In this document: positions 1 to 40,694 of the stretch, piece by piece
How positions within the stretch are numbered: position 1 is the first letter of the stretch
Layout of the letters: every line of letters begins with the position of its first letter
Virus record (IMG/VR): IMGVR_UViG_2541047798_000002
Reading direction: 5' to 3' (one strand)
DNA from: a virus
Taxonomy: Duplodnaviria; Heunggongvirae; Uroviricota; Caudoviricetes
Length of the DNA: 40,694 nt
Translations under genes and position numbers: made by a program
The notes under the pieces: generated by a model
What the model was told of the DNA's origin: nothing
Database searches by the model: none
Seen by the model: the letters and a program-made list of their open reading frames with translations, nothing else

Positions 1-1074
1 TCATTTGTCGATTTCAATTTTGTCCCATTCCCGTCCACGGCTGTCCCTATACCGCGCCGCCATTGAATCTGATTTATGCCCGAGAAGACGTTGAGCAAAC
101 TTATCGCCAATCTGGTTCCGGTATAGCCTTGCTGACAGGCTACGCAGTTCATGGAATGTTGGCGGGTTTCCATCAAATGAGAGTCCAGATGCATTTCTCG
201 CCTTTGTAAAATACTTTGATACTGTTTTCGGGGAAAGCGGATCGTGATGCTTTGATGCGATTATAGTTTCACTGCTGCTGGCCTCCCTGCATTTCTGTAG
301 TGTATCAGCCAATGAGATATTGAGCGCGTCAATCGTTAGCATTAGCGGAATGGCGAGTTTAGCCCCTGTTTTACTCTGTTCAATGTGAAGATGGTTGTCG
401 TTTATGTCTGACCATTTCATTCTGCATAAATCGCCCACTCTCTGCCCTGTAACGACAGCCAAATCCATTGCCAGCCTCAGCCAGGTTGGGAGGGGTTCGG
501 CTGCATGGTAAATTTCGACATATTCATTAGCTGTCAGCCTTGAGCGCCTTACTTCTGACTTTGCTGTGCGGGTTGCTGTTACCGGATTCGTTTCCACATG
601 TCCCTCGGCTATTGCCTCACGAAAAACGTCAACAAGGGTTGACCTGATTAATTTTGCGGAAGCTGCTTTACCTTCTGCCACGTAGGTGTTTAGCATTGCT
701 GCCACTTCTTTCGTTGATATGTCAGTGAGCGGTTTGTCCGGCAATTTTCTTCGGATCGCCCTGATTTTGCTGGCGTAGTCGAGTAGAGTTTTCGGCCTGA
801 TACCCCTCTCGCTGAGGATTGTTTCATATCGGTCAAGCCACGTATGAAGAGTGATTGCGTCAGCGCCTTTAATCCTGTCGATCAGTGACTCACGCCTGCT
901 CTCGGATAGCAACTCAATGTTGGCCTGTATAGCTTCAGTGATTGCGATTCGCCTGTCTCGGCCTAATCCAAACTCTTTACCCGTCCTTGGGTCCCTGTAG
1001 CAGTAATATCCATTGTTTCTTATATAAAGGTTAGGGGGTAAATCCCGGCGCTCATGACTTCGCCTTCTTCCCAT
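1..1074 (-). CDS. int: Lambda-type tyrosine integrase
   Basis: 357-aa ORF; N-terminus MGRRRSHERRDLPPNLYIRNNGYYCYRDPRTGKEFGLGRD and C-terminal HELRSLSARLY...LLGH...Y catalytic region match lambda Int from memory almost residue for residue; stop codon is at window position 1-3. Confidence 0.95.
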   Translation of the reverse strand: MGRRRSHERRDLPPNLYIRNNGYYCYRDPRTGKEFGLGRDRRIAITEAIQANIELLSESRRESLIDRIKGADAITLHTWLDRYETILSERGIRPKTLLDYASKIRAIRRKLPDKPLTDISTKEVAAMLNTYVAEGKAASAKLIRSTLVDVFREAIAEGHVETNPVTATRTAKSEVRRSRLTANEYVEIYHAAEPLPTWLRLAMDLAVVTGQRVGDLCRMKWSDINDNHLHIEQSKTGAKLAIPLMLTIDALNISLADTLQKCREASSSETIIASKHHDPLSPKTVSKYFTKARNASGLSFDGNPPTFHELRSLSARLYRNQIGDKFAQRLLGHKSDSMAARYRDSRGREWDKIEIDK

Positions 1075-1270
1075 TTCTGATCCTCTTCAAAAGGCTACCT
1101 GTTACTGGTCGATTTAAGTCAACCTTTACCGCTGATTCGTGGAACAGATACTCTCTTCCATCCTTAACCGGAGGAGGGAATATCCTGCATTCGCGCACCC
1201 ATCGACGAACTGTTTCAAGGCTTCTTGGGCGTCGCTGGCGAGCGTTCCACTCCTGAAGTGTCAAGTACAT
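1052..1270 (-). CDS. xis: Excisionase
   Basis: 72-aa ORF MYLTLQEWNARQRRPRSLETVRRWVRECRIFPPP..., near-identical to lambda Xis as recalled; overlaps int start as in lambda. Confidence 0.92.
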   Translation of the reverse strand: MYLTLQEWNARQRRPRSLETVRRWVRECRIFPPPVKDGREYLFHESAVKVDLNRPVTGSLLKRIRNGKKAKS

Positions 1271-1330
1271 CGCAAAGTCTCCGCAATTACTCGCAAGGGA
1301 ACGAGTAGTGGTTGATTTTTCTCCAACAAA

Positions 1331-1350
1331 AAAGGAGCCGAAGCTCCTTT
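1331..1350 (-). terminator. Intrinsic terminator-like hairpin (aaaggagc-cgaa-gctccttt) followed by T-run on the minus strand
   Basis: Perfect 8-bp inverted repeat with 4-nt loop; minus strand continues TTTTTGTTGG; lies just after the stop of the 1356..1979 gene. Confidence 0.45.
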
Positions 1351-1355
1351 GATGA

Positions 1356-1979
1356 TTAAAATTCGAATTGTCTCGCCCGAAGGCTTTTCAACATTGGTCT
1401 TGCCCGTTCGAAAACGGCGCTTGCCTGGTCAAGTCGTGTCGCCTCCCTGAGCAGTACATCTCTGTTTTTCGTCACCGCATAGAAGGTTTCAAACGCAATG
1501 TCATACAGCTTACTCGCGTATGATGAGTTAAGTTCCTTCATTATCGGGTACAGGCGTTTGCAGATGTCCTGTGCATTCTCCATCTGTACCTGCATGTAGC
1601 AGAGGAGGATGATTTCCTCGTCTGTGAATTGCTGCGCTGGTTGCATGCTGCGAAGTTTCTTTTCGCACTCGATGAAGTATCGGCGTATCTGGCGGCCTTT
1701 TTCGTTGCGCTCGACCATCGCAGTTTCTTTGGCCGTATCGAGGGTGAGGTGATAGTCTTTGCTACGGCGATCGCCTCCTCGACCTTTGATTTCCCGATTT
1801 GGGGAAACCAAAATATAGTCCTGATTTTCAACGAAACCATATTCAGCAATGCGTTCTGTAATCCACGATGCAAAGCGTTTACCTACCCCAAGAAAAGTAT
1901 GTAAATCGCGAGCATTAACGAGAAGAGTGGTTTCGTTGGCGATAGTGCCGTTGAATACGGGGATGAGTTGAATAGCCAT
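1356..1979 (-). CDS. AntA/Bro-N-like antirepressor-domain protein (hypothetical)
   Basis: ORF-track ORF 1356..2015; start placed at the ATG with AGGAG 8 nt upstream (MAIQLIP...). Segment NARDLHTFLGVGKRFASWITERIAEYGFVENQDY resembles AntA-type antirepressor N-domains (recalled family pattern, not searched). Confidence 0.5.
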   Translation of the reverse strand: MAIQLIPVFNGTIANETTLLVNARDLHTFLGVGKRFASWITERIAEYGFVENQDYILVSPNREIKGRGGDRRSKDYHLTLDTAKETAMVERNEKGRQIRRYFIECEKKLRSMQPAQQFTDEEIILLCYMQVQMENAQDICKRLYPIMKELNSSYASKLYDIAFETFYAVTKNRDVLLREATRLDQASAVFERARPMLKSLRARQFEF

Positions 1980-2320
1980 AATCATGACTCCTGACGTTTT
2001 AGTATTGACTGCCACCTTAGTGGGGTGGCGGGCTTCAACTACCGCGTCAGACGGCGGAGCTTATTTCCCGAAAGGGTGTTCTATTAGGCTCTCTCGACCC
2101 GCCATAGATATGGCGATACCTGTAAACAGGCATAAAAAAGCCGCAAAGCTATCGGGTGCGGTTGACCGCTGACGTTGTAGTGCGGTCAGTATGCGATAGC
2201 TCTGGCGGATTTGTCAAATCATGTAGCCTTTATCCTGCTGTAAGCCGCGCCATTCGGGATTTTCCCCATATTTGGGGAAAACTATCTGCGAAGTATTCAC
2301 CTTTGACGGCAAGTTGCAGG

Positions 2321-3160
2321 TTAGCCACGGTTAACCTCCTGCGGCGGTTCCGGTAGCGGCATCCAGTTGGTTACTCCATGCCATATACCAGTTAAGATTT
2401 CAAACCTTGGCTCTCTGCCTTTCTGTGTCTTGGCATATTCATTTCTTGTATATACGCATTGTCTAACTGCATATCCATTCCATCCAATAACTGTTTGTCT
2501 GATTTCAGGCATTCGCTCACTACAGCTTATCCAACCATCCGGAGTTACCGGAGAGTTGCCTGCCAGTCTACGCAAAACAGCCTTAACAGCCTCAATACGG
2601 TCATCATCGTAACTTTCTGCCGTATCTATGCGGTCGAGCATGATGATTGCGTTATCAATATCAGGATTGCCGGCCCACTCATTACCGCGATTGGATTCGG
2701 CAGCCTGGTTGCCGCGTACTGGTTGATTGTCGGCTTTACCCAGTCTGTCGTCGCTGCATGAATGCCCTTCCAGCCAGGCCAATGCTTGTCGCATGAAATA
2801 CGCAATATGTTTGCCGTGGTAATCGTCTTCATCGATGTGAAAAGCGATACTACGAATGTATTCAATTGCGTTTTCAATGGCCTCTAACGCTATCGGCGCT
2901 GGCGGGGCGATGCGTCCAAGCAACTTATTTACCTCTTTCGCCATCGCGTCATATTTATCTAAATGGCGATTAGCTTCTAAGCAGACTCGGCGCATCTGAT
3001 CTGAGTTAACTCGTTTAACTGGATCTGCTTCCAGCGATGCCAGAGCAATTCGTGCCAGTTCTTCCGCTTCTTCTGCTGGCAGTACAACGTTGCTACCAGG
3101 TCCGTATGTTTCGCGCCACTGCTTGATTGTCAGCAGTCGCTCTTTGGTTATAGTGGTCAT
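2321..3160 (-). CDS. Hypothetical phage protein, DUF551-like C-terminus
   Basis: 279-aa ORF; C-terminal ...WHGVTNWMPLPEPPQE resembles the W-x-PLPEPP signature I associate with DUF551 proteins of lambdoid prophages. Confidence 0.5.
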   Translation of the reverse strand: MTTITKERLLTIKQWRETYGPGSNVVLPAEEAEELARIALASLEADPVKRVNSDQMRRVCLEANRHLDKYDAMAKEVNKLLGRIAPPAPIALEAIENAIEYIRSIAFHIDEDDYHGKHIAYFMRQALAWLEGHSCSDDRLGKADNQPVRGNQAAESNRGNEWAGNPDIDNAIIMLDRIDTAESYDDDRIEAVKAVLRRLAGNSPVTPDGWISCSERMPEIRQTVIGWNGYAVRQCVYTRNEYAKTQKGREPRFEILTGIWHGVTNWMPLPEPPQEVNRG

Positions 3161-3170
3161 TTGTTAATCC

Positions 3171-3968
3171 TTAAACTGCTAGTTGCAATTGCATTTCAAA
3201 TCGGTCGCGTTGTTCACAATACGCAAGAGAACCAGGGCTATTGTGTGCCTCAATCCGTTCTACCATTAATGCTGCTCGTGTCTCTTTACTTGCAGGTGCA
3301 TAAGCCCCAGACCAGGCTTTATCAATACCGATGTTTCGAGCGACGTTCGTACTATCTGCGCTGGCTAAGGGTAATTTTGTGAATATCTGCGGATTTAACA
3401 TGCGCAATCCATGTAGTTTCGCAACCGGCTGACCATACTCATCAACAATGTGACGAATCAGGTCTTTCATTCTGGCTACCGCAAGAGTTGGGCGCTTTAC
3501 GTCATAGTCGCCACAACTACCGATAGCCACTCGCGGAAACTCATTGCACAAATGAATAAATCGCTCGTCACTTTCATTCATGTGCCACACTGGAACGCCA
3601 GCTAGTTTTCCGTGAGGCCACTCATTCAGAAGCGCATCATTTTCTTCCTCTCCGCCATCAATAACATCAGGGATAATGGCAAAATCGAATCCTGGGTGAT
3701 TCTTCCAGCGAGCAACAAACTCGTAGTAATCGCTCCAGTCGATTTTGTTTTTGCCAGCTGCTTTCCAGGCGGTGAATGCACCGTTGTCCAGTGCGAACGA
3801 CTGACAGTATTCAGCAGCGAGATTGATCTGGCCTGAATGCGCAAAACTGATAAACGCATGTCGCCCTTTCCATGCTCTCATGGCGCACGTATCAGGAGTA
3901 ATAGGCCCACCGTGATAGTGAATCATCTCACTCTCCTTTGATGCGAATGCCAGCGGCACGGGAATCAT
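3171..3968 (-). CDS. Hypothetical protein; possible TGT/DpdA-like (tRNA-guanine transglycosylase fold) enzyme
   Basis: 265-aa ORF. Segments FALDNGAF (cf. TGT LTDSGGFQ), DFAIIPDV, RVAIGSCGDYD (cf. TGT GYAVGGLAVGE) and LHGLRM (cf. LMGVG) line up in order with E. coli Tgt as recalled; no CxCxxC zinc site seen. Function call is tentative. Confidence 0.3.
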   Translation of the reverse strand: MIPVPLAFASKESEMIHYHGGPITPDTCAMRAWKGRHAFISFAHSGQINLAAEYCQSFALDNGAFTAWKAAGKNKIDWSDYYEFVARWKNHPGFDFAIIPDVIDGGEEENDALLNEWPHGKLAGVPVWHMNESDERFIHLCNEFPRVAIGSCGDYDVKRPTLAVARMKDLIRHIVDEYGQPVAKLHGLRMLNPQIFTKLPLASADSTNVARNIGIDKAWSGAYAPASKETRAALMVERIEAHNSPGSLAYCEQRDRFEMQLQLAV

Positions 3969-4698
3969 TCCATCGCTTTACTTCTTCACGAATTACGTCA
4001 ATGCATTCTTTCGAATCCATTAGGTAATCTTCATCAAAAAGCCTTTCCTGTTCGTTTTCTATCGCAACAATGATTGCTTCAACTAACTTTTGTGCCTGAG
4101 AACCACTTTCTAACTCTGCAATGCGCTTCTCTGCGGCTTCCAGCTTCTCGCGCATATCGTCAACGTACTCGACCAGAGATCCGCCAGCAGGAATTTCGCA
4201 CTCCTCGACCAGTTGGAAGTAGATATCAGCTGCGGCCCGTGTGTTGCTATGCCTAGCGTCGCCCATCTCACCTTCACGAAGAGCATCGCGTTCGGCGGTA
4301 AGATTGGCTATTTTGCTGTCTTTGCCTTCAAGCTCAACGCGCAGCTTCCCTACCGTTAGCGCAATATCCTCGTTCTCCTGGTCGCGGCGTTTGATGTATT
4401 GCTGGTTTCTTTCCCGTTCATCCAGCAGTGCCAGCACGGTAGCCGGGTTAGCCTCTGCTATGAATTCAGCGTTTGCATAAGCCTGAGCATCTGATTCAAT
4501 CAGGCAGTTAACATGACATTCCGCAATCACGCCACCGGGTTCTCCTTTCCATTTTTGACAAACAAAAACTCCTGTTAAATTGCCGTGCTGGTTAACAGAT
4601 GTATGCCCTACGATGTAGCTTCCTTTAGTTGCTTTCTCTGCCGCCTCACGCAGTACCTGATAGTTAATGTTGCTCACTGGTTGCCTCCTTTGCGCCAC
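3928..4698 (-). CDS. Ead/Ea22-like protein
   Basis: 256-aa ORF with N-terminal [19 protein letters not shown]-type segment and central coiled-coil-like acidic region, typical of Ea22-like early-left proteins. Confidence 0.55.
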
Positions 4699-4874
4699 AT
4701 CGCATTCAGATATTTGTTTTGATTCACTGACGGAAAAGAATTTCTCTTAAGCAATTCCTCTCTCGATGGCATTGGCTTTACGCGTTGGCGAATAATCATT
4801 TCTGCCGGAAGAATGCCGGGATTGTATGCAAGTCCTCTCATGGTAAATTCCTCAGTCATTACTGATAGCGCCAT
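4674..4874 (-). CDS. Hypothetical small protein (66 aa)
   Basis: ORF in the same-orientation gene string, overlapping neighbours by a few codons; no recognisable motif. Confidence 0.3.
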
Positions 4875-5148
4875 AGCGTGAGCGGTAATTACGCAGGCGC
4901 GGGTCGATATATTCAGGGAATTTGTCTATTGTCGCTTTTCGCAACGGTCTCATTGCTGTTTCGTTTGTTCGGTCCTTCTCCTGTTTTAGCGCGAGTTGTA
5001 TATCGCGTCGGTACATCCGTTCTGCTTTTGTTTCTGGTGTCAGAGCAAGAAACGCGTCGAAATTGTTTTTGATATTTTCCAGCACCTCCGCCTTGGAGCT
5101 ACCGGAGCAATTGCGCGGGTCATCCGCACCATACAGAGGCGCTGGCAT
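4852..5148 (-). CDS. Hypothetical protein (98 aa)
   Basis: ORF packed in the early-left operon; weak SD (AAGG). Confidence 0.45.
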
Positions 5149-5171
5149 AATGGGAGCCTTATTTTCAATAA

Positions 5172-5759
5172 TCAGAAAGGAGGGTAATCGTTCTGGCTGT
5201 AACCATAATCATCTGCATGATTATGGCTTACGTTTTTAGAGCGATTGTCTTTATCTTTGAGGCTGGCAACCATGTTGGCGATAGTTTCTGGTTGCTTGCC
5301 TTCCGCCTTTTCTTTAAGGGTTTGACCTGTTTGTGCAATAAACGGGATGCGTATTTCCATCTGGTAGCTGTCTGCGCCAGTCTTTTTGTTTGTGGTTAAT
5401 ACTTTCTGGAGCACTAACCCGATTTTCTTTCCATGAAACTCAGGAGCAACAAATTTACTGGCGGAAACCATATGTTGCGTTAATTGTCCAATCCCGGCAC
5501 ACCCCATCATGGCGTGAACGACATTTGCGCCAAATTTGTTTTCCGTTCCGTCATTTTTCTGAACACAGACGCTAAGATATTGGATTTTACGTCCGTCGTC
5601 AGATTCGCCAGAAAACTCAATAAATTTGGCTCCTTTTTCTGATTGCTTTAGTTCTGCTTCAGTAATGGTAATGATATGAGCACCAGTTTCGTTAATAAAA
5701 CCACCTTGCCCTGCGGTCAGTGCTGCTTCTTCGTTATAAGTAAAAATCACGTTGCTCAT
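5172..5759 (-). CDS. Putative ssDNA-binding protein partnered with Sak4
   Basis: 195-aa ORF overlapping the Sak4-like gene stop; acidic/aromatic C-terminal tail ...DDYGYSQNDYPPF reminiscent of the SSB C-terminal tail (DDDIPF); position matches Sak4-SSB pairs in P22-like phages such as HK620. Confidence 0.45.
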   Translation of the reverse strand: MSNVIFTYNEEAALTAGQGGFINETGAHIITITEAELKQSEKGAKFIEFSGESDDGRKIQYLSVCVQKNDGTENKFGANVVHAMMGCAGIGQLTQHMVSASKFVAPEFHGKKIGLVLQKVLTTNKKTGADSYQMEIRIPFIAQTGQTLKEKAEGKQPETIANMVASLKDKDNRSKNVSHNHADDYGYSQNDYPPF

Positions 5760-6436
5760 GCGGCGTTTTCCTTAATTTGATGAACATTATTGATGCCGTA
5801 GTAATCACAAACAGTGGCATCGACGAAAGAGAGATCGTTATCAATCTCATTAGAATCAAACATTCCCATTGGGGATTTTACAGTGTCTGCACCGTTGTTT
5901 TTCGTGGTGAAAAAGAACTGGTCATCGCGGGTAAGGGTGCGAAGAACTATAGTAAACATGCCTTCGACAGTGATTTTCTCGTCCAGCATTTTGCCGATAG
6001 TCTTCATTTTCACACGCCCCATAGGGGTTTCTTCGGTGTGTGCAAGAAAATAGACTCTCAGGTCATCAGGTGCATCCTGTGCAGCCTTAATCACCTCCCA
6101 TGCGTGGCGGCCTATCTCAGTAAATTTATCAAACGATTTTTCTTCTGAGCGGAGCATAAACTCATTGCTCATCACATACTGGAAGTCATCAACAATAACG
6201 ATTCTTTTCCCGTATTCGTGAGCACGCTTAATTACGGCAACTATTACGTCCCATTTGTCAGTGGTAACTACGGTTCCTTTTTTTGCTCTGGCATCCCATG
6301 CCAGCCAGTCTTTTGATTTAAATGGAAGCGGCTTGCCTATTGGTTTTATAAGTATTGCTTCCTCTGGATTGATATTTCTCATGCTGGTTGATTTTCCGGT
6401 GCCAGATTCACCGAGTATTAATGTCGCAGTTCCCAT
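5756..6436 (-). CDS. Sak4-like RecA-fold ATPase (single-strand annealing/recombination)
   Basis: 226-aa ORF; Walker A GESGTGKST near the N-terminus and Walker B-like hhhhDD (RIVIVDDF); size and position typical of Sak4/AAA_24 phage recombination ATPases. Confidence 0.65.
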   Translation of the reverse strand: MGTATLILGESGTGKSTSMRNINPEEAILIKPIGKPLPFKSKDWLAWDARAKKGTVVTTDKWDVIVAVIKRAHEYGKRIVIVDDFQYVMSNEFMLRSEEKSFDKFTEIGRHAWEVIKAAQDAPDDLRVYFLAHTEETPMGRVKMKTIGKMLDEKITVEGMFTIVLRTLTRDDQFFFTTKNNGADTVKSPMGMFDSNEIDNDLSFVDATVCDYYGINNVHQIKENAA

Positions 6437-6444
6437 AATTTGCC

Positions 6445-6645
6445 TCAGAATGGTAATTCGGATGGGGAGGAAAGAAACTCACGCTCATTCATGCGCTCTC
6501 TTTGTGCCTGCCATAAGCAAAGTTGTTTCTTTGATTTATCTCCCGCTTTACGCCAGTAACGAGCCTCAGCAATGTGATATTCTCTTTTTAATCGACTTAA
6601 CTCTGGAGTTTTCGCCAGTTCTACCGGAATCATTTTGACCTCCAT
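6445..6645 (-). CDS. Hypothetical protein (66 aa)
   Basis: ORF between kil and sak4-like gene; no recognisable motif. Confidence 0.4.
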   Translation of the reverse strand: MEVKMIPVELAKTPELSRLKREYHIAEARYWRKAGDKSKKQLCLWQAQRERMNEREFLSSPSELPF

Positions 6646-6743
6646 TTTCTGTAGGCTTCGACGGCCTCACGAAACATCTTTTCATCGCCAATAAAAGCGG
6701 CGATAGTGAATTTAGTCTGGATAGCCATAAGTGTTTTATCCAT
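6630..6743 (-). CDS. kil: Kil-like host cell-division inhibitor
   Basis: Internal Met of ORF 6630..6869 gives MDKTLMAIQTKFTIAAFIGDEKMFREAVEAYRKW..., matching lambda Kil as I recall it; overlaps cIII 3' end as in lambda. Confidence 0.5.
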   Translation of the reverse strand: MDKTLMAIQTKFTIAAFIGDEKMFREAVEAYRKWRSK

Positions 6744-6876
6744 TTTTGGGGACTCCTGGCTGATTAAGTATGTCGATAAGGCGTTTCCATCCGTCACGTA
6801 ATTTACGGGTGATTCGTTCAAGTAAAGATTCGGAAGGGCAGCCAGCAACAGGCCACCCTGCAATGGCATATTGCAT
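6736..6876 (-). CDS. cIII: CIII (FtsH inhibitor, lysogeny establishment)
   Basis: Internal Met of ORF 6736..6978 gives MQYAIAGWPVAGCPSESLLERITRKLRDGWKRLIDILNQPGVPKNG, matching lambda CIII as recalled (this copy ends 8 aa earlier). Confidence 0.75.
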   Translation of the reverse strand: MQYAIAGWPVAGCPSESLLERITRKLRDGWKRLIDILNQPGVPKNG

Positions 6877-6939
6877 GGTGTGCTCCTTATTTATACATAA
6901 CGAAAAACGCCTCGAGTGAAGCGTTATTGGTATGCATAT

Positions 6940-6963
6940 AAAAAAGCCCTCACACTGGAGGGC
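6940..6963 (-). terminator. Intrinsic terminator (tL-like) upstream of cIII
   Basis: gccctc-acactg-gagggc perfect hairpin followed on the minus strand by TTTTTTAT; expected position for an N-antiterminated tL terminator. Confidence 0.5.
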
Positions 6964-7067
6964 AAAGAAGATTTCCAATAATCAGAACAAGTCGGCTCCT
7001 GTTTAGTTACGAGCGACATTGCTCCGTGTATTCACTCGTTGGAATGAATACACAGTGCTTCTCTGTG

Positions 7068-7262
7068 CTAAATAATTAAATCATATTCTGATTTGGTTAG
7101 TTTATACGCACCTCCTCTGGTGTAATATGCAAATCTGTCTTTGCTTCCATCAGAATTGTATACCCACCCACCAAATGGAAAGATAGTGTCTATTTCTCCA
7201 ATATCTTTTTCACAACTAAATGTTTTTCCGTTTTTAGTTGAATATGACTTTCCAACTGTCAA
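7068..7262 (-). CDS. Hypothetical protein (64 aa) in the ea10/sieB-equivalent position
   Basis: ORF MTVGKSYSTKNGKTFSCEKDIGEID... between ral and cIII; no motif recognised. Confidence 0.35.
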   Translation of the reverse strand: MTVGKSYSTKNGKTFSCEKDIGEIDTIFPFGGWVYNSDGSKDRFAYYTRGGAYKLTKSEYDLII

Positions 7263-7304
7263 CGTCTTCGCCTCTGTTGTTTATGCCAAAAATAAAGGCC
7301 ACCA

Positions 7305-7505
7305 TCAGGCAGCCTTGTTGTTCTGTTTACCAAGTTCTCTGGCAATCATTGCCGTCGTTCGTATTGCCCATTTATCGACATATTTCCCATCTTCCATTAC
7401 AGGAAACATTTCTTCAGGCTTAACCATGCATTCCGATTGCAGCTTGCATCCATTGCATCGCTTGAATTGTCCACACCATTGATTCTTATCAATAGTCGTA
7501 GTCAT
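7305..7505 (-). CDS. ral: Ral-like restriction-alleviation protein
   Basis: 66-aa ORF MTTTIDKNQWCGQFKRCNGCKLQSECMVKPEEMFPVMEDGKYVDKWAIRTTAMIARELGKQNNKAA; size, position (between N and cIII) and sequence match lambda Ral as I remember it. Confidence 0.55.
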   Translation of the reverse strand: MTTTIDKNQWCGQFKRCNGCKLQSECMVKPEEMFPVMEDGKYVDKWAIRTTAMIARELGKQNNKAA

Positions 7506-7633
7506 ACGGATAGTCCTGGTACTGTTCCATTACATCCTGCGGATGCTCTTCGAACTCTTCAAATTCTTCTTCCATATCTCACCTCAAATAAGTGGTTTGC
7601 TGCCTAATTTCATTTTCTGGCGACCAACACAAG

Positions 7634-7909
7634 TCATCTCGCCGTCAGTTGTTTTGATTTCCGGTATCCTGCTGCGTAAAGAGCTACGTTCGGAAGACAA
7701 GTTGAACCTTCATATTTTCTGGTCAACATTGTCAGAGTTATAACTTCTGCTCTCATTGCTGGTTTGCGCTTGCATTGCAAGACCACTCGTGAAGGGGTTG
7801 GCCTGTGTAGCTTGTCGGAGCTAATCGACTCCTGACTTTGCAGATTTGCGCGACGAGCTCTACGGCGAGAAGCTGCGGTGCCTTTAAATTCTGTTTTTCT
7901 GGACATAGA
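7634..7909 (-). CDS. N: N-like transcription antiterminator (P22 gene 24 homolog)
   Basis: Start at internal ATG with GGGAGG SD; arginine-rich motif TAASRRRARRANLQ near the N-terminus; C-terminus LPNVALYAAGYRKSKQLTAR matches the P22 gp24 C-terminus as recalled. Confidence 0.8.
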   Translation of the reverse strand, partial: SMSRKTEFKGTAASRRRARRANLQSQESISSDKLHRPTPSRVVLQCKRKPAMRAEVITLTMLTRKYEGSTCLPNVALYAAGYRKSKQLTAR

Positions 7910-8003
7910 TTCCTCCCGAATAAACTTTGGCGATGCAATCTCGAAGCTCCTCCTGAGACGGTTGCTTCGGCATTGCATCCCACAGCTCATGTGGTTGGGT
8001 GAT

Positions 8004-8054
8004 CTGGCTTTTCAGCCACGTAGTCGAGAGTTCGACGTTGTTTAAAGAGCCTGC
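8004..8054 (-). promoter_or_regulatory. nutL (boxA-like GCTCTTTAAA and boxB hairpin GGCTGAAAAGCC)
   Basis: Read on the minus strand between PL and N; boxB stem-loop has the same GAAAA loop as the nutR candidate downstream of cro. Confidence 0.5.
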
Positions 8055-8094
8055 CAGTCTGTTCCGTTTGGCTTCCAGCGTCCTGCTGATGAGT

Positions 8095-8145
8095 TAACTT
8101 TATCGAAATGATAAATTAATGGCAATAGCAAAATGATAAATTGTT
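8095..8145 (-). promoter_or_regulatory. OL/PL: leftward promoter (TTGCCA ... TAAAGT) with overlapping operator half-site repeats TTTATC/GATAAA
   Basis: Two copies of AAATGATAAATT ~30 bp apart; partial-palindromic TTTATCGAAATGATAAA; same -10 hexamer TAAAGT as the PR candidate; same operator half-sites recur in OR next to cI. Confidence 0.55.
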
Positions 8146-8324
8146 TTAGTTTTCAAATATCCTGTTGATTATTATGGTTTTTTATTTGATTGCAGGAATT
8201 TATCAGAAGGAATAAAGAGACTTGAGGGGGATCAGAATTGCGCGTTTTAGTGAGTTGTATCTGTTTATTTTTCAACAAATACAATTGGTTATGGTGTTAT
8301 TAGGTGGGGGATCGAGAGGCAAAT

Positions 8325-8349
8325 AAAACCCGGCGCGGAAGCCGGGTTT
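8325..8349 (-). terminator. Intrinsic terminator closing the immunity-region leftward transcript
   Basis: cccggc-gcggaa-gccggg hairpin flanked by A-run/T-run (bidirectional); located after the 44-aa ORF and before the AT-rich OL/PL region. Confidence 0.6.
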
Positions 8350-8364
8350 GAGATTTAGTTATTT

Positions 8365-8499
8365 TCAGCAGCTCGGATAAGAGCGGAAGTGCTGACGAAC
8401 ATGTTCGAGCTCACCGAAACGTATGCGGCAGTAACTGCGCACATAAACCGGCTTGTCGTGTTCGTAGATGAAGTCATCGCGATTAACATCGTGAGCCAT
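8365..8499 (-). CDS. Small hypothetical protein (44 aa), third gene of the cI-linked cassette
   Basis: Not in the ORF track (<60 aa). ATG preceded by AGGAGA at 6-nt spacing; translation MAHDVNRDDFIYEHDKPVYVRSYCRIRFGELEHVRQHFRSYPSC; bracketed by two intrinsic terminators. Confidence 0.4.
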   Translation of the reverse strand: MAHDVNRDDFIYEHDKPVYVRSYCRIRFGELEHVRQHFRSYPSC

Positions 8500-8644
8500 A
8501 GCTTTTCTCCTGTTTTTGTATACAGCCTGTTTACCCGAACAGGTTGTAGTTTGTTGGGAGAACCGCTATCCTTGGCTTGCGGTTGCCAAGGGTGTAGCGG
8601 TAGGTAATCCTCCATACACTTCGGAAATACTGGATATATTTCCG

Positions 8645-18030: not shown

Positions 18031-18490
18031 TCAACGTAAGGCGTTCCTCGATATGCTGGCGTGGTCAGAGGGAACTGATAACGGACGTCAGAAAACCAGA
18101 AATCATGGTTATGACGTCATTGTAGGAGGAGAGCTATTCACTGATTACTCCGATCACCCTCGCAAACTTGTCACGCTAAACCCAAAGCTCAAATCAACAG
18201 CCGCCGGACGTTACCAGCTTCTTTCACGTTGGTGGGATGCCTACCGCAAGCAACTTGGCCTGAAAGACTTCTCTCCCAAAAGCCAGGACGCAGTGGCATT
18301 GCAGCAGATTAAAGAGCGTGGCGCTTTACCGATGATTGATCGCGGTGATATTCGTCAGGCTATCGACCGTTGCAGCAATATCTGGGCTTCACTGCCTGGC
18401 GCTGGTTATGGTCAGTTCGAGCATAAGGCTGACAGCCTGATTGCAAAATTCAAAGAAGCAGGCGGAACGGTCAGAGAGATTGAGGTATGA
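18014..18490 (+). CDS. R: Endolysin (lambda R-like lytic transglycosylase)
   Basis: 158-aa ORF matching lambda R as recalled ([39 protein letters not shown]...). Confidence 0.9.
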
Positions 18491-18963
18491 GCAGAGTCAC
18501 CGCGATTATCTCCGCTCTGATTATCTGCATCGTCGTCTGTCTGTCATGGGCGGTCAATCATTACCGTGATAACGCCATCGCCTACAAAGAACAGCGGGAT
18601 AAAAAAGTCAGTGAGCTGAAGCAGGCGACCGCCACCATTACTGACATGCAGCAGCGCCAGCGTTCTGCTGATGCACTCGATGCTAAATACACGAAGGAGT
18701 TAGCTGATGCGAAAGCTGAAAATGATGCTCTTCTGCGGAAGCTTGATAATGGTGGCAGGGTGCTCGTCAAAGGAAAATGCCCTGTGCCATCCTCAGCCGA
18801 AACCTCCAGCGCCTCCAGCGCCTCCAGCATGGGCAATGATGCCACCGTCGAACTCTCTCCAGTTGCTGGACGAAACGTTCTCGGTATCCGGGACGGAATT
18901 ATCCGCGACCAAACAGCACTGAGAACGCTTCAGGAATATATCAGGACGCAATGCCTTCGATGA
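18487..18963 (+). CDS. Rz: Rz i-spanin
   Basis: 158-aa ORF with N-terminal TM segment and coiled-coil; N-terminus resembles lambda Rz; overlaps R stop. Confidence 0.8.
18707..18922 (+). CDS. Rz1: Rz1 o-spanin lipoprotein embedded in the +1 frame of Rz
   Basis: [21 protein letters not shown] lipobox followed by a proline-rich region ([14 protein letters not shown]); embedded architecture as in lambda. Confidence 0.7.
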
Positions 18964-19136
18964 TAGCGATAATTTTACTCATCATCCTTCACATCTGGCT
19001 CTGTAGACAGGGTGGTGATCACTTCTGGAGTGAATCCAGATTAAACATCTCATTGCTGATGCTTGATATTGAGCATCTGGCGCGCGGTAAGGGGCTGCGT
19101 TGAGATAAGAGTCAGTCATTACAAATACCAGGATTT

Positions 19137-19170
19137 AGCCTCGCATTCGCGGGGCTTTTTATTCCCAACT
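19137..19170 (+). terminator. Intrinsic terminator after lysis cassette
   Basis: gcctcgc-attc-gcggggc hairpin followed by TTTTTATT. Confidence 0.5.
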
Positions 19171-19184
19171 CTATAGGTAATTTT

Positions 19185-19664
19185 ATGACCCAGCATATTG
19201 GCGTAAAGCTGATTAACGCCTTTCCGATGACGAGACAGGCATATAACGATTTTCGTGGCTGGCAGCTTCCTGCCGGAGAAAACGGCGAGGACGAAGGCTA
19301 TCTGGTTGAATATCTGGATGGCGGAAAACCTAACACCGATCGCTTTGATGGCTACGTTAGCTGGAGTCCAAAAGAAGTATTCGAAAAGGCTTATCGTCCG
19401 GTATCAGGGCTAAGTTTCGGCCTTGCCATGGAAGCGTTAAAACAGGGCAAAAGTTTGCAGCGGGCAGGATGGAATGGGAAAGACCAGTTTGTTTATCTCG
19501 TGAAAGGGGAAAAATTAGCGTCTGCGTTGGGTTATGGCTTTGGCGAATATGTTGGCGAGCCAACTTTCAATGACACGCTTGTATTGAAAAACTCACAGAA
19601 CCGCCTTGCTACATGGGTTCCATCCATTGGCGACCTGATGGCTGAAGACTGGCAAATCATTTAA
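19185..19664 (+). CDS. Hypothetical protein with DUF2829-like C-terminal domain
   Basis: 159-aa ORF; segment AMEALKQGKSLQRAGWNGKDQFVYL fits the A-x-EALK-x-GK...R-x-GWNGK signature I associate with DUF2829 phage proteins; weak SD. Confidence 0.45.
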   Translation: MTQHIGVKLINAFPMTRQAYNDFRGWQLPAGENGEDEGYLVEYLDGGKPNTDRFDGYVSWSPKEVFEKAYRPVSGLSFGLAMEALKQGKSLQRAGWNGKDQFVYLVKGEKLASALGYGFGEYVGEPTFNDTLVLKNSQNRLATWVPSIGDLMAEDWQII

Positions 19665-19901
19665 CCATGTAGGCATTACAAAGCCTATCTACGGGTGGGC
19701 TTGATAATGAAACCGGAGTTAATTTCTGGTCACTAATTAACGGCAGTACAGCGAAACAACCCAAGCCAGTAAGTGGGGAAATAACACTGGCAGCCACTGA
19801 AAGATGAACCTCCAGCCTTATGGCAAAAAAGATTCTTTGTGGTGGCGGACTGATGGAAAGACATCCGCTGAATCGATGATGAACAAGTGGAAGAGGTTGT
19901 G

Positions 19902-20072
19902 ATGGTTTCCGTGAACAAAGATCCGAAGGAAGGCGTTGAATACATCACTGGTGCTGATGGTGTGAAAAGGCCAATGGCTTATTACAAAGCGGCCGAAGAG
20001 AGGGCAAGAATGGAAAATCCCCCTAAATGCGGATCATTTTTCGACATGCTGGACCTTCAATGGAAGTTGTGA
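19902..20072 (+). CDS. Hypothetical small protein (56 aa)
   Basis: ATG with AAGAGG SD inside ORF-track ORF 19887..20072; followed by a terminator-like hairpin. Confidence 0.35.
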   Translation: MVSVNKDPKEGVEYITGADGVKRPMAYYKAAEERARMENPPKCGSFFDMLDLQWKL

Positions 20073-20082
20073 ACAACTAACA

Positions 20083-20108
20083 GGTCGCTCAGGCGGCCTT
20101 TTTTATTG
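20083..20108 (+). terminator. Intrinsic terminator-like hairpin + T-run
   Basis: ggtcgc-tcag-gcggcc followed by TTTTTTATT. Confidence 0.45.
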
Positions 20109-20211
20109 CCATCACAAAAGCCATTCCTTACTGAGTGGCTTTGATAATGGCTTATACCCTACACGGGATAACTTAACTGATATCCCTTTTAACGGATAAA
20201 CGGAGCCAACA

Positions 20212-20454
20212 ATGGCAGAGATTATTCCCATGACTGAAGAACAGAAATTCCAGTTAGAGATTTACAAACTGGTCATGAACCAGAACGCAGCCGCAGAAGA
20301 AGCATTTCAATTCATTGGAACTGACGAGCTGAAGCTTGAACTATTCAAAATTCACTTCCAGTCAGGCGGCGCTAATTCGGATATCACGATCCGCACATTT
20401 GAAGCGGTGCGTAAATCGAAGGAAGCGTTAGACCTGTTCACTACCGGAGCATAA
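20212..20454 (+). CDS. Hypothetical protein (80 aa) upstream of terminase
   Basis: ORF with SD (ACGGAG); ends 3 nt before terS start. Confidence 0.5.
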   Translation: MAEIIPMTEEQKFQLEIYKLVMNQNAAAEEAFQFIGTDELKLELFKIHFQSGGANSDITIRTFEAVRKSKEALDLFTTGA

Positions 20455-20456
20455 AC

Positions 20457-20897
20457 ATGGCGCGCCCAACAAAGTATCAAGAGGCGTACGCCGAACAGGC
20501 ACGCAAACTGTGCTTGCTGGGCTACACCGATGCAGAGCTTGCTGATTTCTTCGAAGTCAGTGAGTCAACTATTAACAAGTGGAAGCTTGATTATCCTGAG
20601 TTTTCGGAGTCCATAAAAAAGGGTAAGGCCGTCGCTGATGCAGAAGTTAGTGATCGTCTTTATCAACGCGCTATGGGCTTCGTGGCTCCAGATATCGATA
20701 TTCGTGTTATTGAAAACAGAATTGTCGAAACTCCGCTTGAGAAGTATTACCCGCCTGATACAACCGCTGCCATTTTCTGGCTTAAGAACCGACAGAAGGA
20801 TAAATGGCGCGACAAGGTTGATCACGAGCTAACAGGCAAAGACGGCGGCGCAATTCAGATTGAAACATCACCGATGAGCACTCTATTCGGAAAATGA
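20457..20897 (+). CDS. Terminase small subunit
   Basis: 146-aa ORF immediately upstream of and overlapping terL; HTH-like N-terminus (YTDAELADFFEVSESTINKWK). Confidence 0.7.
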   Translation: MARPTKYQEAYAEQARKLCLLGYTDAELADFFEVSESTINKWKLDYPEFSESIKKGKAVADAEVSDRLYQRAMGFVAPDIDIRVIENRIVETPLEKYYPPDTTAAIFWLKNRQKDKWRDKVDHELTGKDGGAIQIETSPMSTLFGK

Positions 20898-22309
20898 CCT
20901 CGATTAATCCTATCTTTGAACCGTTCATTGAGGCGCATCGCTACAAAGTTGCCAAAGGCGGTCGAGGTAGCGGTAAATCATGGGCAATTGCGAGGCTGCT
21001 TGTTGAAGCGGCGCGTCGGCAGCCTGTGCGCATACTCTGCGCTCGTGAACTGCAAAACAGTATCAGCGATTCGGTAATCCGGTTGCTTGAAGATACCATT
21101 GAGCGGGAAGGGTATTCGGCTGAGTTTGAAATTCAGCGTTCCATGATTCGTCATCTTGGAACGAATGCTGAATTCATGTTCTACGGCATCAAAAACAACC
21201 CGACGAAGATTAAATCGCTCGAAGGCATTGATATCTGCTGGGTGGAAGAAGCGGAAGCGGTAACGAAGGAATCATGGGATATCCTGATACCAACCATCCG
21301 TAAGCCATTTTCCGAAATATGGGTGAGCTTTAACCCAAAGAACATCCTCGACGATACCTATCAGCGATTCGTCGTAAATCCTCCCGATGATATTTGCCTG
21401 CTGACGGTGAACTACACCGACAACCCGCACTTTCCTGAAGTTCTCCGTCTGGAGATGGAAGAGTGCAAACGCAGAAATCCGACACTGTATCGTCACATCT
21501 GGCTTGGTGAGCCAGTAAGCGCAAGTGATATGGCAATCATCAAACGTGAATGGCTTGAAGCCGCAACCGATGCGCACAAGAAACTCGGATGGAAAGCGAA
21601 AGGCGCGGTTGTTTCTGCGCATGACCCATCAGATACAGGGCCGGATGCCAAAGGTTATGCATCGCGTCACGGTTCGGTAGTTAAGCGTATTGCCGAAGGT
21701 CTGCTGATGGACATCAACGAGGGCGCTGACTGGGCTACTTCGCTGGCGATTGAAGACGGCGCTGACCATTACCTGTGGGATGGTGATGGTGTTGGTGCCG
21801 GGCTACGCAGACAGACAACGGAAGCGTTCTCCGGCAAGAAAATCACCGCCACGATGTTCAAGGGCAGTGAATCGCCATTCGATGAAGATGCGCCGTATCA
21901 GGCCGGAGCATGGGCTGATGAAGTCGTACAGGGTGACAACGTTCGCACTATTGGCGATGTGTTCCGCAATAAGCGAGCACAATTCTATTACGCGCTGGCT
22001 GACAGGCTGTATCTGACATATCGGGCGGTTGTTCACGGTGAGTATGCAGACCCAGACGACATGCTGAGTTTCGACAAAGAAGCGATAGGCGAGAAGATGC
22101 TGGAGAAGCTGTTTGCAGAACTGACGCAGATTCAGCGCAAATTCAATAACAACGGGAAGCTGGAGCTTATGACTAAGGTCGAAATGAAGCAGAAGCTCGG
22201 TATTCCATCTCCTAACCTGGCTGATGCGTTGATGATGTGTATGCATTGTCCGGAGTCGGCTGCGCAACCCGACTATTCCAGTTACTCAATTCCTTGTGGT
22301 GTAGGTTGA
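20894..22309 (+). CDS. Terminase large subunit
   Basis: 471-aa ORF; Walker A KGGRGSGKS at N-terminus, Walker B-like ICWVEEAE, C-terminal nuclease region. Confidence 0.9.
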   Translation: MTSINPIFEPFIEAHRYKVAKGGRGSGKSWAIARLLVEAARRQPVRILCARELQNSISDSVIRLLEDTIEREGYSAEFEIQRSMIRHLGTNAEFMFYGIKNNPTKIKSLEGIDICWVEEAEAVTKESWDILIPTIRKPFSEIWVSFNPKNILDDTYQRFVVNPPDDICLLTVNYTDNPHFPEVLRLEMEECKRRNPTLYRHIWLGEPVSASDMAIIKREWLEAATDAHKKLGWKAKGAVVSAHDPSDTGPDAKGYASRHGSVVKRIAEGLLMDINEGADWATSLAIEDGADHYLWDGDGVGAGLRRQTTEAFSGKKITATMFKGSESPFDEDAPYQAGAWADEVVQGDNVRTIGDVFRNKRAQFYYALADRLYLTYRAVVHGEYADPDDMLSFDKEAIGEKMLEKLFAELTQIQRKFNNNGKLELMTKVEMKQKLGIPSPNLADALMMCMHCPESAAQPDYSSYSIPCGVG

Positions 22310-22310
22310 T

Positions 22311-24509
22311 ATGGCAGAAAAAAAGATGACTGACTGGCATCGCAAGGTGCTGTGCAACTTTGATAATGCCTGGTCAGCAACGCAGGATATGCGTGAGCAG
22401 ATTATTGAGGCTCAACGTTTCGTCCGGGTGTCCGGCGCACAGTGGGAAGGCAGCACAAACGCTGGTTACTCATTTGATGAAGGCAGGTTTGAGCATTACC
22501 CGCGCTTTGAACTGAATAAGATTGCCCGTGAATGTGATCGCATCATTGGCGAGTATCGACAGAATCGCATCAGCGTTAAATTCAGGCCGAAGGATGACAA
22601 GGCATCGGAAGCGTTAGCCGAAAAGATGAACGGCAAATTCCGCGCTGATTATCAGGAAACATCCGGTGGCGAAGCGTGTGATAACGCATTTGATGATGCT
22701 GTAACGGGCGGATTCGGTTGTTTCCGCATGTGTGCTGATTACGAAGATGAAATGGATCCGAGTAACGAGCAGCGACGCATCAGCCTTCTTCCTGTTTACG
22801 ACCCGGCGACATGCGTCTTCTTCGATCAGGACAGCAAGCAATATGACCGCTCTGATGCTATGTGGGCTATGGAAATGTTCTCCATGACGCCTAAAGCGTT
22901 CGAGGCTGAATACCCTGATTCCATCGCGGCAAGCCTTTCTCGTGATGACACTGGTACTCAGTATGACTGGTCAACGCCTGACGCCATCTATGTTGGACGC
23001 TACTACGAAGTCCGCATAGAGAAGGTGAAGCTCACAGCATGGCGTAACCCTGTCAGCGGAGAAACGGCAATCTATGATGAAGAGCAAATCAAAGATATTG
23101 TCGACGAGCTGACCGATGGTGCATTCGAACTGATTGGCGAGCGAACGGTGAAGAAACGCCGAGTTTATTGCGGTCTTCTGTCTGGCGCTGAATGGCTGGA
23201 AGAACCGAAGCGTATTCCGGGCGAACATATTCCTCTCATCCCGGTATATGGGCGTCGTTCATTTGTTGATAATCAGGAGCGAATCGAAGGCCACGCAGCA
23301 AAAGCGATGGATGCACAGCGTCTTGAGAACCTGATGGTTTCCATGATTGCAGATAACGCCACTCAGGCTGGCGGTGATGGCATTCCTATCGTGGATGTTG
23401 ATTTCATTCCCGGCCCATTAATGAACCACTGGGCAGAGAGGAATAAGAAAAGACCTGCAGTTCTTCCTATGACCAGCAAGAAGGACAAAAACGGAACGGT
23501 CATTTCAGAGGCTCAGGTTGCTGGCTGGACACCTCCGACACAAATGCCTCCAGCTCTTGCAGGGCTATTGCAGTACACCGGAACGGCTATTCAGCAAATT
23601 ACAGGTGCGTCGCAGCTTGAGAACATGCCGAGCAACGTCGCTACCGATACCGTTGATAGCATCTTTAACCGGATGGACACGCAGTCCTATATCTACATGG
23701 ACAACATGGCTAAATCCATGCGCCGTGCTGGCGTCGTGTGGCTTTCTATGGCTCGTGAAGTCTATGGCAGCGATACGCCAATGCGCATCGTTAATGAGGA
23801 TGACAGCGATGACGTGGCGCTGATGACTGGTGAAGTGGTTGACCGTCAGACAGGGCAGGTTATCGCGCTTAACGACCTTTCGCAGGGTAACTATGAAGTG
23901 ACTGTCGATGTCGGTCAGTCGTTCGCTACTCGCCGTGATGCAACGGTTAAGTCGTTACTTTCCATGCTGGCACTTATCCCGCCAGGAACGCCGAAGCATG
24001 ACCTTGTATCGTCGATGATTCTCGACAATATGGACGGCGAAGGGATGGACGACCTGAAAGAATACAACCGCAATCAGTTGCTTCTGTCTGGCGTTATCAA
24101 GCCGAGAACGCCTGAAGAACAGCAAATGGTTGAGCAGGCGAAACAACAACAGGCCAGTCAGCCAGATCCGGCTATGGTTGCAGCGCAAGGTCAGCTTCTG
24201 GCTGGTCAGGCTGAATTGCAGAAAGCGCAGAACGAACAGGCAGCCATTCAGGTTAAAGCATTCCAGGCACAGACTGATGCTCAGGTTGCAGCGGCAAATG
24301 TTGTGAAAATCCTCGCATCTGCCGATAGCCAGCAGAAATCTGATATCCGCGAGGCTCTGAAACTGCTCGGACAGTTCCAGCAACAGCAAGGAGACAATGC
24401 CCGTGCTGATGCAGAGCTTGTCCTGAAAAGTCAGGCACAGGGCCATGCGCAGCGCATGGACATCAGCAGCATCCTGCAAAAATCAACTCAGCAACAACCA
24501 CAGCAGTAA
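22311..24509 (+). CDS. Portal protein (P22 gp1-like)
   Basis: 732-aa ORF; internal and C-terminal Q-rich barrel segments (PRTPEEQQMVEQAKQQQASQPDPAMVAAQGQLLAGQAELQKAQN) parallel the P22 portal as recalled. Confidence 0.9.
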   Translation: MAEKKMTDWHRKVLCNFDNAWSATQDMREQIIEAQRFVRVSGAQWEGSTNAGYSFDEGRFEHYPRFELNKIARECDRIIGEYRQNRISVKFRPKDDKASEALAEKMNGKFRADYQETSGGEACDNAFDDAVTGGFGCFRMCADYEDEMDPSNEQRRISLLPVYDPATCVFFDQDSKQYDRSDAMWAMEMFSMTPKAFEAEYPDSIAASLSRDDTGTQYDWSTPDAIYVGRYYEVRIEKVKLTAWRNPVSGETAIYDEEQIKDIVDELTDGAFELIGERTVKKRRVYCGLLSGAEWLEEPKRIPGEHIPLIPVYGRRSFVDNQERIEGHAAKAMDAQRLENLMVSMIADNATQAGGDGIPIVDVDFIPGPLMNHWAERNKKRPAVLPMTSKKDKNGTVISEAQVAGWTPPTQMPPALAGLLQYTGTAIQQITGASQLENMPSNVATDTVDSIFNRMDTQSYIYMDNMAKSMRRAGVVWLSMAREVYGSDTPMRIVNEDDSDDVALMTGEVVDRQTGQVIALNDLSQGNYEVTVDVGQSFATRRDATVKSLLSMLALIPPGTPKHDLVSSMILDNMDGEGMDDLKEYNRNQLLLSGVIKPRTPEEQQMVEQAKQQQASQPDPAMVAAQGQLLAGQAELQKAQNEQAAIQVKAFQAQTDAQVAAANVVKILASADSQQKSDIREALKLLGQFQQQQGDNARADAELVLKSQAQGHAQRMDISSILQKSTQQQPQQ

Positions 24510-24599
24510 TTAACCCATAACGTGCAATGGCTGTCTTTATGAGGCCTGGCACCCTATTGCCTTCCGATGGGCTGAACATCGAGTAAACAGGGGTAACAA

Positions 24600-25496
24600 A
24601 TGGACCAGATGGCAGAAAACACACCAGAAGTTGAAATCGAAACCGACGCGTCAGAGCAGATTCCTGATGATGTCGAACTGGCTGAAGAAGTCGAAACAGC
24701 AGATGGCAGTGAGTCCTCAGGAAATGATGCAGAGGAAGCTACTGACACTGATGACGACGAATCAGAACAGGAATTCTACTTTGGTGACGAAAAGCTGGAT
24801 TCGCCAACCAGCGAAGATGGCGCAGAGCATGGACTGGTAAAACACCTGCGCAAGACGATTAAAGAGAAAGACCGTGAGCTGAAAGAGCTGATGCGTCAGT
24901 CTCAGAAACCCGTCGAGCAGCAGCCGGTAATCACTCAACCACCGCGAATGCCAAAACTGGATGATGAGGACATCGGTTTCGATGAAGAAATCTATCAGCA
25001 ACGCATGGCTAAGTGGGCAGAGGATAACGGCAAATACCAGGAGCAAGTACGAGAGCGGAAACGAGAGGAAGAGGCGCGTACCGCAACGCTTCAGCAGAAA
25101 GCAGCCAATTACATGCATAGAGTAAAAGCACTGAAAGTGGCTGGTTACCAGGATGCAGAGCAGGCTGTACGCGAAGATGTTCCTGTTCACATTCAGGACA
25201 TGATCCTTCTTGAGTCAGAGAAGCCGGAAATCGTTGTTCTGGCACTCGGTCGCAACGCTGAACTGCGCAAGCAACTGGCAGAAGCTACCAACCCCGTAGC
25301 AATTGGTCGTCTGCTGGAACGTATCGAATCGAAGGCCAGAATCATGCCAAAAGCAAAAACCACGGCAGCCACAACCCCGACAGTTAAGGGGAGCAACGGC
25401 GCAGTAATCAATAACCTCGACAAACTTCTCGAAAAAGCGCGCGACACCGGTGATTACACCGAATACCGGGCGGCGAAGAACAAAGCTAAAAAATAA
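24600..25496 (+). CDS. Scaffolding protein (P22 gp8-like)
   Basis: 298-aa ORF, highly acidic N-terminus, charged helical body, directly upstream of coat gene. Confidence 0.8.
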   Translation: MDQMAENTPEVEIETDASEQIPDDVELAEEVETADGSESSGNDAEEATDTDDDESEQEFYFGDEKLDSPTSEDGAEHGLVKHLRKTIKEKDRELKELMRQSQKPVEQQPVITQPPRMPKLDDEDIGFDEEIYQQRMAKWAEDNGKYQEQVRERKREEEARTATLQQKAANYMHRVKALKVAGYQDAEQAVREDVPVHIQDMILLESEKPEIVVLALGRNAELRKQLAEATNPVAIGRLLERIESKARIMPKAKTTAATTPTVKGSNGAVINNLDKLLEKARDTGDYTEYRAAKNKAKK

Positions 25497-25516
25497 TCCA
25501 TCGGAGCTAAATACCT

Positions 25517-26776
25517 ATGTCTAACCAGTTAACAAAAGACCTCGAAATCCTCTTTGAGAGCGTCATTGATAGTTTTGAGGCGTCCAATGTCGTTTCCCGC
25601 GAGTGCAGCAAGTTCCGACCGGGCGACATTGAAATGCAGCGCGCTGGCGACGTTGTTTATCGCCCTCAGGGCTACCACCTGAAAACCGTGAGCGGACTTG
25701 ATCTGACTTCGGCCACTGCAAACTCACTCGTTCAGCGTCAGGTGCCTGCTCGCTTCCGCGAGCCAGAGAACGTCATCTACGAACTGGACGCAAAAGAAAT
25801 GCGCGATCCGTGGCACAAAGAGCAGGCTGGCAAGGCGGCGGGTCGCCAGTTGGCGGCGTGGGTTGATAACATGATCGTCGATGAGGTGGTCGCTCGCTCC
25901 ACCAACGTGGTCACCATTAAATCGGCGTCCACCGGTAGCACTCTCGGCGAAGAACTCTGGAACGCATCGGCTGACGTTGATGCAATGATGCTGTCCATTG
26001 GTGTGCCTCAGGGTGGTCAGCGCAAGGCGTTCTACAACCCGTTCAACTACAAAGACCTGGCTAAGGAGCTTGGCTCTCGCGCATATGCGGTCGGTGCAAC
26101 TCTGACAGCCTATGAGAAAGCTCAGATTCCACCTGTGGCATCCTTCGACAGTTTCCGCGTTGATTATGCTGGCGCAATGAAGGCTGGTTCAGCTACCGCT
26201 GTAACTCTCGGCGGCGCAGTAAAACACAAAGTTACCGCGATGGATTCCAACGGCGCGCCTACCGATAACCGCCAGGGTGACATCACCGTATCCACTGCTG
26301 GCGTACTGGCTGTCGGCGATGCATTCACTATCGCAGGCGTTAACAGTGTCCACATGATCAAGAAGGTGGATACAGGTAAGCCGCAGGTATTCCGCGTCCT
26401 GGCAGTAAATGGCACTACCGTTACCATCAGCCCGAAAATTCTGCCACCAGACAACGCGGATAAGGCGTCTATTCCTTACCAGAACGTTACCGCCAATCCG
26501 GTGGCAAACGCGGCGATCACCATCCTCAACAAGAAGGCTGCGGCTTCCAACATCTTCTTCGCTGAGGGTTCTGTTGAGCTGATGTATGGCAAGTTGGCAT
26601 TCCCTACCGGCCAGGGTCCGCAGGTTATGACCGCAAGGACCGAGCAGGGTGCGACCATCATCATGGCTTACCAGTTCGACGCTAAATCTGGCAAAACGTG
26701 GACTCGCTTCACCACGCTGGCTGGCGCAAGCGTACTGGTCCCGGAATTCACCGGCCTGGTACTGGCTAACCAGTAA
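25517..26776 (+). CDS. Major capsid (coat) protein, P22 gp5-like
   Basis: 419-aa ORF following scaffold; followed by a strong terminator, as expected for the most abundant late protein. Confidence 0.85.
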   Translation: MSNQLTKDLEILFESVIDSFEASNVVSRECSKFRPGDIEMQRAGDVVYRPQGYHLKTVSGLDLTSATANSLVQRQVPARFREPENVIYELDAKEMRDPWHKEQAGKAAGRQLAAWVDNMIVDEVVARSTNVVTIKSASTGSTLGEELWNASADVDAMMLSIGVPQGGQRKAFYNPFNYKDLAKELGSRAYAVGATLTAYEKAQIPPVASFDSFRVDYAGAMKAGSATAVTLGGAVKHKVTAMDSNGAPTDNRQGDITVSTAGVLAVGDAFTIAGVNSVHMIKKVDTGKPQVFRVLAVNGTTVTISPKILPPDNADKASIPYQNVTANPVANAAITILNKKAAASNIFFAEGSVELMYGKLAFPTGQGPQVMTARTEQGATIIMAYQFDAKSGKTWTRFTTLAGASVLVPEFTGLVLANQ

Positions 26777-26779
26777 TCC

Positions 26780-26806
26780 AAGGGGCTTCGGCCCCTCTTT
26801 TTTTTT
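26780..26806 (+). terminator. Intrinsic terminator after coat gene
   Basis: aggggc-ttcg-gcccct hairpin followed by a 9-T run. Confidence 0.65.
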
Positions 26807-26816
26807 GGAGATCGAA

Positions 26817-27005
26817 ATGTCTCAAATCATGCTTTATAAGCCGGGATCGATGATCACCTGCGGCCCCCACTCGCTGGATTACATCATCGTTGATGACGAA
26901 GAAGTTAAATCTCACCTGAAAAAAGGCTGGGTAAAAACTCCTGAAGAAACCGCAACGAAGCAAAAAGTGGCTAAGGCGGAAGAAGATGGCGAAAACGAAG
27001 GGTGA
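26817..27005 (+). CDS. Hypothetical small head-region protein (62 aa)
   Basis: ATG with GGAG SD inside ORF-track ORF 26649..27005; MSQIMLYKPGSMITCGPHSLDYIIVDDEEVKSHLKKGW... Confidence 0.45.
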   Translation: MSQIMLYKPGSMITCGPHSLDYIIVDDEEVKSHLKKGWVKTPEETATKQKVAKAEEDGENEG

Positions 27006-27447
27006 TCTCGTTCTAAAGGCTTTACGAAAAGCCGGGCTGTATTCCAATGCCACGTTGACAGATGCTGACCCTCAGGCAATTGAAGATGCCATTAATGACC
27101 TCGAAGACATGATGGCAGCATGGCAGGCTAAAGGTATCGAGCTTGGATATCAGTTTGCTGATACAGAAAACGGCATCATGCCGTTACCTGACGATGATTC
27201 AGGTATCCCTGCATGGGCAAATGATGGCGTCGCTTTGAAACTCGCTGTGCAAGTGTGCATGGATAACGTCATTCAGCCGTCAGACGCTCTCCTTACCGCT
27301 GCTGACAGTGCATATCAAACAATCTGTATCGCTTTAACCAAAATACCACCACTTGAGCGACGAAATGACATGCCTCGCGGGGCGGGGTTAAAAAGCGCGT
27401 TTACGTGGAATCGGTTTTACATCGAGAAAGATGATCCGAGTACGTGA
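26986..27447 (+). CDS. Head completion / tail adaptor protein (P22 gp4-like)
   Basis: 153-aa ORF in gp4 position of the P22 late operon. Confidence 0.65.
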   Translation: MAKTKGDLVLKALRKAGLYSNATLTDADPQAIEDAINDLEDMMAAWQAKGIELGYQFADTENGIMPLPDDDSGIPAWANDGVALKLAVQVCMDNVIQPSDALLTAADSAYQTICIALTKIPPLERRNDMPRGAGLKSAFTWNRFYIEKDDPST

Positions 27448-27456
27448 GGTGAATAA

Positions 27457-28875
27457 ATGCCGATTCAGCAACTTCCGCTTATGAAAGGTGTCGGCAAAGA
27501 CTTTCGAAACGCCGACTATATCGACTATCTGCCAGTGAATATGCTGGCTACGCCCAAAGAAATACTCAACAGCAGCGGATATCTTCGCTCATTCCCGGGC
27601 ATTGCCAAACGTTCTGATGTGAACGGCGTATCGCGGGGCGTCGAGTACAACATGGCGCAGAATGCTGTTTATCGCGTATGTGGTGGTAAGCTGTACAAAG
27701 GAGAAAGTGAAGTCGGTGACGTCGCCGGAAGTGGTCGCGTATCAATGGCGCATGGTCGAACATCACAGGCGGTAGGCGTTAATGGTCAACTGGTCGAATA
27801 CCGCTATGATGGCACGGTTAAAACCGTCTCAAACTGGCCTACAGACAGCGGATTCACGCAGTATGAGTTAGGCTCAGTCCGCGACATTACGCGCTTGCGT
27901 GGGCGTTATGCGTGGTCAAAAGACGGCACTGATTCATGGTTTATCACTGACCCTGAAGACGAATCGCATCCTGACCGTTACAGCGCACAATATCGCGCAG
28001 AATCTCAGCCGGACGGCATCATCGGCATCGGAACATGGCGAGACTTCATCGTCTGCTTTGGCTCATCGACGATTGAATATTTCTCCCTGACGGGCGCAAC
28101 CACTGTTGGTGCCGCTTTGTATGTCGCCCAGCCATCGTTGATGGTGCAAAAAGGAATCGCCGGAACCTACTGCAAAACGCCGTTTGCTGATTCGTATGCG
28201 TTCATCAGCAATCCGGCAACAGGTGCGCCGTCTGTGTACATCATCGGCTCCGGTCAGGTGTCACCAATCGCCAGCGCGAGCATTGAGAAAATCCTCCGCT
28301 CCTACACTGCTGATGAACTGGCTGATGGCGTGATGGAGTCTCTGCGCTTTGATGCTCATGAGTTGCTGATTATCCACCTTCCGCGCCATGTTCTCGTGTA
28401 CGACGCATCTTCAAGCGCCAATGGTCCGCAATGGTGTGTGCTGAAAACAGGCTTGTATGACGATGTGTACCGCGCTATCGACTTCATTTACGAAGGCAAT
28501 CAGATAACGTGCGGAGATAAGCTGGAATCGGTTATCGGCAAATTGCAGTTCGATATCAGCAGCCAGTATGGGCTACAGCAAGAACACCTGTTGTTTACAC
28601 CACTCTTCAAAGCTGAGAACGCCAGATGTTTTGATCTGGAAGTTGAATCATCGACTGGTGTCGCTCAGTACGCTGACCGCCTGTTCCTCTCTGCAACCAC
28701 TGACGGCATCAATTACGGACGTGAGCAGATGATTGAGCAGAATGAACCGTTCGTTTACGACAAACGCGTTTTGTGGAAGCGAGTAGGGCGCATCAGGAAA
28801 AATGTCGGCTTCAAATTGCGCGTTATCACGAAGTCACCTGTCACTCTGTCTGGCGCTCAGATAAGGATCGAGTAA
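27457..28875 (+). CDS. Head completion protein (P22 gp10-like)
   Basis: 472-aa ORF, same length and position as P22 gp10. Confidence 0.75.
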
Positions 28876-29576
28876 TGGCTGATTCGAATCTCAACACCCC
28901 TGTTATTGTGCAGGCGACGCGGCTCGATACATCAATCCTTCCACGCAATATATTCAGCCAGTCTTACCTGCTGTATGTCATTAATCAGGGGGCTGATGTC
29001 GGCGCAATTGCCGGGAAGGCAAATCAGGCTGGTCAGGGCGCTTACGATGCTCAGGTGAAAAACGATGAACAGGACGTCGAACTGGCAGATCACGATTCAA
29101 GAATCACCGCAAACACAAAAGCGATAAATCTCCTTGAGGTCAGGTTAACAACCGCCGAAGGGAAGATAGTCGTACTGCGTAGCGATGTTGATTACTTGCT
29201 GGATGAGGTTATCGATATTCAGGCGCATCTGGTCACTGTTGACAAAAGACTGGATGACGTAGAAAACGATGTCTCTGGCATTAAGAGTGATTACGTATCG
29301 AAAACCGTAACAGAATCGCAGTCTCTTGCGTCACCGCTGGATGTAAAAACATCATATTCAGTTGATGGAATTCAGGTTGTTGGAGCAAGAAATACCGGAT
29401 GGACTGCAGCCACAGGTACGCCACTTCTTGGCTCATTCAACGCTAACCAGTCATACACTGTCGGCACTACGTACACACAATCCGAAGTCGCAGCTCTCGC
29501 TACAGGTTTGCAGCAGGCGCGGCAGCGTATTCTGGCGCTTGAAACAGCACTTAGATTACATGGGCTGATTGACTGA
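28875..29576 (+). CDS. Tail needle protein (P22 gp26-like)
   Basis: Start set at [18 protein letters not shown] (SD AAGGA) inside ORF 28773..29576; 233 aa; N-terminus and C-terminal [17 protein letters not shown] match P22 gp26 as recalled. Confidence 0.85.
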
Positions 29577-30031
29577 TGATTACATTCAAACCAACGCGAA
29601 ACATCGACCTGATAGAAGCAGTAGGAAATCACCCTGACATTATTGCTGGAAGCAACAACGGTGATGGATACGACTACAAGCCTGAATGCCGTTACTTTGA
29701 GGTTAACGTGCACGGTCAGTTTGGCGGCATTGTTTACTACCAGGAGATTCAGCCGCTTACATTCGATTGCCACGCCATGTACCTGCCAGAGGTTCGCGGA
29801 TTCAGCAAGGAAATCGGGCTGGCGTTCTGGCGATACATTCTGACTAACACCACCGTTCAGTGCGTCACATCGTTCGCTGCACGCAAATTCCGCCACGGGC
29901 AGATGTACTGCGCAATTATTGGCCTTAAGCGTGTAGGAACCATCAAGAAATACTTCAAAGGCGTGGATGACGTGACTTTTTACAGCGCCACACGCGAAGA
30001 ACTAATCGACTTCCTGAATCACGGGAGATAG
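29576..30031 (+). CDS. Head assembly protein (P22 gp14-like)
   Basis: 151-aa ORF in gp14 position between needle and ejection proteins. Confidence 0.55.
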   Translation: MITFKPTRNIDLIEAVGNHPDIIAGSNNGDGYDYKPECRYFEVNVHGQFGGIVYYQEIQPLTFDCHAMYLPEVRGFSKEIGLAFWRYILTNTTVQCVTSFAARKFRHGQMYCAIIGLKRVGTIKKYFKGVDDVTFYSATREELIDFLNHGR

Positions 30032-30033
30032 CC

Positions 30034-30726
30034 ATGTTATATGCATTTAAGCTGGGCAGAAAACTGCGCGGCGAGGAACCTTATTGCCCTGAAAAAGGCG
30101 GGAAAGGTGGCAGTTCTGATAAAAGTGCAAAGTATGCCGCAGAAGCTCAGAAGTATGCCGCAGACCTGCAAAATAAGCAGTTCAACACCATCATGAACAA
30201 CCTGAAGCCGTTTACTCCTCTGGCTGGGAAGTATGTCGGCAGCCTTGAGAACTTATCGTCTCTGGAAGGGCAAGGTCAGGCACTTAACCAGTATTACAAC
30301 TCTCAGCAGTACAAAGATCTTGCTGGTCAGGCTCGCTATCAGAGTCTGGCTGCAGCGGAAGCAACAGGTGGATTGGGTTCCACCGCAACCAGTAATCAGT
30401 TAGCAACAATCGCACCAACGCTTGGTCAGCAATGGCTATCTGGACAAATGAACAATTACAACAACCTGGCAAATATCGGTCTTGGCGTTCTTCAGGGACA
30501 GGCAAACGCCGGGCAAACATATGCCAACAACATGAGTCAGATTTCACAGCAAAGCGCGGCGCTGGCGGCGGCAAACGCCAACCGACCGTCAGCATTGCGG
30601 CAGGGTGTTAGTGGTGCTGCATCCGGTGCGCTTTTGGGTGGTGGTATAGCCAGTGCTCTCGAGCTATCAACTCCGTGGGGTGCTGGTATCGGTGCTGGTC
30701 TTGGTCTGCTTGGTTCGCTGTTTTAA
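30034..30726 (+). CDS. Ejection (injection) protein, P22 gp7-like
   Basis: 230-aa ORF; Gly/Ala/Gln-rich; size and position as P22 gp7. Confidence 0.75.
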   Translation: MLYAFKLGRKLRGEEPYCPEKGGKGGSSDKSAKYAAEAQKYAADLQNKQFNTIMNNLKPFTPLAGKYVGSLENLSSLEGQGQALNQYYNSQQYKDLAGQARYQSLAAAEATGGLGSTATSNQLATIAPTLGQQWLSGQMNNYNNLANIGLGVLQGQANAGQTYANNMSQISQQSAALAAANANRPSALRQGVSGAASGALLGGGIASALELSTPWGAGIGAGLGLLGSLF

Positions 30727-30736
30727 GGGGTAATCA

Positions 30737-32152
30737 ATGGCTGCTTGGCAACAGGGTATTAATTCTGGTGGTTTTCTGGCTGGCATCGGTACGCAAAATG
30801 AGAATGCGCCAAAGGCAAGCGACATTAACGCAACGCTTGGTCTGATCCGCGAAAACAATGAACTGGCTCGCTCAGGTACAAATAACGTTGGTCTGACCGC
30901 GTTACGTGGTCTGGCTGGAGTTGCTGATATTTACAATCAGGAACAGCAACAGAAAGCGATTAGTGCGTTCAATAAGGTTCATGCTGATGCATGGGCTTCT
31001 GGTGATCCATCGGGACTATTTAAGTTTGCCCAGGAAAATCCAGCGTTTGTTGCACAGGCACAACAGGCGTTTTCAGGTCTTAATGATCAGCAACGCAACG
31101 ATATGGGCGATTTAGCCATGAGAGCTAACGTCGCTCTTTCTCAGGGACCGGAAGCCTACAGTAAATTCATTACTGACAACAAGGACAGGTTAAATCGCGT
31201 GGGGGCGAATGCTGACTGGATGATTCAGACAGGTATCCAGAATCCAGAGCAGCTATCACACATGCTGACTACTATGTCTCTCGGTGCGCTTGGACCAGAA
31301 AAGGCGTTTGCTGTTCAGGACAAGATGGCTGGTCGTGAAATTGACCGAGGCAGACTGGCAGAGACAATCCGCAGCAATCAGGCTGGAGAAGCACTTCAGG
31401 CGAGAGGGCAAAACCTTTCCTATCAGTCAGCAATGACTGGGCACAATATCGCAGCACAACGCTTGGCTCTGGATCAGCAAGAGTTTGGGTTTAAGATGCA
31501 GCAAGCGCAGGAAAAGGCTCAGCAGTTGATTAGCGAAGCACCTAAGCTGTCAGTAAACATGGAAAAAGGCATCGAGACGGCTGTAAACAATGCCACAGCA
31601 TCATCAAACTCAGCCAATTCCATGAGTGCGCTTGCTCAACAGTTCAGAGCAGAAAAACCAACGACAGGTTTGTTCGGTAACGCACAGAACATGTTCGCAA
31701 AACTTACCGGAAGCGATACGACATTGCGTGATTTGCGCATTCGCCAAAATGCCCTTGTTAACAGTCAGGTTCTTAAATTCCTACCTCCCGGCCCAGCAAC
31801 GGATAAAGACGTTGAGATCGTTCGACAGGGTGCGCCAACTGACATGGATAACCCTGAGACGGTCGCAAGATGGCTTGATGCAATGGCAAACCTTGAGCGA
31901 CGAAACGCGCAGTTTAATGAGTTTAAAGCCGAGTGGATGAGCGCGAATGGCAACCCTGGACAATCGCGTAATGGCGGTCAGATATTGGGGTTGGATGTTA
32001 AAAAAGGTGAATCATTGGGGAGTGCCGTTAAGCGGTATATGTCATTGAATACTGACGCAGCGCCAGCACAAGATTCGACACCTTCAGGAGAACCACGGAA
32101 TCAGGTTGGATCATATACCTCAAAATCAGGCATTCAATTTACGGTGGAATGA
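30737..32152 (+). CDS. Ejection protein, P22 gp20-like
   Basis: 471-aa ORF, same length and position as P22 gp20. Confidence 0.75.
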
Positions 32153-33990
32153 TGAAAGTTACTGCAAACGGTAAGACATTTACCTTTCCTGATGGTACGA
32201 GCACGGAAGATATTGGCACCGCCATTGATGAGTATTTTGCTGGTCAGGCTGTTCAGCAACAAACAGTTAATCAGGCCAATAATGCACCAACACGGGAAGA
32301 ACCATCATTGATGCAACAAGCTGGCGATTGGCTCACTGGTGGTCAAAGTGCAGGGCAAATTGCGGAACAGGCTGGTCGTGGTCTGGTAAACATACCATTT
32401 GACGTATTGCAGGGCGGCGCAAGTCTGATTAATGCAATCAGCCAGGGGCTTGGTGGCCCCAAGGTTTTGGACGATGTCTATCGTCCAGTCGATCGACCAA
32501 CAGACCCTTATGCGCAAGCTGGAGAAACAATTGGCGGGTATTTAGTTCCAGGAGTTGGAACGGCAGGAAGCATGGCTATTGGATCACTGGCAGAGGCCGC
32601 AAATCAGAAAGGCGATTTCGCACAAAATGCAGCTAAAAATGCCGGAGTTAACCTTGCCGCTCAGGGGGTTCTTTCCGCAGCAGCAAAGGGAATAGGGCGT
32701 GGAATAACGGCTATAAAAGGTGATATTGCGCCAGAAGTGGCGAAGAAAATTGCCACATCAGAATCGATGGGCGTGACACCAATGACATCTGATGTTATCC
32801 CGCCGAAAAATGCTTTCACTCGCGGCCTAACTCAGGATGCCGAGGGGGCTTTGCTCGGGACAGGCTCAAAGCGAGCGGAGCAATATGCAACGCGTAGTAA
32901 GCTGGTAAGTAATTATTTTGACCGTTTTGGTGAGTACAACCCTGATGATGTGGTGAAATCTCTTACCACCACGTTAAGGGGGCGGAAGGATGCCGCTGGC
33001 GCTGTTATCAATGACGTCACCAATAAAATGGGTAATGCCGCAGTTGATACCACAAATACCATGAATGCTCTGAATACAGCGATCGCAAGACAGGAACGAC
33101 TTGGGACGTCTGCCAATCAAAGCCTGCTTACATCCTTGCGTAACCTACGTGAAGAATTAGCAAACCCTGCAACTGATTTGGATGTTACGTTTGATCTCTT
33201 GCGTCAGCACAGAACAGCATTTAGATCTAATGTTCAGGGAGATGCTATGGTCTTCCCCAACCAGGCAAAAGCAGCTACCAATATGGTAGAGAATGCAATG
33301 TCAAAAGACCTTCGTAACGCAGTTGCTAAAAACCTCGGTGCATCAGACGCAGCAAAATACCTTAAAGCAAATTCCGATTATGCAAACGTTTATAATAAGG
33401 TGCTTAATAAAAACATTGCTAACAAACTCAACAAGGCAAGCAGTGAAGCCAGTCCTGAACTTATAAATACCGTTGTATTAAGCAGAAAACCATCTGACGT
33501 GAAACGAATCTGGAGCGCATTGGATAATAAAGGGAAAGATGCTATGCGTGCAGCTTATGTCAGCAAAATAGCGGAAAAGGCCGGTGACTCTCCAGCCAAG
33601 TTCATCACTGAAGTTAATAAGCTGAAATCTCAGTCAGGCGGTGAAATTTACAACACTATTTTTTCTGGAAAGCACATGAAAGAGCTTGATTCTCTTCATG
33701 AAGTTCTACAGCAAACAGCAAGGTCAGACACCGCAAATGTAGTAACTCAGACGGGGCAATCGCAAGCCAACAGGATAAGGACGATTGGCGCAACTGCGAC
33801 TCTTGGCGTATCAATGGGGCTTGAGGCTGGTTTCGGTGCAATGATGCGCTTGTATGAGTCCAAAGCAGCAAGGAATGCTCTCTTACGTTTGGCAAACACC
33901 AAAGCAGGAACACCAGCCTATGAAAGAGCGTTGAGTAACGCTGCAAATGCCATCAGACCGCTGCTTGCCACTGAGGCAACACAGCAGTAA
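32149..33990 (+). CDS. Ejection protein, P22 gp16-like
   Basis: 613-aa ORF in gp16 position (P22 gp16 ~609 aa). Confidence 0.75.
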
Positions 33991-34014
33991 CGTATGGGGA
34001 ATTGGATTCAATCG

Positions 34015-34404
34015 TTAACATTTTCTTTTTACTTTTCCAACAAAAGCTTTGGTTGAATCCATATTCCCATAACCAGAAATGGTTTTCGACATTAAAACTG
34101 TTCCATTAGGATGTATTACCCATGAGTCGATAACTCGTTGAGTTTCGCCATTCGCGCCGATTCCAATGATGGAGTTTTTAGACAATGCTTTGTAAGCCAT
34201 GCCGCCCGCATCTGTCCCAGAATATGTGATGCTGGCATCTTCACTGCTTGTCTTAATGATGAATGTTCCACTAAAACCATCTTCTTCCGGATGGAAATTA
34301 TTTCGTTCTGAATAGCTTATTCCGCGCATATCTCCAACGACCCAGCACTCTGCTGTAGCCCCAAAAGATATGAATAAGAACATAGCAGCAAGAAATTGCT
34401 TCAC
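34015..34404 (-). CDS. Hypothetical secreted/periplasmic protein (129 aa, predicted signal peptide)
   Basis: GTG start with AAGGAG SD inside ORF-track ORF 34015..34620; N-terminus VKQFLAAMFLFISFGATA-ECW has a signal-peptide profile with A-x-A cleavage site; opposite strand to structural genes. Confidence 0.5.
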   Translation of the reverse strand: MKQFLAAMFLFISFGATAECWVVGDMRGISYSERNNFHPEEDGFSGTFIIKTSSEDASITYSGTDAGGMAYKALSKNSIIGIGANGETQRVIDSWVIHPNGTVLMSKTISGYGNMDSTKAFVGKVKRKC

Positions 34405-34434
34405 ACCAACCTCCTTAGTTTTGAGCAGGATACC

Positions 34435-34800
34435 ATGAAAAAAGTTAACATTGGAAACGTACCAAAGATGCTCGTTCCGCTCTTTGAGAGCGGTACAATT
34501 GTGTTTTGTAGAGACTTTCCAGAATGGCAACGCCTGCATCAAAAACTTGGCGTTGACGTGCATGACTCGGACGCCAACGGAGCGTCTCATACAATGAGCA
34601 GCGAGAATGGTGTTTTGCATGTGATAGGCGTGTTCAATGGCAAACTATCTACTATTGCCCATGAGTGCGCTCACATGGCATTCGATATCTGCTCAAGGGT
34701 CGGTGTTGATGTTGAACCAGGAAGAGCCAATGAGACTTACTGCTACTTAATGAGCAGGCTTGTTGAGTTCTGCGAGCGACATATCAAAAAGCCGGAGTGA
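34435..34800 (+). CDS. Hypothetical protein with HExxH zinc-metallopeptidase-like motif
   Basis: ATG with AGGA SD inside ORF 34396..34800; motif STIAHECAHMAFD (H-E-x-x-H); ~121 aa. Confidence 0.5.
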   Translation: MKKVNIGNVPKMLVPLFESGTIVFCRDFPEWQRLHQKLGVDVHDSDANGASHTMSSENGVLHVIGVFNGKLSTIAHECAHMAFDICSRVGVDVEPGRANETYCYLMSRLVEFCERHIKKPE

Positions 34801-34813
34801 CCCGGCTTGAGTA

Positions 34814-34993
34814 TTACTTTTTGCTGTCTGGAGTTCGCTTATCCAATACCCAGCCATGACCTGGCTTTGTTGTTGGTGGAAGCCTTTCGTTGTCCTTGAC
34901 GGTTGCAAAATTGTCTTTCTTACCGCCGCGTGGGCCAACTTCTTGGTATATTCCGCCGTTTTTTCCTGTGTTTTCACCTGGTTTTTTCGCCAT
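34814..34993 (-). CDS. Small hypothetical protein (59 aa), YjzC-like pattern
   Basis: ATG with GAGG SD; MAKKPGENTGKNGGIYQEVGPRGGKKDNFATVKDNERLPPTTKPGHGWVL; upstream TTGACT promoter-like hexamer; terminator-like hairpin (aagccgg-agtgac-ccggctt) downstream. Confidence 0.45.
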   Translation of the reverse strand: MAKKPGENTGKNGGIYQEVGPRGGKKDNFATVKDNERLPPTTKPGHGWVLDKRTPDSKK

Positions 34994-35075
34994 GATATAC
35001 CTCAACATATACCCGTTATTGGGCGATTAAATATTGATCTCATTTTATAAGTAGTCAATATGGCCCAGGTAAATG

Positions 35076-35108
35076 CAAAAATTAACCCACCGTCAGGTGG
35101 GTTTTTTT
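35076..35108. terminator. Bidirectional intrinsic terminator
   Basis: cccacc-gtca-ggtggg hairpin flanked by AAAAA and TTTTTTT. Confidence 0.6.
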
Positions 35109-35140
35109 ATCTTCTCTACTTTAAAGATTAAGGAAATACC

Positions 35141-35326
35141 ATGACCATAGAAGAACGTCTGAACAACATTGAGTTGAATCAAACCCTGCTTGACCAGCGA
35201 CTTTCAGATCTTGAGCTTAAAGATCTAGATGTGCAAATATCAGAAGCAGAAGCCAAGCTCTCCAGCTTAAACCACCGCAGGAAGCAAATCCGCGACAGAA
35301 TTACTCGTGGACGCGGAGGCTGTTAA
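35141..35326 (+). CDS. Hypothetical coiled-coil protein (61 aa)
   Basis: ATG with AAGGA SD; convergent with the ClpP-like gene; support is SD only. Confidence 0.3.
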   Translation: MTIEERLNNIELNQTLLDQRLSDLELKDLDVQISEAEAKLSSLNHRRKQIRDRITRGRGGC

Positions 35327-35403
35327 GGTGTGATGGTAATCCTTGCTCACTAAATTTAAGGATGCGAATCTTTCCGGCCATAGGAGTAATCATGATTTAC
35401 CCA

Positions 35404-35940
35404 TCAAACAACCCACCAGTTTGCCTGATTGGATACCAGCCTTGCAGTTTTTATGGAATTAATTATGCCATGCTCAAGAGCCTTGTTAGCATCCAAAATG
35501 GTCGAGTCTGCTATCAGGGATGCCCACCTAATATGGGTTCCGATGTCGATATTGAACGTCTCAACGAAGCGATCAAGATCGTTATCGAGGCATTTCCCGT
35601 ACTCTCTCAATCTGGCATGGTCGGCGGCTGGGGAGGCAAAGCACCATAATAGAGGATGTAACAGGAATCTTGATAATGGGTTTGCGAAACGTTCTGAGCC
35701 AGCCAGGAAAACGATATTAGCTATGGATTCAACATTGCTTATGTTGTGAGTTCTAACGGTAACAGGGAGTGACTTAAGAAAGTTATACGCAGTAAAGCCA
35801 GCGGCAGTTTCCCCTCCCTGACTTGATATATGGATATTTAATTCAGTTGCGCCTTGAGATAATGCGGTGAGACAGTGGTTCTGAAGTTGCCCAACAGTGG
35901 CAGTGTTAACGGGGCATAAGAAATGAATTGTGTGCAGCAT
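35404..35940 (-). CDS. ClpP-fold (S14-like) serine protease, stand-alone
   Basis: 178-aa ORF; collinear with E. coli ClpP as recalled: IHISSQGGETAAG (cf. YINSPGGVITAG), NVESIANIVFLAGSERFANPLSRFLLHP (cf. GQAASMGAFLLTAG..RF.LPNSRVMIHQP: Ser and His of the triad), KALEHGIINSI (cf. EAVEYGLVDSI). Start ATG overlaps mnt stop (TAATG). Confidence 0.65.
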   Translation of the reverse strand: MLHTIHFLCPVNTATVGQLQNHCLTALSQGATELNIHISSQGGETAAGFTAYNFLKSLPVTVRTHNISNVESIANIVFLAGSERFANPLSRFLLHPLLWCFASPAADHARLREYGKCLDNDLDRFVETFNIDIGTHIRWASLIADSTILDANKALEHGIINSIKTARLVSNQANWWVV

Positions 35941-36194
35941 TATTTATCATCCTTGCCATAAATCTTTTTAAGTGTCTCAAACACAACGGCCTTGAACTGC
36001 TCTGCTTGCTGATCAGCCAAGCGTTCAGCTTCGTCTCGATAGCCTGCAATCGGTGATGGCTTTGAGAGAGCATCCTGAACGATTTGTAATAACTCAGAGT
36101 TCATTGACCTTCCGTTAGCCTCTGCTCTTAATTTCAATTTTTCTCTTACTTCCAAAGGCATACGGAAGTTAAAGTGCGGATCGTTTCTAGCCAT
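35940..36194 (-). CDS. mnt: Mnt repressor (ribbon-helix-helix), immI
   Basis: 84-aa ORF MARNDPHFNFRMPLEVREKLKLRAEANGRSMNSELLQIVQDALSKPSP... near-identical to P22 Mnt as recalled. Confidence 0.85.
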   Translation of the reverse strand: MARNDPHFNFRMPLEVREKLKLRAEANGRSMNSELLQIVQDALSKPSPIAGYRDEAERLADQQAEQFKAVVFETLKKIYGKDDK

Positions 36195-36284
36195 GCCATC
36201 ACCCCAAGTTAGTGTATTGACATGATAGAAGCACTCTACTATATTCTCAATAGGTCCACAGTGGACCTATATTGTGAGGTAAAT
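36195..36284. promoter_or_regulatory. immI control region: Pant/Pmnt with Arc operator (ATGATAGAAGCACTCTACTAT) and Mnt operator (AGGTCCACAGTGGACCT)
   Basis: Both operator sequences match the P22 O-arc and O-mnt sequences as recalled; TTGACA-17-TATATT rightward promoter overlaps the arc operator. Confidence 0.8.
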
Positions 36285-36443
36285 ATGAAAGGAATGAGCA
36301 AAATGCCGCAGTTCAATTTGCGGTGGCCTAAAGAAGTATTGGATTTGGTGCGTAAGGTGGCGGAAGAGAACGGGCGATCTGTTAACTCTGAGATTTACAA
36401 GCGAGTGTTGGACAGCCTGAAGAGAGAGGGGATAACGGTATGA
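36285..36443 (+). CDS. arc: Arc repressor (ribbon-helix-helix)
   Basis: Internal Met of ORF 36222..36443: MKGMSKMPQFNLRWPKEVLDLVRKVAEENGRSVNSEIYKRV... matches P22 Arc. Confidence 0.85.
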   Translation: MKGMSKMPQFNLRWPKEVLDLVRKVAEENGRSVNSEIYKRVLDSLKREGITV

Positions 36444-36661
36444 GGTTTATTGAGGTTGATGAGATTGGCTATGAGAATGCACTTGGTAGAGGTAAATCTT
36501 TAGTTAACATTGATGGCATTGAATCGATAAGGAGTGGTGAATTTACGGAGATCAGAATGATGTCAGGCGGAATCATTCCTTGCCGTGATTCAGTAGAGTC
36601 AATCAAATCAAAAATGAGTGGTCAGTGGCTTTATAGCTACAGTGACTTACAAAAACAGTGA
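36440..36661 (+). CDS. Hypothetical protein (73 aa) between arc and ant
   Basis: ORF overlapping arc stop (ATGA); no motif recognised. Confidence 0.4.
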   Translation: MRFIEVDEIGYENALGRGKSLVNIDGIESIRSGEFTEIRMMSGGIIPCRDSVESIKSKMSGQWLYSYSDLQKQ

Positions 36662-36724
36662 AGCCCCAACTGCGGGAACAGTCAGGGCTTCGGTATCGTA
36701 AAACCACGCATAGGAATTAACGAC

Positions 36725-37648
36725 ATGACGAGTGTAGCAATTGCAGAACATACAATCAACGTTCCATTCCACGGAACAAATCTCTTTTTGGTCAGCATTA
36801 ACAATGAACCTTACGTTCCTATGAAACCCGTTGTAGAAGGCATGGGTATGGTTTGGGCTGCTCAATTTGTTAAATTAAAACAGAGATTTGTCAAAGGTAT
36901 TTCGGAAATCGAAATACCTTCTGCTGGCGGTAAACAGTTAATGATATGCCTTGCCTTTCGTAAGTTTGCGGCTTGGCTTTCAAGCATTCAGCCAAACAAA
37001 GTCCGCCCTGAAATCCGCGACAAGGTAATCCAGTATCAGGAAGAGTGTGACGATGTGCTCTACGAGTACTGGACTAAAGGTCATGTAGTTAACCCACGCA
37101 AAGCTAAAAAGGCGTTGCCGAGTAAAATTACCACTGAACAGCAGGAAGCCATTAAACAACTCGTCATGAGTCGCGGTCAGTCTCTGCCAAAAGAAAAACA
37201 GGCGAAGGCAATGATTACCATGTGGTCGTCACTGAAATCTCATTTTGGGTGTTCATACAAAGAAATCAGCGAGGAGCAGTTTACCGAAGCTCTGTCACTT
37301 GCAGCTCGCGTTCCGCTTGAAGGTGAGTTTATCGGCAAACAAGAGAAGAAAACCAACGAGCTTTCTGCAAAAGAAGCAAACAGCCTTGTATGGTTATGGG
37401 ATTATGCCAACCGTTCACAGGCATTATTCCGCGAACTGTATCCGGCGCTAAAACAAATTCAATCGAACTATTCCGGCAGATGCTACGACTACGGTCATGA
37501 GTTCTCGTATGTTATCGGAATGGCGAGAGACGTTTTAATCAATCACACACGAGATGTTGATATTAATGAGCCAGACGGACCAACGAATCTTTCCGCATGG
37601 ATGAGACTTAAGAATAAAGAATTACCTCCTTCAGTACATAACTACTGA
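36725..37648 (+). CDS. ant: Antirepressor Ant (P22_AR N-terminal domain type)
   Basis: 307-aa ORF downstream of arc in immI; N-terminal region [39 protein letters not shown] typical of P22-type antirepressor N-domain. Confidence 0.7.
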
Positions 37649-37667
37649 CAGATAACCAACGCAACGA

Positions 37668-37690
37668 CCCAGCTTCGGCTGGGTTTTTTT
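37668..37690 (+). terminator. Intrinsic terminator after ant
   Basis: cccagc-ttcg-gctggg hairpin followed by TTTTTTT. Confidence 0.7.
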
Positions 37691-37748
37691 ATGCCCAAAA
37701 TTCACCGTAGCCATGCTGCGGCGATTCCTTGTATCTGGAGCAAATTAA

Positions 37749-40694: not shown

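Follow-up and report, generated by a model that had tools for sequence, protein, structure and literature searches.

A putative stand-alone DpdA in the early-left operon of a P22-like Escherichia coli prophage

We analysed a 40,694-nucleotide stretch of viral DNA (IMG/VR record IMGVR_UViG_2541047798_000002), referred to here as the window. A gene in its early-left operon encodes, with a probability of about 0.7, a stand-alone, zinc-less phage DpdA of 251 residues, a TIM-barrel enzyme of the tRNA-guanine transglycosylase (TGT) superfamily that acts on DNA with a base supplied by the host. The first-pass annotation had proposed a TGT-fold enzyme of the DpdA type. This proposal is borne out by homology to a validated DpdA, the predicted fold, conserved aspartates and 92%-identical orthologues that are already listed as DpdA. 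The gene is an orthologue of catalogued DpdA proteins, so that nothing is new about it as far as the family is concerned. What remains of interest is the biology of stand-alone DpdA and a gap in annotation.

The window spans a complete prophage, P22-like and of the HK620/CUS-3/phiv205-1 type, from the integrase to the tailspike. The leftward early operon encodes, in this order, Ral, Kil, a Sak4-like ATPase, a 195-residue ORF product, the Abc2 anti-RecBCD protein and a DUF2737 protein. These are followed by an Ead/Ea22 protein, the DpdA-like protein, a DUF551 protein, an AntA-like protein, Xis and Int (Table 1). The gene described earlier as a nearby Ral-like gene is a true Ral, located on the same strand. 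The dpdA-like gene abuts both neighbours and lacks promoter-like and terminator-like sites of its own, suggesting that it is expressed with the delayed-early genes in lytic growth.

Table 1. Positions of the dpdA-like gene, its key codons and neighbouring features in the window
Feature	Position	Strand	Remarks
dpdA-like CDS	3171..3926	(-)	251 aa; most likely true extent
14-codon 5' extension of the maximal ORF	3927..3968	(-)	Overlaps the end of the Ead/Ea22 gene
Shine-Dalgarno AAAGGAGAG	3931..3939	(-)	Serves ATG 3926; read from sequence
Asp47 codon (LDNGAF)	3786..3788	(-)	Proposed general acid/base; aligned to CAjan LDSGAF
Asp87 codon (IIPDV, just after predicted β4)	3666..3668	(-)	Proposed base-recognition Asp
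His172 codon (KLHGLR, β7)	3411..3413	(-)	Invariant; aligned to CAjan H187
Asp191 codon (SADST)	3354..3356	(-)	Proposed covalent nucleophile; aligned to CAjan SCDSS
Ead/Ea22-like gene	3928..4698	(-)	Directly upstream; Pfam PF13935, E 2.1e-34
DUF551-domain gene	2321..3160	(-)	Directly downstream; Pfam PF04448, E 1.2e-13
Ral	7305..7505	(-)	Full-length; Pfam PF11058, E 1.6e-48; 3.4 kb from the dpdA-like gene

Two further features of this region were observed. Between positions 1000 and 8600 there are 15 terminator-like hairpins, roughly double the 8.1 ± 2.7 of shuffled sequence, and several are located on the minus strand after Ral and around Kil. Promoter-like sites in the same region are fewer than in shuffled sequence (5 versus 11.5 ± 3.3). 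This pattern may reflect an N-antiterminated early operon. The 195-residue ORF (5172..5759, minus strand), located between the genes for the Sak4-like ATPase and Abc2, has no Pfam match at E ≤ 0.01. Its counterpart in related phages is annotated as a single-strand DNA binding or DUF669 protein.

The maximal ORF with an ATG start encodes 265 residues (3171..3968, minus strand), and this length had been given for the protein in the first-pass annotation. The CDS very probably starts at the second ATG instead, at 3926, which encodes Met15 of this ORF. Immediately 5' of Met15 are, in order, a strong Shine-Dalgarno sequence (AAAGGAGAG), TGA, a G and the ATG. The TGA (3928..3930) terminates the upstream Ead/Ea22 gene and is separated from the ATG by one base; as the two abut, translation of the two genes is probably coupled. 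Almost all homologues are 247-252 residues long, and the first aligned residue in PHROG and tblastn alignments is residue 12-15 of the 265-residue ORF. In E. coli IAI39, PGAP calls an identical CDS of 756 nucleotides. The Shine-Dalgarno sequence, homologue lengths, alignment starts and PGAP call together point to a gene of 251 codons, and the 5' extension is probably not translated. Residues are numbered here according to the 251-residue version.

Sequence comparisons place the protein close to validated DpdA. It matches PHROG 887 ('queuine tRNA-ribosyltransferase') with an E-value of 2.6e-103. The same PHROG matches the DpdA of phage CAjan (8e-96), BcepGomr gp31, MED16 gp38 and Epa33 gp11. 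CAjan DpdA is required for the replacement of ~32% of G by dPreQ0 (Hutinet et al., 2019, PMC6884629). Pairwise BLASTP aligned the window protein with CAjan DpdA over 152 residues (E 4e-8) and with BcepGomr gp31 (E 6e-6), whose gene adjoins FolE-QueD-QueC-QueE. MED16 DpdA (gp38) is 38% identical (E 3e-43). When compared with the CAjan DpdA family in hhalign, a profile of close homologues scored 95.7%, and a profile built with 59 divergent relatives (33-55% identity) scored 98.9%, with E 1.6e-17 over 173 columns. Membership of the phage DpdA family is therefore, in our judgement, highly probable.

Several resources do not recognize the protein. Pfam gave no match for it at E ≤ 10, and the Pfam TGT model matched none of the 59 divergent relatives at E ≤ 1. 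The first-pass annotation had suggested a profile search as a check. The lack of a Pfam TGT match, an outcome named there as refuting the assignment, formally speaks against it. This outcome is uninformative, because the validated CAjan DpdA and MED16 DpdA have no Pfam match at E ≤ 10 either. NCBIfam and PADLOC, including the PADLOC DpdA model, gave no match for the window protein. Sequence searches of the PDB returned nothing with the single protein or with a 69-sequence profile. Neither family profile found anything in hhalign against the single E. coli TGT sequence, a single-sequence template being too weak.

The family is large, with at least 7,845 clusters at 90% identity and 839 representatives at 50% identity. 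Pfam and NCBIfam miss it, Pfam even for CAjan DpdA1, and its clusters are labelled 'hypothetical protein' in most sources. The gene is carried by 204 of 5,426 complete E. coli genomes, in all of which PGAP gives this label, and RefSeq labels the phage copies 'queuine tRNA-ribosyltransferase'. GenBank OR850331.1 ('Staphylococcus phage SA 1298 Kay', 1,719 bp) contains a copy 92% identical to the enterobacterial gene; this record is probably mislabelled or a contaminant.

The active site motifs are well conserved. Four TGT-like motifs had been recognized earlier, and all are present in the order described; their pairing with TGT motifs fits how these are ordered and spaced in the E. coli enzyme. 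A fifth motif, SADST, which contains the probable nucleophile, had been overlooked. The full order is LDNGAF (46), IIPDV (84), AIGSCG (134), LHGLR (171) and SADST (189), and the motifs are collinear across the window protein, CAjan DpdA and E. coli TGT. The first aspartate is D47 in the window protein, D63 in CAjan DpdA, D89 in E. coli TGT and D95 in the bacterial DpdA from S. Montevideo. The second is D87, D105, D143 and D130 in the same proteins, and the third is D191, D206, D264 and D256. G136 in the GG motif is equivalent to G153 in CAjan DpdA and G213 in E. coli TGT. H172 in β7 is equivalent to CAjan H187, M244 of LMGVG in E. coli TGT and H226 in Cap10. The spacing between the β7 residue and the third aspartate is 19 in both the window protein and CAjan DpdA, and 20 in E. 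coli TGT. In E. coli TGT, D89, D143 and D264 are the general acid/base, the base-recognition residue and the nucleophile, respectively. In bacterial DpdA, D95 is the general acid/base, D130 recognizes the base and D256 is the nucleophile; these aspartates are invariant in the DpdA and TGT families, and mutation of D95 or D256 abolishes activity (PMC10164549).

All three aspartates expected of a phage DpdA were found in the window protein, and conservation among the 59 divergent relatives is 100% for D47 and 98% for both D87 and D191. H172 is also invariant, H115 is 98% conserved, and conservation is 90% or more at H5, P86, G91, N96, E118, G136, S189 and S192. At the second aspartate, the residue that hhalign matches to CAjan D105 is not D87 but D90, which is less conserved, and the register is uncertain by three residues. 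We assigned base recognition to D87 because of its position after the predicted β4, its spacing and its conservation.

As stated in the first-pass annotation, there is no CxCxxC zinc site, whether the 265-residue or the 251-residue version is considered. Cysteines in the family are at most 49% conserved. The absence of a zinc site has two precedents, CAjan DpdA, which has no such motif, and Cap10. In Cap10, the nucleophile D248 is hydrogen-bonded to H226, with a spacing similar to that of H172 and D191 in the window protein.

The predicted fold also supports the assignment. AlphaFold2 predicted a TIM barrel of alternating strand-helix units (pLDDT 85.1, pTM 0.85) from a shallow alignment of 69 homologues, all at least 65% identical to the query. 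The predicted model thus has the TGT-like (β/α)8 barrel expected of a phage DpdA. A Foldseek comparison of the model with the PDB listed generic barrels first.

The gene content of the phage suggests that the base is provided by the host. No homologues of FolE, QueD, QueC, QueE or YhhQ were found in the window by tblastn with the CAjan proteins. The same queries found none in 80 related IMG/VR loci, which are at least 67% identical, mostly contigs of 40-50 kb, and were taken from at least 578 related loci. Judged by these searches, the dpdA clade of the window is truly stand-alone. E. coli makes preQ0 (Hutinet et al., 2019, PMC6884629). As the phage is without folE, queD, queE and queC, the base would have to be supplied by the queuosine pathway of an E. 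coli host, and the apparent lack of preQ0 genes agrees with the earlier suggestion of a DpdA that relies on host preQ0.

Within the wider family, Flyfo siphovirus Tbat1_6 has a Vut_1/YhhQ-type gene (preQ0 transporter family) directly upstream of the family member, and Pseudanabaena phage Pam5 has one two genes downstream of it. In Caulobacter phage DMCA the homologue is abutted by a QueD-like gene, and a Dam methylase is found near dpdA in MED16. In Pseudomonas phage Epa33 (9001..11830), the dpdA homologue (47% identical) is followed after 13 bases by a gene for a 696-residue C-5 cytosine DNA methylase protein. The two genes form a possible two-enzyme DNA-modification module in this Hollowayvirus. 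The iggy dPreQ0 lineage was considered as a nearer validated relative and rejected, as the Epa33 homologue belongs to a Hollowayvirus and has no preQ0 genes nearby. Apparent domain fusions were also observed. In a 421-residue protein (P0234), a Dam DNA methyltransferase domain of the D12 class (E 8.6e-62) is combined with a DpdA-like C-terminal part. Another protein (P0255), clearly chimeric, has a DpdA-like part linked to a tail baseplate hub domain, and one aligned family member matches an N6_N4 DNA methylase (E 1.6e-14). As proof of a DNA substrate, the fusions were set aside as weak, with a single Dam-DpdA protein (P0234) and P0255 being chimeric. In two IMG/VR loci, the dpdA homologue is followed without any gap by an ORF of 756-757 residues.

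Ead/Ea22 and DUF551 genes are frequent but not obligatory neighbours of dpdA. They flank it in relatives at least 92% identical, and the neighbours are diverse at 67-91% identity. A conserved partner, such as a DpdC-like hydratase or a DpdB-like ATPase, was considered and rejected, as only close relatives keep Ead/Ea22 and DUF551. The Ead/Ea22-like, dpdA and DUF551/Eaa trio is located in the pL early-left region here (2321..4698). In E. coli IAI39 (3933..5980), where the Ea22 gene is a pseudogene, and in phage SPN3UB (4666..6789), the same trio lies downstream of the genes for replication, in the nin region. The cassette apparently moves between two delayed-early accessory regions.

Phages that carry DpdA and no pathway genes have been catalogued previously. 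In the survey of Hutinet et al. (2019, PMC6884629, Suppl. Data 1), 'DpdA-only' is the largest group, with 76 of 182 viruses, and includes SPN3UB (YP_007011024), BTP1 (SIU02687), SfI, Athena1, HK106, SEN1, PEAT2 and 7-11. The DNA of 7-11 contains 50 dADG per 10^6 nucleotides, or 0.02% of G, whereas the DNA of phage Orion, whose host is without the pathway, is unmodified (Hutinet et al., 2019, PMC6884629). The DNA of MED16 contains 354 dADG per 10^6 nucleotides (0.13% of G) and almost no dPreQ0. It is cut by every G-containing restriction enzyme tried, with the exception of Dam-sensitive ones. DpdA2 of phage nt-1 alone inserts host preQ0 into plasmid DNA in wild-type E. coli, and not in a queD mutant. 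Our literature search found no published test of any lambdoid or P22-like DpdA, and the BTP1 transcriptome paper does not mention a dpdA-like gene.

We propose the following mechanism. The DpdA would be produced only upon induction or infection, at the time of phage genome replication, and would exchange bases in phage DNA after replication, in the lytic cycle. Asp191 would serve as the covalent nucleophile and Asp47 as the general acid/base, while the edge of the base would be read by Asp87 together with His115. The intermediate would then be resolved by a free 7-deazaguanine base. This base would be preQ0, or perhaps ADG, from which preQ0 is made, and would be drawn from the queuosine pathway of E. 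coli. The product would be dPreQ0 or dADG, sparse and probably sequence-specific. With modification as observed in 7-11 and MED16, a 40.7-kb genome would carry about 4-30 modified bases, which would imply a rare target sequence. We consider it likely that the protein is active on DNA in this phage. Evasion of a given host defence may be one benefit.

An anti-restriction role had been suggested, with low confidence, in the first-pass annotation. Data on the stand-alone DpdAs tested so far do not support it, as they give very sparse dADG and MED16 DNA is not protected from the restriction enzymes tried. We therefore regard a general anti-restriction role for this dpdA as doubtful at best. A more speculative idea, and one that we rate as quite improbable, is that stand-alone DpdAs of temperate enterobacterial phages place a few sequence-specific 7-deazaguanine marks, not blanket anti-restriction, and possibly insert host ADG directly. 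Direct insertion would explain dADG without a DpdC-like hydratase. If the idea is correct, the sparse marks could serve to evade one defence, or to mark or regulate the phage genome.

It is unlikely, but deserves to be weighed, that the protein is a genuine DpdA whose modification is biologically marginal or serves a purpose other than restriction evasion. The gene could be a decaying passenger of a mosaic accessory region, or the modification could be a mark against a single defence, a self/non-self signal or a packaging signal. The low dADG contents of the tested stand-alone relatives (50 and 354 per 10^6 nucleotides) and the sensitivity of MED16 DNA to the G-containing enzymes tried, Dam-sensitive ones aside, are consistent with such a role, as is a dpdA gene that has no fixed partner and shifts between the early-left and nin regions. 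However, the family is very large and there is clear purifying selection on its catalytic residues. Together with its presence in 204 of the 5,426 E. coli genomes, this argues for a selected function.

A second alternative is that the protein is a miniature TGT that acts on RNA and remodels host tRNA, for example at position 34, during infection. The founding members of the superfamily are tRNA enzymes with the same three aspartates, and the public annotation reads 'queuine tRNA-ribosyltransferase'. However, the window protein is missing both the zinc subdomain and the C-terminal regions by which TGTs hold tRNA. In addition, its closest validated relatives, represented by CAjan, act on DNA, its stand-alone relatives have modified DNA, and DNA methylase genes adjoin members of the family. 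We consider activity on RNA very unlikely.

A function like that of Cap10, which would involve protein-attached 7-deazaguanine, is less likely still. Cap10 of type IV CBASS (PDB 9ntn) binds a deazaguanylated CD-NTase and needs the QueC-like protein Cap9. Although the two proteins share a zinc-less active site with similar histidine-aspartate spacing, no similarity between the window protein and Cap10 was detected at the sequence level. No Cap9/QueC homologue was found in the window by tblastn, and the neighbours of dpdA are the Ead/Ea22 and DUF551 genes. Finally, an unrelated TIM-barrel enzyme with coincidental resemblance to TGT motifs, which the missing Pfam TGT match and the generic barrels ranked first by Foldseek might suggest, is effectively refuted by the hhalign match to the validated DpdA family (E 1.6e-17), the shared PHROG 887, a catalytic triad whose order and spacing are as expected, and the YhhQ and QueD neighbours within the family.

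The DpdA-only phages were the largest group of the 2019 survey and are the least understood. The blindness of Pfam and NCBIfam, together with the 'hypothetical protein' labels, constitutes a real annotation gap. An inducible P22-like E. coli prophage combined with host que mutants would offer a convenient system for questions on stand-alone DpdA. Such enzymes are also relevant to the newly described Dag glycosylases, defences that attack deazaguanine-modified DNA.

Comparison with known systems indicates how far the window protein departs from each of them. E. coli Tgt (PF01702) has a zinc site, an N-terminal β-sheet lid and a C-terminal tRNA-binding part, all of which are missing from the window protein. 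The bacterial DpdA from S. Montevideo (PDB 7ui4) is 413 residues long, compared to 251, and contains a CXCX2CX22H zinc site and a 128-residue DNA-binding insertion, Ins8, neither of which is present in the window protein. No DpdB ATPase or DpdC partner was identified, with PADLOC matching neither the window protein nor its two neighbours.

The phage enzymes are more similar. CAjan DpdA1 (YP_009196829), grouped with those of 9g and BcepGomr, is a validated dPreQ0 inserter, and like the window protein it has neither CxCxxC nor a Pfam match. The alignment of the two covers ~170 residues and spans LD(N/S)GAF, the β5 histidine, KLH(G/A) and S(A/C)DS(T/S). The window protein is ~24% identical to CAjan DpdA and 55 residues shorter, and the N-terminal ~35 and C-terminal ~90 residues of CAjan DpdA have no counterpart in it. 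The CAjan dpdA gene adjoins genes for FolE, QueD, QueC, QueE and a YhhQ-like transporter, whereas the window phage has none of these. Like the window phage, MED16 (gp38) and Salmonella phage 7-11 carry DpdA without pathway genes and have hosts with the queuosine pathway. They differ in having lytic or unrelated phage backgrounds and in the availability of measurements of their DNA modification.

The closest relatives are the DpdA-only phages of gamma-proteobacteria. As in the window, their gene is stand-alone, carried by temperate lambdoid or P22-like phages, and flanked by Ead/Ea22-like genes. The window phage, with an E. coli host, carries the gene in the pL early-left region, while SPN3UB and E. 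coli IAI39 have it in the nin region. The DpdA proteins of SfI and Athena1 are 68% identical to the window protein. Those of SPN3UB and BTP1 are 92.0-92.4% identical over all 251 residues, and are practically the same protein.

Follow-up and report, generated by a model that had tools for sequence, protein, structure and literature searches.

The window, a stretch of 40,694 nt from a temperate podovirus of a Gram-negative host, encodes a 159-residue protein that is almost certainly of the Tad2 sponge type and probably a two-domain counter-defence factor, with a gcADPR-sequestering Tad2 tetramer joined to a scaffolding N-terminal domain (hereafter ND) and expressed late from a cassette locus. 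As a member of the known Tad2 family the product is ordinary, and the idea of a Tad2 sponge at this locus is not new: Kapi1_043, its positional homologue, was earlier hypothesised to be Tad2-like (PMC12922286), and homologues have been deposited under the name “Thoeris anti-defense 2-like”. The N-terminal half, by contrast with this familiar partner, belongs to an unnamed family that accompanies several unrelated sponges.

The gene starts at an ATG preceded by a weak Shine-Dalgarno sequence (AGGT) 8 nt upstream. A sequence-only reading had placed it directly after the lysis cassette and ahead of the packaging genes, and this position was confirmed by the Rz gene upstream and the two terminase genes downstream (Table 1). 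For the collinear region of E. coli A3, the PGAP annotation reads holin, GH24 and lysis protein. On the right-hand side, the DUF2560 gene is a conserved neighbour that sits directly 5′ of the gene for the terminase small subunit.

Table 1. Features of the post-lysis locus and its surroundings, in window coordinates
Feature	Position	Strand	Basis or remark
Lysis cassette	17707..18963	+	ORFs, Pfam, collinear E. coli A3
Holin-sized ORF	17707-18030	+	Size, E. coli A3 collinearity
Endolysin-sized ORF	18014-18490	+	Size, E. coli A3 collinearity
Rz	18487-18963	+	Pfam Phage_lysis, E=1.2e-27
Rz1-like lipoprotein ORF embedded in Rz	18707-18922	+	
Intrinsic-terminator-like hairpin and U-tract	19137..19164 (stem-loop 19137-19156)	+	Fold and conservation
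Two-domain ND and Tad2 ORF, 159 aa and stop	19185..19664	+	ATG start, complete
ND, aa 1-74	19185..19406	+	Unnamed, highly conserved β/α module
Tad2 (DUF2829, PF11195) sponge domain, aa 75-159	19407..19661	+	SPO1 short-insert type
Exchangeable allelic cassette (Tad2 core)	19430..19643	+	DNA and protein alignments
Second cassette slot	19865..20113	+	Alignment with sister prophages
61-aa ORF (phrog_5425) in second slot	19887-20072	+	
Terminator-like hairpin in second slot	20082-20099	+	
DUF2560 gene, 80 aa	20212..20454	+	PF10834, E=2.6e-42
Terminase small subunit	20457-20897	+	
Terminase large subunit	20894-22309	+	

The C-terminal half of the protein is a Tad2 domain. The string AMEALKQGKSLQRAGWNGKDQFVYL, in which the sequence-only reading had seen a DUF2829 signature of Tad2 type, lies at residues 81-105, and an HMMER search matched residues 77-159 to positions 2-73 of the 73-position PF11195 profile (78.3 bits against a cut-off of 25, E=6.4e-22). 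PHROG 872 matches the protein over its full length (E=1.9e-69). By phmmer, the closest solved relative is the Tad2 of SPO1 (Gp34.65; PDB 8SME, 8SMF, 8SMG and 8WJE), which aligns without gaps, the short β2-β3 insert included, with 41 of 85 residues identical (48%; E ~3e-26 to 8sme/8wje); the match to ModTad2 (E ~1e-18) trails by a wide margin. The AlphaFold2 model (pLDDT 90.9) places helices at residues 78-86, 108-114 and 148-152 and strands at residues 91-93, 102-106, 131-135, 141-143 and 156-158. This predicted structure shows the features of the Tad2 fold, namely an N-terminal helix, an antiparallel β-sheet and short helices in the β2-β3 and β4-β5 loops. Foldseek superposed the model on 8smf, 8sme and 8wje with E-values down to 1e-8, target TM-scores (TMt) of 0.8-0.92, the highest on 8smf/8sme, and RMSDs of 1.1-3.5 Å, in agreement with the proposed structural likeness to Tad2.

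In SPO1 Tad2, residues W25, N26, W73 and D79 grip the ligand through van der Waals and polar contacts, and S76 coordinates a water molecule. These correspond to W96, N97, W144, D150 and S147 of the present protein, which are invariant or at least 90% conserved among 55 homologues and are predicted to be its ligand contacts. Compared to this retained core, five of the ten residues of the SPO1 ligand environment, all peripheral, are replaced (I63L, T65N, D67Q, H71A and T78G, at L134, N136, Q138, A142 and G149), among them the only adenine hydrogen-bond donor of SPO1 Tad2. The ligand preference could therefore differ from that of SPO1 Tad2, in which the five residues belong to the adenine side and the water network. 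The changes bear on ligand preference and not on family membership, as these positions vary among functional Tad2 proteins. Most Tad2 homologues assayed so far inhibit type I Thoeris; some bind His-ADPR, N7-cADPR, cUMP/cCMP or cyclic dinucleotides instead of or besides 3′cADPR, and the SPO1-type Tad2 does not bind cyclic nucleotides. HgmTad2 (AcrIIA7) and SptTad2 share the DUF2829 core and the motif of the gcADPR pocket (W-N ... W..S..D), but differ by an insert of 35-41 residues that builds a cyclic-dinucleotide pocket, where the present protein has the short SPO1-type insert; in sequence they resemble it only over the first ~35 domain residues (E=4e-6 to 4e-8), and the Foldseek TMt is ~0.62.

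Unlike SPO1 Tad2, a single domain of 89 residues, the present protein carries 74 additional residues at its N-terminus. The sequence-only reading had described these ~75 residues as an additional uncharacterised region, and indeed Pfam searches with the ND alone (E<=10) and with a stand-alone member returned no family, and its motif strings were not mentioned in the literature searched. The motifs are PMTR..YN.FRGW.LP..E...DEGYLVEY.DGG..N and GY[VI]SWSPK..FE..Y. Of the 74 positions, 32 are at least 85% conserved, many of them polar, and the present domain has all 32; polar and aromatic residues are conserved to an exceptional degree among phages of Proteobacteria, crAss-like phages of Bacteroides and phages of Clostridium. 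An exhaustive profile search seeded with this domain yielded 2,916 clusters, a fuller count than the 139 short proteins of an ND-only word-index search, which understates the family.

Among 142 diverse ND proteins, the partner domain is Tad2 in 50, Sequestin in 40, Acb4 in 15 and an Acb2/Tad1 hairpin in one, so that ~75% combine the ND with a sponge from one of these four families, all defined in Pfam. A local jackhmmer classification was more conservative (44 Tad2 against 50 by Pfam), and some partners that it left unassigned are degenerate Tad2 domains or frameshifted fragments. In about 30 proteins the partner domain has no match of any kind. The ND also occurs in multi-sponge chains, for example ND-Acb4-Sequestin, and together with RyR. 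Judged by these sequence comparisons, the ND is a common fusion partner of five sponge families (Tad2, Sequestin, Acb4, Acb2/Tad1 and RyR-Tad). Stand-alone forms of 73-78 residues are frequent, one of them in an N4-like hotspot at the exact site that gp49 occupies in N4. Overall, the ND is a mobile module in its own right, found in the company of several unrelated sponge families.

The same ND and Tad2 architecture is found in N4 gp49 (EF056009, 34003-34485), which is 49% identical over its full length and 54% identical over ND residues 2-73, in the “DUF2829” proteins of PHROG 872 and N4-like phages, and in CDS0064 of the P22-like phage Huey. Kapi1_043, which has this architecture too and is encoded at the same locus of the likewise P22-like Kapi1, is 70% identical, and its ND is identical over residues 1-75. 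For none of these proteins did the literature searched contain a biochemical test, and the papers on Panoptes and Acb4 mention neither N4 gp49 nor the ND. We also considered whether the ND might be Acb4 (PF13876, “N4 Gp49 / Sf6 gene 66”); this was rejected, as PF13876 matched neither the whole protein (E<=1) nor the ND alone (E<=10). That lead had come from a crAssphage protein annotated as “N4_gp49/Sf6_gp66 family” and from a tblastn match to N4 “gp49”. In the crAssphage protein PF13876 covers residues 71-141, the C-terminal half, downstream of an ND; in N4, Acb4 is gp48, despite the “gp49” of the record, and gp49 is the ND-Tad2 protein. An ND-family domain is also carried by crAssphage KP06_gp41.

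A structurally characterised relative of the ND is the N-terminal domain of RyR-Tad, gp68 of Pectobacterium phage vB_PatP_CB1 (10.64898/2026.06.04.730250), which likewise precedes a gcADPR sponge domain. The two domains are homologous (BLASTP E=7e-6; hhalign 96.6%, E=4.7e-10) and share a core of K8, PM, EGYLV.Y and Y.SWSP..F. They differ in the partner, which in gp68 is RyR (PF02026) and not Tad2, and in the conserved positions, as gp68 retains only 15 of the 32 and lacks 17, including R17, Y20, N21, R24, G25, W26, E32, E42, D45-G-G and N50. In the crystal structure, the N-domain of gp68 is a β1-swapped dimer with a five-stranded sheet, and both domains contribute to dimerisation; gp68 is thus a dimer, compared to the tetramer of Tad2. 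The gp68 N-domain, the sole ND assayed, was inactive against type I Thoeris (10.64898/2026.06.04.730250). The monomer model of the present ND predicts three strands (residues 10-14, 38-43 and 57-62) and two helices. Its first nine residues, the would-be swapped strand, have no DSSP assignment and a block mean pLDDT of 74 in the full-length model, and this low-confidence start would be compatible with a strand swap.

The gene occupies a variable locus whose left junction is sharply defined. The hairpin upstream has an 8-bp stem with six G-C pairs followed by UUUUUAUU, and folds with −16.4 kcal/mol (z = −3.6 against shuffles, one of 200 of which equals it). About 60 nt around it are kept in many lambdoid phages, including HK620, CUS-3, Sf6-like phages, epsilon34 and Ayreon, and the records of the last two label this segment “terminator”. 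A generic terminator scan by itself found two sites against 2.1 expected, not above chance, so that the call, which agrees with the earlier claim of a terminator upstream, is made on the stability and conservation of the hairpin and not on that scan. This hairpin terminates the lysis cassette and forms the conserved left-hand junction of the variable locus. Matches to the gene interval occur in just 36 phage records, most of which align over the ~60-nt terminator segment alone; at this site relatives hold other genes, Rha, HNH and KilA-N among them.

Alignments with sister prophages revealed two cassette slots with sharp boundaries. In the first, the Tad2 core is identical in UMNK88 and replaced by unrelated DNA in Kapi1 and Huey, with flanks on both sides ~98-99% identical. 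The Kapi1 and Huey cores encode a different Tad2 allele, with a longer insert and closest to ModTad2, SptTad2 and HgmTad2. Eight of the 45 E. coli genomes with the gene share its first ~260 nt only. The second slot holds an Acb4 gene (PF13876, “Gp49 family”) in UMNK88, 55989 and Huey, giving in the sister prophages the order ND-Tad2 then Acb4. In N4, gp49 follows Acb4, adjoins vRNAP and lies within a published anti-signalling hotspot. Altogether, the post-lysis region of P22-like phages behaves like the anti-signalling hotspot of N4-like phages, swapping Tad2 alleles and Acb4.

A sigma-70 consensus scan of the plus strand from 18400 to 20600 gave no promoter site, and the best match of a relaxed scan between Rz and the start codon (18880-19184), which covers consensus-like promoters only, reached 8 of 12 positions. 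Hence the description of the gene as moron-like stands in part: the variable content of the locus and the hairpins on either side fit it, but an upstream sigma-70 promoter was not found. The gene is probably transcribed as part of the late transcript; it would lie within the late operon, with the upstream terminator read through by Q-modified polymerase. In lysogen cultures Kapi1_043 shows the highest expression of any Kapi1 gene in every condition; the host has no Thoeris system (PMC12922286). In the same RNA-seq data the scaffold and capsid genes are also high, and the Kapi1_043 reads may come from spontaneously induced cells.

From these features we propose the following mechanism. By homology, the Tad2 domain would form a homotetramer with two pockets at the non-dimeric interfaces between protomers, where W96/N97 and W144/S147/D150 would form the walls. 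The pockets would capture the ADP-ribose-derived alarm signal of the Thoeris TIR (ThsB) proteins and hold it undegraded, the likeliest ligand being 1′′-3′ gcADPR (3′cADPR) of type I Thoeris. Once the signal is sequestered, the effector ThsA would never be activated and the phage cycle could be completed. The ND would most likely serve as a strand-swapped dimerisation or scaffolding element, holding the sponge oligomer pre-organised or adding to its stability, with a further binding activity as a lesser possibility. The gene sits in the two-slot locus, which has other Tad2 alleles and Acb4 in sister prophages.

The same fold and sponge mechanism could serve a ligand other than 3′cADPR, such as His-ADPR (type II Thoeris), N7-cADPR (type IV), cUMP/cCMP (Pycsar) or a cyclic dinucleotide (CBASS). 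Tad2 homologues of each such specificity are known, and many of them block two or more systems; moreover, the adenine-side residues T78, T65, D67 and H71 of SPO1 are replaced, H71A being common to ModTad2, the His-ADPR binder, and the exchange of the Tad2 core among otherwise identical prophage genes is expected if alleles differ in target. Nevertheless, the closest solved relative is SPO1 Tad2 and not ModTad2, the core ADPR-gripping residues are intact, and a cyclic dinucleotide is further disfavoured by the short β2-β3 insert, which lacks the pocket-building residues of HgmTad2 and SptTad2; we regard another ligand as rather unlikely. The protein might also act mainly in the lysogen as a moron, where, via a host nucleotide or a standing reserve of sponge, it would alter host physiology or protect prophage induction, as the expression of Kapi1_043 in a Thoeris-free host, the terminator 5′ of the gene and the variable locus content would suggest. 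This is improbable, given the missing sigma-70 promoter and the high scaffold and capsid reads, which point to a spontaneously induced subpopulation; in addition, strictly lytic N4-like phages have the same two-domain protein, so its function cannot depend on lysogeny. The automated label “anti-CRISPR protein” in Huey, Louie and Klebsiella phage phi1_146050, together with the DUF2829 core of AcrIIA7, raises the question of an AcrIIA7-like anti-CRISPR. However, AcrIIA7 is itself a sponge for gcADPR and cyclic dinucleotides for which Cas9 binding was never demonstrated, the match to it is weak (E=4e-6) and restricted to the start of the domain, and the known CRISPR-Cas systems of E. coli are of types I-E and I-F, not II-A, which makes this reading barely credible.

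Another interpretation concerns the ND itself, which could be a sponge of a new family or a signal-degrading module, making the protein a dual inhibitor like Acb4-Tad2 or Acb4-Sequestin; the Tad2 half could then still work as proposed above. The guilt-by-fusion logic that uncovered Sequestin applies equally here: the ND is mostly fused to sponges, RyR-Tad among them, and occurs inside multi-sponge chains. Having no Pfam model, it would have been invisible to a Pfam-based fusion screen. As Tad2, Acb4 and Sequestin oligomerise without an N-domain, there is no obvious need for a domain that is only a scaffold, and the frequent stand-alone forms, one of them at an N4-like hotspot, together with the many conserved polar positions, point to an activity of its own. 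In the double-sponge fusions Acb4-Tad2 (Pasteurella phage Pm86), Tad2-Sequestin and Acb4-Sequestin (Ab09 gp59), a sponge is likewise joined to a second compact domain that, like the ND, is also found alone and in other sponge fusions. These fusions differ in that both halves are proven sponges; the ND is acidic (pI 4.9), compared to the positively charged pockets of known nucleotide sponges, its divergent gp68 relative was negative, and the single crystal structure shows a strand-swapped dimer interface. On this evidence we consider a sponge or degrading activity of the ND possible but doubtful, and only tentatively suggest that the ND represents a new and very widespread family of anti-defence modules. 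Such an ND might bind or destroy a signal outside the reach of known sponges, or shield sponges from Panoptes and other systems that sense them. Scaffolding of a Tad2 sponge is still the reading that we prefer.

As a Tad2 homologue the protein is a routine find, a further prophage-borne anti-Thoeris candidate present in <1% of complete E. coli genomes. The wider interest lies in the unnamed ND family of ~2,900 clusters, which has a fusion signal of the kind that revealed Sequestin and may be another sponge family, the sixth or seventh, or else a general device by which sponges oligomerise. If the ND has its own activity, it would serve as a marker for further sponges among the ~30 proteins with unmatched partners, and the constant ND with variable Tad2 would amount to a modular “plug-in” design for retargeting phage counter-defence. 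The post-lysis cassette locus is also a defined place to seek counter-defence genes in temperate enterobacterial phages, for example the phrog_5425 ORF.

An identical protein is encoded by phage HZ41. Among 5,426 complete E. coli genomes, 45 carry the gene, which is annotated there as “DUF2829 domain-containing protein”. The GC content of the gene (47.9%) is close to that of the window (47.5%), so composition gives no sign of a recent foreign origin.

The 159-residue open reading frame picked out in the sequence-only reading by AMEALKQGKSLQRAGWNGKDQFVYL was confirmed in full, as was its DUF2829 identity: in a Pfam profile search, PF11195 'Tad2-like' covers residues 77-159 with 78.3 bits (cut-off 25) and an E-value of 6.4e-22. 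Among PDB sequences, the top match is SPO1 Tad2 (8sme/8wje; E about 3e-26), followed by ModTad2 (E about 1e-18), and HgmTad2/AcrIIA7 and SptTad2 are weak matches. SPO1 Tad2 aligns to the window protein without gaps over 85 positions, of which 41 are identical, the short β2-β3 insert included. An AlphaFold2 model of the window protein, built from 55 homologues (pLDDT 90.9), superimposes onto SPO1 Tad2 chains with target-normalised TM scores of 0.8-0.92. The profile match, alignment and superposition firmly place the C-terminal half in the Tad2 family and support the proposal of a Tad2-type candidate.

The window is an E. coli podophage of P22-like (HK620/Sf6/CUS-3) type, and phage HZ41 encodes a protein identical to its Tad2 protein. 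As previously read, the gene sits between lysis and packaging modules, with a lambda-type lysis cassette upstream and, downstream, a 61-residue ORF, a DUF2560 gene and the genes for both terminase subunits, small and large. In E. coli strain A3, the collinear genes carry the annotations holin, GH24 and lysis protein. The postulated upstream terminator also stood: the hairpin, which precedes UUUUUAUU, has a folding energy of -16.4 kcal/mol (z=-3.6), and ~60 nt around it are common to many lambdoid phages and labelled 'terminator' in two records. For Kapi1_042, the phage Kapi1 homologue of the 50-residue ORF, the annotation predicts a signal peptide. The DUF2560 gene, directly 5' of the terminase small subunit gene, is kept in all P22-like prophages compared.

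Features of the lysis-packaging junction in the window
Feature	Position	Strand	Remarks
Holin-sized ORF	17707-18030		lambda-type lysis cassette upstream of the Tad2 gene
Endolysin-sized ORF	18014-18490		lysis cassette
Rz	18487-18963		Pfam Phage_lysis, E=1.2e-27
Rz1-like lipoprotein ORF	18707-18922		embedded in Rz
50-aa hydrophobic ORF, conserved	18951-19103		phrog_11822; overlaps the Rz end, stops just 5' of the terminator
Terminator-like hairpin	19137-19156		followed by UUUUUAUU
N-domain + Tad2 ORF	19185..19664	+	ATG start, 159 aa, includes AMEALKQGKSLQRAGWNGKDQFVYL
Second cassette slot	about 19865-20113		61-aa ORF and terminator-like hairpin
61-aa ORF	19887-20072		phrog_5425; GTG start as listed, PHROG match from aa 9
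Terminator-like hairpin	20082-20099		second slot
DUF2560 gene	20212-20454		PF10834, E=2.6e-42; phrog_571

The label 'moron-like' proved half right, because the content varies and terminators flank it, yet a private promoter is not evident: no sigma-70-like promoter was found between Rz and the start codon of the Tad2 gene. The GC content of the gene equals that of the window. The simplest inference is that the gene would be expressed from the late operon by antiterminated readthrough of the hairpin.

By itself, the gene is a further member of the Tad2 family and not very new, close relatives having been predicted as Tad2 previously. PGAP names it 'DUF2829 domain-containing protein', and it was found in 45 of 5,426 complete E. 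coli genomes, every time on the chromosome. Homologues in some phage records are called 'anti-CRISPR protein' (an AcrIIA7 legacy) or 'Thoeris anti-defense 2-like protein'. The positional homologue Kapi1_043 shares 70% identity over its whole length, and its N-terminal domain (N-domain) is identical over residues 1-75; a 2026 report described it as the top-expressed Kapi1 gene and hypothesised a Tad2-like anti-defence protein (PMC12922286). Scaffold and capsid reads are high too in the same data, so spontaneous induction may contribute to this level. The features that merit further work are the N-domain and the arrangement of the locus in cassettes.

Behind an N-domain that stays constant, the Tad2 core is swapped between prophage genes as a separate, sharply bounded cassette. 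When the DNA of the window, Kapi1, Huey and UMNK88 is aligned, all four are ~98-99% identical from the terminator across the N-domain and into the beginning of the first Tad2 helix, at about 19430, and identity returns for the final ~20 nt of the ORF and the DNA after it. The core in between (about 19430-19643) is the same in the window and UMNK88; those of Kapi1 and Huey are unrelated, and each has indels of its own. At least three core alleles exist; that of the window is SPO1-like, and that of Kapi1 most resembles ModTad2, which binds His-ADPR, and SptTad2 and HgmTad2, which have the long insert. Of the 45 E. coli genomes, eight match over the first ~260 nt only.

In UMNK88, 55989 and Huey, the second slot is filled, within flanks that are identical, by an anti-CBASS gene, Acb4 (PF13876), and by position the 61-residue phrog_5425 ORF is a counter-defence candidate. 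In other P22-like phages, the site is occupied by Rha, HNH or KilA-N genes. Given such variable contents, the DNA that follows the lysis genes acts like a hotspot for counter-defence and accessory genes. Its Tad2 and Acb4 content parallels gp48-gp49 of phage N4 (EF056009; 2109-2962 of the N4 locus), the 'anti-signalling hotspot' of N4-like phages (10.64898/2026.06.04.730250). N4 gp49 combines N-domain and Tad2 and is 49% identical to the window protein; gp48, 5' of it, is Acb4 (PF13876, E=9e-35). The Pfam name 'N4 Gp49' does not match gp49 of EF056009, a trap that makes the N-domain resemble Acb4. An identity of the N-domain with Acb4 was ruled out, as PF13876 in N4 is gp48, whereas gp49 is the N-domain-Tad2 protein.

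The N-terminal ~75 residues had been set apart as an uncharacterised region, and indeed a Pfam search relaxed to E<=10 gave no model for residues 1-74; neither phmmer nor Foldseek against the PDB, the latter run with a predicted model, found a solved structure resembling them. The predicted N-domain model is confident (pLDDT 94.6) and has three strands and two helices. An exhaustive profile search yielded 2,916 clusters at 50% identity, 1,400 of them at E<=1e-10. Across 142 representatives, 32 of the 74 positions are at least 85% identical, including the polar or aromatic K8, R17, Y20, N21, R24, W26, E32, D36, E42, Y43, D45, N50, Y57, S59, W60 and S61; all 32 are present in the window protein.

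Among these 142 best-scoring representatives, the partner is Tad2 in 50, PF21825 in 40, PF13876 (Acb4) in 15 and an Acb2/Tad1 hairpin in one. PF21825 is Sequestin; its fusions with Tad2 and Acb4 are what led to the discovery of this sponge family (Tal et al.). Local domain mapping also revealed the chains Acb4-ND-Sequestin, ND-Sequestin-Tad2 and ND-RyR (ND, N-domain), and Achromobacter phage Axy13 gp069 (Axy13_069; 1870-2568 of its locus) is a triple fusion, ND-Acb4-Sequestin. Protein P0287 joins ND to an Acb2/Tad1 hairpin. We found no description in the literature of this association across sponge families, to which a Pfam-based fusion screen is blind, as Pfam lacks an entry for the domain. 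Several N-domain proteins (among P0254, P0273, P0328, P0331, P0342, P0361 and P0365) carry N- or C-terminal partner domains of 70-150 residues without a Pfam match, which are possible novel sponges; P0254 and P0273 share the motif DYAWxWHCNIAMAAFDAGCPH. True stand-alone N-domains of 73-78 residues exist as well. In Erwinia phage phiEaP8, a 78-residue one (2468-2704 of its locus) adjoins the gene for the virion RNA polymerase, at the place taken by gp49 in N4, with no recognisable sponge gene beside it.

The N-domain is homologous to the N-terminal domain of gp68 (BLASTP E=7e-6; hhalign 96.6%, E=4.7e-10). This CB1 protein, characterised as RyR-Tad, has an N-terminal domain that forms a β1-swapped dimer in the crystal, and dimerisation involves both domains (10.64898/2026.06.04.730250). 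A dimerising scaffold would thus be the best-supported role of the N-domain, being the sole function with direct structural evidence. That the domain has an activity of its own is less probable but a serious alternative, for which its stand-alone genes, extreme conservation, position in hotspots and presence in sponge chains all speak. A classical nucleotide sponge fits poorly with its acidic pI of 4.9, and with the fact that extra ligands are not reported for full-length gp68. The gp68 fragment 1-86 showed no anti-type-I-Thoeris activity (10.64898/2026.06.04.730250), a result that may fail to extend to canonical N-domains, because no more than 15 of the 32 conserved positions survive in gp68; these are in essence those of the hydrophobic core, and the polar cluster is gone.

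As for the Tad2 domain, its likeliest ligand is the type I Thoeris signal 3'cADPR, because SPO1 Tad2 is by far the closest relative, most Tad2 homologues tested inhibit type I Thoeris, and the long insert that builds the cyclic-dinucleotide pocket of HgmTad2/SptTad2 is absent. Another primary ligand is unlikely, its share of probability owing to the wide range of specificities among Tad2 homologues. SPO1 Tad2 holds gcADPR through van der Waals contacts (W25, W73), polar contacts (N26, D79), a hydrogen bond to adenine (T78), nonpolar contacts (I63, T65) and water-coordinating residues (D67, H71, S76) (Yirmiya et al.). The window protein retains W96, N97, W144, D150 and S147 as counterparts, invariant or at least 90% conserved across homologues, and differs by I63L, T65N, D67Q, H71A and T78G (SPO1 numbering). 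Judged from this alignment, the core that grips ADPR is preserved, with drift on the adenine side.

Follow-up and report, generated by a model that had tools for sequence, protein, structure and literature searches.

The segment that lies between genes 16 and 9 of P22-like phages is known as the ant moron and contains, in P22, the genes sieA, hkcC, orf59a, mnt, arc and ant (Villafane et al. 2008, PMC2629481). SieA-family proteins are multi-pass inner-membrane proteins that carry the motif FxRYPxEAxxFNK (Leavitt et al. 2024, PMC10883804). Hex-dependent exclusion of P22 has also been reported, the phenotype being described for the hex gene of phage 434 only (PMC3564112, citing Susskind & Botstein 1980). 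The sole biochemical study of Hex assigned it a cytoplasmic role, namely the inhibition of RecA-stimulated repressor autocleavage (PMC3564112). The gene name hkcC is used in PMC4837284 and PMC2629481, and literature searches returned no functional study of hkcC, orf59a or orf61.

The window analyzed here is a 40,694-nucleotide stretch of a Caudoviricetes virus (IMGVR_UViG_2541047798_000002). Its interval 34015-35326 is the published ant moron and thus not a new region. A gene 16 homolog (32149-33990, 75% identical to P22 gp16) ends at 33990, as an earlier note on this sequence had placed it, and a tailspike with a P22-type N-terminus begins at 37749, which locates the interval between the gene 16 and gene 9 homologs. 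Elements of immI adjoin the interval, specifically Arc and Repressor_Mnt (Pfam matches), and the window further encodes an ant homolog with 56% identity to P22 Ant as well as a sar RNA at 36657-36723 (76.6 bits), the one RNA found in the Rfam scan and located outside the interval. Positions 13828-14533 of P22 align with window positions 34402-35108 at ~98% identity. The left junction of this P22-matching block is the sieA start codon while the right junction lies within the 3' end of mnt. The exact same arrangement is carried by a public viral contig at 99.6% identity. The four small ORFs in alternating orientation and the two hairpins described in the earlier note between gene 16 and the ClpP-like/mnt genes are all present, and its view of the region as a mosaic accessory island is borne out, the literature already calling it the ant moron (PMC2629481). 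The features of the interval are:

34015..34404, minus strand: Hex-family gene, 129 aa; occupies the P22 sieA slot; homologous to Sf6 gene 38 and Emek orf129
34435..34465, minus strand: putative equivalent of the P22 sieA promoter stretch; P22-pbi 'P sieA' 13861-13891 mapped via the 98% alignment
34435..34800, plus strand: hkcC, 121 aa, PHROG 1365, with HECAH; 99% identical to the P22 copy
34789..34808, minus strand: intrinsic-terminator hairpin; equivalent to the P22-annotated 't mnt'
34814..34993, minus strand: orf59a (HK620 hkcD), 59 aa, with PPTTKPGHGW; 98% identical to P22 orf59a
35030..35058, minus strand: promoter-like element TTGACT-17-AATATT for orf59a, from consensus scan and conservation
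35084..35103, both strands: perfect 8-bp hairpin, terminator-like both ways, with T/U runs on both strands
35141..35326, plus strand: orf61 (Emek orf61, phrog_7586), 61 aa, helical, coiled-coil-like; SD AAGGA ahead of the ATG

Gene content of the ant moron varies between otherwise syntenic phages, both in IMG/VR loci and in E. coli genomes. Among 5426 complete E. coli genomes, the Hex-like gene is found in 147, the hkcC+orf59a module in 132 and orf61 in 129, and only 21 genomes hold at least 80% of the island. The 80 IMG/VR loci with hkcC display 32 different architectures (orf59a in 69, orf61 in 19, P22-type sieA in 13 and the Hex-like gene in 11); the underlying scan was seeded with hkcC alignment A2 and returned close relatives only (>=98%), and these counts therefore reflect close loci. 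The modules assort independently, meaning that the island is not one system and does not travel as a unit, a possibility the earlier note had raised. Interpretation of the island as a single defence or toxin-antitoxin system was rejected based on this assortment and the lack of PADLOC matches: the 129-aa protein, hkcC, orf59a and the ClpP-like protein matched no PADLOC defence model, and Pfam, NCBIfam and PADLOC scans of all four proteins of the interval gave nothing at threshold. The genes are also not the undescribed small systems that had been anticipated, as they are already named (hkcC, orf59a/hkcD, Sf6 gene 38/Hex family and Emek orf61).

Between 33700 and 36500, 7 terminator-like sites were identified vs 2.6 ± 1.8 expected, and promoter-like sites were not enriched (5 vs 4.9 expected). 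Both hairpins of the earlier note exist, with their positions corrected to 34789-34808 and 35084-35103, and its designation of both as bidirectional applies to the second only. The hairpin at 34789-34808 (z -3.2 on the minus and -2.8 on the plus strand) has a U-run on the minus strand only, contains the hkcC stop codon in its loop and is predicted to end the leftward orf59a transcript. The hairpin at 35084-35103 (z -5.2 and -4.1) marks the right mosaic junction, its right arm corresponding in P22 to the last codons of mnt. Private promoters had been proposed as well. For orf59a the sequence supports this: P22, Xenorhabdus and Proteus loci share the -35/-10 hexamers and their 17-nt spacing but differ in the sequence of the spacer. 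With this conserved promoter-like element and hairpins on both sides, orf59a appears to be the only textbook moron of the four. For the plus-strand genes hkcC and orf61 the proposal finds no support, a consensus scan having found no sigma-70-like site on the plus strand from 33700 to Pant at 36217. The Hex-like gene can be assigned its own promoter only through homology to the annotated P22 sieA promoter; the equivalent stretch, 34435-34465, falls inside the 5' end of hkcC and was not recovered by the consensus scan, making the promoter there a putative one.

The 129-aa ORF begins with a GTG codon located 5 nt downstream of AAGGAGG and shows a dN/dS of 0.09-0.30 (NG86). By sequence, its product belongs to the family of 434 Hex, for "heterologous exclusion". 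Comparison with 434 Hex gives E 3e-5 in tblastn at database level, E 1e-12 in BLASTP and 98% with E 1.5e-13 in hhalign, at an identity of only 27%, and both proteins match phrog_2651. The N-terminus is a signal-like segment, MKQFLAAMFLFISFGATA, followed by ECW, with an 11-residue Kyte-Doolittle maximum of 2.55. The mature part is hydrophilic and contains no transmembrane window, 19-residue windows reaching a maximum of 0.62. The protein looks exported, in agreement with the secreted protein of the earlier note, and the exclusion role suggested there gains support from the Hex family membership (PMC3564112). It is predicted to be all-beta, forming a small beta-barrel, with conserved Cys20 and Cys129. 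This cysteine pair is conserved in the Hex family, where it sits at the ends of the first and last strands. Members of the family keep a signal-peptide-like but sequence-variable N-terminus followed by a conserved mature part. The published N-terminus of sHex, Glu43, directly follows A-N-S, which is the predicted signal-peptidase site and homologous to the site between ATA and ECW here. The motif FxRYPxEAxxFNK is absent from the 129-aa protein, which together with the all-beta prediction and the lack of a hydrophobic window places it outside the SieA family. The location of Hex-family genes varies: ETEC1747 has one in its mnt-operon slot, in 434 the gene lies downstream of cI, and in HK446 and Sf101 it overlaps or adjoins the repressor gene.

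The family of hkcC is large, with 546 clusters in the profile search, and hkcC itself shows a dN/dS of 0.03-0.09 (NG86). The HExxH motif highlighted in the earlier note proved to be family-defining. It is invariant in alignments A2 and A6, the latter being the wide alignment, and carried by 141 of the 145 top representatives, the 4 exceptions appearing truncated or frameshifted. Across ~130 diverged relatives, H76, E77, H80, E100 and Y104 are invariant or nearly so, and relatives ~22-44% identical to hkcC conserve G49, E100 (127/128) and Y104 (124/128). E100, which may serve as the third zinc ligand, is usually found within N-E (N99-E100), 20 residues past H80, and lies in helix 100-116 of an AF2 model (pLDDT 89.1) whose order of sheet, HExxH helix and Glu helix is the zincin order. 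The families named as candidates in the earlier note, M78/ImmA, SprT and WLM, were not recovered at curated thresholds: the window protein has no Pfam match to any of them, and among 72 relatives 9 gave sub-threshold SprT-like matches (best E 1e-4) and none matched M78 or WLM. An NCBIfam scan of hkcC gave no match, searches of PDB sequences, run with hkcC by itself and with two profiles, returned marginal metallopeptidase matches (E 0.05-1.4) or none, and Foldseek found no match of the model in the PDB. The weak matches that recur, by sequence or fold, are only to metallopeptidases, namely thermolysin, myroilysin, BMP-1, the zincin-like protein 3e11, CapP, IrrE and M3 and M9 peptidases. Judging from these searches, hkcC fits no curated peptidase family, and PHROG 1365 has no Pfam or NCBIfam model. 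Kinship to the neighboring PF18894 'PhageMetallopep' protein was rejected (hhalign probability 1.9%, nothing shared beyond HExxH), as were informative fusion domains in longer relatives (154-283 aa), which carry low-complexity tails only. In other phages, relatives of hkcC are separated from the preceding late gene by only a few bases, one example lying immediately upstream of the small terminase gene, and the sequence ahead of hkcC is exchanged from phage to phage. Relatives are also found beside Tad2-like and antirepressor genes.

The orf59a product matches phrog_3202 at 7e-31 and shows a dN/dS of 0-0.28 (NG86). It scores 19.4 bits against Pfam YjzC (PF14168) and three homologs score 16.5-19.8, where the gathering cut-off is 25. 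All four align end to end with the 55-position YjzC model, and we consider orf59a a probable remote YjzC-like protein, not a certified YjzC member. For orf61, 41 homologs with 69-95% identity were identified in Escherichia, Salmonella and Serratia. Most are 61 aa long, longer entries representing alternative upstream start calls, and dN/dS is mostly 0.14-0.4 (NG86). The protein ends in the basic tail RGRGGC with no hydrophobic stretch. An assignment to XhlA (PF10779) was rejected (15.5 bits vs a cut-off of 34.7, no C-terminal membrane segment), and the only PADLOC match is a coiled-coil-type match to PbeC (E 0.001).

We hypothesize that the interval represents the gene-16-proximal, highly variable left part of the ant moron, adjacent to immI, of a P22-like temperate phage and that it consists of four independent single-gene cassettes, an explanation we consider probable together with the expression, exclusion and zincin proposals that follow. 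The timing proposed for all four genes is derived from their orientation and the P22 annotation. The leftward genes, Hex-like and orf59a, run opposite to the late operon and would be expressed from the prophage. The Hex-like gene keeps the ribosome-binding site and promoter region of P22 sieA, which would drive it leftward. Its product would reach the periplasm by export, as a small beta-barrel closed by a disulfide, and most likely interferes at the envelope with superinfecting P22-like phages, comparable to the genetically described action of 434 hex against P22. The orf59a/hkcD gene would form a self-contained promoter-gene-terminator cassette. With no recognizable promoters and in late-operon orientation, hkcC and orf61 are most likely carried on antiterminated late transcripts running from gene 16 to the tailspike gene; the strong plus-strand terminator at 35084-35103 could silence orf61 unless antitermination is efficient. 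The hkcC protein is most likely a minimal zincin, binding zinc via H76, H80 and E100 with E77 as catalytic base, and would cleave some target during lytic growth. A bolder and more doubtful joint proposal is that PHROG 1365 comprises unrecognized minimal (~120 aa) gluzincins, encoded by many temperate phages within their late operons and cleaving a specific host or prophage protein in lytic growth, such as a defence or immunity component, and that the Hex family comprises periplasmic barrels that block P22-like phages at the envelope and are interchangeable with SieA. If Hex-family proteins do act through periplasmic exclusion, the published cytoplasmic mechanism involving RecA and the repressor would need revisiting.

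Other explanations concern the coding status and the independence of the genes. Some of the ORFs could be spurious, their DNA being conserved for regulatory elements of the immI region such as promoters, terminators or antisense RNA. Regulatory signals are dense here, hkcC and the sieA promoter stretch overlap, orf61 runs antisense to the mnt operon at its 3' end, and the P22-pbi annotation omits hkcC. However, dN/dS is well below 1 for all four ORFs (mostly 0.03-0.4), full-length homologs with 43-80% identity occur in unrelated contexts and in other genera, and the sole Rfam hit lies outside the interval. The low dN/dS and the homologs in other genera identify the four ORFs as real genes, as the earlier note had assumed, and we regard a purely regulatory origin as highly improbable. 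It is also unlikely, if less so, that hkcC works together with orf59a as a two-gene module, in which a protease might be paired with its inhibitor, substrate or regulator, and that this module represents the conserved core of the ant moron with the other genes as cargo. P22, HK620, Xenorhabdus, Proteus and a Pasteurellaceae prophage all retain the two genes as a convergent pair with one shared terminator, at identities to the window's two proteins of 46-63% and 64-80% and in differing genomic contexts. An antirepressor-like gene lies near the pair in two of these loci, accompanied by an Arc/Mnt-like gene in Proteus. Of the 132 E. coli genomes with any of the pair, 113 have both genes, as do 69 of the 80 IMG/VR loci. 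On the other hand, hkcC lacks orf59a in 11 of these 80 close loci and in 8 of 11 more distant genomic relatives, a YjzC-family gene stands alone among head genes in Clostridium phage phiCT9441A, and the two genes lie on opposite strands with different predicted expression times.

With regard to function, the 129-aa protein may be a lysogeny stabilizer as published for Hex, blocking RecA-stimulated repressor autocleavage, and not an envelope exclusion factor. The protein shares its family with Hex, for which Shkilnyj et al. (PMC3564112) reported that spontaneous induction rises upon deletion of hex, depending on recA, and that a Hex fragment inhibits cleavage of the 434 and P22 repressors in vitro. 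This cytoplasmic role fits poorly with an exported protein but could instead be the true function. The signal-like N-terminus of the Hex family and its conserved cysteine pair, as well as the coincidence of the reported sHex N-terminus with the predicted signal-peptidase site, argue against it; moreover, the active fragment in PMC3564112 is a refolded partial barrel, and the window gene, in the sieA slot, is distant from the repressor gene. We therefore give a stabilizer only a small chance and favor exclusion at the envelope. Somewhat less remote, though still doubtful, is the suggestion that hkcC is not a peptidase and that HExxH...E...Y serves another zinc-dependent or structural role, such as binding or inhibiting a host protein or a different hydrolysis. 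At only 121 aa, hkcC has no significant similarity to a peptidase family or to a solved structure, and the cysteines that the P22-like subgroup conserves (C25, C78, C86 and C103) could make up another kind of metal site. These cysteines are not conserved family-wide, however, while the residues that are invariant throughout the family make up exactly the gluzincin set (H, E, H and a Glu 20 residues on in N-E) and the predicted secondary-structure order is that of zincins, which favors a minimal zincin.

The region itself adds little, being one more mosaic variant of what was described in 2008 with genes that are already named, and it offers two modest leads, the zincin-like hkcC family and the apparently exported Hex. 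The presence of a Hex homolog in the sieA slot suggests a dedicated exclusion locus with interchangeable effectors; to our knowledge, 434 hex is the only other gene genetically tied to P22 exclusion. Sequence features and the published sHex N-terminus point to export of Hex, in conflict with its proposed mechanism. For decades, hkcC has been carried in P22 as 'unknown'; its phage family is large, with a metalloprotease-type site that is fully conserved, and hkcC is likely a metalloprotease, which offers genetics a cheap and well-defined target in the best-studied Salmonella phage.

Compared with the P22 ant moron, the locus shares its position between gene 16 and gene 9, the hkcC-orf59a block (98% nucleotide identity) and the subsequent mnt, arc, sar and ant elements, and it shows the high turnover of cassettes of the published description. 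It differs from P22 in that a Hex-family gene replaces sieA in the sieA slot and in that a bidirectional terminator, orf61 and the ClpP-like gene are inserted between orf59a and mnt. The likeness of orf59a to YjzC extends to a Clostridium phage relative annotated as YjzC family. In hkcC, HExxH is followed by N-E 20 residues on, the same spacing as in thermolysin-type gluzincins, with the same secondary-structure order; in contrast to gluzincins and to minimal zincins such as 3e11 and SprT-like proteins, hkcC is a 121-aa stand-alone domain with no match at curated thresholds. The 129-aa protein aligns with 434 Hex over its full length and shares the signal-like N-terminus, the mature start (A/S)ECW(V/I)V and the end STK(A/S)FVG..C, and transcription from the prophage is expected for the units of both genes. 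Unlike 434 hex, which lies downstream of cI, the 129-aa gene occupies the sieA slot, and whereas the published Hex mechanism is cytoplasmic, the features of the 129-aa protein suggest export. With P22 SieA it shares the slot, the upstream ribosome-binding and promoter region and the expected exclusion of P22-like phages. However, SieA is a multi-pass inner-membrane protein (PMC10883804) while the 129-aa protein is predicted to be a soluble exported beta-barrel, unrelated in sequence and architecture.

The window is the genome of a P22-like temperate phage, and four small ORFs and two hairpins are present between gene 16 and the ClpP-like and mnt genes (34015-35326), as the earlier note described.

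Features of the interval and its neighbors
30737-32152, gene 20, upstream of gene 16
32149-33990, gene 16, after which the interval begins
34015-34404, minus strand, 129-aa ORF, GTG start with AAGGAGG ahead
34435-34800, plus strand, 121-aa HECAH ORF (hkcC)
34789-34808, left hairpin, U-run on minus strand only
34814-34993, minus strand, 59-aa ORF (orf59a)
35084-35103, right hairpin, U-runs on both strands
35141-35326, plus strand, 61-aa ORF (orf61)
35404-35940, minus strand, ClpP-like gene
35940-36194, minus strand, mnt
36657-36723, minus strand, sar antisense RNA

Beyond mnt follow arc, a 73-aa ORF, ant and a tailspike gene with a P22-type head-binding N-terminus. The conserved 73-aa ORF (36440-36661, plus strand; phrog_11805, orf73 of phage Emek) is located between arc and ant, where P22 has no gene, and the sar RNA match starts at its last codons. 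The ClpP-like gene encodes a 178-aa serine protease-like protein (Pfam CLP_protease, 2.2e-11) whose Ser/His/Asp candidates, on visual inspection, align with the catalytic triad of ClpP. The gene is fused to the mnt end, with its own ATG overlapping the mnt stop at 35940, and is expected to be expressed in the prophage together with Mnt.

The region is an ordinary one of a previously described kind (the 'ant moron' of P22-like phages; Villafane et al., PMC2629481) in a new mosaic combination. Positions 34402-35108 are about 98% identical to phage P22. This shared block starts at the sieA start codon, so the 129-aa gene replaces sieA and has kept the ribosome-binding site of P22 along with its annotated sieA promoter stretch. 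On the right, the block ends within the final mnt codons of P22, the sequence that supplies the right arm of hairpin 35084-35103. The HExxH ORF has already been named hkcC (PMC4837284), orf59a is equal to HkcD of HK620, and orf129 and orf61 of Salmonella phage Emek are the counterparts of the 129-aa and 61-aa ORFs. A public IMG/VR contig matches positions 33001-37000 contiguously at 99.6%.

Judged by sequence, all four ORFs are real genes. Nei-Gojobori dN/dS values against alleles in related loci are 0.03-0.09 for hkcC, 0-0.28 for orf59a, 0.09-0.30 for the 129-aa ORF and mostly 0.14-0.4 for orf61. Full-length homologs are known down to 43% identity for hkcC, 45% for the 129-aa ORF, 64% for orf59a (Pasteurellaceae) and 69% for orf61 (Serratia).

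The island is not transmitted as one unit. Parts of it are found in 420 of 5426 complete E. coli genomes, at least 80% of it in just 21; the 129-aa gene occurs in 147, hkcC+orf59a in 132 (both genes in 113 of those) and orf61 in 129. The related loci on 80 hkcC-carrying viral contigs show 32 architectures, with orf59a present in 69 and absent from 11; 19 carry orf61, 13 a P22-type sieA, 11 the 129-aa gene and only 5 the ClpP-like gene. Further small genes occupy the same slots in other prophages. In Emek (L002 3373-4246), a Panacea/DUF4065 gene pair stands where hkcC-orf59a would be, while E. coli ETEC1747 (L005 2926-3666) carries a Rap1a/Tai-family immunity protein in the same slots and a second-position copy of the Hex-like 129-aa gene downstream of mnt. 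Non-P22-like prophages of Xenorhabdus (L006 4001-5594) and Proteus (L007 3947-6837) carry hkcC and orf59a within their tail-gene region, together with a KilA-N or Bro-N antirepressor-like gene; in Proteus, an Arc/Mnt-like repressor gene is present as well. An ant-moron-like block, as seen in these two loci, may thus move between phage types. Calling these mosaic accessory genes or morons, as the earlier note did, was right but not new, the ant moron having been described before, and the suggestion of an undescribed small system is set aside, since region and genes were already known and the cassettes do not move as a unit.

Private promoters, proposed for all four genes, are not borne out for the plus-strand genes hkcC and orf61, as the plus strand holds no sigma-70-like site from 33700 to Pant (36217). 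Both hkcC and orf61 lie in late-operon orientation, and the DNA upstream of hkcC varies among phages, being sieA in some, the hex-like gene or something else in others. Relatives of hkcC in prophages of Xenorhabdus, Proteus, Kluyvera, Citrobacter and elsewhere start within a few bases of the preceding late gene and are often placed directly ahead of the small terminase gene or behind tail genes. Part of the account of gp23-dependent late read-through in P22 reportedly goes back to Berget, Poteete and Sauer in 1983. In that phage, according to established work, gp23-modified late transcripts pass through the ant-moron region to gene 9 (summarized in PMC2629481). We infer late, read-through expression of hkcC and orf61. 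The minus-strand gene orf59a has the layout of a classical moron cassette, with a hairpin and a TTGACT-17-AATATT element upstream and the hairpin annotated in P22 as 't mnt' downstream; hexamers and spacing are kept in the Xenorhabdus and Proteus loci, where the spacer has diverged. Of two bidirectional terminators claimed, the right hairpin stands; the left has a U-run on the minus strand only.

Profile searching against 1.84 billion representatives yielded 546 hkcC-family clusters at E <= 0.001, nearly all of them stand-alone proteins of 110-140 aa. All 72 sampled relatives match phrog_1365, and HExxH is found in 141 of the 145 top matches. In an alignment of 128 sequences, G49 is conserved, as are E100 (127/128) and Y104 (124/128), and N99 occurs in 96 of 128. 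The Glu lies 20 residues beyond the second His within an N-E motif, the same His-to-Glu spacing as in thermolysin, and in the structural model (pLDDT 89.1) a sheet is followed by helix 71-88 with HExxH and helix 100-116 with the Glu. The M78, SprT and WLM folds suggested earlier found no backing: neither Pfam nor NCBIfam matched the window protein, and SprT-like matches were sub-threshold and confined to 9 of 72 relatives. Together with a Foldseek search of the model against PDB that returned no match, this led us to reject membership in a known peptidase family. PDB sequence matches were marginal, all to metallopeptidases. The peptidase reading therefore draws on motif and predicted topology only, by which hkcC looks like a minimal zincin. 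Distant relatives (L010 3291-3692, L009 4376-5014) are located between lysis and terminase genes. One adjoins a Tad2-like (anti-Thoeris) gene in Citrobacter, another a PF18894 'putative phage metallopeptidase' gene in Kluyvera; kinship of the latter with hkcC was rejected, the two having nothing in common beyond HExxH.

The 129-aa protein is, by sequence comparison, a Hex homolog. Using tblastn against phage genomes, it matches over its full length, at 27%, the phage 434 'repressor protection protein', Sf6 gene 38 and genes in HK446, HK633 and Sf101. The 434 match lies directly downstream of cI, and those of HK446 and Sf101 overlap or adjoin the repressor gene. Pairwise BLASTP against 434 Hex gave E 1e-12 and profile-profile comparison 98% probability (E 1.5e-13), and both proteins match phrog_2651. 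In 434 this gene is named hex ('heterologous exclusion'); P22 is excluded by lambda imm434 lysogens of Salmonella but not by hex mutants (PMC3564112, citing Susskind & Botstein 1980). The earlier guess that the secreted protein serves exclusion gains weight from the Hex link. Mechanical calling extends the Hex-like ORF by 72 codons (34015-34620, minus strand; 201 aa) to an ATG inside hkcC. Over-long calls of the same kind occur for P22 sieA (236 vs 164 aa) and 434 hex (158 vs 134 aa); none of these long starts has a ribosome-binding site, and translation from them would make the signal peptide internal.

Members of the Hex family share a variable signal-like N-terminus, a mature start (A/S)-E-C-W-(V/I)-V and a conserved C-terminal Cys. 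For the stable, active 'sHex' fragment, the reported first residue is Glu43 in the 158-aa ORF (2013 paper, PMC3564112). In the translated 434 locus (L097 1429-1905), Glu43 directly follows A-N-S, a predicted signal-peptidase site (A-N-S|E-C-W) homologous to ATA|ECW of the 129-aa protein. This makes export of Hex probable, and the 129-aa protein is likewise read as exported. Export is at odds with the cytoplasmic action on RecA-stimulated repressor cleavage proposed for Hex (PMC3564112), a published mechanism that remains a rival for the 129-aa protein. Most likely, the 129-aa protein would interfere with superinfecting P22-like phages at the level of the envelope. Two modest leads emerge: the widespread, uncharacterised family of zincin-like proteins to which hkcC belongs, and an apparently exported Hex family member in the sieA slot. 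From that same slot, SieA of P22 does the same superinfection job, yet it is an inner-membrane protein unrelated to the 129-aa protein (PMC10883804).

What the first reader, a model, noticed from the sequence alone, without database searches (positions are those of the whole stretch)
35404..36194. Stand-alone ClpP-fold serine protease translationally coupled to the immI repressor mnt
Seen in sequence: the 178-aa ORF aligns collinearly with ClpP motifs (INSPGG-like IHISSQGG; Ser-containing GxAAS-like VESIAN; RF..P.SR...H-P with His; C-terminal E.G..DSI-like EHGIINSI), i.e. a truncated S14-type protease core without the ClpP N-terminal gating region. Its ATG overlaps the mnt stop codon (TAATG), so it is co-expressed with mnt in the lysogen. 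Established knowledge: in P22 the region downstream of mnt holds sieA (superinfection exclusion); P22-like phages have no prohead protease and this gene is not in the head module or on the late strand. Inference: a lysogen-expressed protease occupying the sieA slot, candidate exclusion/defence effector or regulator (for example degrading incoming antirepressor or ejection proteins).
Basis: partly seen in the sequence, partly recalled or inferred. Interest (0 to 1): 0.75.

Follow-up and report, generated by a model that had tools for sequence, protein, structure and literature searches.

The report
Prophage-borne truncated ClpP in mnt operon
A P22-like prophage of E. coli carries, fused to the end of its Mnt repressor gene, a short gate-less relative of the cell's ClpP protease; the protein family is already annotated and one Pseudomonas member has a solved structure, but why a phage makes it in the lysogen is unknown.

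Summary
ORF 35404..35940 (-), 178 aa, is a real ClpP-fold protein: Pfam CLP_protease E=2e-11, above cut-off; AlphaFold pLDDT 92.6. Its ATG overlaps the mnt stop (TAATG).

Its closest solved relative is PpClpP1 of Pseudomonas plecoglossicida (PDB 9UXT; E=2e-35, TM 0.93, 38% identity). That protein is an N-terminally truncated tetradecamer with a wide pore. It is a weak Ser-His peptidase, does not bind ClpX, and forms a more active hybrid with the canonical ClpP.

The window protein keeps that Ser and His (S72, H95). It has no catalytic Asp, no N-terminal gate, and polar residues in place of the ClpX/ClpA docking pocket.

The gene evolves under strong purifying selection (dN/dS 0.08) and is present in 128 of 5426 complete E. 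coli genomes. In this clade it always follows an Mnt-family gene with the same overlap, although the Mnt alleles differ. More distant relatives stand alone between lysis and terminase genes, on the strand opposite the late genes.

Compared with P22 it is an ~840-bp insertion between mnt and orf59a, not a replacement of sieA.

Best reading: a lysogen-expressed accessory ClpP isoform. A role in defence or exclusion is untested.

The parts
35404..35940 (-). clpP-like gene, 178 aa: PpClpP1-type truncated ClpP with Ser72/His95, and Ser146 at the position of the canonical Asp
   Evidence: Purifying selection, dN/dS 0.08.
35940..36194 (-). mnt, 84 aa, the immI maintenance repressor. Its stop codon overlaps the clpP-like ATG.
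   Evidence: Pfam Arc + Repressor_Mnt; 79% identical to P22 Mnt.
35938..35954 (-). Translational-coupling junction AAGGATGATAAATAATG: Shine-Dalgarno AAGGA at 35950..35954, TAA stop at 35940..35942, ATG at 35938..35940
   Evidence: Sequence. The same junction is found in nearly all (about 40) intact loci of the >=79% clade, despite >=6 Mnt alleles.
35104..35945 (.). Approx. 840-bp segment absent from P22: alternative last codons of mnt, the clpP-like gene, and ~300 bp carrying a + strand 61-aa ORF (35141..35326)
   Evidence: Alignments A2 and A3 with P22; PHROG 7586 for the 61-aa ORF.
36222..36250 (-). Pmnt-like promoter (TTGAGA-17-TATCAT), overlapping Pant face to face
   Evidence: the position matches the P22 annotation and the sequence is P22-like.
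36217..36245 (+). Pant-like promoter (TTGACA-17-TATATT)
36285..36443 (+). arc
   Evidence: Pfam Arc E=6e-26. The start at MKGMSKMPQF is set by comparison with P22 arc.
36657..36723 (-). sar antisense RNA
   Evidence: Rfam RF00262, 76.6 bits against a cut-off of 43.
36725..37648 (+). ant antirepressor
   Evidence: Pfam P22_AR_N + P22_AR_C.
35084..35103 (.). GC-rich hairpin shared with P22, where it contains the mnt stop codon. Terminator-like on the + strand, weaker on the - strand.
34814..34993 (-). orf59a homologue (59 aa from MAKKPGE; YjzC-like), the last gene of the mnt operon
   Evidence: ~97% DNA identity to P22 orf59a; PHROG 3202; Pfam YjzC below threshold.
34789..34808 (-). Terminator equivalent to the annotated P22 mnt terminator
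   Evidence: P22 annotation; alignment.

Best explanation
The gene encodes an accessory ClpP isoform of the PpClpP1 type, carried as prophage cargo (a 'moron').

**The protein.** Shown: it has the ClpP core without the N-terminal axial gate. It keeps a Ser72-His95 pair and the oxyanion Gly, has no catalytic Asp, and has polar residues where canonical ClpP has the hydrophobic pocket that receives the ClpX/ClpA IGF loops.

**Expression.** Inferred from the anatomy and from P22 immI knowledge: it is translated by coupling to Mnt from the Pmnt transcript (mnt, clpP-like, orf59a, Tmnt). It is therefore made at a low steady level in the lysogen. It should be shut off in lytic growth by Arc and by antiterminated late transcription running antisense to it.

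**Mechanism.** Inferred from the 38%-identical PpClpP1: it assembles into a double-heptamer barrel with a wide-open pore. This barrel is a weak, ATPase-independent Ser-His peptidase and cannot dock ClpX or ClpA itself. One of its rings stacks on a ring of the host's single ClpP, giving ClpX/A-hostClpP7-phageClpP7 hybrids with altered and probably higher activity.

**Net effect.** The prophage turns a one-ClpP cell into a two-isoform ClpP1P2-like cell and so retunes Clp-dependent proteolysis in the lysogen. Which substrates matter, and whether the benefit is stress fitness, lysogen stability or exclusion of other phages, is not known.
For: **Fold and family**
- Sequence and structure matches.
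- Ser72, His95 and SSxGG are invariant across 38 homologues from 32 to 88% identity.
- The third triad position is Ala or Ser family-wide, and the IGF-pocket residues Y60, Y62, F82, I90, L114, L189 become N, H, S, H, N, K.

**Biochemistry of the homologue PpClpP1** (PMC12900304)
- Homotetradecamer with a 42.7 A pore.
- S73A and H96A abolish activity, while changing the third residue does not.
- No ClpX pull-down.
- The ClpP1P2 hybrid is more active, with and without ClpX.

**The gene is functional**
- dN/dS is 0.08 against the Pectobacterium allele.
- 127 E. coli genomes carry it at >=99% nucleotide identity.

**Cargo behaviour**
- In the P22-like and lambda-like backbones it sits in the mnt operon.
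- In other lambdoid prophages it stands alone with its own Shine-Dalgarno between Rz/LysC and terminase on the opposite strand, which is the position bor holds in lambda.
- In every prophage locus where late genes were identified nearby it is antisense to them.

**Operon anatomy:**
Against: - Nothing was measured for this protein: not its expression, oligomeric state, activity or partners.
- Hybrid formation is extrapolated from a relative that is 38-40% identical and was tested with its own Pseudomonas ClpP. E. coli ClpP may not pair with this protein.
- The Pseudomonas subfamily is chromosomal, next to KGG stress-protein genes, and not phage-borne. Its biology may not transfer.
- The strict linkage to mnt in one clade, and the movement of ant-arc-mnt-clpP as a unit into a lambda-like tail region, could instead point to a function specific to immI.
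Confidence: 0.5

Rival explanations
1. Dedicated superinfection-exclusion or defence effector. The gate-less barrel degrades unfolded proteins delivered by incoming phages (ejection proteins, early proteins), or triggers abortive proteolysis on infection.
For: - It is inferred to be lysogen-expressed and antisense to late genes.
- It sits in cargo hot spots that also hold sieA in P22 and Panacea-domain genes in E. coli relatives.
- A wide pore would admit unfolded chains without an ATPase.
Against: - No match in PADLOC, and no paper links this family to defence.
- PpClpP1 has only weak activity alone.
- The Pseudomonas subfamily is a chromosomal gene in a stress-gene neighbourhood, not in defence islands.
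Confidence: 0.2
2. Post-translational arm of immI. The protease removes antirepressor (leaky self Ant, or Ant from heteroimmune superinfecting phages) and so protects the prophage from unscheduled induction.
For: - In the >=79% clade the gene is always coupled to an Mnt-family gene. The Mnt alleles vary (>=6 N-termini, 35-100% identity) while the clpP-like gene stays 97-100% identical.
- The ant-arc-mnt-clpP module moves as a unit into a lambda-like phage.
Against: - Relatives at 52-74% identity sit in prophage regions where none of the Mnt, Arc or Ant markers was found.
- P22 itself maintains immI without this gene.
- There is no evidence that Ant is a substrate.
Confidence: 0.1
3. Weakly active or decoy subunit that poisons host ClpP. 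Mixed complexes lower ClpXP/ClpAP activity and so stabilise a phage or host protein, such as a repressor or antitoxin.
For: - It has no catalytic Asp and no ClpX/ClpA docking pocket.
- PpClpP1 alone is 13-fold less active than the canonical paralogue.
Against: - Ser and His are invariant family-wide, which would not be expected of a pure decoy.
- In the one tested case the hybrid was more active, not less.
Confidence: 0.1
4. Decaying remnant of a ClpP-type prohead protease picked up from another phage, with no present function.
For: - The best PHROG hit is 'head maturation protease' (phrog_94, E=7e-21).
- One GenBank record labels it that way.
Against: - NCBIfam Clp_rel_HeadMat scores 49 bits against a cut-off of 120.
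- The gene is outside the head module and on the opposite strand, and the P22-type head needs no protease.
- dN/dS is 0.08.
- It is intact and near-identical in more than 120 E. coli genomes.
Confidence: 0.02

Closest known systems
PpClpP1 of Pseudomonas plecoglossicida (PDB 9UXT; PMC12900304)
   Same: - Full-length homology (E=1.8e-35; 38-40% identity; TM 0.93, rmsd 1.7 A).
- Same length class (178 vs 183 aa) and the same N-terminal truncation.
- The same aligned catalytic Ser and His, with a non-acidic third position.
- The same loss of ClpX-pocket residues.
   Different: - The third position is Ser146 here (Ala/Ser across the enterobacterial family), where PpClpP1 has Pro.
- PpClpP1-type genes are chromosomal, next to KGG and DUF6555 genes. 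This gene is prophage cargo coupled to a repressor gene.
- The host here, E. coli, otherwise has a single ClpP.
- There is no biochemistry for this protein.
Second ClpP isoforms that work only as hetero-tetradecamers: P. aeruginosa ClpP2, Listeria ClpP1, M. tuberculosis ClpP1P2 (from memory of the literature; structures 4RYF and 4U0G appear among the fold hits)
   Same: - A paralogue with a defective N-terminus or triad that gains its function by stacking on a canonical ClpP ring.
- Listeria ClpP1 also lacks the Asp (it has Asn).
   Different: - Only about 20% identity.
- Those isoforms are chromosomal and about 200 aa long, with N-terminal regions.
- None is phage-borne or tied to an immunity operon.
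Canonical E. coli ClpP (P0A6G7; 1TYF, 3MT6)
   Same: The ClpP fold (TM ~0.82), collinear motifs, the catalytic Ser and His, the oxyanion Gly, and a full-length handle helix.
   Different: - About 20% identity.
- Lacks the propeptide and axial loops (~38 residues), the Asp171 equivalent and the hydrophobic IGF-loop pocket.
- Has a family-specific C-terminal NWWV tail.
- Fails the NCBIfam ClpP equivalog models by a wide margin.
ClpP-related phage head maturation proteases (NCBIfam NF045542; PHROG 94)
   Same: An S14 fold without ClpP N-terminal loops, encoded by phages.
   Different: - Scores below the family cut-off.
- Not in the head module and on the opposite strand.
- This phage has a protease-free, P22-type head assembly.
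Lysogen-expressed morons in the same slots: P22 sieA/orf59a, lambda bor
   Same: The position and orientation are those typical of prophage-expressed cargo.
   Different: - No sequence or fold relationship.
- SieA and Bor are envelope proteins, whereas this is a cytoplasmic protease-fold protein.

Membership tests
Pfam CLP_protease (PF00574) / MEROPS S14 fold | Profile score above the gathering threshold | tested here: met
   44.4 bits against a cut-off of 20.2, E=2.2e-11, covering residues 24-165.
Pfam CLP_protease (PF00574) / MEROPS S14 fold | Catalytic Ser and His at the aligned positions, plus the oxyanion Gly | tested here: met
   S72=S97, H95=H122, G43=G68. All three are invariant in 38 homologues.
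Pfam CLP_protease (PF00574) / MEROPS S14 fold | Catalytic Asp completing the triad | tested here: not met
   D171 aligns with Ser146, and the family has Ala or Ser there. In PpClpP1 this residue is dispensable.
Canonical ClpP orthologue (NCBIfam TIGR00493 / NF001368) | Equivalog score above the cut-off | tested here: not met
   19.2 against 308.6, and 31.1 against 249.
Canonical ClpP orthologue (NCBIfam TIGR00493 / NF001368) | N-terminal axial loops/gate and the hydrophobic pocket for ClpX/ClpA IGF loops | tested here: not met
   About 38 N-terminal residues are absent. Pocket residues are replaced by N35, H37, S57, H65, N87, K164. The list of pocket residues is from memory of the ADEP/ClpX-ClpP structures.
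PpClpP1-type truncated ClpP (9UXT) | Full-length sequence and fold similarity, with the N-terminal truncation | tested here: met
   E=1.8e-35 over residues 3-175; TM 0.93.
PpClpP1-type truncated ClpP (9UXT) | Homotetradecamer with a dilated pore and weak Ser/His-dependent peptidase activity | not testable with these tools
   Only a monomer model could be made. The handle helix (108-132) is present.
PpClpP1-type truncated ClpP (9UXT) | Hybrid tetradecamer with the host's canonical ClpP; no direct ClpX binding | not testable with these tools
   Inferred only from PMC12900304 and from the loss of the pocket.
ClpP-related phage head maturation protease (NF045542) | Profile score above the cut-off; gene in the head module on the late strand | tested here: not met
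   49.3 against 120. The head module runs portal, scaffold, coat without a protease, and this gene is on the opposite strand about 8.6 kb downstream of the coat gene.
   No S49 family is listed even at E<=10.
Known anti-phage defence systems (PADLOC-DB v2) | Match to any defence-protein model | tested here: not met
   0 families at E<=1 for both the ClpP-like protein and Mnt.
Type II toxin-antitoxin pair (RHH antitoxin + downstream coupled toxin) | Obligate pairing of the two genes across the family | tested here: not met
   Relatives at 52-74% identity have no upstream coupled ORF and carry their own Shine-Dalgarno.
P22 immI region | Face-to-face Pant/Pmnt promoters, mnt, arc, sar RNA and ant in P22 order | tested here: met

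The most novel reading that the evidence does not exclude
A temperate phage equips its lysogen with a second ClpP ring. This ring hybridises with the host's only ClpP and redirects ClpXP/ClpAP proteolysis, forming a proteolysis-based immunity layer attached to the immI repressor operon. It might, for example, destroy incoming antirepressor or ejection proteins, or stabilise lysogeny. That would be a new class of prophage-encoded host-protease remodelling, present in about 2% of E. coli genomes and enriched in K1 ExPEC/APEC lineages.
Probability: 0.12. Interest if true: 0.8.

Novelty: new variant of a known kind. Interest (0 to 1): 0.45.

Why it matters
E. coli is treated as an organism with a single ClpP. 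In about 2.3% of complete genomes a prophage adds a second, gate-less isoform, and many of the listed carriers are K1, ExPEC or APEC strains such as S88, IMT5155 and ST95 isolates. This isoform is probably made only in the lysogen.

If it hybridises with host ClpP, as its Pseudomonas relative does, prophage carriage would change Clp-dependent turnover of substrates such as RpoS, antitoxins and phage regulators. That could affect stress tolerance, virulence and phage-phage competition.

The finding also places the recently characterised PpClpP1 'paralogue' in a family that circulates on prophages. The practical value is modest until a phenotype is shown.

Tried and rejected
- **Defence-system models.** PADLOC gave no hit.
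- **Literature.** I searched for phage-borne ClpP homologues, P22 immI plus Clp, PF00574 plus defence, and CUS-3 plus Clp. Nothing relevant turned up. The only pertinent paper came through the PDB code 9UXT.
- **Is PpClpP1 itself prophage-borne?** No. Its subfamily is chromosomal, beside KGG and DUF6555 genes.
- **A universal RHH/Mnt partner (toxin-antitoxin-like pair).** Rejected, because distant clades lack it.
- **Head-protease relic.** Rejected on context, profile score and selection.
- **S49 relationship.** Not seen.
- **BFVD fold search.** It returned only generic viral ClpP-like proteins at <=25% identity, none closer than 9UXT.
- **Genome-contig scan.** It returned only 11 loci and included distant members from Massilia, an archaeal MAG and others that add little.
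- **Multimer or hybrid modelling.** Not possible with the tools.
- **Minor discrepancy.** The paper numbers the PpClpP1 proline as Pro151. By my count along the aligned chain it is residue 150.

Full report

Yes. The minus-strand ORF 35404..35940 encodes 178 aa. The gene directly upstream on the same strand, 35940..36194, is mnt. It has Pfam Arc plus Repressor_Mnt domains and is 79% identical to P22 Mnt.

The junction reads AAGGATGATAAATAATG. The TAA stop of mnt shares its last A with the ATG, and an AAGGA Shine-Dalgarno lies 9 nt upstream, inside mnt.

The ClpP relationship is statistically solid:
- Pfam CLP_protease E=2.2e-11, 44.4 bits against a gathering score of 20.2.
- phmmer against the PDB gives E=1.8e-35 to 9UXT and 1e-7 to 1e-3 to dozens of canonical ClpPs.
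- An AlphaFold2 model built on 38 homologues has mean pLDDT 92.6.
- Foldseek gives TM 0.93 / rmsd 1.7 A to 9uxt_A and TM about 0.82 to E. coli, S. aureus, Listeria and M. tuberculosis ClpPs.

I verified the E. coli sequence against PDB 3MT6.

**2. What kind of ClpP is it?**

Alignment to E. coli ClpP shows the following:
- Ser72 = Ser97, His95 = His122, Gly43 = oxyanion Gly68.
- The catalytic Asp171 position is Ser146, and Ala or Ser across the family.
- About 38 N-terminal residues (propeptide and axial gating loops) are missing.
- The residues I recall as forming the pocket for the ClpX/ClpA IGF loops (Y60, Y62, F82, I90, L114, L189) are N35, H37, S57, H65, N87, K164.

Across 38 homologues of 32-88% identity, Ser72, His95 and the SSxGG motif are invariant, and a C-terminal NWWV tail is conserved.

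NCBIfam models for true ClpP (19-40 bits against cut-offs of 228-361) and for ClpP-related head maturation proteases (49 against 120) are all failed. PADLOC has nothing.

The closest characterised protein is PpClpP1 of Pseudomonas plecoglossicida (PDB 9UXT). According to PMC12900304:
- It is N-terminally truncated and forms a homotetradecamer with a 42.7 A axial pore.
- It has a Ser73-His96-Pro 'triad'. Ser and His are essential, and the third residue is dispensable.
- It is 13-fold less active than the canonical paralogue and does not bind ClpX.
- It forms a heterotetradecamer with the canonical ClpP that is more active, with and without ClpX.

Ser72 and His95 of the window protein align exactly with Ser73 and His96.

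**3. Genomic anatomy**

The window is essentially a whole P22-like prophage:
- Integrase at 1..1074.
- Terminase, P22 portal, scaffold and P22 coat with no protease gene.
- gp16 at 32149..33990.
- A tailspike that is an endosialidase, so the phage is K1-capsule-specific and CUS-3-like.

The immI region is complete:
- Face-to-face promoter-like sites at 36217..36250.
- mnt and arc.
- sar RNA at 36657..36723 (Rfam, 76.6 bits).
- ant.

Alignment with P22 shows that window 34410..35103 is about 97% identical to P22. This stretch runs from the sieA start codon through PsieA, the annotated mnt terminator and orf59a, to the hairpin that in P22 contains the mnt stop codon. The mnt-Pmnt/Pant-arc region is also P22-like.

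Between these two stretches the window has about 840 bp that P22 lacks (35104..35945). It contains:
- a different set of final mnt codons;
- the clpP-like gene;
- about 300 bp with a 61-aa ORF on the + strand.

The operon is therefore Pmnt, mnt, clpP-like, orf59a, Tmnt (34808..34789). The gene is an insertion into the mnt operon. It does not replace sieA. The sieA slot itself is taken by another gene, 34015..34410 (-), which starts at the sieA GTG (PHROG 2651).

**4. Distribution and context elsewhere**

128 of 5426 complete E. coli genomes carry the gene at >=95% nucleotide identity, 127 of them at >=99%. All copies are chromosomal. PGAP names them 'ATP-dependent Clp protease proteolytic subunit', and they lie next to an 'Arc family DNA-binding protein'. 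About 48 further genomes have a distant paralogue.

I surveyed 105 loci from phage records, genomes and IMG/VR.

*Clade at >=79% protein identity (E. coli, Pectobacterium).*
- The gene is always directly downstream of an Mnt-family gene.
- Nearly all (about 40) intact copies have the identical TAATG overlap and Shine-Dalgarno; one locus (L057) has a 1-nt deletion at the junction.
- The Mnt proteins fall into at least six N-terminal alleles, 35-100% identical to the window's Mnt.
- The recombination breakpoint lies in the last ~25-40 nt of mnt.
- The module occurs both in P22-like backbones and in a lambda-like siphovirus backbone. In the latter, ant-arc-mnt-clpP sits between tail genes L and K (PhiR12_1).

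*Relatives at 52-74% identity (Leclercia, Klebsiella, Rahnella, Enterobacter, a second E. coli type).*
- The gene stands alone with its own Shine-Dalgarno.
- Where flanking genes could be identified, it most often lies between the lysis cassette and terminase, on the opposite strand. By my knowledge of lambda, this is the position bor holds there.

*The PpClpP1 subfamily.*
- It is chromosomal in many Pseudomonas species, next to KGG small stress-protein genes and DUF6555, and not in prophages.

*Selection.* dN/dS between the window allele and the Pectobacterium allele is 0.08.

**5. Most likely function and mechanism**

What is shown:
- This is a conserved, selected ClpP-fold protein.
- It has a Ser-His pair but no gate and no unfoldase pocket.
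- It is carried as prophage cargo, antisense to the late genes wherever those were identified nearby.
- Here it is translationally coupled to Mnt.

What is inferred from P22 immI knowledge: Pmnt is active in the lysogen, while Arc and antiterminated late transcription silence it in lytic growth. The protein should therefore be specific to the lysogen.

What is inferred from PpClpP1: it forms a wide-pore tetradecamer with weak autonomous peptidase activity, and one of its rings can pair with a ring of the host's ClpP. In effect this gives E. coli a ClpP1P2-type protease.

I put about 0.5 on this 'accessory ClpP isoform that retunes host Clp proteolysis in the lysogen'. The downstream benefit is open.

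Rivals:
- A dedicated exclusion or defence effector (0.2).
- An immI-specific protease that removes antirepressor (0.1). The mnt linkage and module mobility favour it. Relatives in prophage regions where no Mnt, Arc or Ant gene was found argue against it.
- A dominant-negative decoy (0.1). The invariant Ser and His, and the more active Pseudomonas hybrid, argue against it.
- A dead head-protease relic (0.02), effectively refuted.

**6. Novelty and verdict**

The ClpP homology is already in public annotation, and the protein family now has a solved and assayed member. The protein as such is therefore not new.

Three things I could not find described:
- The family circulates as prophage cargo.
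- In one clade it has been inserted into the immI mnt operon with conserved translational coupling across diverse Mnt alleles.
- About 2% of E. coli genomes thereby have a second ClpP isoform.

I rate it a new variant of a known kind and moderately interesting (0.45). Its interpretation is partly supported: the fold, the coupling and the lysogen logic are right, the 'sieA slot' is wrong, and the defence role is untested.

Noticed in passing
window 34015-34410 (-): The true sieA slot is occupied by a different gene. At the P22 sieA GTG start codon the sequence switches to a 131-aa ORF with a signal-peptide-like N-terminus (VKQFLAAMFLFISFGATAEC...). It belongs to PHROG 2651, function unknown, and keeps the P22 sieA promoter and RBS region.
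   Followed up: partly
window 34435-34800 (+): A 121-aa ORF with an HExxH motif (IAHECAHMAF), PHROG 1365, function unknown. It lies in DNA ~97% identical to P22 between sieA and orf59a, which the P22 reference record BK000583 does not annotate.
   Followed up: partly
window 34814-34993 (-): The P22 orf59a homologue is a YjzC-like small hydrophilic protein (Pfam YjzC below threshold, PHROG 3202) and is the last gene of the mnt operon. In Pseudomonas the PpClpP1-type genes are flanked by KGG small stress-protein genes and DUF6555 (L106-L110). This may be a parallel.
   Followed up: no
window 35141-35326 (+): A 61-aa coiled-coil-like ORF (PHROG 7586) on the late strand, inside the ~840-bp insertion and convergent with the clpP-like gene. 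The Pmnt transcript would run antisense to it.
   Followed up: no
window 36440-36661 (+): An extra 73-aa ORF between arc and ant. Its ATG overlaps the arc stop (ATGA). It belongs to PHROG 11805, function unknown, and is absent from P22. The sar RNA (36657-36723) begins at its 3' end.
   Followed up: no
window 37749-40694 (+): The tailspike has a P22 head-binding domain fused to endosialidase domains and an S74 chaperone domain. This makes it a K1-capsule-specific, CUS-3-like prophage. The window ends exactly at its stop codon.
   Followed up: partly
loci L001-L004, L016, L026-L058 (mnt upstream of the clpP-like gene): At least six different Mnt N-terminal alleles (35-100% identity) are joined to a 97-100% identical clpP-like gene. 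All share the same last ~25-40 nt of mnt, which suggests that immI specificity is shuffled by recombination at a fixed breakpoint.
   Followed up: partly
L002 (Escherichia phage PhiR12_1, PV340549.1) 3525-5537: The whole ant-arc-mnt-clpP-like module sits between tail genes L and K of a lambda-like siphovirus. About ten IMG/VR loci (L033, L034, L039-L043, L049) show the same Ant and Mnt alleles, and most of them have no P22 tailspike nearby.
   Followed up: partly
L003 5081-5948 and L004 5071-5520 (E. coli IMT5155, B1_2): In related E. coli prophages the gap between gene 16 and the clpP-like gene holds a Panacea-domain gene, alone or with a partner. The gap is therefore a variable cargo hot spot.
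   Followed up: no
alignment A1, C-terminus (window protein residues 174-178): A family-specific C-terminal NWWV motif (W175 conserved in >=90%) that canonical ClpP lacks. The model places it as a terminal beta-strand. Its role is unknown.
   Followed up: no
L061, L063, L075 (IMG/VR): A few copies of the clpP-like gene are truncated or interrupted: only residues 40-178, 62-178 or 56-178 match, and in L063 mnt is displaced ~1.4 kb. The gene is therefore occasionally lost.
   Followed up: no
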